This document shows, piece after piece, positions 1 through 64,000 of a DNA stretch of 64,000 bases; position 1 is the stretch's first letter; the number at the start of each line of letters is the position of its first letter. Source of the stretch: Callorhinchus milii (Eukaryota); NCBI RefSeq assembly GCF_018977255.1, contig NW_024704742.1, forward strand, positions 19,160,001 to 19,224,000. Reading direction: 5' to 3'. Under the pieces are notes generated by a model. That model was not told the DNA's origin, made no database searches, and saw nothing but the letters and a program-made list of their open reading frames with translations. Position numbers and translations under genes: made by a program.

Positions 1-391
1 CATTTCCTTAATCTCCCTAGTTGGCATTTTTTGCTCCGTCATAGTTTCAGATGGTTACCTTGACATGAGGAACAGACTATGCTTTATCTGTGCTATTTTT
101 AAATCTGTGTATCACAGCAGTTCATAAATGTACAGCAAGTTGCAGAGATAAGCATTGAATCAAATTCCAAACCTGACAACACTGTTTTAAACATACATTC
201 TGATAGCTCATTTAATATGCAACATTGTGTGGTATGCACTTATTAAGATGGAATACAGTTTAAATGCTGCTTGACTTTCGTGGGATGATCTCTCCTGTGC
301 AGTATAACAGGGGCTGATTAATTTGGCCTCAGTGACTCTGAGCTGAGGATGTAAGAAAACCATCCAAAATTCCTGTTTCTGAGCATCAGCC

Positions 392-1312
392 AATAATAAT
401 AATAATCCTTGAATTTGATATAGCACTTTATCACGTCTTAGCGACGTCTCAAAGCACTTCACAGAATATACTGTAAAGTGAATTGACTGTATATTTTGTG
501 GCCGAAACGCAGCAGCCAATTGCGTACAGCAACAACAAAATTACATTTATAGAGCGCCTTTCACATCAGTAGGATGTCCCAAGGTGCCGGACAGTCAGGG
601 GTCAAGACCCAAGCATGGGTGAGGGGTGGGGTAGGGGTGAGGGAAGGCAGAGAGGTGGGAGGGCAACTGAAGGCACGATCAAAGAAGAGGGTCTTGAGAC
701 CAACCTTGAAGGAGGCAAGGGAGGAAGCGAGGTGAAGTAACTGTGGGATGGAGTTTCAGAGTGTGGGGCAGAGAGGCTGAAAGCTCAGCCACCGATGGTA
801 GGGCAGGTCGGGCGGGAGACATAGAGCAGGCCTGCTGAACGGAAGGAGCGGGCAGGTTGGTAGAGAGTCAACAGGTCAGAGAGGTAGGACGGGGCAAGGC
901 CATGGATGGCCTTGAAAGTGAGGACGAGGATCTTGAATTCGATCCTCTGGGGGATGGGGAGCCAGTGGAGTTGGGTGAGCGTGGGAGTGATGAGGTCACG
1001 GAGCCTGGTGCGCGAGACGAGCTGCAGAGTTTTGGATAATCTGCAGCTTGCAAAGGGAAGGGAAACAGTGGGACAGTAGTGTCCCACAAACAGTCATGGA
1101 GTGAAGTGTCCAATTTATTTATTTTTTTTAAGGAATTTTTATGCCCGGAAAAGCAATCCACCAATTGACTAACAACTGGGTTCCTAGTTACTGCTAGGTA
1201 AACAGAGCCGTGTGGAGTAAGGAAACTTGCTCAACATTTCGCCCTGCCGGGAATCAAACCCAGGTCTCTTGCTTGTGAGAGGATAGCTCTAACCACTGAG
1301 CTACAGGGCTCC
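392..1312 (-). mobile_element. tRNA-headed CORE-like SINE (long variant), split by an L2 insertion at ~531-1072
   Basis: Tail (AAT)n-ccttgaatttgatatagc at 392-530. The body resumes at ~1073 (gtgtcccacaaacagtc) and runs through ttactgctaggtaaacagag and ggagtaaggaaacttg to the tRNA-like head ctctaaccactgagctacagggctcc. Confidence 0.85.
531..1072 (-). mobile_element. L2 LINE 3' fragment
   Basis: (AAC)n tail. ORF 785..1087 contains ITPTLTQLHWLPIPQRIEFKILVLTFKAIHGLAPSYLSDLL, the typical L2 ORF2 C-terminus. Confidence 0.92.
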
Positions 1313-1337
1313 CGTGTCAATGATCCCCATTGTGGCT

Positions 1338-1410
1338 CAACAACAACAGCAACACCAAGATTACATTTGTATAGTGCCTTTCACGTCAGGAGGACGTCCC
1401 AAGGCGCTGG
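1338..1410 (-). mobile_element. L2 extreme 3' end (short)
   Basis: aacaacaac...ttacatttgtatagtgcctttcacgtcaggaggacgtcccaaggcgctgg, the same terminus as the longer L2 copies. Confidence 0.8.
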
Positions 1411-2295
1411 AAGTTTTTACCTCACTATCACTCTCCAAACCTTATAATCCACTCCACCATTGCTGAGTGAGCTTTCAGCTAATCTGTCCCAATTCTCCGG
1501 AACTCCAACTCAGACTGCCTCCACCTTGCTCGACTACTTTCCCTTCAAAATTCGACCATGCCTGTTGCTTAAACTATATTCCGGATGAATGAGATCAAAT
1601 GAGCAAATGTACCTTCTTCACCCGAAACCTCTCCTATGATCTACTTGAAGTTAAAACTTGAGTTTAGCAATGTAAAAACAAAACAAATAACAAAAATAGA
1701 AATTAAATACATTCAAAATAGACAATTTGTGCCTCGATTTGTGCAGCAGCAAAGAGTTCCTGTTGAATCCTGAATAAAACATTAACAGTTCCATGGGAAC
1801 ATGTGAAATCCATTAGTTTTACATTAATATTCCAAATGTCTGTTTTCAGAATTGAGGCAGGATTGCTCAGGATCCCAGTGTTTAAAATCCAAATGGTGAT
1901 GCATTTTAACCTTCCTCTACAATATACTTATCACTTGACACAGATGGAATTTGTTTTTGTTTACATACAAATAAATACTGCAGTCTGAATTTATAAGATT
2001 AGATGCATGCAGATGTAAGCTAAAGGGTATGGGTAAAGAGTATGTAAATAGGACTGGAAAAGAGTCGATCCAGACAAAAAGGACTATCTGTAAATTTCTA
2101 TGCTTCTATGTTTTTGGTCAGGACAGGATCATTCTTGGCTGAAACAGAACCAAGGTCAATTCACCCATCATCTCTCAGTGACCAGGTTCATACATGAAGA
2201 ATACTCACTTGGGTGGGTGAAGTACTTGAAGACAGATGTGGAAGTGAACCTTCAGGAGAATAGGAAAGAAAATTGAAAATTTCTGACACGATTAC

Positions 2296-2763
2296 TCAAA
2301 CGCCCTCCTCGCAAGTGTCCCCTGCTCCTCTATTCACAATATTTAAATAATTCAAACCTCCACTGCCTGCATTCTCACCCGTATTAAACTCAATACCTCC
2401 ATTATCCCAGTCATTATCAAACTCTATTAGCTCCCTGTCACAGACCGGATCAATTTCAAGATCCTCACTCTTGTATTTAAATTCTTTCACGCCCTGGTAC
2501 CCCCCTATCTCTCCAACCTGCTCTCTCCCTACACCACTACCTGCTTTCAGCCACTACACCCCAAAGCTGTGGAACTCTCTCTCTCAAACCCTTTGCCTGG
2601 CCCCCTCTCCCCATTTTCAGGTCTTGCTTGAAGACCTTCCTCTTCAACCGTGTCTACGGTCACCTTTCCCCTTCCACTGGCTCGGCATAGAGCTCCACCA
2701 CTGTTAAGTGCTCAAAGACACTGTGCAGCATGAAGGGAGCTATATAAATGCAAGTTGTTGTTT
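2296..2763 (+). mobile_element. Decayed L2 3' fragment
   Basis: atcaatttcaagatcctcactcttgtatttaaa (IxFKILTLV), ctgtggaactctct (LWNSL), terminal tatataaatgcaagttgttgtt. Confidence 0.8.
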
Positions 2764-4119
2764 ATTGACCACACCAATAGTTATATATGCATATTTATAT
2801 ATGTCAGCTTATTGGTAAGATGCCAATGTCTCCATGCTGCTGACTCTGACTTCTTTAATCTTCATGGCCTCTTTCTTGTTAAAGAACCAATTCACTTAAC
2901 AGCTGCACACCCTTGGTATTTGGTTCATCCCTTACCTTTATTTCTTCCCTCATATATGATCTATAACCAAATCTGTTTTTCTACGTCTGTAGCCAGCCAG
3001 CCCACATCCCTATTCATGCCTTCACAATTGACTTCTCAAATGCCTTCCTCTCCAGTTTCTCCAAAAGTCTGCAGCCAACATCCTTATCCATCCTCCCCAA
3101 GCTTCATTGGTTTCCTGTATCCCAATAGATCAATTTCAAGAAGGATGAGTGTTATTAATGATGAGCAGGTTGCTATGAAGTCTGGTTGAGACCAGAATAC
3201 TAGACTCATAAAAATGCAGTTTGATACTGAAATAGAGGATGATAGGATGGGTTTTCTGGAAGAATTAGATCAAATGGGCCAAAGGGTATCCGAACCAATC
3301 TTGTGATCTTTGATCTTGTGAAACTCATTGACCTATTAGACAGAAAAAATTGACCCAATTGTCTGTGATGACCATCTTCTCCTTATAACATGAATATGGA
3401 ATTGTAGCTAGTGAAGGAACTGTTATAACAATAATAATCCTCACATTTGGTATAGTGACTTTCATTGTCGGAAAGATATATTAAAATGCTTCACAAGATT
3501 TACTGTAAAGTCTAGAGACTGTATATTTTAGGCAAACACTTAATTTTCAAAAATTATTTAGAAAATGATTTATTCATTATTGATTCCGTACTACAAAAAA
3601 AAGATGTTTGTAGTATTAGAATACATTTTCGGCAATCGTACATATTTCCATTTATCTGTCCCCAAATCTCAATGCCTTATGTATTCTCTTGCCATCTTCA
3701 AGAGTTACTTGAAACATATTTGCTTCATTGTGCCTTTTGTCAAAATCCTTAAACTTTGATTGAAGCATTCCAAAATTCTACCCCATCTGAAGGGTGCTCT
3801 GTGAATGCAAGTTGTTGTTGTTGTTGTTAAACTCCTTTTCCTTTCCCCCTGCTTATGGATTCATTGATCTAAAGTGCTTAAAGAAACTCCATCCTACATG
3901 AAAGATCCATGTTTGTAGTGGTAGTTATTGATCTAAATTGTTCACATTGCTTTTGAGAAGCTCCAGAAATATTTTTAATAATGTTTTGTAAAAAAGTACA
4001 AGTCAATCCAGCTGGAGCATACGTTGATTCTGATCTGGTCTTAATGTTGCAGGAAACATTGGCAAGCAAGCAGGGCCAAATCCCACAGGCAATAACATTT
4101 TGATTAACCTTGAGAGTTG

Positions 4120-4510
4120 TCTCTTCCTCCCCTCCCAACTCCCACTTCCCAAGGGCAGAATTCTATAAATGCCAGAAGATCTTTTTTATATTTAGCTACT
4201 GATGAATGGTATAATTTGTCTGGAAGCATGCAATCTTGCATAAACTGTTACACTCGTAGGAGTTCACTTGTCAGCTTTCCTTATCAGGCGTCAAATGTGC
4301 AGCCATAAATATCAAAATTCATGCGGAAATGTATAAAAAGTATATTCTAAAGTTTTTTTTAGTTTGCATTTCGTGTGTGTTATAAATATTAATAATTCAT
4401 TTGGAACATGTAACAGTATTGTCAGTGTTTATATGCTGCAGGCTTGTTAAACAGTTGATGGTTGAACAATTTAATGGATAAATGGATAAATGTCGTCTTC
4501 AATTAAATAA
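4120..4510 (+). mobile_element. Very old LINE 3' remnant (Crack/Jockey-group-like)
   Basis: ORF 4117..4308 reads RRSFLYLATDEWYNLS, resembling the SF-Y---WN-LP motif at the end of CR1-group ORF2. It is followed by an AT-rich 3'UTR-like stretch. Confidence 0.35.
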
Positions 4511-4779
4511 CTTGTAAATAATTCCCATTTTTATGAACTTTAGCAAATATTTTCCATTTTGTCCACAGTGTTATCTGTTAGTGTTAGATTTATTGGGAAT
4601 GTGCAGCCCAATGTGTAAATGGAAATTCTCAGCACATGAATTACACTTCTAAGATCATAGACTGAAGCAATTTCTTGCAGGATGCTGAGATCCGTTTTGC
4701 TCTCCATCAGCTTGTGTGAAAATAGAAACCCAAGCTGACCTTATCACCTGTTTCTTCCTGTACTCAATTTATAATTATT

Positions 4780-4912
4780 CTATGGGCAATAGGGAGAGCG
4801 CGGGGGAATGGGATTGATTTGGATAGCTCTTTTAAAAGCGGCGGCACAGACTCGATGGACCGAATGGCCTCCTTCTGTGCCATATAATTCTATGATTCTA
4901 TTATTCTATGAC
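4780..4912 (+). mobile_element. CR1 LINE 3' end
   Basis: ggcacagactcgatggaccgaatggcctccttctgtgc followed by the (attctatg)n CR1 tail. Reverse-complement match to 46563-46640. Confidence 0.88.
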
Positions 4913-4937
4913 ACTGCAATATTTAAGTGATTTGTTT

Positions 4938-5111
4938 TAATAATAATAATAATAATAATCCTTGCATTTGATATAGCGCTTTTCACGTCGGGAGGACGTC
5001 CCAAAGCGCTTCACAGAACACACTGTAAAGTGAATTGACTGTATAATTGTGGGCGAACGCGGCAGCCAATTGCGCACAGCAATGTCCCACAAACAGTCGT
5101 AGATTGAAAAT
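4938..5111 (-). mobile_element. 5'-truncated young SINE (tail only)
   Basis: Matches 39234-39388 with a single mismatch over ~155 bp; CpGs are intact. Confidence 0.92.
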
Positions 5112-5149
5112 TATATGTTTTCATATGAGCCTCATAAGAAAAACATGTG

Positions 5150-5450
5150 CCTCAGCCTGGTTCAGTTGCCAGCACTCTCACCTCTGAGTCAGCAAGTTGT
5201 GTTCACAGTATGGTTGACACTCCAATGCTGCGGTGGAGGGGGGACCATTGTAGGAGATGCTGTCTTTCAGATGAGTCATTAAACCACGAACATGTCATTC
5301 TGCGCAGCTGCATATTAAACATCGAATGAGATTATTCAAAGAAAGAAAGGCGTATCTCCAGGTGTACTGGCTAAAAATGCCCAGGTAGAAATTGGTCATT
5401 CACTTCATTGGCTTTGTGGGGACACTGCTCTGCTCAAATTGGCTGCCCAA
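5150..5450 (+). mobile_element. Deu-domain SINE (SacSINE1/DeuSINE-like)
   Basis: tRNA-like head cagcctggttcagttgccagcactctcacctctgagtcag plus Deu-domain ggagatgctgtctttcagatgagtcattaaacc. Confidence 0.75.
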
Positions 5451-5635
5451 ATAATAGATACCCAAAATATCCAGTGATGATGGAGATGACCTCAGAGGCC
5501 AGCTAATTTAGCGTGAAAAGCCAGCCAGAGCACGGGAAGCGAGTGGCCGGCTGTGCACATGTGCACAAAATGGGGTCCAAAATGCAACCAGTGTATGTTT
5601 TATAATGGGTCTGCCTTCTATCTGCTTCTGACATT

Positions 5636-5940
5636 TCACGTCCCCTGCCTCCCTTGCCCCACTATTGGCGAGCGGGCCTTCGGCCTCTCTGCCCTCAACA
5701 TCTGGAACTCCATCCCGCAGTCCCTCCACCTCGCCCCCTCCCTTGCCACCTTCAAGACCCATCTCAAGACCCTCCTCCTCTTCGACCGTGCTTTCGATCT
5801 CCCTGCTTGCCCCCACCCTGCCCTCCACCCTCCCCGATCCTGACCCCCAGCTTGGGTCTATAACTCTGTCGGTCCAGCACCTTGGGACGACCTCCCGACA
5901 TGAAAGGCACTTTACAAATGTAATTTTGTTGTTGTTGCTG
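5636..5940 (+). mobile_element. L2 3' fragment
   Basis: TIGERAFGLSALNIWNSIPQSLHLAPSLATFKTHLKT in ORF 5553..5843; tail aatgtaattttgttgttgttg. Confidence 0.92.
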
Positions 5941-6418
5941 TCTATGTGACATTCTTCTGGAGAACATTAGGTGGTCAGAACAAGTGGACTGACTAAAATG
6001 GGAATAAAAAAGAGATACAGGAGGAGTTACATTACACTGCTATGTGCAAATTGGCTGTTGAATTTACCTCCAAGTACATAGTCATGACACTTTACAGGAA
6101 TTCTACTGGAATGGGGAGATGATATCCTGAGCAAAGCACCCATAATTCACTTTGTCCTTCAAACAGATCCATCACTCCAGTGATCAGAATTCTGGAATAT
6201 ACATCTATCCAGGTTGGGTTAGATTCTTAATGCTTGTATCGCATAACGGTCTCTTTAAATGGTATTAATACAGTTCTCTTCATTGGGCCTCCCAAGTATG
6301 TTCAACAGGTCACTAAGCAGCAGAGCTGGAATCAATTTGCACTGCAGTGTTTAGTGAAGAGATATAATTCTAAGGACCGTTGCAAGGTGATATCGGGAAC
6401 AAGGCTTCACCAAAATTC

Positions 6419-6836
6419 AACAACAACAACTTTCATTTATATAGCACCCCTCACACAGGTAGTGTCCCACAGTGCTCGGCAGTGCATGATGCCGAACCAG
6501 GGGGAGGGCGAGGTGACCATAGACATGGTCGGAGAGGAAGATCTTCAGGTGCAACCTCAAGTTGGAGAAGGAGCCACCGAGGTGCAGGGATAGAGGAAGA
6601 GTGTTTCAGAGTTTCGGAGCATAGTGGCTGAAAATGTGGCCACCGATGGTGGAAAGGAGGGCATGAGGAACATGGGGTTAGTCAGTCGAGCAGAGGCGGC
6701 GAGTAGTGGGTTGGGGAGTAAGCAAGTCAACAGCAAGTCGGAGAGGTAGGGAGGTGCAGGGCATCAAGAGATTTGAAGACAAGGGTCAAGATCTTGAAAT
6801 CGATCTGTTCGGTGATAGGGAAGCATTGGAGCCTGC
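6419..6836 (-). mobile_element. L2 3' fragment
   Basis: (AAC)n tail, ccaccgatggtgg, and gatcttgaaatcgatc (antisense of IDFKIL). Confidence 0.82.
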
Positions 6837-7621
6837 CTAGAACTCCTATGAATCGGAGTTCACTCTGGGTCAACCCAAATTTATACTTAAGGTTTATAAT
6901 GCAAACTGTGACACTTGCAAATTAGATTCCAATGTTTGTGAATTTTGGATTTTGTGGGAGTTTCACAAAACAATGAATCACAAATCCCAGCCTAGCAAAA
7001 TATGAAATCAAAGCCCACAAGATTTTTAATATTTATTATATATTATTTATTATATATAGACATTCAGTCTTTCGGTCCCCATTTTGCTCACTAGTCTATT
7101 CTCACACTATAGCGACTTGGAACCAGTAAGTTGCAAACCATAATTTCCAATTTATGCAAAGAGCTTCGTAAATTTGACCCAAATTTCATTCAGGTTAAAG
7201 CTATAGTGATAATTGAACACTGAGCATTGTCTTATCCATTAACTTACCTGTTCCCTGGATTTCCAAATCTTCCCTCCACAAGACCATTCAGAACTCTGCA
7301 GCTCATGACTTCTCCTGCACTAGACTCTATGAATCTTTCACTGTGAGCCTCCTGATATGAAGGGTGCAAAATAATTGTAGTTTATTGTTTTTGTTGTATT
7401 TTTATCATTTACCTTTGTTAGTTATTGCACAATCTATTAATCAATCTATTAAACTATCTATCAATCTATTAAACTAGTGTTAAAGACTTCACCTCCCGTT
7501 TAAATGACTTGGGTCATGTTTTATTTTCCAATAACGTGTTCAATTGCTAGCTGCTCTCTATGTTATCTTTATTGCTTAACTATTAGACAATACGGTAGCA
7601 TTATACTTGCATCAGCTGATA

Positions 7622-7944
7622 GGAGTCCTGTTGCTCAGTGGTTAGAGCACTCGCTTTGCAAGTGAGAGACCTGAGTTCAATTCCAGGCAGAGGGCGAAAC
7701 CTTGGACAAGTTTCCTTACTCCACACAGAGCCTAATAATAATCCCTCCAAAACAAAAAAACAATAATAAATTGGTCATTTTCAATCTACGACTGTTTGTG
7801 GGACATTGCTGTGCGCAATTGGCTGCCGCGTTCGCCCACAAATATACAGTCAATTCACTTTACAGTGTGTTCTGTGAAGCACTTTGGGACGTCCTCCCGA
7901 TGTGAAAAGCGCTATATCAAATGCAAGGATTATTATTATTATTA
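7622..7944 (+). mobile_element. Full-length young tRNA(Ala)-like SINE, short (CORE-deleted) variant
   Basis: A box tgctcagtggttagagc, B box gagttcaattcc, anticodon-like ctttgcaa, accttggacaagtttccttactccac, and shared tail ending aatgcaaggat(tat)n. Confidence 0.93.
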
Positions 7945-8122
7945 TATATGTTCATGTTGAAAATACATTACTTTGAGGAGTAGTATAATCAAATTATTTT
8001 CTCCATTTCCTTTGAGTTGGCGTTCATGACAAATGCCCTTGACTGTATTGCTGAGCATCGATTTTATCCCCCACCAACCCACTCACTCACACTTCAATTA
8101 TAACTAATACAAATGCTCTGAT

Positions 8123-9945
8123 ACAACAACAAGATTACATTTGTATAGCGCCTTTCATGTTGGGAGGACATCCCAAGGTGCTGGACAGAGTACAGCAATT
8201 CAGACCTGAGCTGGGGTTGGGGGACAAGGGAGGGGAGGGGAAGGGGGTTGGCCGATGGCATGGTTGAAGAGGAGGGTCTTGAGGTGGGACTTGAAGGAGG
8301 CTAAGGAGAGGACGAGGCAGAGTGACTGGGCGATGGAATTCAAGGGGTTGGGGGCAGAGTGGCTGAAGGCTCTCCCACCAACGGTGGGGCGGGTGGGTCG
8401 GGGGACACGGAACAGGCTGGAGCTGGCTGAGTGGAGGGAACAGGGTTAGTAGGTTGCAGAGGCCATGGTGGCTTTGTATGTGAGGACCAGGATCTTGAAC
8501 TGGATCCTCTGAAGGATAACGAGCCAATGGAGTTGGGTGAGAGTGGGGGTGATGGGGATGCAGAGTTTGGTGCGGGAGAGGACACAGGCTGCAGAGTTCT
8601 AGGTTATCTGCAGCCTGTGGAGGGAATAGTTGGGAGGCCGACAAGCAGGGCATTTGCATAGTCGAGCCTGGAGGTGATGAAGGCATGCACAAGAGTTTCA
8701 GCGGCCTGAGGGGTGAGGTAGTGACGGAGTCAGGCGATGTTACGGAGGTGAGGGAAGGCAGAGCGGGTCATGGTTTGAATGTGGGGGAGAAAAGACAGTT
8801 GAGGGTCGAACAAGACACCTAGGTTCCTGACTGGCTTGGTGAGTTGTAGTGTGCAACCATGGAGGTTGGTGCTGCCTGAGCCTGAGGTGCTGAAATTTGC
8901 CCTCATCTAGGACTTGATGTCTGACAGGCAGTCTGTCAGGACAGCAGTGTTCTTGGAGTTGAGGGTGGAGGCAGAAAGATAGAGTTGGGTGTCATCCGCA
9001 TACATGTGGAAGTTGATCCCATGTCTGCAGACGATGTCACCAAGGGGGAGCATGTAGATATTAAAGAGGAGAGGGCCAAGGACAGAGCTCTGGGGGACAC
9101 CAGATGTGACAGTGCGGAGAAATCGTTAGAGGAAACAAAGTGGAAATGGTGAGAGAGATAGGAATCGAACCCAGGCAAGGGCAAATCCGTGAAGATTGAG
9201 TAAAGCGGAGAAGCGGTGTATGAGGATGGAGTGATCAACAGGCGGCAGAGAGGTCGAGGAGGACAAGGAGGCAGAGGGAGACCTGATTACAGATATTCAG
9301 AATGTCATTAGTGACTTTGACCAGGGCTGTTTCCGTGCTGTGAGCAGCGCAGAAGCCAGATTGGAGGGCTTCAAAGAGGGAATGGCGAGAAAGGAAGGAG
9401 CAGCTGGGACACGATGACTCGTTCTAGGAGCTTGGAGAGGAATGGGAGGTAGGAGATGGGGTGGTAGCTGGAGAGCAGGGATGGATACAGGGAAGGTTTT
9501 TTCAAGATGGGGATGACGTTGGCAGTTTTTAGGGGGGTGGGAACTGAACCAATGGACAAGGAGAGGTTGATGACATCAGACAGGAGAGTGGCCAGAATGT
9601 GGAGCTGGGAGATAAGGAGAAAGATGGGGATGGGATCGAGGGAGCAGGTGGTGAGTTTGAGTTTGCGGACAGTTGTGGTGAGGGAGGAGGGAGAGATAGG
9701 GTCGAAGGAGTGTAGGGGGGGATGGGTGGGGGGTGGGTCATGAGGGAGAGGTGATGTGGTGGTGGCTGTGGACGGGGCTGAGGTGGCTGAACGCATCCCC
9801 TCAATTTTGGATTTGAGGAAGTCCAGCATCTCCTTACAATTGGAGTTTGAGGAGAGGATGGGCGAGGTATGGGAAGGTGGATGGAGGAGACGGTTTGTGG
9901 TGGAAAAGAGAAGCCTGAGGTTGTCCTTTGCCTCCAAAATAACCT
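8123..9945 (-). mobile_element. L2 LINE, ~1.8 kb 5'-truncated, frameshifted RT pseudogene
   Basis: CSLDPIP...KTANVIPILKKPSL...YHPISYLPFLSKLLERV (ORF 9371..9952), GFCAAHSTETALVKV region, and MYADDTQ at ~8985-9006 (minus). (AAC)n tail at 8123. Confidence 0.95.
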
Positions 9946-10579
9946 TATACAAGGGAGTGGGTACAGTTGTATTGATTTTTCTTAGCTGCCTGTTTTAAAG
10001 AATATGGTTTGTCAACACGGGCAGCACGGTAAAAAAAACAGAGGTCACACATGTCCTCTAAACTTTTGTGCAATCTGTAATTATGGACTGGAGAATCACT
10101 ATTATTTGATTTTGTTGTAAATGTTTCGACTCACTGAGACATTCAAATAATAAACACGTTTTAAAGCAATACATTTGAATTTGCCAAAGTCAGTTAAGAC
10201 AGAATTCAATAATTTATCAAATTCTGAAATGCTAAGATAAATAGAGTAAATCTGGCCCCAAGTGGATTGTCTCCTACACAGAGCCTAAAACTCACAAAAT
10301 AAAGTCATTCAGCTCAGAGTGACAAAATAGTGGTGCTAAGTCTCTGAATGGACCACATCACCTAGAGAAGGATATTACTAGTGCTGCACTATCTGAACAA
10401 ATAGGGGGGAAAAAGCTATCCCATCAAGGTGACATTTGTGTTGAAGGCAATAATAGAACTGAACAAAGGTGTTTTCAGAATCAGTGCCAGAAATGATGGG
10501 TGTGAACATGCACTTGCATTTGTAAAGTCATTGCAGAAAGATTTGCCAAGTGCTTTTCACTAAAGCTTTTGCCTTTTAT

Positions 10580-10960
10580 AATAATATAATAATTCTTGCA
10601 TTTGATACAGCATTGTAATAATAATAATCCTTGCATTTGATATAGCGCTTTTCACGTCTTCTAGACAACTCAAAGCGCTTCACAGAATATCTCTGAGATC
10701 TCTTAAAGTGCTTCACAGGATTTTATTGTGAATTCTAGTGACTGTATTTGTAGACAATCCTGGTAGTCATATATCCCACAAATAGCCATGAATGAAGTGA
10801 GTGATTAATTTTACCTGGGATATTGTTGGCCAGGACACTGGGAGAAACTCCCTCTTCGAGTGGTCCCATGGGAGTGGTCCTATGAGTGGTCCCATGGGTC
10901 CCTTTAATACCCAGTTCAACAGGACCTCAGCTTAATGCCTAATTCAAAAGATGGAATAGT
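10580..10960 (-). mobile_element. Deu-SINE 3' part with duplicated or compound tails
   Basis: Two tandem aat(t/c)cttgcatttgata termini. Deu-domain antisense ttggccaggacactgggagaaactccc. Confidence 0.75.
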
Positions 10961-11430
10961 TATTAAGTGATGTCGAAATAAAGAAGGCAGAAGCTCCTTC
11001 CTTTTCAATTTCTGTTCATTCAACAGAAACACTGATTTATAGATTTGAATGGGACCATGCGTAATACTCCACATCCTGAAACATTGGTCAGTTTATGTGA
11101 AACCACATGTTCGATACTGACCTAAGAATCATAAGAAAGATTGCACAATGCCAAGCATTATATGTCCATTAATTGTGTAGGAAGACACATAGTGCTGAAT
11201 GGACACGATTTGAATTTTACTGAGCTGAGCAGTTTTCAGTTCCATTTTTAGCCCTTGTGAAGAAGCCTGTGAAGAAACAATATTAATGGCTTCTTGCTTG
11301 TAGTAGGTTAGTGGAGCTAAAGGTTTTCAGTTTATATTGTGGTGGGTCTATTTAACATTTAACCTTATCAAAGCTGATAAAATGAATATCATCTACTTTC
11401 AGATGCACCAAGATAGTATAAAAAAAGGAC

Positions 11431-11774
11431 ATAATAATAATAATCCTTACATTTGATATAGTGCCTTATCACGTCTTCAAAACATCTTGAAGCGCTTCAC
11501 AGAATATGCTGTAAAGTGAATTGACTGTATATTTTGTGGACGAAATGCAGCAGCTAATTGTGCAACAAACAGTCGTGGATTAAAGCGACCAATTTTTTTT
11601 GAGGGAAAAGCGATCCACCAATTTACTAACAACCGGGTTCCTACTTACTGCTAGGTAAACAGAGGTGTGTGGAGTAAGGAAACTCGCCCAACATTTCGCT
11701 CTGCTGGGAATTGAACCTAGGTCTCTCGCTTGCGAGGCGAGGTGAGCACTCTAACCACTGAGCTACAGGACTCC
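11431..11774 (-). mobile_element. Full-length CORE-like SINE (long variant)
   Basis: Tail, cttactgctaggtaaacagaggtgtgtggagtaaggaaac, and head ctctaaccactgagctacaggactcc. Confidence 0.92.
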
Positions 11775-11779
11775 GCATA

Positions 11780-12008
11780 GAATTAAAGCTGCAAAAGATA
11801 ATATCAGGGAGACACCAGGAAATATTTCTATACTAGAGGGTAATTAATAACTAGAATAAGTTACCTGTAAATGTGATTGAGGCCAGGATATTGGACTCAT
11901 TTAATGTGTGCGATGCTGTGATGGGAAAAAGGTAGTTAGATATTTTGGAAGGATGAGATCAAATGGGCTGAAGGGCATCTTCACCTAAACCAATTTTGAT
12001 CTTATGAT
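11780..12008 (+). mobile_element. Old CR1 3' fragment
   Basis: tttctatactagaggg...aataagttacctgtaaatgtgattgaggc (FYTR...N-LP--V-EA); gatcaaatgggctgaaggg. Confidence 0.65.
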
Positions 12009-12122
12009 GGCTCAGAAAAAAAAGGCTGATGGGAAAGTAATTGGATGAATTGGCACAGAGGAAACACACTTTTCGGAACCATACCAATCTATAGACCTCC
12101 AAAGCATTGTCAATGGGTAAGC

Positions 12123-13480
12123 AACAACCACAACAACAACTTGGATTTATATAGCGCCCTCCACGCTGGACGGCGTCTCAGAGCGCTTCACAGAAACGGA
12201 TCCTGGGGCCGAACCAGGGGGAGGGAGAGGAAGGTGACCAAAGGCACAGTCGAAAAGAAAGGTCTTCAGCAGAGACCTGAAAATAGGAAGAGAGGGGTTG
12301 AGGCGAAGGCAGTGAGAAAGGGAGTTCCAGAGCCTCAGGGCATAGTGGCTGAAGGCACGGCCGCTGAGGGTGGAGAGGAGGACTCGGGGGATGAGGAGGA
12401 GGCCAGACCCGGAGGAATGAACGCAACGGGTATTGTTTTGAGGAGAGAGGAGGTCAGAGAGGTAGGGGCTGCAGAGGAGTGCAGGGACTTGCAGATGACC
12501 GGGTGAGAGCGGGAAGAGAAGCCGTTTGTGCAGATGTACTGCTGCCGGTTTGTGAGGTAGGACTCGAACCAGGTGAGTGCGGTCCCATTGAGGTGGATGA
12601 AGGAGGAAAGGCGGTGGAGGATGATGGCGTGATCGACTGTGTAGAACATGGCAGAGAGACAAGGAGGCAGACGGAGCCCTGGTCACAGATAGAGAGGATG
12701 TCGTTTGTGACTTTCACAAGCACAGTCTCTGTACTGTGGGCAGAGCAGAAACCGGACTGGAGGGGTTTGAGGAGGGAGTGGGAGGAGAGGTGTGCGCGGA
12801 GTTGATTGGCAACAACGCGTTCTAGAACTTTTGAAAGGAAGGGCAGTTTTGAAATAGGGCGGTAGTGGCCGGGGTTTGAGGGATCCAGGAAGGGGTTTTT
12901 CAGGAGGGGGTTGATGACAGGAGTTTTGAGGGAGGCAGGGACTCATCCAGAGGAGAGGGACTGGTTGATGATGTCAGCCAGTAGTGGGCAGAGGAGAGGG
13001 AGCTGAGTTACCAGCAAGTTGATGGGGAGGGAATCGAGGCAGCAGATGGTGGGTTTCATGGAGGTGATGGTGGGTGAGAGGGAGGAGGGAGAGATGGTGA
13101 GGAAGGAATGCAGAATGGGGATGGTGGTAGGAGCAGATGATGAGGAAGGTGAAGGGGACAGAGAGGGTGTGGTGGTGGGTGACAGGTGGATGAGGCTGCA
13201 TGGTGGATGTTAAGTATTTTCGATGAAAAGAAGTCCATGACCTCCTCGCACTTGGCATTTGATGTGAAGATTGAGGAGGCCTGAGGGGGGGCACAGAGGA
13301 GGTAATGGGTGGTGGAAAAAAGGATTTTAGGGTTGTGTTTAGCCTCCAAGATGATGTTGGAGTAGAAGGCCATTTTTGCGCGTGTCAAAGAATGACGGTA
13401 GCTGTGGAGATGCTCAAGCCACAGTTGGCAGTGAACTGTCAGGCCAGTTTTCCGCCATCTGCGCTCGAGCAGACGGGTTT
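12123..13480 (-). mobile_element. L2 LINE with an internal deletion of the RT core
   Basis: RLLERRWRKTGLTVH (ORF 13056..13520), LVKVTNDIL...CLLV, TVDHAIILHRL, WFESYLTNRQQ. The sequence then jumps at ~12497 directly to the C-terminal PYLSDLL...RAFSHYALRLWNSL, so the GVPQG/YADD segment is absent. Confidence 0.92.
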
Positions 13481-13818
13481 GGGTTTTTTGGCGGTGGTAT
13501 GACCAGCCCCTCAATGACAAACTGAAGGTCCTCGTGTCATGTCCTCATGTATTCATAGTCATCCTGAATAATATCCTCAATGCAGTGCCCAATTTAGGTA
13601 ACTACTTCTTTTTGTAAAAGAAAACGTTAATATATTTTCCTTTCTCATCGTACAATCTTATTTGATGTTTTTAAAAACTTTATTGGAAAAATGTTCCAAG
13701 CTGCTTATTGTAATGTTATATTAACACTTTTCTGTTTCCTCTAACATAAAGATGTACTGTATAAAGGGAAAATGTCTTATGGCCTGGGCTATCATCTCAA
13801 TGTGGTAGAAATAAAGAA

Positions 13819-14213
13819 TTATAATCCTTGCTTTTGGTACAGTGTCTTGTTACATCAATGAAACACAGGATTTTACTGTGAAGTATGGAGACTCTATTTG
13901 TAGGTGAACACAACAGTCAATTTGCTCGCAGCAATATCCTGCAAACCGCCATGAAGCGCATGACCTGTGTTTCATCTGAGGGACTGTTGACAAGGCCATC
14001 TGGAAAAATCACCTATCTTTTCAAATAGAGCCATGGGATCTTTCATCTTAATTTAATGTCTAATCTGAAGGATGGCAAGTCCATTAATTCAGTACACCTT
14101 CATCACTAAAGTGGTGTGTCTGCCCAGACTATGAGTTGAAAGTCCTAAGATTTAGGCTAGAACCCAGAATGTTTTGAATCAGAGATGAGAATTCAACCAA
14201 CTGAGCCAGGCTA
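13819..14213 (-). mobile_element. Full-length decayed Deu-SINE
   Basis: Tail, gccatgggatcttt, ttaatgtctaatctgaaggatggc, and head ccaactgagccaggct. Confidence 0.8.
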
Positions 14214-14321
14214 ATACAGATTTCAGCTTTCTTTGATGAGAATTACTGAAGAATGGATTGTGTTCTCTGTTTGTTCCCAAACAATTACTTTACTTTAGAA
14301 TCATCCAAAGCTATAAAACAA

Positions 14322-14628
14322 GTGCTCAGTGTTTATAGCACTTGCCTTGCAAGCGAGAGCGCTGGGTTTGATTCCCAGCAGGGTGAAACCTTGGACAAGT
14401 TTCCTTACACCACAAACCTGATAATAATCCATCAAGAAAAAAAATAAAAGAATACTTTTATCACTCAATCCCTGACTGTTTGTGGGACACTGCTGTGTGC
14501 AATTGGCTGCCACATTTCGCCCACAGTATAAAGTCAATTCACTTTACAGTATATTCTGTGAAGCACTTTGAGACGTCTAGAAGACGTGAAAAGCACTATA
14601 TCAAATGGAAGGATTATTATTGTTATTA
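14322..14628 (+). mobile_element. CORE-like SINE, short variant
   Basis: gctcagtg...gggtttgattccc...accttggacaagtttccttacaccac, followed by the shared tail. Confidence 0.9.
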
Positions 14629-15039
14629 CGTATAATAAGCTCATACCACCAAAGTGAGGAAATGTACTGATGACATATTGGCGTTCAGCTCACTAGAATT
14701 ACTGACAACGGGAGAATTGGTAATTGGTCTACCAGGGGTGAGCCAATAAGTTTGTCTATTTTTTATGTGAATATATAAATCCCTGAAATGTAAATCTCTC
14801 ATTGAAGCAGAATCCAAACAAGCCCTGATACACAGCCCCAGTTCTGCCTGTGTTCTCAGGTTAATTAGTGAGATAATTGAAATCATAATCGAATGACATA
14901 CCATCATCCTGACCAGGGACTTGCACTGTTCTCTATTATTAGCCTGTAGATAGACTAGTTGATGTTGCAATTAAGACTTCCATTAAATGGGATTTCAGCA
15001 ATAACAAGTGACAAAGAGATGCCAATCTACGTTCCCCAA

Positions 15040-15260
15040 GAAGATGATAACTGATTGCTTTATATATCCCCTCTTGGCTTACAGAGATAAGTACATAAGA
15101 AAGCATGAAATTAGAAAGGTCTGTTTGACCCATCAAATGCACTCCTTCAATTTACCACACAGAAGCTACTCTGGCATAGACCCACTCTACCGCCTAGTGG
15201 AAAGATACAGGTGAAATCTTTTTAAATCCCCAAGCCAATTGAACAAAAACTGTGCAATAT
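15040..15260 (-). mobile_element. Old CR1 3' fragment
   Basis: acataagaaagcatgaaattag...ggtctgtttgacccatc, an antisense CR1 terminus. Confidence 0.5.
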
Positions 15261-15269
15261 TCTACATTG

Positions 15270-15510
15270 TCAGAGGCTCCATCTTTGGATAAGGCATTAA
15301 ACTGAGGTCTGTTCTGCCTGCTCCAGTGAGTGTTAATATTCCCATGACACTATTTGAAAGGAAAAGGAAATGTCTCCTTCCTAGCAAACAACTCCAAAAT
15401 GGATTGGTCATTTACCTTCAAGCTTGTGAGTCCTTGCTATGTGCAAATAACTGCTGCCGCATTGCCTACACTACACTTGTCAATTATTACTATAAAGCTC
15501 ATTGAGATGA
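15270..15510 (+). mobile_element. Deu-SINE fragment
   Basis: ccatctttggataaggcattaaactgaggtc...cccatgacactatttgaa. Confidence 0.75.
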
Positions 15511-16057
15511 TTCAAGTGTTAAGATGTTTGCCTCCCTAAAAAAGTACATGGCACTTCCTGTATTAAATACAACAATTATTGTTATCATACTTAAAATTGA
15601 AGAACAGTAGATCTGTTACTTATATTCATCGACTCAAAACTGAATCCTGGGCTCTTCTCTCTCTCTCTCTGCTAAGTTAGGCTGTCTTGAGCTGTGTTAC
15701 ATGGAAAGGATATTAGCATTGAATGGATGGAAAGAATGCATGGAAGGCACTGGTTGCTTTTAATGAGCACACATGGTGCCCTGTCATAACAAATCGACCG
15801 TCAATGATGGTGATTAACGTTACTGCCACTTTTCTCAGCAGAATACATGGGCATGAGCCAGGTAGCCTCAGTGAAGACTGTCAGGAAAATTAATAAGGTA
15901 CCTCCATTTGAAATGCATCAGGGCAGGCTATGACAGGACTTCATCACATGTGTGCACTGGCCTGTTGTGCTTTGAATTGAGCTGGTCCACAGAGAGGCTC
16001 AGTTCAGCGATGCGATGAGAATGCCTGGCTGGAAATTGACATCTTGAAAGAAAGAAA

Positions 16058-16211
16058 TTCCTTGCATTTCATATAGAACCTTTCATATCAGGAGGACATC
16101 TCAAAGCACTTCACGGGATTTACTGTACTGTGTTGTGGCTGTGTATTTTGTAAAAGAATGTGACAGCCAATTTGTGCACAGCAATGTCCCCCAAACAGGC
16201 ATGAAGTGAAC
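16058..16211 (-). mobile_element. SINE tail fragment
   Basis: ccttgcatttcatatag...cagccaatttgtgcacagcaatgtccc; truncated where the hairpin begins. Confidence 0.8.
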
Positions 16212-16291
16212 GAGGATAGTCTCAAGTTGGTCAGTGACAAGCTGACAAGTGCCCGTGTCAGCTGGTCACTGACCAACTTGAGACAATCCTC
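16212..16291. repeat. Near-perfect inverted repeat (36-bp arms, 8-nt loop)
   Basis: Arm 16212-16247 versus the reverse complement of 16256-16291: 34/36 identical. Confidence 0.97.
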
Positions 16292-16929
16292 TTGTGTTCT
16301 CATTTGATAGATTGCTGATACCTAGGTCCTCAAATATACTGATTTATGTATACATTGCTTGTACAGTGCTGTATATTTGAAATGACTACTTTCCAGTGTA
16401 AAGCTCAGTGATGGAGTCAATAAATTGTATTCATTAGTTTTTTTTAAATCTAAAATATGTTTTCTTCGTGACTACTAAGATAGTTTTCCTTTTTATTTGT
16501 CAACTTTTGACAATAGCCAACTTGTTGGACTTGTTAAAACTTCACCCGTTCTCTCTTCTATTCCATTCTCTCAGGCAGTTTTCCATTTATAATTTGTTAA
16601 AATCTTTAAATAAGTGTTAACACAGTAGCTTGATATGAGAAATAGTGAAAATGTATCATAGCAGAGCATTTACTGCTTCAAGGGACAACTGCAACACAGT
16701 GAAGTACTGTCTCTCTCTCCAATAACAAAATCTACTTCTACTCTGTCCTTTTTTTGACACACACATCACCTTGATCCCTTTCCCAAGCCTCTTCAATTGT
16801 CACCTCTGTCTGATGCGAAATCTGAGAAAGTCATGGACTTTTTCAGCGTTCCAAGACACTAACCTGTATGAATGGCATTACTGTTTATAAATGCAGTTCT
16901 TGTTAAACTGAATAGAAAAGAAAGATCTG

Positions 16930-17185
16930 CAAATCATGCAGAGTCTCTGTTCTCAATCACTGTTACTTGGAAAGGCAAACGTTAGTTTACCTAGAGCAAT
17001 CTCCCACAAAAATCTAAGAAACAAATGACCAATTTTATCTGGGGGATCGTTGGCTAGGACAACAAGAGAAACTCCCTTCTCTTTTCAAATAGTGCCATGC
17101 AATCTTTAGACATCTTCCTGCACCTGCAACGTTTCTGATTCAGAGGGAGCCAAGAGTGTTATCAACGTAGCCCAGATGATACCTA
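16930..17185 (-). mobile_element. Deu-SINE, decayed
   Basis: gttggctaggacaacaagagaaactcccttctcttttcaaatagtgccatg. Confidence 0.7.
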
Positions 17186-17686
17186 TTATGTTCTTATAGC
17201 AGTTTCACATTGACTGAAAAGCTTCAGTAAATAGTCAAGAATCACACTGAAATTCTTTTCCATCTTGCTTATAAACTCCCTTTGTTATCTATGTTTTCAT
17301 CGTATTTGTTGCAACATACAAACACTTGTACTTATTTCTATTAAAATCCATCTGTCATGTCTTATTCAATCTCTTTAATTAATCTAGATCTTAATTAATA
17401 CTTCTTATCATCCTATATTCATCATCTGACTACTTAACTTGGTATCAGCAAACCAAGTATATAATATTACACAATGTTTTCTCCTCCAAGGCAGTCGTGA
17501 ATGGTTTGAACATCAGTGAAACAGATGTTCAAAAGCTTTCATCTCTATTATTTCGACTTGTAGTGCTTATGAGTTAAAATATTCCCCACCAGAAGTTATA
17601 ATATTATGTCCAAGTTTTGTCTTGCTGTTTTTGTGTATATTTGAAAGTAAATAACGGCAGAGGTATCGGGGGAATGTTAACTTACG

Positions 17687-17700
17687 GTTACCATAGCAAC
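17687..17700. promoter_or_regulatory. RFX X-box motif in a candidate enhancer
   Basis: GTTACCATAGCAAC matches the X-box consensus GTNRCCATRGYAAC and lies in repeat-free DNA. Function is inferred only. Confidence 0.5.
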
Positions 17701-18289
17701 AGAATAACAGAATGCTTGACTCCTAAATAAGGAATCTAGTATCATTAATATCTGTTATAAACATACTTTTGTCTTTCGCCTTTATAAACCAGCATGATGT
17801 AACTAGCACATAATTAGGTGGACAAAATGGCAGATACAAATTTGACAGCTCCCCAGTGTCCGAAAAGGATTATCTGAGCTTGTCAATTTCACAATTACTG
17901 CTTTTGTCTTGCAAATGGGAAAACTGTCTGGCGTGATTTGCATATGCAATTCCTGTGAAATAAACAAAAACAAACTGTGCATTAAGCATTATTAGTGTGA
18001 AATGCAGAGAAATGGATTCCTCCTCGGCTCAGAAAAACATGTCTGTTGAAAAAATGTATGCTTTTTGGGGGGGAGCAACACACCCATGGCTTGTTCCATC
18101 CAATTTATTCTGTCAAATTGAGTTCTATGAAGAAATTAAATTTACCAAAATTAATTTCACGTTATTACGTTTGGTTCCCTCCTCTTGTCATCCCTCTCTT
18201 GTCGGTGGTGACTCATTCAGTTTGGGATGAGGTCAGAGATCTGATAGTCCACAATATTATCTGACATGATCACTCTTCATCTGTGTGCA

Positions 18290-18612
18290 ACATACTGAGA
18301 ATCAACTGATTTTTCAGCCATGGTGGCCATCATGATCCTGTCCTCTCCTGAGGTTGCTGTGCACTCCCCAGTAAATGCCACTGAAAGGAGACCAAGAGCA
18401 ATGATGCTAGCTGATTTTACCCCTTCCTTATCTCAGGAGCACTGAGGCCCACTTTAGTGGAAGGTCTTCATAGACCAGCTATCAAATTGAGACCCTTCCT
18501 GGCTCAGTCAACAACAACAACAATAAAATGTATTTATATAGTGCTTTTCACCTAGGGAGCATATCCCATTGCGAGGTTCCACACTATATGATGTACTTAC
18601 CCACTGAACCAG
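18290..18612 (-). mobile_element. Ancient tRNA-headed SINE relic (family uncertain), interrupted by a short L2 tail at ~18510-18570
   Basis: gagacccttcctggctcag ... tacttacccactgaacca reads as an antisense A/B-box head; gctgattttacccc...cactgaggcc body. Confidence 0.4.
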
Positions 18613-18764
18613 AATAAAAATCCCTGATTCTGCGTAACAACTGAAGCCTGCCAGCTTGTCCTCGGTTCAACCTAGCTTTTGAGCAATTCTGGGGATCTCA
18701 CTTTTAAAAGAAGGACAAGGACATAGGAAGGATACAAAGGAAGTTCACTGAGTTGACACCAGGG

Positions 18765-19090
18765 ATTAGAGATTTTACTATGAAGTGTAGTGACTGTATA
18801 TTTGTACGTGAATGCAATGTCCCACAAACAGCCATGAAGTGAGTGAACATTTTTATTTGAGGGATTGTTGGCAAGGACACCAGGAGAAAATCCCTTCCCA
18901 TTTCAAATAGTGCCATAAGATTTTTCACCTCAGCCAGAATAGGCAGACAGTCTTCAGACTATGCTGAATACCTTGAGCACTGCATTGGAGTACCAGACTA
19001 GACCGGGTGTTCAAATTCCAAATGTGTGGCTTGAACCTGCAACCTTCTAACTCAAAGGCAAGACTGCTACTAAATGAGCCAAGCTGACAC
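18765..19090 (-). mobile_element. Deu-SINE
   Basis: ttggcaaggacaccaggagaaaatccc...tagtgccat; head aaccttctaactcaaaggc...tgagccaagctgacac. Confidence 0.82.
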
Positions 19091-20416
19091 CTGACTTTAA
19101 CCCAATAAAGGGTATATACTTGGGATATAGATGGAATGTTTTCAGTTCTCTGTAATTCTTCATCAATTCTCAAGCTAATCTGAAATTGGGCGCTACCAGA
19201 ATTCCCTGTATGGGGTTCTCATTGCAACGGCTTGACAGGGAGGGAGACCTGACATGAGGGTCTCCATTGCTCTCTCTTAAAGGTGTTGACTCAGGCTGTG
19301 ATATAGTCAGATGAGTCTTGACAGTCCGCAATATTATCTGGTGATCAGGAAGAAACAAATTGCTTATTTAAAGAAAATGTCCTGTGCCATAATTTCCTTC
19401 TGTAGAATGAGGTATTATGTTGAAAAATAATATATTGCCTTTGGACTTCCATTCCCTTTCAAAGGAATTTATATTTTCCTACTCGAGTCATGCTTTCTAA
19501 AATCCTATACCTTGTCAAGCAGATCTGCATGGCTGCCTCACAGTATCCCACATTTGTCTTGTCGTGTAATATTTGTCTGAAGTAAGGACACATTGCAGAA
19601 GAATCTGAAAACTGCTAAAAAAAAATGTAGCAAGGCATTTTTAGAATTGCAGCACAGCAGTAAACAACAAAATGAACATTTTAACAGAGTAAATGCTAAT
19701 AAATACAAAACACCTCTTAAATCTGCAGAAACAAGTGTTTTTAATCTGTGTGTTTAATCTGCCTTGAACTGTTTCAAAGGCAGCATTTTAAGTTTATGTT
19801 CTCATTTAACCGGTCTCGTTGTTCATCTCTTCACTAAAGAGATCTTAGATAATAAGATCCAGCACTCAGGAAATGTGTACAGTTTCAGGACAACCTTAAG
19901 GATGCTTCCAACAATTTCCTAATTGGTTTTATTGCTAACTAGGTCTCTATAGGTTTCTCCTAAATCGGTGATGCATTCATCATTTCTTATAAGCTCGATC
20001 AGTGAGCCTATTCTTTTCTACCGCATATACCAAATGTACCTTTTGTCTTTCTTTGTTCCACTGTCATCTATGTGCAATATTCTTTCAGGTAATGGATTCC
20101 TTATTTATTTCAGAGTGACATAATTGCCTCTTTGCTTTCTTAAAGCAAAATGTATTCATATGTTTACAAAAATAGTTCTCATATTAGATCTAATATACAA
20201 TACTCATAACACAGCTGCAAACAGAGACTCCTGCCAGTAACTAGAAGTCACTCCTGTGATGAGTATTATTTTTGACCCAATTAACATAAATATTTATTTT
20301 CACATTGCAACTTTTACCTTTATAAAATGTAATAATTTGTTATTATTAGAGTGTTTCACAATTCTATTAAAGTGACTTCATCTTTATGTATTGGTCCAGA
20401 TTTTTTTTACATTAAG

Positions 20417-20800
20417 AACAACAACAACTTGCATTTATTTACCAACTTCACAAGTAAGGGGTCAGATGCCGGGCGAGGAGGAAGGGGGAGGATACCATAA
20501 CTGGTGTTGAAGAAAGTTTTTAGGCAAGATTAATTAGTGAAAAAGAGAGGATGAGGCAAATTGGTAGATGGAGAGAGTTCTAGATATTTAGGAGTGTCAT
20601 GGCTGAAGGCTTTACAACTGATGGTGGTGCAGAGGGGTCAGATGTGCAGCAGATCCAGGGTAGTAAAGCAGAAGATTGGGGTAGGAGAAGGCCACAGATA
20701 TAGGACATACTAGGGCATGAAAGAATTTATAGGTAAGGGTGAGGACCTTACAGGTAAGGGTGAAGTCCATCGTAGAGAGACAGAGAAGCGTGGCAAGGAC
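20417..20800 (-). mobile_element. Old L2 3' fragment
   Basis: aacaacaacaacttgcattt tail and a purine-rich antisense L2 body (ggctgaaggct...gatggtgg). Confidence 0.7.
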
Positions 20801-22782
20801 TGAGAGTAAAGTTTGTATGATTTCAGGTGTCCTTCACTCTGTCAAAATTGATTACCAGAAGGTTGCTTTGGTGTTGAAATTGTAAGATTTCAATTGAAAT
20901 TATTATTGCTGTTTTACTTGAAATTATTCTTAGATAAACAGACCTACTCAAGAGGCGATCTCTGAGTTACTTGAGATTTTGAAACGAGTAACGCTGTGGA
21001 GAGCTCTTGTGTGATAGTGACCATCTGCATGATTGTCATTGTTTTTGTCTACTCTGCTTTTTAAAAGATTTGTGTCCCAAATATCTCCTGAATAAAATTC
21101 AAGGATACACTGCTTTCATTCTGTTTGTGAACTGATATGCTATTGTGACTTGTAACTTGCTGGTTTTCTTTTCCCCAGTTATGACGTGGGTTGTTGTTCT
21201 GGTATTGGTATTATCGGTGTTTAGGTCAAGAAGTATGAATGATCTTAGTCTGGCTATTATTGTAAAGTGATTTGCTTCTCCCAATGTGCACTGAATGTCT
21301 AGATTTGTATGCAGATGTGAGTGGGGTCTTTGTTCAGTTTGTCAGCTGTGCATGTCTGCCGCTTGATTGATCTTGTACTTTTGTTTGTCTTTCTGTTAAA
21401 ACATTTTAAACCTTAACACTTCTCATTCTAAGTAAGTCTACCATTTTGAGCAGTCCAGCTTTATAGCTTTCTTCAGTCCATTACAGACTAACGTAAGTGT
21501 ATCCAATTGGTCTTGTTGATTATATGTCTCTCAGCGAAGTTCCCTCAAAACTTCATTCACTGTGTTTTTCCTTTCTCTATTCATTAAATTCCATTTACAT
21601 TTTTCTCTCTGTGATAATACCAACATTAAAACAACAACACTTGTACAGTGGCTTTCATGTTGAGAGAACATCTCAAAGCACTTTACTGAGACTGAGAGGG
21701 AGCCCAAGCTTGGATGGAGCAGGGACAGTGGAGGGAAGTGACCAAAAGCACTAATTCTCAGTTCTCCCGAAGTAATATTGGGATGACTCCTCTGAACGCT
21801 ATTGTTTCCTGCAATTTGTGGAAATTGTTGAGGAGCAGGCAAGGTGTAAATGGATTTACCTTTATGGCCTATTCTCCCATGTTTTCCTATAGTGATGCCT
21901 GTTTATTTGGTTTTCCCCAACATAGAATGTCCCCTTTCATCTGTTAACAAGCTGTTGTCTATTGCTGAGATGGATCTGTTCCATGTTAAAGACAAATGTT
22001 CCTTTTTGTTAGTGGATGTCTGAGTTTTAATTAAACTCCAAGCTTATATAATGCAGTACTGTCTCCTCATTGGGTTTCCGCAGTCTGTGCCAGTTCCATT
22101 GGTTCCACAGTTGTTGTCAAGACTCCGGCCGCAGGCGTTACTTCGATTGGTTGGTTCTGCTCTCCAGTTTGCTGTTAACAGTCCAGTTGCTAAGGGAACA
22201 CGAGTTTTCTATCGCACAATTTTCTATAACGTGTGGGGGAAAGGAAGACAGCCATCGTCAATTCAATAGTCAGCCCATTCTATTACACCCATATAAGGAA
22301 TAAACATGATTGAGTGAAAATCCTTCGTGATGGATTTTATCTCATGGGCTAAAGCCATACAGCATCAGGTATAATAGAAAATACTGAAACATTAATGGAG
22401 AACTGCGAAGTGCAGAACATCTAATGTGCTGGAGAATGTATTTTTCAGCATGTTCATTGTTTAGAAATTTGACGATAACAAATTAATTATTAAAAAAACT
22501 ATAAGGAATAAATTAGTCTCCAATATGTTTCATTCGTTGTGGTTTACATTGATTGTCCCATGAGCATTTTGTTTTCATATTTGTTAACTCATTTGGGGAT
22601 ATGGTCAATGAGTGTGACCCATATCATGAGATTAGTAAAAAAAAAGTGAGCATTTATCACTCATTCCTGTCTGCCCTGAGAAGGCGGCATTTTCGTGAAA
22701 CCACCCAGTGTTTTACAGGATCACAAGATTTGGTTTGGATTGGATTGGTTTAAAGAAGATCCTTCAGCTCATTTAAACTGAT

Positions 22783-23125
22783 AACAACAACAACAACAAA
22801 ATTACATTTATGAAGCGTCTTTCACATCGGGAGGCCATCCCAAGGCACTGGACAGACAGAGTTTTGGACCCAACCTGGGGGTTGGGATCGGGGAGGGTGG
22901 AGGGCAGGGGGGGAAGCAGGGTGATCGAAGGCACGTTCAAAGAGGACCTTGAAGGAGGCAAGGGAGGAAGGCGAGGCATAGGTACTGTGGGATGGAGATC
23001 CAGAGTGTGTGGGCAGAGTGGCAGACGGCCCACCCGTCAATAGTGGGGCGAGGTGGGGGACGTGAAGCAGATCGGAGCCTGCTGAGCGGAGGGAGTGAGC
23101 AGGGTGGTAGGGGATCAGGAGGTCG
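22783..23125 (-). mobile_element. L2 3' fragment
   Basis: Reverse complement of the 5636-5940 and 53880-54230 type; (AAC)n tail. Confidence 0.9.
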
Positions 23126-24297
23126 CAGAGGTGATCCCTCCAGAATACCCTCTGTAACGTCTTCCCATCACAGCATAAAGATTTTATTTTTTAAATGAGT
23201 TCAATGTCACCCTTTCTAGTGACGTGTCCAGTCATTACCCTCTGGTAATAAAATAAATTCTGGTCACTCTCCTGAATATGCCCTTTACAACCAGCAAAAA
23301 AATATAGCTTGCCATTGAGAGTACTGTCTGGCAATTCTCCTGCTGCTTGTCGAATTGGAACCTTCCTCCCTTTTAGGGCTTTAGGTTGCAAGATCTCTTC
23401 AATATAATGAAGGCAGATGCCCCTCAAGAAGTGGGGGTGAGGGTCTACTTCAACCCATTGGTGAAGATCAGGACCCAGCAGTGACGTGGGTTTGTAGTAA
23501 ATAAGCTTCAGTGAGGAATCTGGAATTAGGTAAGCAGGGTGCATCCCTTCATGGAGACACTGCATTCTTTTCCAGACACTGAGACATTTTCCCGGGCAGT
23601 TCACATACATATGAGAACTCTCAGTCTGGTTTGCATAGTCTTTGGTATGGTGATAAGTTTCTATATGTGTCAGACACCCAGCTGACTGAATAAAACCTGC
23701 CGCACACGGAGATGATGGTTTCAATAAGTCATCCAGCCTTCCCATGTTTCTCATGGGTTGTATCCTGTATCCACCTAACCTTCAATCTATATTTACCTAC
23801 CAGCGCAGAACCAGATTCACTCTCACACCAAAGTCAGTAGATTTACCTAGATCAGAGAATCACCCACCTGATGCTACACATCTTTCAATAAAATTATGTG
23901 AAGAAGAAGAACTTGCATTTATATAGCACCTTTCACACGGGGTAGCTTCCCAGAGCGTGAATGACATGATGCTAGAGCTGTGCAGTGTTTGGGATGTCCT
24001 TGTTGCTGTGTACTAAACATTTGCTTCCAGTAGAATGCTCCAGCGGCCTTGATTACACTTCATTTCAAACCTTTTCCAGCTTCTGTTTCTCCCTCGTGAC
24101 AAATAAATTCTGCTTCCTGTGCACTGAGTATATCACAGTCTTTTTATGAAAAATCAGTTAACTTACACAGTAAATCAAACGTTTTTATCAGCAGCAATCA
24201 TTAAAGTTTGCAAAGTGCATCGAGCATCTGGCATATTTAACAAGGTGATACACTGAATTAAATGACATTTTCCAATAGCAGCAAAGAACTTTCAAAA

Positions 24298-24307
24298 TGA
24301 TTGACAG
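24298..24307 (+). promoter_or_regulatory. Pbx-Meis/Prep decamer TGATTGACAG
   Basis: Exact match to the known TALE heterodimer motif, within a repeat-free block. Function is unproven. Confidence 0.35.
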
Positions 24308-24699
24308 CTGTTAAGTAGTTTTTTTGTAATTCACCCTACCTTTCATTTTATATGCTTATTTTCTACATTCATCAATTTATTTAACACCCTGAATACAGGA
24401 ACGTTTTGGGAATACCAGCACTTATTGCAATATTCAACTGTTCGAAAGCTCTATTGTGGTGCACATTTAGTTTGTTCCAAATGTTAAATCACTACAGTTC
24501 TCGGTGTTACTGCACCAGATCCCAGATTCACAAATGTCACAGTCCAGAACAAATTCAAATTCAAATTTGAATCATCACAGTAAAATCCTGTGAAGCAATT
24601 TGAGACATTTTGCTGAAATATATCAAATTCAAAGATTATTAATTAATAACAAGTCTTCAATTGTGCCCACGCTAAAGGTGGCAGTTTGCTGTGGAATTG

Positions 24700-24885
24700 A
24701 TGCTTAAATTGATCACTCACTCTATGATAGTTTGTGGAATATTGCTGTGTGCAATTGTCTGCCATGTTTTACCGACAAGATACACAGTCAATCCACTTTA
24801 CAGTACATCCTGTGAAACACTTTGGGAAGTCTCAATGACATGATAAGGTGCTATATCAAATACACAGATTATTATGATGTTATTA
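24700..24885 (+). mobile_element. SINE tail fragment
   Basis: cagtcaatccactttacagtacatcctgtgaaacac...ggtgctatatcaaat. Confidence 0.8.
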
Positions 24886-25157
24886 TTTCTAATCTATTGC
24901 TAAAACTATTGAGTATTCATATTCTGAAACATACAACAGTACATTCCACCAATGCTTGCTAGAATTAAAACTTAACATTTCCCATTTTATATGTGCAATA
25001 CCAGTAATTCTAACATACCTTTAATCAGAAGGAATATTAATTTATAGAATTTACAGATTATTTTACTATAAGCATGACAGCATTAAACACATTCTGTGGT
25101 AATTTTTAAACAACTGTTTATTGACAATGGGCTGAAAATAATCATGCCAAATAATTA

Positions 25158-25460
25158 TCCGTCTTTCGGATGAAATGTTAAACTGAGGTCCTGTCTGCCT
25201 GTTCAGGTGGATGTTAAAGATCTCATGGCACTATTCAAAAAGAGAAAGGCATTCTTGCAGTGTCCTGGCTGACAATCTCCCAAATAAACTTGGTCACTCA
25301 CTCCATTGCTGTTTATGGGACACTGCTCTGTGTGTTTGCCTACAAATACAGTCATTCCATTTCATAGTAAATCTTACCAATTAGTAAATCATGTGAAGCA
25401 TTTTGAAATGTCCTTCCAACATGATAAGCACTCTCAAATGCAAGGATTATTAAGGATTAT
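25158..25460 (+). mobile_element. Deu-SINE (Deu domain plus tail)
   Basis: ccgtctttcggatgaaatgttaaactgaggtcctgtctgcctgttcaggtggatgttaaagatctcatggcac. Confidence 0.88.
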
Positions 25461-26737
25461 TAATTATCATGTTACATTTTTCACCTCGATGCAGTATCTC
25501 ATCATCTATGTATTCTTAAATCCCCACAGATTATCATTTTAAACACATTGTATCTTCTTTTAAATATACTGTACCTTCAGTGATACATTTTAATGCATAC
25601 CACAACCTTTAATACACATCCTAATGGCCCCCGTACTAATAAAGTGCCAATGTAAATCACTGCCTCTTTAACGTGCATGCTTACTATTCCATCATAGACA
25701 GGATCATTTAAATGGATTCTTCATTTGACTCAAAGGATAAACTCGTGCACCAGAAACTCCCTCCTCACAGCCAGATGAATTTGTATTCAAACCGATTAAA
25801 TAAAAAAACTTTCAGGAACTGAGAGGAGTCTGAGAATTCAGGTGAAATGTTTTTGTTTCTTACTCTTCTGCTCAGGGTTCAAATGTCCCCCTGTTTTATT
25901 TGCTCCATCAGTATCCTTTGGCTCTAACTGTAGCTGTATATATTGCTCCTTTGCTTAAATCTATCATTGGAATTCAACTTTGTTGGTCTGGCACAGGCAG
26001 GAAGCCATTGCTGTGCTTAAGAGTATCCAAACCCGGCTCAAAGATCCACATCTGCAGGAAAATTTCTCTTTGAACTTTGTTCATAGATCAACCAGTATCA
26101 CGTCACCATGTTTGTTCTTTTCCCTGCATTAGTTAAATTCAGTTTGGTTTCATATTCTGTACAAGTTTATTTTTTCTCAGTCCTCCATTCAGCTCAGGTG
26201 AATTCTTCAATTCAGTCTCAGGCTCACAAAGAAGGATTGCACACCAGTCCTTAGACTCTGTTTGGAATCATGCAGTTTAGAGCTGAATATTTTCTTCTCC
26301 TGCCGCACACTATGCGACGGCAGGTTCAGAGCTGGACTTGATTTGAAGACAGGTGCAGGATGTCATCAGAACAATAAAACCGTTGTTTGTTATGATATCT
26401 TGTGGAAAACAATTTACCCCAGTCCATAAATTTGTGGCAAACTCTTACTTGTCACACAAAAGAACAAGTGTCCAGTCATTACCAGTGACATTTCACTGCT
26501 CCCAGGGCACCAGTATATTCAGCGCTCAGCTGTCTTCAATTGGCACATCGCACAGAGTCTGAATGAGATTAAAACAGAGGAGAGCTGATTAGAAATGTGG
26601 CCTGGGTGATCAAAGGAAATCATTTGTAAATGGTTAATTTGTGAAGAGTATTCTGTCACTTGGCCAGCAAATACTAAAAGTGTGCATTGGAGTACCAGCA
26701 TGCACAGACTGGGAGTGACATTCCATTGAACTGTATT

Positions 26738-26981
26738 GGAGAGAAATTCCATCTGGGTCTAGATTTTTATTCTATTTCTGAGGCATTTTAGAGAATCCAG
26801 AATTTGACATATTGTTGAATTTCATCTTAATTTTAAAGTTATTTTTCTGTAGTTCTTCAAAGTTCTTACCGGAAAAGGAACTTCAAAATTCAGGGGCTCT
26901 GTTTAAGAATTTGCTGAATTTTAGATGTTCTGAAATGTTACATTAATAGAGTAAAGCAGAACCAGGTGGAATAATTTGACC
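26738..26981. repeat. Palindromic ~240-bp dispersed element (MITE-like)
   Basis: Imperfect inverted arms; homologous copies at ~34245-34492, ~10089-10275 and ~39153-39212. Confidence 0.65.
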
Positions 26982-28310
26982 TGCAACAGGCAAGGTGGGG
27001 CGGGGGTGTGGGAGACTAAAGTTCCAGCATCTTGCAGTGGCAGCCTATGATCACTCCCCTCCACACCATCCCACACACACCACACACACACACTCTATTC
27101 CTACTGTGTTCACGACAGAATCCTAATCCATTCTGAGGTTAGTCTCTACTGCTATATTGCTCAGGAAGAGAAAGACAGTGAAAAACAGAAAGAATCTTAG
27201 AAATTTACAGCACAGCAGCAGACCATTAGACCCATCACTTCTGCACCAGCTCTCAGATAAAGGTGTTCATTCAATCCCAATGCCCTGCCTTGCTTTATCA
27301 CCAGATCTTTCATTTCTCAAGGCTTGGGGACCCCAGAGCATGTCTTGGGTGCTGCTGTAATTTAACCAGCTAAATCTACTTGGCTTGCTATTGAGCACTG
27401 CCTGGAAATCTTCCTGCTGCTTGTCCAGCTCAAGACTCAAGCCTCAAAAGAGTTTGGAGCAGTTAGACAAAATATTGCTTTTAGTCTCCCCACTTATTGA
27501 AGTCAGGAGTTGGCATTGAGAAAATTGCAAGGGATTGTTTTTCAAGATCCCTATCCTGACAGCTCATGCAGTAGAGGTCTGGCCGTGGCCTGAAATCCAA
27601 ATTGAAGCTTATGACAGAAAAATCATGGTCTATGCCTTTCAACAGAATACAAATTCTTTTAAATATCAATGAAATAAGTGTCCAGTTCAATTTTGTGAGA
27701 TTTCATAATAGATTTTTTAAATTAAAGAATCCTTACAGGAATTAGAAGTATCTCACGGTTGTCAGCCCAATTTGAGGAACTCCTGTTTGGAAATAGAGTT
27801 GTAAAAGACTGAACCAACCTTTTGAATATCTGATGTCTTAATTAATAAATCACACAAAATTGACCCTATAGCCTATTGATTCTTAAAGTGTTTATTTTCT
27901 CTTTATTGTTCCCGACTTTGGCTGACATGCCACCATCCCCTGCTGAGTGGGAGCTAGCCTGCTAGTCAGAAGACTCTGCCAATACTGTCTAGATCCTGCT
28001 GCTAGGAATATTATGTGAGAACAAACTGATTCTCTCTTCCTTTCCTTGCAGAAACATGTGGTCTGCGCTCAGCATCTAACTATAATAAGAAGATCAGTTG
28101 TTCACCATGTGAGGAATTGGGAATGTGAATCCATCCTTCACAAAGAATACTGCAGCACCAGCAAGATAAATTTCTAAAAGCTTTCCATTTCCTGCCCCAT
28201 TATTGATACTAGTTTTCTTCCTTCCTTCCCTCCTGAAGATTCTTCTCTTCTTCTGTCGTATGGCTTCCTGTCACTGGGGCTCATTAAAACAAAACATGTG
28301 TATGTTGATA

Positions 28311-28974
28311 TTAATCCTTGTATTTGATATAGCGCTTCAAGACATCATTCAAATATCTCAAAGCACAGGAGTTATTGCAAATAACTGTAGTGTAGGCAAA
28401 TGTAACAGCCATGTTACACACAGCAATGTCCCACAAACAGCCACAAACTGAGTCAATTTTATAGAATCATAGAATCTTACAGACCAGTTGGCCCATCATG
28501 CCTATGCCAGCTCTTNAAAAAAGCTATCCAACTAGTCCCACTCCCCCACTCTTATCCCATAGCACTGCATTTTTTTTTCCTTTTTAAGTACCTATCCAAT
28601 TCCCTTTCAAAAGCTATTATCAAATCTGCTTCCACCACATTTTCAGGCAGTTCCATAACAACTCTTTGGGTAAAAAAAGTCTCCTCGTCTCCCATCTGGT
28701 TTGTTTGCCAATTATATTAAATCTGTGTCCAATTTTTATTTATATTTGGGGGATTGTTGGTCAAGAGGTCGAGAGAAGCTCTCTTCTTTAACGTCCACAT
28801 GAACAGGCATACGGGAGCTTGGTTCAACGCTTCATCCGAAAGGTGCCACCTCCAACAATGCAGTACACCCCGAGTACTGCAATGGACTGTCAGTCTGGAC
28901 TGTGAGTTTGAATTCCTGACTTGAGGCTTGAACCCACAACCTTCTGACTCAAAAGCGAGAGTGAGCAGGCTGAC
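28311..28974 (-). mobile_element. Deu-SINE split by a CR1 3' insertion
   Basis: Tail 28311-28460; Deu domain and head 28731-28974 (catccgaaaggtgccacctcc; cttgaacccacaaccttctgactc). Confidence 0.85.
28461..28730 (-). mobile_element. CR1 3' fragment
   Basis: atagaatcatagaatc tail; ggcccatcatgcctatgccagctc. Confidence 0.88.
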
Positions 28975-30227
28975 GCAAATTTTGATATGTCTTAATGAGG
29001 TGATTCACTCAGTACTAATAGATGGACCTATAGATTTTTATATTGATGTATCTGTGAGCTGGCCTTAGGCAGGTGAGAAAGGCACTATATCAAATGCCAG
29101 ATTATTATTATATTATCATCCAGGTTTAAAGGCAATTTTACCCTCTGAGAACAGAAATGGATTTATTTGAATTTAATTACATGCACCATTGTAATTAGAA
29201 ACATTGCTTCAGAAAGAAAAATGTTTTCAGATGCAGGTTGCTCAACACATTAATGACAATGGCGCAGTTTCACGTTGCACAGTGGCAGAGGGGAGATTAC
29301 AGCATTTATTGTTTTTATGAGGATCTCTATAAATGAACCTTTTCAGTATATTTTGACTCCTCGCTGACAGCCTCATTATGAAGATCTGCAGTGTATCTGG
29401 ATAATAATTATGGCGTTGATTTTGGGGAAGTGCTCAAACAGAATCTGTGGTGAGCGTGGAATTTAAATGTGGTAAATTAATGACTGCACTCGAGCTGCTC
29501 CTGAATCTGAACCTTGAAGCAGTTTGGAACCACTGCAGTTATGTGATAACAATGGGCTGATCTCCTTCCAGAAATGAGAATAATGGAAAGAAAGACTACG
29601 AGGCATTTATAATAGCTTGACCCGGCATTTAATCAGCTTCCAAATAGCCCATGCCAACAAATCTATAACGTGTTATGAGAGGCGCAAATAAAGAAATGAA
29701 TGTACAATGGTGCGTATTGCAGAGAATGTAATTGAGAACCTTTTTGTGCTAATGAAACACTCGTGAGGACATTGCCTCGGCATAAAATCACAAGATCAAG
29801 ATGGCGCGTTGGAGTTGGGAAGGAAATGGAGTGACGGTTTTCACCAAAAATCACCGGCAGCTGACACCAAACTGCAAGTAACATGGCCCAGGTCTGTTCG
29901 GGGAGGCTAGATGAAGGTTCACAGTGCATTATTTGTGGGGAGGGAGGCGATAAATGCAAGGATTGCAGAATCCCCCAGACAGGCTGTAGGGCCTACATGG
30001 CCGAGTGGAGGGATGGGGAGCAGTTCAATGGTGCTTTTGACTATAATCTGCTGTCTGGCCAAAAGGTGAACAAAGCCAGAGGTCTCGAAGGAGCAAGATC
30101 AGGGAATAAGTGGAAGCAGCTCAGGAGTTCGAGCTGTTGTTGGCTCGGGCATGGAAGCTCTAGTTCAAATCTCCCACCTGAACCTACATAGCAGGAGCGA
30201 GCGGGAAAGGAGTGTGTGCGAGCTGGA

Positions 30228-30400
30228 TAATAATATTAATAATCATCATAATAATCCTTGCATTTAATATAGCGCACTATCACATCTTTGAGAAGCCTCA
30301 AAGCGCTTCACGGAATATACTGTAAAGTGAATTGACTGTATATTTTGTGGACAAAATGCAGTTAGCCAATTGCGCACAGCAGTGTCCCACAAACAGTATT
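30228..30400 (-). mobile_element. SINE tail fragment
   Basis: ataatccttgcatttaatatagcgc...gccaattgcgcacagcagtgtcccacaaacag. Confidence 0.88.
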
Positions 30401-31494
30401 TATTTATTTATTTAGGGATAGATATTTAGGAACGAGGTTAGTGCAGGAGCAAGGCTGGCGGGAATGGGAGCCAGGTCAGTGTGGGAGTGTAGGCCAGGCT
30501 GGGGGGAATGAGTGTTCTAGAGGCAAATGGCAGCGGCGTGTGGGAACGGGGCACATGGAGTAGGGATGGAGACAGAGACCCGGAGTGAGGTTAGTGCAAG
30601 ATTCCGGAGTCAAATTGCCAAAGCAAATGTCTCAGGCTGATCTGTATGGATATGGAGTGAAGGTATTTAACACTTGAAATACTGGATGTTTTGGTGCTTT
30701 GATTAGGGATAGAGATCAAGGGGCCCAGGAGTGAGATTAGTGCAGGAGCAGTGCTGTTTGACATGTGCACAGGTGTGTGTTTTCTTCCATTCATGTTTCA
30801 TTCTGTGAACCAAGTTATGTATTCATCATAAAATAATGTTCATAATAATCCTTGTATTTGGTATAGCATTTGTCCACTGGCTCACAGTGAAATCTTGGCT
30901 TCACTCTGAGTAGCTGGCATTATATTAACATGAGCTGTCCTTGAAAACCATGTACAAGTATGTGTACAATCCGAGAGCATGGAGTCAAGAACACACTAGT
31001 CCAGCAACACTGTTGAGCTTAATCTACATTGACGTCTAAAGCGCTTTGAAACGTCCTCCCACTGTGAAAAGCTCTATATAAATGTAAATTGCATTGTATA
31101 ATCCTCTTTAAGTGGATAACTGGAGCTGCAGCCAAACACTGAAAGAACAGCTTTACTTCACTGCTGATGAGCAGAGTTCACCCACTGAACAACTCAACTG
31201 GTGCCCACTACTGGACAGTATGAGTGAGAAACAAATTGAACTGAATGGTAGAAGAGAACAATTTTAATGTTTTGGCCAGTGAGTATTTAATTATTTTCTT
31301 GTTTAGATTATTCAGGGGTTTGGATTGCTCAAATGTGTTGTTGTGCTAAAATATTCTGAGCTTGTGTGCTCTGAGAGTATTGGGACTTTAGGAACAATCC
31401 TTGTTATACTTCATATCACACAGTTACTCTTTTCAATAGATGGCTACCAGAGTCTGTTCTGTTCTTTTTGATGAAAAGATACTTGCGGATTCAC

Positions 31495-31750
31495 ACAGAA
31501 GATCCCATGGCACTGTTTGAAAAGAAAAGGGAGTTTCTCCCAGTATCCTGCCCACCAATGCCTCAAATAAAATTGGTCATTTGTTTCATGTCTGATTGCG
31601 GGACACTGCTATGCACAATTGTGCTGTTACATTTGCCTACAAGTACACAGTCACTCCACTTCACAGTAAAATCACGTGAAGCATTTTGAGACGTCGTTCC
31701 AATGTTATAAGGTACTAAAGCAAACGCGAGGATGATTATTATTATTATTA
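31495..31750 (+). mobile_element. Deu-SINE 3' half (abutted by a minus-strand SINE tail at 31750-31850)
   Basis: aagatcccatggcactgtttgaaaagaaaagggagtttctccc followed by the tail. Confidence 0.82.
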
Positions 31751-32479
31751 TGGATATAGTGCCTTATCACATTGTGGAAATATTTCAAAGCGCTTCACAG
31801 GATTTACCGTAAAGTACGTGACTGTGCATTTTGTAAGCAAAATACAATGGCATTTGTATCCTGAAAAATGATACATAAGGAGCAATCCACTGCCATCTAG
31901 GGCTTGAGGCATAGCAAAAAAAAGTGGAACTATCTTTTTGGTTGATTTTTTTCATGAGATTGCAAGATAGGTAATAAATGAAGAAATTCCTTTGGTTCAC
32001 TTGACCTCATCCTTCCAGAACACCTGCAGATTATCAGCAGTTAGTTCACATGTTTGACAAGACTAAAGACCACAGTAAACAAAAACTCCAGAAAATTAAA
32101 ATATAAAACCTAAGATTGTGAGGGGAAAAAAAACAAAGAGTTAAAATAGAAATAATGCATGTTATTATTAAAAGGTTTGTGCACTTTCCATAAACAACAT
32201 ATCCTGCCTTATTTTAACATAACAGGTGAAGCACAAATGAAAATAACAATTATTTCAACAACAAACATTTGTAAAACTTTCCTGAAACATTCCTGAGATT
32301 ACAATGTAGCTGACATAGTAGTTATTTAAACAAGTACCATTATACATACCTGGAAAGTACAAATTGGTAAATTCAGCATCAAATGATGTGAGAAATCTCT
32401 CAAATTGTTTTAAGAAGTTAAATAGAAACATTTGGAATGGATCCTGTCTTGACGGATAGAGCAAAAGAAGGTCATACTT

Positions 32480-32860
32480 AATTAACCTTTGAATGTTTTT
32501 CAATGCTATTACTGATGCTGGGAAAGCATAATTAAGTTATTAAATACCGAACTAGGATTTTCAGTGAGCCTTTGATTAGGCTGCACATCAATGATGACTG
32601 ATGAAGGAGTTATGGAATAGTGGGTGGAAAATTGTTTAAAACTAGGAGATATGCATGAAAAATATTCAAGGTTGTGATAGATTACACAGAGGGTACCCAG
32701 GGGCTGGTCTTGGGACCTTGGCTTCTAGTAATAAATACACTTGAATGACTTGGATGAGAGTACCAAAAGAAAAATCATCTAAATTTACAGGTATCAAAAT
32801 ACAAAGCAGAACAAACAATGGCAAATCATGCAATTGTATTTAGAAGGATTTGGATTTTTT
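32480..32860 (+). mobile_element. Old CR1 RT fragment
   Basis: gggtacccaggggctggtcttgggacc (G-PQG-VLGP), aatgacttggatgag (NDLDE), aaattt-cag (KFAD-like). Confidence 0.7.
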
Positions 32861-33013
32861 AGGGAATAAGGTAAGTGGGGGTCAGATCCAACAACAACAA
32901 ACAACAAGTTACATTTGTATAATACCTTTCACATTGGGAGGATGTCCAAGGTGCTGGAAGATGCAGATAAATGGATAAGTGCAGAATAATCAGCGTGGGG
33001 ATGAGGAACCAAA

Positions 33014-33325
33014 AGGGGCAAATTTTTAAATGGAGTGAAAGAGGGACAACTCTCAACTGTTAATAAGCTGTTAACAAGCGCACCAACATCAATATTGGGG
33101 TCAAATTTGCAACACACTATTTGAAAAAGGGTGAGGAAATGCTAATGATGATTTCCGAAAGTCACCAAAGTGTAAAAATAATGTCCAGACAATGGAAACC
33201 ATCATTCCATGACTTTCTATTTCACTCGCTAGAGTTTTTGAACATTTAAATTTTTTTTAGAAATCAACAACCCGAATCCAACTGCTCAGGCCGACAGAAG
33301 TGACTCAAATCATCCCTTCCCACCC
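33014..33325 (+). repeat. ~300-bp dispersed repeat, copy 1 (probable non-autonomous DNA element)
   Basis: Reverse-complement homologue at 43860-44151, e.g. ctgttaataagctgttaacaa and agaaatcaacaacccgaatccaac. Confidence 0.8.
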
Positions 33326-33364
33326 ATGTTTGTGATATCAAAAAGTGTGTCTCATTGTGTAAAA

Positions 33365-33660
33365 AATAATAATAACTCTTACAATGGTATAGCACCTTTC
33401 ATGTCAGGAGGACATCTCAAAGCACTACACAAGATCTAGTTTAAAGTGTAGTAACTGTATATTTGTAGGCAAATGCAGCAGGCCTATTTGTGTACAGCAA
33501 TGTCATGAAATGAATAACTGATTTTATTTACCGGATTGTTGACCAGGACACTGGGGAAAATTCCCTTCACTTTTCAAGTAATGCCATGGGTTCTTGAATA
33601 TCCATCTAAACAAGCAAGCGAGTCCTCAGTTTAACATCTTATCTGAAGATTGGCAATTTC
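33365..33660 (-). mobile_element. Deu-SINE 3' part
   Basis: Tail plus gaccaggacactgggg...tgccatggg...cctcagtttaacatcttatctgaaga. Confidence 0.82.
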
Positions 33661-34244
33661 AGGAAAACCTTGCAGGGTTAATAGTATCATAGTGTTTCAT
33701 TTTAATAGTTTAATCAAACTCACCAAAATTCACATGATTGTTGAGTTAAGAATAGCCTATGGTAATAAGCTACATTTGTTTCATATACACATAGTTAAAA
33801 AATAAGGTCTTATTTTATCAATTACCAAAGTTATGGAATTAAAGCAGTTAAGCAAATGTACTTTATTCTGTATTACAAATAGTTGTATTTCAAAATGGTG
33901 CATGCATTAGAAACAGTGCATTCACAATTATAGATATGCCATTTTTTTCCCAACAAAACTATCTTAGTGTCAATGTTTCTGCCACTTTTACCACTGTGTG
34001 GGTACAAAATACTCAAGACACCCACATAATGTATCATCATATGTTTGAGTCATCAGTATGTTTAGGCAAGCAGGAAACCAGCGAACTCAGTCAAAAATCA
34101 AAGCAAATGTAATCAATAATATTTAAGGATACATATACTAAACTTTAGTTAATGGACTCTTACACATATACACAAAGAGGGTCCCTATATGACAGAATTG
34201 TTTTCTGTTCAAAATTAACTATTCACGCCCCCACACACACTTGA

Positions 34245-34492
34245 AAGAATCTCAGTGGTATAAACTCAACTCTTCACTCTTATTTATGTAACATTTCAGA
34301 GCATCCAGAAATTGGCAAGTTCTTAAATTCAGCCTTTCTTTTGAAGTTGTTTTTCTGTAATCTTTTTGAAGAACCAGAAAAAAAATCACTTTATCGTTAA
34401 GACTGAATTCAATAATTTGTCAAATTTTGGATACGCTAAAGCATTGCATAGATAAAGTAAATCTAGAGTTTCTCTGGTGGATTTTTTCCTCC
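34245..34492. repeat. Palindromic element, copy 2
   Basis: atgtaacatttcagagcatccagaaattggcaagttctt ... aataatttgtcaaattttggatacgct; opposite orientation to 26738-26981. Confidence 0.65.
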
Positions 34493-34645
34493 TCAGTTGG
34501 CAAAGAGCATATCAGCCAGGAGAGAAATTAGGTACAGCCATATGCTTGAGGAGTATTTTCTGAAAGCATTTGGAACTCCAAACTACTTTCTAAAATAAAT
34601 AGCTATACTGTCACAGCGCAATGTTGGTGATACCTATGCTTGCTG

Positions 34646-34818
34646 GAGTCCTCTAACCTATTGGTTAGAGCATTTGCTTCGCTAAGCGAGAGGACCTGTG
34701 CTTGATTCCAGGCCAGTACAAAACCTTAGGTGAGTTTCCTTATTCCACACACTTGTTTACCTAGCAGTAAGTAGGAACCCAGTTGTTAGTAATTTGGTGG
34801 ATCACTTTCTGGGGGCAC
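34646..34818 (+). mobile_element. CORE-like SINE 5' half
   Basis: ggagtcct...tggttagagc...tgtttacctagcagtaagtaggaaccc. Confidence 0.85.
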
Positions 34819-35135
34819 ATTATCACATTGTTGAGATGTGTCAAAGAGCTTCCCAGAATATATTGCAAAGTGGATTGACTGTGTATTTTGTGATAGACAC
34901 GTGGCAACCAATTGCACACAGCAGTGACCCACAAACAGTGACCACGTTTTTTTGAAGGGATTATTAACCTCAGAAATTGATCAGCCAATTGATTAACAAC
35001 CGGGTTCCTACTAACTGCTGGGTAAACAGAGGTGTGTGGAGCAAGAAAACTTGCCTAAGGTTTTGGCCTGCCTGGGAATCAAACTCGCGTGCTCTGGCTT
35101 GCCAGATGAGCGCTAATCACTTCGCTACGGGACTC
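34819..35135 (-). mobile_element. CORE-like SINE (long variant)
   Basis: ccaattgcacacagcagtgacccacaaacag...gggttcctactaactgctgggtaaacagagg...gctacgggactc. Confidence 0.85.
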
Positions 35136-36564
35136 GTGAAAAGAGACTAATAGGCCCTAATCACAGCTGTTTTGAGCTGGGTTTCATAATTTCATAATGT
35201 TTAAATTAACTAATCAGTATGAGACATGTAATGACATATCCAGTATGCTGTCTGACTTTGGCTCAAACTCAACAGCTCAGAGAAAAATGCAAGGAAAGTG
35301 AAGATGCCAGGATGAAGATAAGATAGTGAGTTGGTGGTGGAGCCCTTTTTTTTAATCAGGGTACCACAATATATAATGATTGCTTTTTGTGTGTGAGAAA
35401 CTTGCTCAAAACTCTAGTTTTTCTTATTGTCACGGAAGTTTATCATTAAAGGGGCAAACAGCAGAGCGCTAATGGAGTGACACATTTTTGATTGTAACAG
35501 TTTATAATCATAATAGATGAATTATATAGGAATTATACAGGACTATAAAAGACCATTGGTCCTAATGTAAAATAATAAACATATAAAATTAGAAATAATA
35601 AGTACAGACACAACTCTAATTACAGTCAGAAGACATGGTTGGTTAAATATGCAAATATATTCAAAGTATGTAAATGTACCAGTCAATGCTCATAAAATTG
35701 TTGGCAGAAATGTGAACTTGTCAGCACCGTTTATTTCTCCAAACATCAAGCAGGTGTTTAAAAAGTTTCATAGTTTCATGCACATTCTAAATATTAATTA
35801 TCTACAAACCTGTTATTCTTTGAGCAATGAGTGCCACACTCCTATTCATATACGTGAAGGACACAAGCTCTTATTTTCATTGCAAAGGGAATGGCCTGCA
35901 ACAGTTTGAAAGAGCAGGTTAATGCTAGGTCTATGTGCACCACGTTCAAATGTTCCCCAATGGGGCAAAATTAAAAACTCATGTGGCTTTTCTATAAAAA
36001 AACAAGAGAAAAATATATCTTTTTTGACAATGTTGAATTAACATGAATTAAATTGTCTGACATTCTTAAATGCCAAGTGTGATTTTAATGGCAGAAATGA
36101 AGAATGTTATCCAATGACAGCTAATTACTGTCGGGTGGTGAAGGGAGGTGATATGTGTAAAAGTTGAGTTAGATGAGACTCATGGTTCCCCGATAGAGGT
36201 TCGAAATATGATGAACTGTTTTCATAATATAGCAGAACCAGCACCACTGGTCAGTGAGTCAGTAACCAGAGGGGATAGCTTGAAGATAATTATCAAAAGA
36301 GCCAAGGAATTTTATTACACAAAACATGAGTATGCTCTTCTGGGACTACAATTGAGGCAGAATCCACATTAGCTTTGAAGTGGGAATTAGATTTTTTTTT
36401 ACTCATTTGGGTGTCTAACACATACAAAAATCATTACCTTGGTCCAAGTTGATCTCTGATTTATTTTTATGTTGAAACCAAATGTGGCTGCTGAATTAAT
36501 AATGTTAATGTCCTGTACAAAGGCAATGTACTTGGGTAAGAAATTTGGTACCTTGTGACATGCT

Positions 36565-36735
36565 TAGAACCATAGAAATGTACAGCACAGAAGGTCATTC
36601 AGGCCATTCTGTCTGTGCCAGCTCCTTTGAGAGGAATCCTTTCAGTCCCATTTTTCTGTATTTTCCCCACAAAGCTGTAGCTGACTCCTTTTAAGGTATT
36701 TATCTGGTTCCTTTTTGAAGCTTGTACTTGTTCAG
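36565..36735 (-). mobile_element. CR1 3' end
   Basis: tagaaccatagaaatgtacagcacagaaggtcattc. Confidence 0.75.
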
Positions 36736-38106
36736 GTAAAGGGTGTTAGAAGATTGGGAATGGATCCATTTGCCCACTTTGTGCACTCAGTGTTGCAATT
36801 AAGCACTCACAGCAAGTATATATTGCAGCACAAAATAGCTATCAACAGAAGCTTCCCTCCATTCTGTCCCAATGATTATGTTGTGCTTTAATCCCCACCA
36901 GAAGTGAGTGCTGTGCACTATACCACTGTAAATACATCCATTTCCGAAAAGCTTTTCACTTTGGAAACTCATAACCAACCTTTCATTCCATCCGTGTGAG
37001 CTGAAGAGTAGCAATCAGATAGTGGTTTCATGCAGGGTCTCAATCCTCTACATTTTAGTTCCAAATGTGATGTTCATTTTAATTGATTAAAATGTTTCAT
37101 TTGTGCCCGAGCAATCATCCTCCAATGGATTTATTAAATTATCATTTTGTCTTCGCTGACAGCAGACCAAACTACACACAGAGGATACTTTTTATCTCTA
37201 TATCCTTTCTATAACCACCACCCGCCCTGCAACGGCTTTCTAGACAGAATTGTACCCAAATATATAATCCGCATAAAACCATTCTTCATATCCCTGACCC
37301 ACAAGATGGATACCACAATTACCAGGAAAAACGCATTTACCGATGGGTAGAGGATGCGTGACTGGTTCAATGTGGCAGTGTCACCTTATCATGTCCAATC
37401 TTGACAGATTGTAAATCACCTGTATCTGTTAAGTCTAATATTATCTGTGCAAAATGCCCTTCATTTCTCACCCCATCACCACCATCTTACTCTTACACTT
37501 GATAAAAATGAATTCCTTTCCATAGGCATTCACCTACAATTGTCATTAAACTTTACAATAAAATCTGTGAAACACTTTCAGAAGTCCTCTTAACATAAAA
37601 AGCACTATTTCAAATGTAATCTTTATTCCTTTGGTTATTATATATTTCATGAACAATCTTTCCCTGTGATAAGTTAAATGCATTACTTGATAACAATATC
37701 TTGAGTTGTTTCCAAAGGCTTTGAATTTGTTTCATAGATGTTTTAATATATGCATGACGGTACAGGAGACAACCTTTCTCTAGGGCTTGCTGCCCTTCTT
37801 TTGCAGACTTTCCAGCTTGGAAGTAGAGTTTAAGTAGAGTAAAGTCTAGTGCCCACATGTGTCAGCCACTCAGCTGACCAAAGTATAATGACTGTTTATT
37901 TGTAGGTAAAGGCAAGTGTGGATATTTTGTAGACAGGAATGCCCTACACACAACCATGAGGTGAATGATCAATTCATCTGTTTGTGAGGACACTGGGAGA
38001 AACTCTCTTCTCTTTTCAAAAACAGTAGTGCTGTATAACATCCCACCTGAACCAGCACATAAGGCTTCGAAGGGCAGCATCTTTGATAATCAGCGCACCT
38101 CCAGCA

Positions 38107-38460
38107 CAAGAACATAAGAACTAGGAGCAGGAGTAGGTCCTCTAGCCTTCCCCGCCATTCAATAAGATCATGGCTGATCTATTCTAACTCCACCTACCCA
38201 CCTTATCCCCATATCCCTTGACCCTTTATCCACAAGAAATCTATCAATCTCAGTCTTGAATATGTTCAAGGACTGAGCATCTACAGCCGTTTGGGGTAGC
38301 GAATTATATAAATTCATTACCCTTTAAGTGAAGAAGTTTTTCCTCAACTCAGTGCGAAAGGCTTATCCCTAATTTTAAGACTGTGATCCCTGGTTATAGT
38401 TTCTCCAACCAGGGGAAAAAGTCTCCCACTATCTATTATGTCGTGCCCCTTAATAATCTT
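38107..38460 (-). mobile_element. CR1 3' fragment (ataagaac-tail subfamily)
   Basis: aagaacataagaactaggagcaggagtagg...ccgccattcaataagatcatggctgatct. Confidence 0.88.
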
Positions 38461-39212
38461 ATAGGTTGTAAACAAATTGTAAAATCAGCCTCGACTACGA
38501 GCCTAGACCATGTATTGATTCATCAAGATTTTATACCATTGAGAATACTGTTGTCCTTTGCAGCTCACTTCACAAAATATTGGATGATGTTTAGTCTTCA
38601 GAACAGGTAGCAGAACAGATGGCTATTTCAGCAACAGATCTAAGCATTTACCACTTTATTCAGACTGCACTCTTGTTCTCCATACCCTGTCATTCTCTTG
38701 TCTTACCATCTGCTGGTGCTTATTGCCTCTGGTTTCTGTGACAGTTGCGAATGTACTTGGGTTTGTCAATTTTTATCATTCAATTTGTTTGAAACCGAGA
38801 AAAGCAGAAAAAGAAGACACTAAAGTAAAACCTGTTTACCGAGGTGCTGCTTGGTGCAGCACTAAATATAACGCACTTTGGGTTTAATAATGAAAAATCC
38901 GAGCTTCGTTCCCATTAAGTACAACAACAACTTGCAATTATATAGCACTCTTCACTCGGGGCAGCTTCACAGGGCAGTTTCTGCTTCCCAGATGCATTTT
39001 TATCCATCATGTGCCATAATTAATATATAAAAATGTTGGTGAGTCAATGGCTAAACATGCCTGAGCAATCTGTTAATTTTATTTCTACTTTCAATAACTA
39101 AAGTTTCAGTCTTACTTATTTCTACACTTTGCTGGCATCACTATTTTATACCCGGGGAAAAATTCCACTGGGCTCTAAATATCGACATTCTTCTTGGTAT
39201 TTCAGAGCATCC

Positions 39213-39542
39213 AATAATAATAATAATAATAATAATCCTTGCATTTGATATAGCGCTTTTCACGTCGGGAGGACGTCCCAAAGCGCTTCACAGAACACAC
39301 TGTAAAGTGAATTGACTGTATATTTGTGGGCGAACGCGGCAGCCAATTGCGCACAGCAATGTCCCACAAACAGTCGTAGATTGAAAATGACCAATTTAAT
39401 TATTGTTTTTTAGTTTTGGAGGGATTATTATTATTAGGCGTGTGGAGTAAGGAAACTTGCCCAAGGTTTCGCCCTGCCTGGAATTGAACTCAGGTCTCTC
39501 ACTTGCAAAGCGAGTGCTCTAACCACTGAGCTACAGGACTCC
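39213..39542 (-). mobile_element. Full-length young SINE, short variant
   Basis: Near-identical reverse complement of 7622-7944, with a long pure (AAT)n tail. Confidence 0.95.
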
Positions 39543-39876
39543 TGTGTCAGGCTTTGTGAAATAAAATTGATTGTTTGTGTAAAAAAAAAGCTTATATTGT
39601 GTAGGGTTGTTCATTGTGATTGGTCCAGAAGCACCATGTAATAAAACAGCAAGATAAAGTAATAAGCTGCAGTGAAGTACATGAAAGTAGCCAGTTGTGA
39701 AATGTGAAGTGAAAATAATTAAATACAAAGGAAATTAACCATTAGGGATGATAACGTTGCTCAGTCTTCTCTCCATTTAATTCCCGTGAGAAATTCCCAG
39801 CTTATTTTTACTTTTCTAGTAAGATCATTTTGCAGCTGATTCTCTGATTGTCATTGTGTTTGTGCTGCATCTGCAC

Positions 39877-40290
39877 AATAATAATCCTTGCATTTGATAC
39901 AATGCCTTATTATTCCATCAAGATGACTCGAAGTTCTTTTTTGACTGTGTATTTTGTGGGAGGAACTTGGCAGCCAATTAAGCACAACAATGTCCCACAA
40001 ACGGCCGTGGAATGAGTGACCGATTTTATTTGGGAAATTGTTGGTCAGAACACCAGGAGAAAATCCCTTCTCTTTTTGAATAGTGCCAAAGGATCTTTAA
40101 TGTCCACCTGAACAGGCAGTTGGGATCTTGGTTTAACATCTCATCCGAAGACGGCATCTCCAAGAATGCAACATCCCCCAGCACTGCATTGGAGTGTGAT
40201 CTTAGACTGCGTGATTCGAAGTTCCAATGTGGGGCTTGAACCACAATATTCTGACTCATAGGGTGAGTGCTAGCTGAGCCAGGCTGACAC
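39877..40290 (-). mobile_element. Full-length Deu-SINE
   Basis: ggtttaacatctcatccgaagacggcatctcc (antisense Deu domain); head gctgagccaggctgacac. Confidence 0.9.
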
Positions 40291-40439
40291 GATGTTACGT
40301 AGAGAGTGACCCTCAAATGACTGTGCTAACACAGGAGTTGAAGATCCAGCTTCTAAAATCCTAGCCTTTTGTGGCTTTATTTCGGTGCATATATTTTCTG
40401 GTGAAAGTAGAACAAAACACCGTCCAATTAGCCTAGTGG

Positions 40440-40775
40440 TTAAAGACTGCAGGTGAAAATGCAGCTAACAGAAGTCTTCAAAATTGTGAAACGTTTTAGT
40501 ACAATAGAAAATTGTAAGGTCTGAGTAAGGGGAGGTCGAAAGAAACCTTTTGTACACAGTGTGAAAATGCTTTATTTTTAGGCTATTAAGACTGAGACTA
40601 TGACAAGCATTAAAAGGGAACCGAGTAAACATTTTAAGAGAAGGAATTTAAAAGTGCATGAGGAAAGAGCAAAGAATTGGGATTGGAGCAGTTAGCTCCA
40701 GGGGATTAGTTAGCATCAATTTAGGCTCAATGTGGCAAATGCCCTATGCTGTAATTTCTATTAATCTATGATTCT
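40440..40775 (+). mobile_element. Old CR1 3' fragment
   Basis: gaagtcttcaaaattgtgaa (EVFKI), ttttgtacacag, terminal tttctattaatctatgattct. Confidence 0.65.
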
Positions 40776-42190
40776 GTAGCTGCAGGATACACAACAGTCC
40801 AAAGCTGTTGCCGCTGAAAATATGGTGAGCTGCATTACCTTATTTGAGATTCCACTCACAGTTCATTTATATTGCCCGCAGGTCTGCTGGTAACTGCTGT
40901 GTGTGACACAAATACTCACCAGCCACCACAAATTCAGAAACACCTACCACTCAATAATTTCCACTGAACGGGATTCAGCTCCTGCTGTGAGCTGCTTCTA
41001 ATACACACACACTTAAATATATTCTATAAACGCTCATTTGAAAATCACTCGCCCCCCCCCACCCCCCATCAGGCACATGTTGTTCCCTCCACCACTGTGA
41101 ATATTTTTTGCGAAACATTTGATGTAAACAATATGTTTTCCTTCCTTAACAACCCCAATTCACAAGAATGGTGTTTCTGCTGACCTCCTGCAACAATCAA
41201 ATTGATCTTCTTTCACTTAAAGGAACACTATACTACAAAGGTAACCCTTTTAACAGAAGGAAATGCTGGACTGCTCACTCATAACGACTCTTAGCAGGAG
41301 GATCCACTTTTGAACAACTTTATAAATCATTTTGCCCAAAAGTTTACAGTCAGTTCACATTACAGTATATTCTGTGAAGTGCTTTAAGATGTCTAGAAAA
41401 TATGAAAAGCGTTATATCAAATGCAAGGATTATTATTATTATCATCATCATCATCATGATTTGCCAAAAGTAATTAGGTTACTGTGGAGCAAAATGACAT
41501 GCATGGCTATATGGGATGGAATTCCACCTGGATCTAGATTCTAGTGTATCTATTAACAAGACTTTCAAAATCCAACATCAGAACCGGTTCAGTCTCTAAA
41601 AGGCTACAGACAAGGTGAAAAACACAATTGTTGCCTAGCGGCCTTGGCAAGAATGTCAATTAACCATAGGGACTGTGAGTAATTGTATTATGCTATGGAA
41701 TGACTCAGAGGAATGGGATTCTGTTGGGCATTAAATTGAGAATTTCTTTTGAACACCAAAATGAAACTCTCCTATCCAAGAAAAATTATCATATTTCTAC
41801 TCTTTAGCATTTAAATTACGTACAACATATTACTAATGCTCTCTGGAAATCCAACCCAGAGTCCTCCCACGTCAGCTCCAACCTCCCCACCTTTAAAGCT
41901 CACCTTAAGACCCAATGTTTTGACCATATTTTCGATCACCCCCCCTCTTGTCACATTACTCAGTGTGGTGAGAGCATCTTTATGGGACAACTTGTGACAT
42001 GCAAGCCACCTCTAGGGGTTTTTTTTGGTCAGCAGTGTCTGACACATCACCTTGCTTCAGATTATTCACAACCAAACTGAGAGTTCCATGCATCCCATCT
42101 ACACATGGAAATTTCAGAGATATCCTTGAAAATGGAATGCACACCCTCTCCCTGTAGGTACACATCCTGCTTACTTAATTCCGGTAAACA

Positions 42191-42759
42191 AAGTCCTGTA
42201 TCTTGCTGGTTAGACCACTCGCCTTGCAAACGAGAAGACCTGGGTTCTATTCCCAGTAGAGCAAAATGCTGGACAAGTTTCCTTACTCCACACACCTCTA
42301 TTTACCTAGTAGTAAGTAGGAACCCAGTCGTTAGCTGATTGGCGGATCACCTTTCCAGTGGTAATCCTTCAAAAAAAAATAAAAATAAATAATAATAATT
42401 TGGTCACTCAATCCATGACTCTTTGTGGAACACTGCTGTGTGCAATTAGCTGCTGTGTTTAGCACACAAAATATAGTCAATTCACTTTACAGTATCAAAA
42501 CACAAAATACTTTAGACGCTGGAAACCTGAAACAAAAACAGAGAGAGCTGGGAAAACTCAGCAGGTCAGGCAGCATCTATGGAGAAAGGAAAGTGAGTGA
42601 ATGTTTCAGGTCCAAGACCCTTCATCAGAACCTGCTGAGTTTTCCCAGCTCTCTCTGTTTTTGTTTCACTTTACAGTATATTCTAAGAAGCTCTTTGAGA
42701 CATTTTAAAGACGTGATAAGGAACTGTATCAAATGCAAAGATTATTGTTATTATTATTA
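42191..42759 (+). mobile_element. CORE-like SINE (long variant) interrupted by a Penelope-type insertion
   Basis: Head 42191-42260 and CORE-like tttacctagtagtaagtaggaaccc. The tail is broken at 42495 and resumes at 42665. Confidence 0.9.
42496..42668 (-). mobile_element. Penelope-like terminal fragment with hammerhead-ribozyme core and fold-back arm
   Basis: Minus strand 42628-42603 reads CTGATGA-A-GGGTC-TTG-GACCT-GAAAC. Perfect 39-bp inverted repeat at 42528-42566/42630-42668. Flanking 15-bp direct repeat ttcactttacagtat. Confidence 0.75.
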
Positions 42760-43564
42760 GACACAGGTTGGCAAGAGCCAAGGCTTCAGAACCCTATAGT
42801 GTCCATTGGGGTAATGCTGGAGTGTAACCAGTTAAAAACCAATTGATATTGCCATCTGGCAAGCTTTCCAACTGCTTGTCCAGCTAGGACCACCCTTGGG
42901 GTTAGGTGTTGGGCTTGCAGGGTTAACAGGGGCTGAGTGGGATGACTCTGTGTCCTCAGTGACTGGGGGCAATCTTTGTTTATGTGCGAGTGGTAAAAAC
43001 TCTGAGAATAAATAGGTATTTCAAAATCTGAAAGCCTGAGAAAATTAAACACATATGCTACCTCATCAAATTATGGCTCCGTGGATACTATTTATCTTTG
43101 CAACATGCATGCTACGGGATGTATTTCTAGAGAGCATCAGTCACTCCCCTGCGGTTTAATAAGTTGATATCGCAATTTAACAACACCTATTGAGATAATA
43201 ATAGAATGCATCACTCCGTGTTGCTCAGTCAGCTTATGTGGGTAAATTGTCTGAATCAACTTCTTCTCACCATAAAGTCTGAAGACATATTTGTGGCCGA
43301 ACAGCTCTGAGGCACTATTTTATTCTTACCTACATGCTTTGAATCGTGACAGTTCTCCCCAAACAGGTCCTGCATAATCGGCAAATTACATCTACAAAAG
43401 CCTGCTGTGCCAGCAAAGTAAATTCCCTTTCCAATTTTCCCTTTCTTTCATGTCCACATGGGAACTCTGCTCTCTAGCTGTGTTGCCAAGCATAGTCCAG
43501 TATTTGGGACTTTGAACTCAATTGTCTAATACAATGCTGGGTTGATGTTTATTTGCAGGAGATC

Positions 43565-43822
43565 TCATCTGCCTATTCTGGTAGATGTTAAAGATCCCAT
43601 GGAAGGGAGATTCTCTCAGTGTCCTGGCCAACTTTCCCCCAAATAAAATTGATCATTCACTTCATTGCTATCTGTGAGGCATTGCTATGCACAAATGGGA
43701 CTGCTGTGTTTCCCTACAAAAATCGCAGTCACTAGACTTTACACTATATCCTGTGTAACGCTTTGAGATGTCCTCCTAATGTGAAAGGTGCTATACCAAT
43801 CTAACAATTACTATTATTGTTA
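43565..43822 (+). mobile_element. Deu-SINE 3' half
   Basis: gatgttaaagatcccatgg...gtgtcctggccaac followed by the tail. Confidence 0.82.
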
Positions 43823-43859
43823 TTTATACAATGAGCTACAATTTTTGATATTCACAAAA

Positions 43860-44151
43860 GGGGGTAGGAAGGGACGATTTGACCCAGCGGTTGGATTCGG
43901 GTTGATGATTTCTAAACAAATATCAAAATGTTCAAAAACAGAAAGTTGTGGAATAATGGTTTTCACTCTCCAGCTTTTTTTGTGGCACATTTAGTGACTT
44001 TCAGAAATCATCATTAGCATTTCCTAAGCCTTTTTCAAATATCACACAAATTAGACCCCAGTATTGACGTTGGTGCGTTTGTTAACAGCTTATTAACAGT
44101 CGAGAGTTGTAGGTGTGCTTTCACTTTCCCATTGGCTTCTAGTTTGCCCCT
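43860..44151 (-). repeat. ~300-bp dispersed repeat, copy 2
   Basis: Reverse complement of 33014-33325. Confidence 0.8.
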
Positions 44152-44609
44152 AGATCTAATGGTGAAGAGACAAGTAGAGTGCGTGGGTGGAATATCACTG
44201 TATTCAGCAGCTGACACTAAAACGTTACAATAATGTACCTACGAGGCTTTACCACATTGTGCCAAACTGCAACTGAAATTTACACCTTAAAATTCAATAC
44301 TCCTTTAATAGGTATATACTGACAGATAGGCAGCTAGTTTGTTGGGAATTAGTGTAACTAGACCATCATTGCTATAAGGACCAAATAAAAATCAGTCTTA
44401 AGTAACAGAGTCCATCGAACCGTTCATCCTTCACTCCTATCTCAGTAAAACTGACAGGAAACACTTAAGAAAATGCACATTTTATACTAAAATGATCTGA
44501 CTAATATAATGCCTTGTTGTTGCTAGGTGACATTGGATAGTGTTCAAGTGTTCAGAGAACAGCATATGAAAGGCAACAAACCAAGATTTTATATTTGTAT
44601 CAGACTCAA

Positions 44610-44893
44610 GTCACCCTAGCTCAGTTGATAACATTCTCAACTCTGGTCAGAAAATTGTGGGTTCAAATCCTGTAATAAGGTCCTTGAATTCATGGTCTAA
44701 GCTGACACTCGAGTGCAATGTTTGGGATGTCCTTACTGCTGGACATGCCATCCTTTGAGTAACACGTTAAATCAATGTCCTGTCTGTCTGTTCAGGTGAC
44801 TTTGTGAGAAAAGGGAGTTTTTCCCAGCGTCCACGCCATGAATCTTCCAGTAATTTAGTCAGTCACCTCATAGCTGTTTGTGGGACACTGCTG
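44610..44893 (+). mobile_element. Deu-SINE
   Basis: ctagctcagttgataacattctc...gtgggttcaaatcc...gctgacactc...gttaaatcaatgtcctgtctgtctgttcaggtg. Confidence 0.8.
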
Positions 44894-45927
44894 AGTTAAT
44901 TAATGCAGATGGTTGGTATACAATGCTTGAATGTGCTGAGCTCGTGTGTAGCATAATTTAGAGACTATGGTAACTTCATCGTTGCTCAACAAATTTGTAA
45001 TCCTTATGTTACACTTTCCCAGCATTCTTCAACATTGATTGCTGGCAAGATGACATCTTGATATCTAGTAAGATGACAGAGCAGACATTACACAACAAAA
45101 TACACAACAATGTGGCAACTTGATAGGAAATATCAGAGCAACATCAAAGTGAGCAAATTATTATACTCAAACTACCATGTTTATCTGATTTAGCTGATTA
45201 ATTCATTGTACTCAAGAGATATTTGTGGATTTTTCTCCTTAATGCACTGTAAAGCGCAAAACTTTCAAATATTTTTTGTGGTGAATTCATATAAGTTTTG
45301 CATGCAGTACATGCAACCTACATATATTTCCATTTCATTCAATGAGAAATTGGTTGTATTATATTGAATTTTGCTCTCTATTGCACACATTGACAGTAAA
45401 GTGGTACAGTGCTAAAATCCTGGCTTTAATAATCTTAAATAATAATGACTCACAAACAGCCATGAAGTGAATGATCAATCTATGTGGAAGATACTCAAAT
45501 CATGTAAACCTAAACAAACAGATAAGAACTTGGTTTAGCAGCTTGTCCAAAGGATAGCAGCTTTGATAATGCAGACTGGAGTGTCAGCCTGGACTGTGAA
45601 CGCAAAGTCCTAACATGAATCAGAAACAGGAAAGTGAATCACTTGATGAACTCAGAATGAGCAGTTCACGAGCTTATTGATGCAGTTAACAAACCTAGTC
45701 ATAAAATGAGATTGACAAAAGGTTTATGGAATCTCAAAGGCCTTCTCCACTCATTTGAATATAGGAGATGTTAGTTGATATGCCAAAACTGTGATATGAG
45801 TCACATTTTTTGTACTATCTAGAGAGAGCTTGTAAACTTCCCATATGTTCTCTTACATAGTCATTGGGAAGCAATTGATAAGTGGTCCCACAATGGGTGT
45901 TTATCATGAATTGATGACTAAATACAA

Positions 45928-46502
45928 AATAATAATCCTTGTATTTGATATAGCGCTTTTCATGTCTTCTCGACGTCTCAAAGCGCTTCACAGAATAGAC
46001 TGTAAAGTGAATTGACCGTATATTTGTGGGCAAATCCTTCATTACTTGTTTAAAACAGAAGTTCCTGAACCATGGTAATAATAATAATCCTAACATTTGA
46101 TATAGCACTTTTCACATCTTCTAGATATCTCAAGGCACTTCACAGTGAATTTACTGTATATTTGTGGGCAAAACAAGGCAGCCAATTGCACACAGCAGTG
46201 TCCCACAAACAGTCATGGATTGAAGTTACCAATTTATTAATTTTTTAAGGAATTGTTACCCCCGGAAAAGTGATCCACCAATCGACTAACAACTGGGTTC
46301 CTCCTTACTGTTAGGTAAACAGGCGAGTGGAGTAAGGAAACTTGCCCAACATTTCGATCTGCCGGAAATCAAACTCAGGTCTCTCGCATGTGAGGCGAGT
46401 GCTACAACCACTAAGCTCACGGCTCCACCCTTAATTTTTTTTTCTTGAGGGATTATTATCAGGCATGTGGAGTAAAGAAACTTGCCCAAGGTTTCACCCA
46501 AG
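45928..46502 (-). mobile_element. Cluster of three CORE-like SINE pieces (tail 45928-46035; full copy 46076-46428; short-variant piece 46430-46502)
   Basis: Two ataatcct...atttgatatagc termini and two ggagtaa(g/a)gaaacttgcccaa segments. Confidence 0.85.
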
Positions 46503-46562
46503 GTACCAGAGATCTTTTAGACTATAGTTACATGAAGTCAAAAAAGGAAGAAAGTCATGTTT

Positions 46563-49500
46563 TCATACAACACAGAAGGAGGCCATTAGGCCCATCGTGT
46601 CTGTGCCGACTCTTTGAAAAGAGCTATCCAAATCAATCCCACTCCCTTGTTCTCTCTCCATAGCCCTGCAACCTTGTCCTCCCCAAATAATTCTCTCTTA
46701 AAAGGTGTTATCGAATTGGCTTCCACCACCCTTTCAGGCAATGCATTCCAAATCCAAACAACTCGCTGTGTAAAAAAAGTTCTCCTCACCTCTGTTTCGT
46801 TTAACAACTATTTTAAATTGGTTTCCTTGCATTACCGACCCACCTGCCTGTGGAAATAGTTTCTCTTTGTTCATCCTATCTTTCTATTAAATCTCCTCTT
46901 AACCTTCTCCAATCCAAGGAGAATAATCCTAGCTTCTCTATCCTCACCTTATAACTGAAGTCCCTCATTCCTGGTATCATTCTGGTAAATCTCCTTTGCA
47001 CCCTCTCCAATGCTTTTACATCCTTCCTAAAGTGTGGGGACCAGAACTGAACACAGTCTCTAGCTGAGGCCTAACCAGTGTTTTATAAAGGTTCATCATA
47101 ACTTCCTGACTTTTGTATTCTATGCCCCTATTTATAAAGTCTAGTAACCCGTATGCTTTTTTAACAGCTCTATCCACCTGTCCTGCCACCTTCAAAGATT
47201 TACTGATATGAACCCCCAGGTCTCTCTGATCCTTCACCCCCTTTAAGATTATACCATCAGCTTATATTGCATCTCCTCATTCTTCCTTCCAAAATGCATC
47301 ACTTCATATTTCTCCACATTAAACTTCAACTGCTATGCGTCTGCCCATTTTATCTGTCTATATCCTCTGCTCCTATCCTCCTCACTGTTTACTACTTTTC
47401 CTAGCTTAGTATCATCTGCAAACCTAGAAATTGTACTCCCCATACCCAAGTCCAGGTCATTTATATAGATCAAAAACAGTGGTCCCAATACTGAACCCTC
47501 GGGATACAACTGCACACTTCCCTCCAATCAGAAAAACAACGGTTCACCATTACTCTCTGCTTTCTGTCTCCCAGCCAGTTCTGTATCCATGCTGTCACTC
47601 TCCCTTTAATACCATGGGCTTCTATTTTGCTTACAAGTCTTTTATGTAGCACTTCATCAAACTCCTTTTGAAAATGCATATGAAGTACATCAACTGCATT
47701 ACCTTCATCCATTCTCTCTGGTACTTGATCAAAGAAACTCTATCAGGTTTGTTAGACATGATTTGCCTTTAACAAATCTGTGTCACCTGTGCTTTATTAA
47801 CCCATATTTTTCTAAGTGAAAATTTATTTTGTCCCGGATTATAGTCTCCAGAAGTTTCCCCATTACTGACGTTAGGCTGACTGGCCTGTAGTTCCCGAGT
47901 TTATTCTTCTGCCCCTTTTTGTACAGGGAGTAACATTTGCAAACCTCCAGTCCTCTGGCACCACCAAATCGAAAGATTGTGGACAGAGCCTCCGTTATTT
48001 CCACCCTACTTCTCTCAGTAACCTAGGATATATCACATCTGGACCTGGTGACTTATCTAACTTGAGCACCAACACCCTTTTTAGTACCTTCTCTTGGTTT
48101 ATTCTCATCTTATCTAATTTCTTTTTCCTCTCCTCTGATACTGTGGCATTGGCTGCATCCTCTTCGTTTGTGAAGAGAGATGCAAAGTACTCATTCAGTA
48201 TGTCAGCCATGTCCTCTGCCTCCACAAGAAGATTTCCTCTTTGGTCCCTAATTGGACCCACCCTACCCTTGACTAACCTTTTATTCTTTATATACTTATA
48301 AAATATCTTAGAGTTCCCATTTATGTTATCCACTAATCTTTTCTCATACTATCTCTTTGCCCCTCTTATTTCCTTTCTCAGTTCTCCTCTATTTTCTATA
48401 TTCTATTTGATTATCTTTTGTATTTTGGACCTGACATTTATCATAAGCTTCCTTTTTCTGTTTTATTTTAATCCCAATTTCCTTACTCATCCAGGGAGGT
48501 TTGGATGTCCTACCTTTCCTTTTGTGGGAATATATTTGTTCTGTCGCCAAACTATCTCCTCCTTGTTCTGTTCCCAAACTACCTGCCCATTGTTTGTTAG
48601 CTGTTTTACCTGCCAATCTTTCTTTCCAGTCCACCTTGGTTAGGTCCCTTTTTAACTCACTGAAATTAGCCATCTTCCAATTGAGTATCTTCACCTTTGA
48701 TTGCTCCTTGTCTCTTTCCATAAGTACTCTAAACCTAATGATGATGATCATTGTTGTCCAGATGTTTTCCTACTGAAACCTGCTCCACTTCCCCCACTTC
48801 ATTCCCCAGAACTAGATCCAGCACTACTTCCTTCCTCGTTGGGCTAGAAACATACTGATCCAGAAAGTTATCCTGCATACATTTCAGGAATCCTTCCCCC
48901 TCCTTGCCCTTTACCCTGTTATTTTACCAGTCTATGTTAGGATAGGTGAAGTCCCCCATTATCACTACTCTATTGATTTTGCATCTTTCTGAAATCTGCT
49001 TGCAGATTTGCTCATCTCCTTCCCAATATTTGGTGGTCTATAGTATACACCTATCAGAGTAACAGCTCTTTTTCTACTTCTTAACTCTAACCAAATAGAT
49101 TCTGTTTTGGACCCTCTAGCACATCGTCCCTTTCCAGGGCCGTAACCGTGTCTTTAATCAATATTGCCAAACCCCTCCTTTTTTACCTTTCCTATCTCTC
49201 CTGAATACATTGTAGCCAGGAATATTCAGCTCCCATTCCTGCCCTTGTTTGAGCCAGGTCTCCATTATTGGCACTACATCATAAGCTTATGTGGCAACTT
49301 GAGTCTGCAGCTCACCAATCTTATTTGCACACTCCATGCATTTACGTACATGCACTCCAAGACCAAGTTAGTCTATTCTGCATTTCTCCCCTGTCTAATC
49401 CCTCCTTTTTCTGGATTACTCCTGATTACATTGCTATTCATCTCTCCTAGCCATCTATGTAACTTGTTTGTCCTCTGTAATGCTACATACTGATCCCCTT

Positions 49501-61574: not shown

Positions 61575-62971
61575 GGGGGGCCAAAAGGAAATGTTTTTGC
61601 AATCTGATCTTGGAAGGGAATTTAGCTGTGATCTTGTTTGCAAAGACATTGAATTCCCTCAACAAAAATATGTGACATTTGGTGCTACAGCATGATTAAC
61701 TCAGGAGCTGGCACTGCTGAGATTTGTTAGTGCGTCTGTCAATTCATTTGAATAATTGAGCTTCCATAAAAACTGCAGTTGGCTAAAGCTGCTGCTAACT
61801 GTGGTTACATTTCCATTAGATGGTTTAAGCACTGAGATGGGAAAAGGCACACATTAGGATCTGTAATAATCTTTACATTTGATATGGAACGTACAGCGTT
61901 GAAATGTCTCAAAGTGCTTCTGCTAAAATATTTTTTGGCAAATGGCTATGCTGCAATACCTAAAGTAGGTCCCTATCCTGTCATGTGATTGACTTCTGTA
62001 ACCATTTTTAACTCACCCCTGCATCTCTCAGCTGATCAACATTCAGTATCTGTCAGTGAAAACTTATCCCCCAGGAACCCACTTCAATTTTACTGTAAAC
62101 TGCAACTCCGAGTTCATCCTTTAAGACCCACAATGATTGGAAATCCTAGCTTCCCCTCAAACTACTCCTGCAGTATTGCCTCGTTCTCAGAATAATGTCA
62201 CTTTTCCCAACCACCAGAGACAGATGGTCGCTTTCAACTATGGTGCTCAAAATGGGCAGCCTTCCATCAATGTGCTAGGGGACCAGCAAGCTGCAGGTGG
62301 ATTGTGGCAGGCAATAGCAAGGAAGCCATGGAGTATACACTGCCATGCAGCCTTGTTGGCTGAAGCGAGGAAAAAGCAACCTCATGGCCTACAACCTGTA
62401 GCTCATGAAGATATATAAACTCTCAATATAAACTCTCATATCCAAGCTTCACTTGGTATGCTTTATAAAGGCAAAGACATGTGAGGGTACAAAGGTTTTA
62501 TTGTTGTCATTTACTGTGAGTATATGTACATTTTTAATATCTCTGCAATACATTTCAATTTTCCTGCTCTTCCTCACTGGAAGAGAATTTCATATGTACA
62601 TTAAATATATAAATGCAAGCAGTTTTTATCAATCTGTCAATCTCTAATGTTTTTCTTTTCTGTTTTCGATGGTCATTTGTCCCCTTCCCCTCCTCCTTTG
62701 CTTGGCATCCAACTCCTTTTCTGTGAAGCTCTCCAAAACATTGTTCTACTAAATGAATGCAAGTTGTTTCAACCAATGGAAATGCCCAGTACATTTTGTA
62801 GGAGCTTCCAATTCTCATATGATAGACCTTTTTTAACCCGCATGAAATGATGTGTACTGTTTTTGACATTTTGCCTACCATTCAAGGTGGGACAATTGAC
62901 AGGAGTAGGAATTTGGTGATGCAAGATGCAACATAAGGCTTGGGAACGTGAAATCCAAATGGAGCAGTAAG

Positions 62972-63125
62972 TAATAATAATAATCCTTGCATTTAATATA
63001 GCGTCTTATCACGTCATCAAGACATCTCAAAGCATTTCACATGATATAATGTATAGTAGATTGACTGTATTTTGTGGGCAAAACTCAGCAGCCAGTTTGC
63101 ACACAGCAATGTCCCACAAACAGTT
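62972..63125 (-). mobile_element. SINE tail fragment
   Basis: taataataataatccttgcatttaatatagcg...cagcaatgtcccacaaacag. Confidence 0.88.
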
Positions 63126-63469
63126 TTGGAGTGCGCCGTGGAGTGCATGCTCACAACTTAATAAAATGCTAGTTCCCAGTTGATCAATCTGTGCTCCAAG
63201 CTTTGGACATTCCTCCAACTTGGTTGCTAGGTGGTAACCGCCTTGTTTGGCTCCATAGCTACCCTGTCAGAGAGCCCTTTTGCTGCCAGTCTTGCTGGAC
63301 AATTCTAGGGTGTGTGCCCTCCTCCCCTGGAAAGTCCCAACACAACTGAACCTGCGATAAACAAAAATGTTAAGTGTTATCTTTCAACGTTTGTCTGCCA
63401 TAATTTCAACCTTCCAAAAGTGTAAGGTGGCACAAAACAGCTAAGTAAAATATTTAGAACACTGTGTAC

Positions 63470-63489
63470 ATATATATATATATATATAT
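63470..63489. repeat. (AT)n microsatellite
   Basis: Direct reading. Confidence 0.9.
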
Positions 63490-63859
63490 GAACACGTTAT
63501 AGAAAAGGTTAGGTCTCTCTTTGCGATTTAAAATCTGAGGGTGACATGTGAGCAACTAGCCAGTTGACTCAAAATCACAACAAATCAGAGCAACTGACTG
63601 CAGAGAATCAACCAAGTTTCTTTTCTTTGATTCCACATGGTCGAGCGGGGGTTACTACTCAATCATGAACCTAAACTAGGCCTATGACTTTCTTGGAGCA
63701 GCAGATGAATAGCATGTCACGTTGCAAAAGAAACAGGAAACGTGCAGCAGGCAGGGAAACAAAAGTGGGTGAGGCCTGCTTCAGGTGCTGAATGCCATTT
63801 TATTTATTTACAACATTTGTTTATTTCGCAATTGTGAATTAAGCGCTCTACAATACTTT

Positions 63860-63950
63860 TTCAATTCACTGAACAGTATATTCTTGAAGCGTTTTGAGAT
63901 GTCTCGAACACGTGATAAGGCGCTATATCAAATGCAAGGATTATCATTAT
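63860..63950 (+). mobile_element. SINE tail end
   Basis: caattcact...gaagcgttttgagatgtc...ggcgctatatcaaatgcaaggattatc. Confidence 0.85.
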
Positions 63951-64000
63951 ACACGGGGAATAAACATTGTACTCAATCAATGTTGTCATTGTCACTGTGC

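Follow-up and report, generated by a model that had tools for sequence, protein, structure and literature searches.

A fold-back insertion in a SINE of Callorhinchus milii is most likely a miniature Penelope-like element insertion with a second, inverted cDNA

Introduction

What kind of element inserts as a short unit with two perfectly inverted arms inside a direct repeat, and how does its second arm arise? This question is raised by a locus in Callorhinchus milii (assembly GCF_018977255.1, contig NW_024704742.1), in the 64,000-nt stretch of DNA that was analyzed here and is called the window. In this locus, a tRNA-derived SINE is interrupted by a sequence that the first-pass annotation, made from the letters alone, had described as a tiny Penelope-derived unit with a hammerhead ribozyme. 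The second arm was attributed there to template switching at insertion or to later homogenization. We analyzed the insert, its relatives in the same genome and the published properties of Penelope-like elements (PLEs).

Results

The insert interrupts a SINE and is framed by an exact target-site duplication

According to the sequence and to a repeat search, the insert is 169 bp long, is framed by an exact 15-bp repeat and contains two inverted arms that match at 39 of 39 positions. The repeat search, which covered positions 42200 to 43000 of the window, revealed one direct-repeat family (42481-42495 and 42665-42679; 100% identity) and one inverted pair (42528-42566 and 42630-42668) and nothing further. 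Both structures are those that had been read from the sequence at first inspection. The features of the locus are as follows (positions are those of the window; u denotes a position in the 136-nt unit described below).

42192..42760, plus strand: host tRNA-derived SINE, approximately 385 bp without the insertion, split at 42495/42496
42481..42495: left target-site duplication, TTCACTTTACAGTAT; exact repeat, a single 15-mer in uninterrupted SINE copies
42496..42631, minus strand: main copy, the 136-nt 3'-terminal PLE unit (u1-u136); 91.9% identity to the natural copy L028:1501-1636
42496..42527, minus strand: tail, u105-u136, 32 nt, present at the main-copy end of the insertion only
42528..42566, minus strand: left arm of the inverted repeat, u66-u104 of the main copy, 39 nt, 100% complementary to the right arm
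42596..42631, minus strand: decayed minimal type I hammerhead motif, putatively assigned by comparison with family copies and published PLE features; no Rfam match
42630..42668, plus strand: right arm, the second copy, inverted, truncated at its 5' end and without a tail; u66-u104 in plus-strand reading
42665..42679: right target-site duplication, second copy of TTCACTTTACAGTAT; 100% match to the left copy

Read on the minus strand, the insert comprises the final 136 nt of the element, preceded by a 39-nt inverted copy of positions 66 to 104. The unit u1-u136 (window positions 42631-42496) starts with GTTCTGA and ends with GTGTTTTG; it consists of the hammerhead motif, approximately 70 nt of downstream sequence and the 32-nt tail. 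The inverted arms are separated by a 63-nt spacer. Two nucleotides (GT) are common to the right arm and the main copy, and 4 nt (TTCA, 42665-42668) belong to both the right arm and the right duplication; the TTCA is the microhomology that had already been noticed. Within 2 kb of the insertion, there was no sizeable reading frame and no other feature of note. The contigs of four public runs over positions 42100-43000 were short, repeat-collapsed pieces, none of which spanned a junction by 31 letters on both sides or contained an empty-site joint, and they were uninformative on expression, polymorphism and assembly.

To define the insertion site, BLAST hits of the left and of the right flank were paired on uninterrupted SINE copies in the window and in fetched loci. 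In 62 of 63 flank pairings, which are partly non-independent because some loci overlap, both copies of the 15-mer fell on one identical 15-mer (offset -14); the 63rd pairing was an alternative match in L069. Since the two 15-mers correspond to a single 15-mer in uninterrupted SINEs, we conclude that they are a true target-site duplication inside a SINE. The flanks aligned to many SINE copies, and the location proposed for the insertion was thereby confirmed. Copies matching the flanks have Rfam tRNA heads elsewhere in the window (e.g., 11772-11696 and 1310-1239). The same tRNA-derived SINE crowds the window (1239-1310, 7628-7690, 11696-11772, 39469-39540 and at least 12 further sites). Four SINE heads in the window scored above the Rfam tRNA threshold, and 12 SINE copies span the insertion site.

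The insert probably is the extreme 3' end of a Penelope-like element

Relatives of the insert were sought in the window's own assembly (991,535,955 bases; 1,762 contigs). The insert as query yielded 2,784 first-look candidates and a second query yielded 1,216; 40 candidates were scored in each case. Most of the scored matches to the insert spanned only the last 136 nt of the query, which defines the unit u1-u136. A 351-nt upstream query gave 984 more candidates, 40 of which were scored. In three longer loci (L032, L035 and L040), coding sequence is followed by approximately 450 to 500 nt and then by the unit.

The reading frame of L032 (L032:1702-3114, minus strand; 470 aa) showed 43% identity (181/417; E = 3e-117) to residues 486-900 of the homologue P0006. 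A Pfam scan of P0006 revealed RVT_1 (32.6 bits; cutoff, 29.6) and GIY-YIG (27.2 bits; cutoff, 22.6), and P0001 and P0011 scored above the cutoff for RVT_1 only. Altogether, 28 homologues of the L032 frame (827 to 1,130 aa) were retrieved, with PF00078 listed for 22 and PF01541 for 4 of them; PF28514 and PF26215, which are also listed for homologues, were not returned by the Pfam scan. The L032 frame itself matched no Pfam family at E values up to 0.1 and no relative in the PDB, and its identity as a reverse transcriptase (RT)/GIY-YIG frame therefore depends on the alignment to homologues. A protein search of the genome produced 1,783 candidates; all 51 that were scored were partial, and most contained stops. 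A unit upstream of a reading frame, as in the pseudo-LTRs that PLEs form by partial tandem copies, was not found in the recovered copies, none of them full-length (an 8-kb locus, three long loci and the region obtained with a query from a homologue's N terminus).

An RT followed by a C-terminal GIY-YIG endonuclease is described as the defining architecture of endonuclease-bearing PLEs (Craig et al. 2021, PMC8557442; Frangieh et al. 2024, PMC11167929). Since the unit is collinear with an RT/GIY-YIG-bearing frame in the longer copies, the window insert can be assigned to the extreme 3' end of a PLE. We put the probability that the insert is a PLE 3' fragment with an inverted partner at roughly 0.85; most likely, it is a miniature yet complete PLE insertion in a SINE. 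Membership in the PLE class is supported by three of the four features tested, namely, the RT plus GIY-YIG frame, a tail at one end and an inverted, 5'-truncated partner. The partner is represented in the window by the arm u66-104, and likewise occurs at 10 of the 29 loci of the less biased of two samples (sample 2; see below). The Penelope-type origin suggested by the first-pass annotation thus held: the unit ends longer RT/GIY-YIG copies, and the inverted partner, a one-end tail of approximately 33 nt and the target duplication are present.

Additional observations were made on members of this family. Compared to L043, 443 bp are missing from L050 (sense strand, approximately 5150-5160), a gap that covers the last ~45 endonuclease codons and the greater part of the 3' untranslated region. 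Its ends share a 2-nt overlap (CT), and one reading of the ends, CT..AC, is an antisense GT-AG; the gap looks like a deletion derivative rather than a spliced intron. Furthermore, an ATG at u56 begins a frame that is open for 27 codons to the unit end (u56-u136; window positions 42576-42496, minus strand). By analogy to the Anolis element, the frame of which starts within the hammerhead region, the element's reading frame might begin at this ATG; a comparison of homologue N termini gave no support either way. At u107, 25 of 67 copies are without one T in the run after CAGA, a loss that apparently marks two tail sub-lineages.

Each head-to-head pair has one tailed and one tail-less end

The ends of the copies were compared in two samples. 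Sample 1 (the window and L002-L030; 30 loci) was obtained with a query that included both tail and arm and is therefore biased, while sample 2 (L054-L082; 29 loci) was obtained with u1-96 only and is thus free of tail and arm bias. The 3' ends of the family fall into two classes, at approximately u97-111 and at u132-137. The gap between these classes is the known PLE tail, which is reported to comprise 30-40 bp and to be often located at one insertion end only (Craig et al. 2021, PMC8557442). In vitro, two RT start sites flank the segment that corresponds to the tail, as reported by Frangieh et al. 2024 (PMC11167929).

Head-to-head pairs were present at 19 of 30 loci in sample 1 and at 10 of 29 loci in sample 2; two are shared, resulting in 27 distinct pairs. 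Scored at the locus centers, every one of the 27 pairs had one tailed and one tail-less end (19/19 in sample 1 and 10/10 in sample 2). Four further pairs outside the samples (L032, L041, L050 and L033) agree on a single tail. Of the solo copies of sample 2, those at 11 loci had a tail and those at 7 did not. The outer ends of the 19 arms of sample 1 lie at u86-109, and the 7 solo tail-less copies of sample 2 end at u98-109. The inner arm ends are spread from u-3 to u104 among the pairs, and the head-to-head junctions show either a 1- to 4-nt overlap or 1 to 28 nt of filler.

The first-pass annotation had proposed a genome-wide search for further copies of the insert with target duplications. 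Indeed, the family is abundant, and exact duplications of 9-16 bp were found at 27 of the 59 sampled loci, 2 of which are counted twice. The window copy fits the family pattern: its main copy (u1-136) is tailed, its arm (u66-104) is tail-less, and it has a 2-nt joint, a 4-nt target overlap and a 15-bp duplication. The tail status of an old head-to-head pair, L021:1850-2017, was unscorable. This pair adjoins a (CA)n microsatellite (L021:1780-1850), and PLE relatives are reported to favor microsatellite targets (Craig et al. 2021, PMC8557442).

The copies share a sharp 5' end

In sample 2, the starts of 22 of 29 central copies are located within u-4 to u+3. At three junctions (L014:1472-1500, L009:1490-1500 and L012:1636-1650), we observed 9 to 26 nt of filler with repeated bits of the unit's first 10 to 20 nt, which resembles the result of stuttering or of template jumps at the 5' end of the RNA. 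Taken together, the clustered starts and the stuttered filler look like the trace of a real RNA 5' end rather than of random truncation. The possibility that the sharp end is the product of hammerhead cleavage was rejected, since the predicted cut lies after u32. The sequence CCAGTTC, located at the 5' end and 3 nt upstream of the hammerhead core, fits the initiator consensus and suggests a candidate transcription start. A start at u-76 is shared by L057:1795, L068:1424 and L079:1737 and represents a second preferred 5' end besides u1.

A putative minimal hammerhead of the family is decayed in the window copy

On the minus strand, positions 42628-42603 read CTGATGAAGGGTCTTGGACCTGAAAC, the sole exact match to CTGATGA-N14-GAAAC in the window. 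If one mismatch was allowed, 2 matches were found versus 0.47 expected, and 9 of 100 shuffles gave at least 2. The parts of the predicted motif are the following, all on the minus strand.

Core: helix I 5' strand, u1-3; CUGAUGA, 42628-42622; unpaired A, 42621
Helix II: GGGUC, 42620-42616; loop UUG; GACCU, 42612-42608
3' part: GAAA, 42607-42604; C-A-U-U, 42603-42600; helix I 3' strand, 42599-42596

The family majority motif consists of CUGACGA, an unpaired A after A9, a 5-bp helix II (GGGUC/GACCC) with the loop GUG, GAAA and ACGU-U, followed by GACU, which pairs with AGUU just 5' of the core. It has G10.1-C11.1 closing helix II, a palindromic C15.2-G16.2 (ACGU), U17 and a 4-bp helix I. In the predicted minimum-energy fold of a natural copy, helices I and II form. 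When a custom descriptor was applied to 300,959 bases, all 43 matches were in this PLE family, and 20 shuffles gave none; a second hammerhead family was not detected with this descriptor in the bases scanned. Both boxes were retained in 57 and the whole motif in 30 of 81 sampled copies.

Rfam hammerhead models, which had been named as a check on the motif, recognized neither the window copy nor an intact family copy: there was no match in the whole window, in the window copy (E values up to 10), in 20 loci (up to 1) or in the intact copy alone (up to 10). PLE minimal hammerheads were originally found with a custom descriptor and not with such covariance models, as described by Cervera & de la Pena 2014 (PMC4209133). 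Beyond the search descriptor, the features given in that work are an extra base between positions 9 and 10.1, G10.1-C11.1, a palindromic 15.2-16.2 and a short helix I, the palindrome implying action as a dimer (Cervera & de la Pena 2014, PMC4209133). The identification of the family motif as a PLE minimal hammerhead is supported and holds at the level of the published descriptor. Of the hammerhead originally proposed for this locus, the descriptor features and the CUGANGA/GAAA spacing, kept in the 57 of 81 copies with both boxes, were borne out, but a match to Rfam was not.

Nine positions (u8, 17, 24, 30, 33, 106, 115, 119 and 120) distinguish the window copy from the family majority; the rows of L058 and L077 were disregarded in the underlying alignment. 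Three changes are structural: C11.1 to U, G16.2 to A and G1.1 to C. This copy has a G-U at 10.1-11.1 and a C-A at 15.2-16.2, and only the unpaired A is retained of three features tested. Accordingly, G10.1-C11.1, the palindrome and the first helix I pair are lost, while the CUGANGA and GAAA boxes and helix II are present. The CpG decay that had been suspected is evident, since most family copies read CCGAAACG and the window copy reads CTGAAACA. The transcript of the window copy was predicted to form one 39- to 40-bp hairpin (-85.2 kcal/mol; z = -9.6), not a hammerhead. Given the three structural changes and this single long-hairpin fold, the window copy is not expected to self-cleave, and its self-cleavage is, according to the structural models, very unlikely; the earlier guess that it may not do so was a reasonable one.

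The second arm is most likely a second, independently primed cDNA

The outer ends of the arms lie at the family's tail-less 3' terminus, and the other pairs show normal divergence (see below); both observations point to a second, independently primed cDNA. Purified PLE protein is reported to cleave and extend both target strands, and RT initiation in vitro to occur at two neighboring internal positions, which form the boundaries of the tail (Frangieh et al. 2024, PMC11167929). Since the purified Anolis PLE cuts and extends both strands, the simplest account is that two cDNAs were made, one per strand and start site. Thus, the arm most likely represents a second cDNA, for which the other target strand served as primer and synthesis began at the tail-less start site. 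The complete two-strand, two-start-site mechanism, which we derive from the family anatomy and the published in vitro work, we regard as rather probable.

By this mechanism, the element endonuclease would cut both SINE strands 15 bp apart, and each freed 3' end would prime reverse transcription of the element RNA. On one strand, synthesis would start at the distal site (position 136) and would result in the tailed main copy, the cDNA of which would run to the discrete RNA 5' end, located 3 nt upstream of the core of the hammerhead. On the other strand, synthesis would start at the proximal site (approximately position 104), aided by the 4-nt TTCA match, and this cDNA would stop after 39 nt. 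The two cDNAs would then be joined at the 2-nt GT overlap. In the published experiments, RT initiation is described as independent of homology to the cut DNA (PMC11167929); the 4-nt match between the arm start and the target at this locus is a counterpoint. With 7.2% differences within pairs and 7.0% between pairs, the comparison of arms with main copies is uninformative on whether one or two RNA templates were used.

Alternatively, a single cDNA could have been made, the nascent strand of which folded back or switched template and copied part of itself. In line with this explanation, the joints show brief overlaps, namely, GT (2 nt) where the arm meets the main copy and TTCA (4 nt) where it meets the target, and template jumps at the RNA 5' end do occur, as seen from the filler and stuttered sequence at the L014 and L009 junctions. 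However, fold-back predicts a symmetry axis at the junction, whereas here position 66 joins position 1, and the inner arm ends are variable (u-3 to u104). Moreover, outward fold-back copying should include the tail, but the arms of sample 1 stop at u86-109, like the solo tail-less copies. A single-cDNA origin is therefore unlikely in our view.

The arms (78 nt in total) and both duplications have zero internal differences, while the remaining 97 nt of the main copy have 9 differences from the family majority. By arithmetic scaled from this family-majority comparison, approximately 4 arm differences would be expected (Poisson P of ~0.015). Such identity beside a decayed core would be explained if the arms were once different and were later homogenized by gene conversion or hairpin repair. 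The family shows no sign of this process: in 23 pairs with an overlap of at least 30 nt, we counted 116 arm-partner differences in 1,620 nt (7.2%), compared to 7.0% to unrelated copies, and 11 of the 23 pairs were closer within than between. Short arms elsewhere differ at 1 to 3 positions in 32 to 50 nt, and 0 of 39 is therefore not an outlier. Furthermore, conversion would not bring both arms back to the family majority. We consider homogenization quite improbable. Template switching and homogenization, the two origins originally offered for the second arm, are thus both disfavored, since the arms end at the tail-less terminus and the other pairs diverged normally.

For the second, independently primed cDNA as the preferred origin, the decay of the core beside intact arms can be viewed in the light of L006, in which T8, A30 and C33 of the window copy recur together. 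Part of the decay was therefore probably already contained in the template RNA, and some core changes were probably inherited from it. We think that the insertion is younger than the core decay suggests. The insertion of a decayed template RNA agrees with the in vitro dispensability of the hammerhead, since hammerhead-dead RNA is reported to insert equally well (Frangieh et al. 2024, PMC11167929).

It is highly improbable that the hairpin functions as a small-RNA precursor or that it is an artifact of assembly. Sub-threshold Rfam matches to miRNA precursors were obtained (e.g., MIR533, 59.9 bits versus a gathering score of 80), but they involve unrelated plant and animal models on both strands, as for any long perfect hairpin, and were rejected as generic hairpin matches. 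The same architecture occurs with different target duplications at many loci and thus is not an assembly error. Finally, a DNA transposon of the fold-back or miniature inverted-repeat type, bounded by terminal inverted repeats and a target duplication, could account for the perfect 39-bp inverted repeat inside a direct repeat and for the strong hairpin (-85.2 kcal/mol; z = -9.6), but it can practically be dismissed, since the left arm is non-terminal with the 32-nt tail outside it, the arm varies from 26 to 141 nt across loci or is absent, the duplications vary from 9 to 16 bp, and the unit shows collinearity to the 3' end of an element that encodes an RT.

A more far-reaching proposal can be made only tentatively, and as a whole it is more doubtful than the mechanism outlined above. 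The one-tail rule and the arm ends at the tail-less terminus could be the footprint of a symmetric two-strand insertion, in which one PLE particle uses two neighboring start sites, one per cut strand. At the same time, the mini-copies of 100 to 136 nt could be run-off copies of a short transcript from CCAGTTC, which would be mobilized even with a dead hammerhead.

Discussion

The locus is an ordinary example of the known PLE insertion pattern, each element of which has already been described for PLEs. What sets this case apart is its scale (136 + 39 nt) and the more precise account of how the arm arose. As a single copy, the insert changes no picture, being a dead fragment of a known retroelement class in repeat-rich DNA; its value is that of a clean, fully delimited example. 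In the surrounding family, there are thousands of short copies; their 5' and 3' ends are sharp, and each pair strictly has one tail. This one-tail-per-pair pattern is in-genome support for the in vitro model of PLEs that cleave both strands and extend them from two start sites, and the family can be mined for a genome-wide test of the two-start-site model.

The 5' inversions of LINE-1 invite comparison. In twin priming, as Ostertag and Kazazian are said to have described it in 2001, the second target strand also primes, and the inverted segment lies within one pair of duplications. Reportedly, the inverted part is upstream RNA that is absent from the direct part, and its start is variable. In contrast, the inverted part described here repeats the same 3' region and has a fixed start site. 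LINE-1-style twin priming was rejected as an explanation, since it fails to account for an arm that duplicates the same 3' region.

Non-LTR retrozymes are also short hammerhead sequences that are related to PLE terminal repeats and are mobilized by PLEs, according to the descriptions given by Cervera & de la Pena 2020 and in the preprint by Li et al. 2026. They are defined in these sources by tandem arrays and circular RNAs, whereas the units described here are dispersed, occur solo or head-to-head, and have their own target duplication each. Head-to-tail tandem units were not found among the sampled copies, in which the nearest same-strand spacing is at least 117 nt (L054, L057 and L079).

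The putative hammerhead of the family resembles the metazoan PLE minimal hammerheads described in PMC4209133 in its type I topology, the CUGANGA and GAAA boxes, the unpaired base between 9 and 10.1, G10.1-C11.1, the short helix I and the palindromic 15.2-16.2, and also in its occurrence mostly in solo copies or opposite-strand pairs. It differs in helix II, which comprises 5 bp in this family and 6-8 bp in the examples of Cervera & de la Pena 2014 (PMC4209133). Unlike the hammerheads described there, the window copy has no G10.1-C11.1, no palindrome and no first helix I pair.

With the endonuclease-bearing PLE insertions of the clades Penelope/Poseidon, Neptune and Nematis, as characterized by Craig et al. 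2021 (PMC8557442), the insertions analyzed here share the strong 5' truncation and the adjacent inverted, 5'-truncated copy at the 5' end. Also shared are the 30-40-bp tail at one end, the hammerhead near the repeat end, and the RT with C-terminal GIY-YIG in long copies. Compared to the insertions in that study, the window insert is an extreme miniature of 136 + 39 nt.

The Poseidon element of Anolis carolinensis, as studied in vitro (PMC11167929), starts reverse transcription at an AC-rich stem-loop, 111-118 nt from the beginning of the reading frame, and is reported to need no target homology. In contrast, the start context here is U/G-rich with a weak predicted stem only (-4 kcal/mol), and the arm start shares 4 nt with the target. 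Otherwise, the published in vitro reactions of Anolis Poseidon are like the events proposed for the SINE insertion, in that cutting and extension affect both strands, the tail lies between two adjacent start sites, and the hammerhead is dispensable (PMC11167929).
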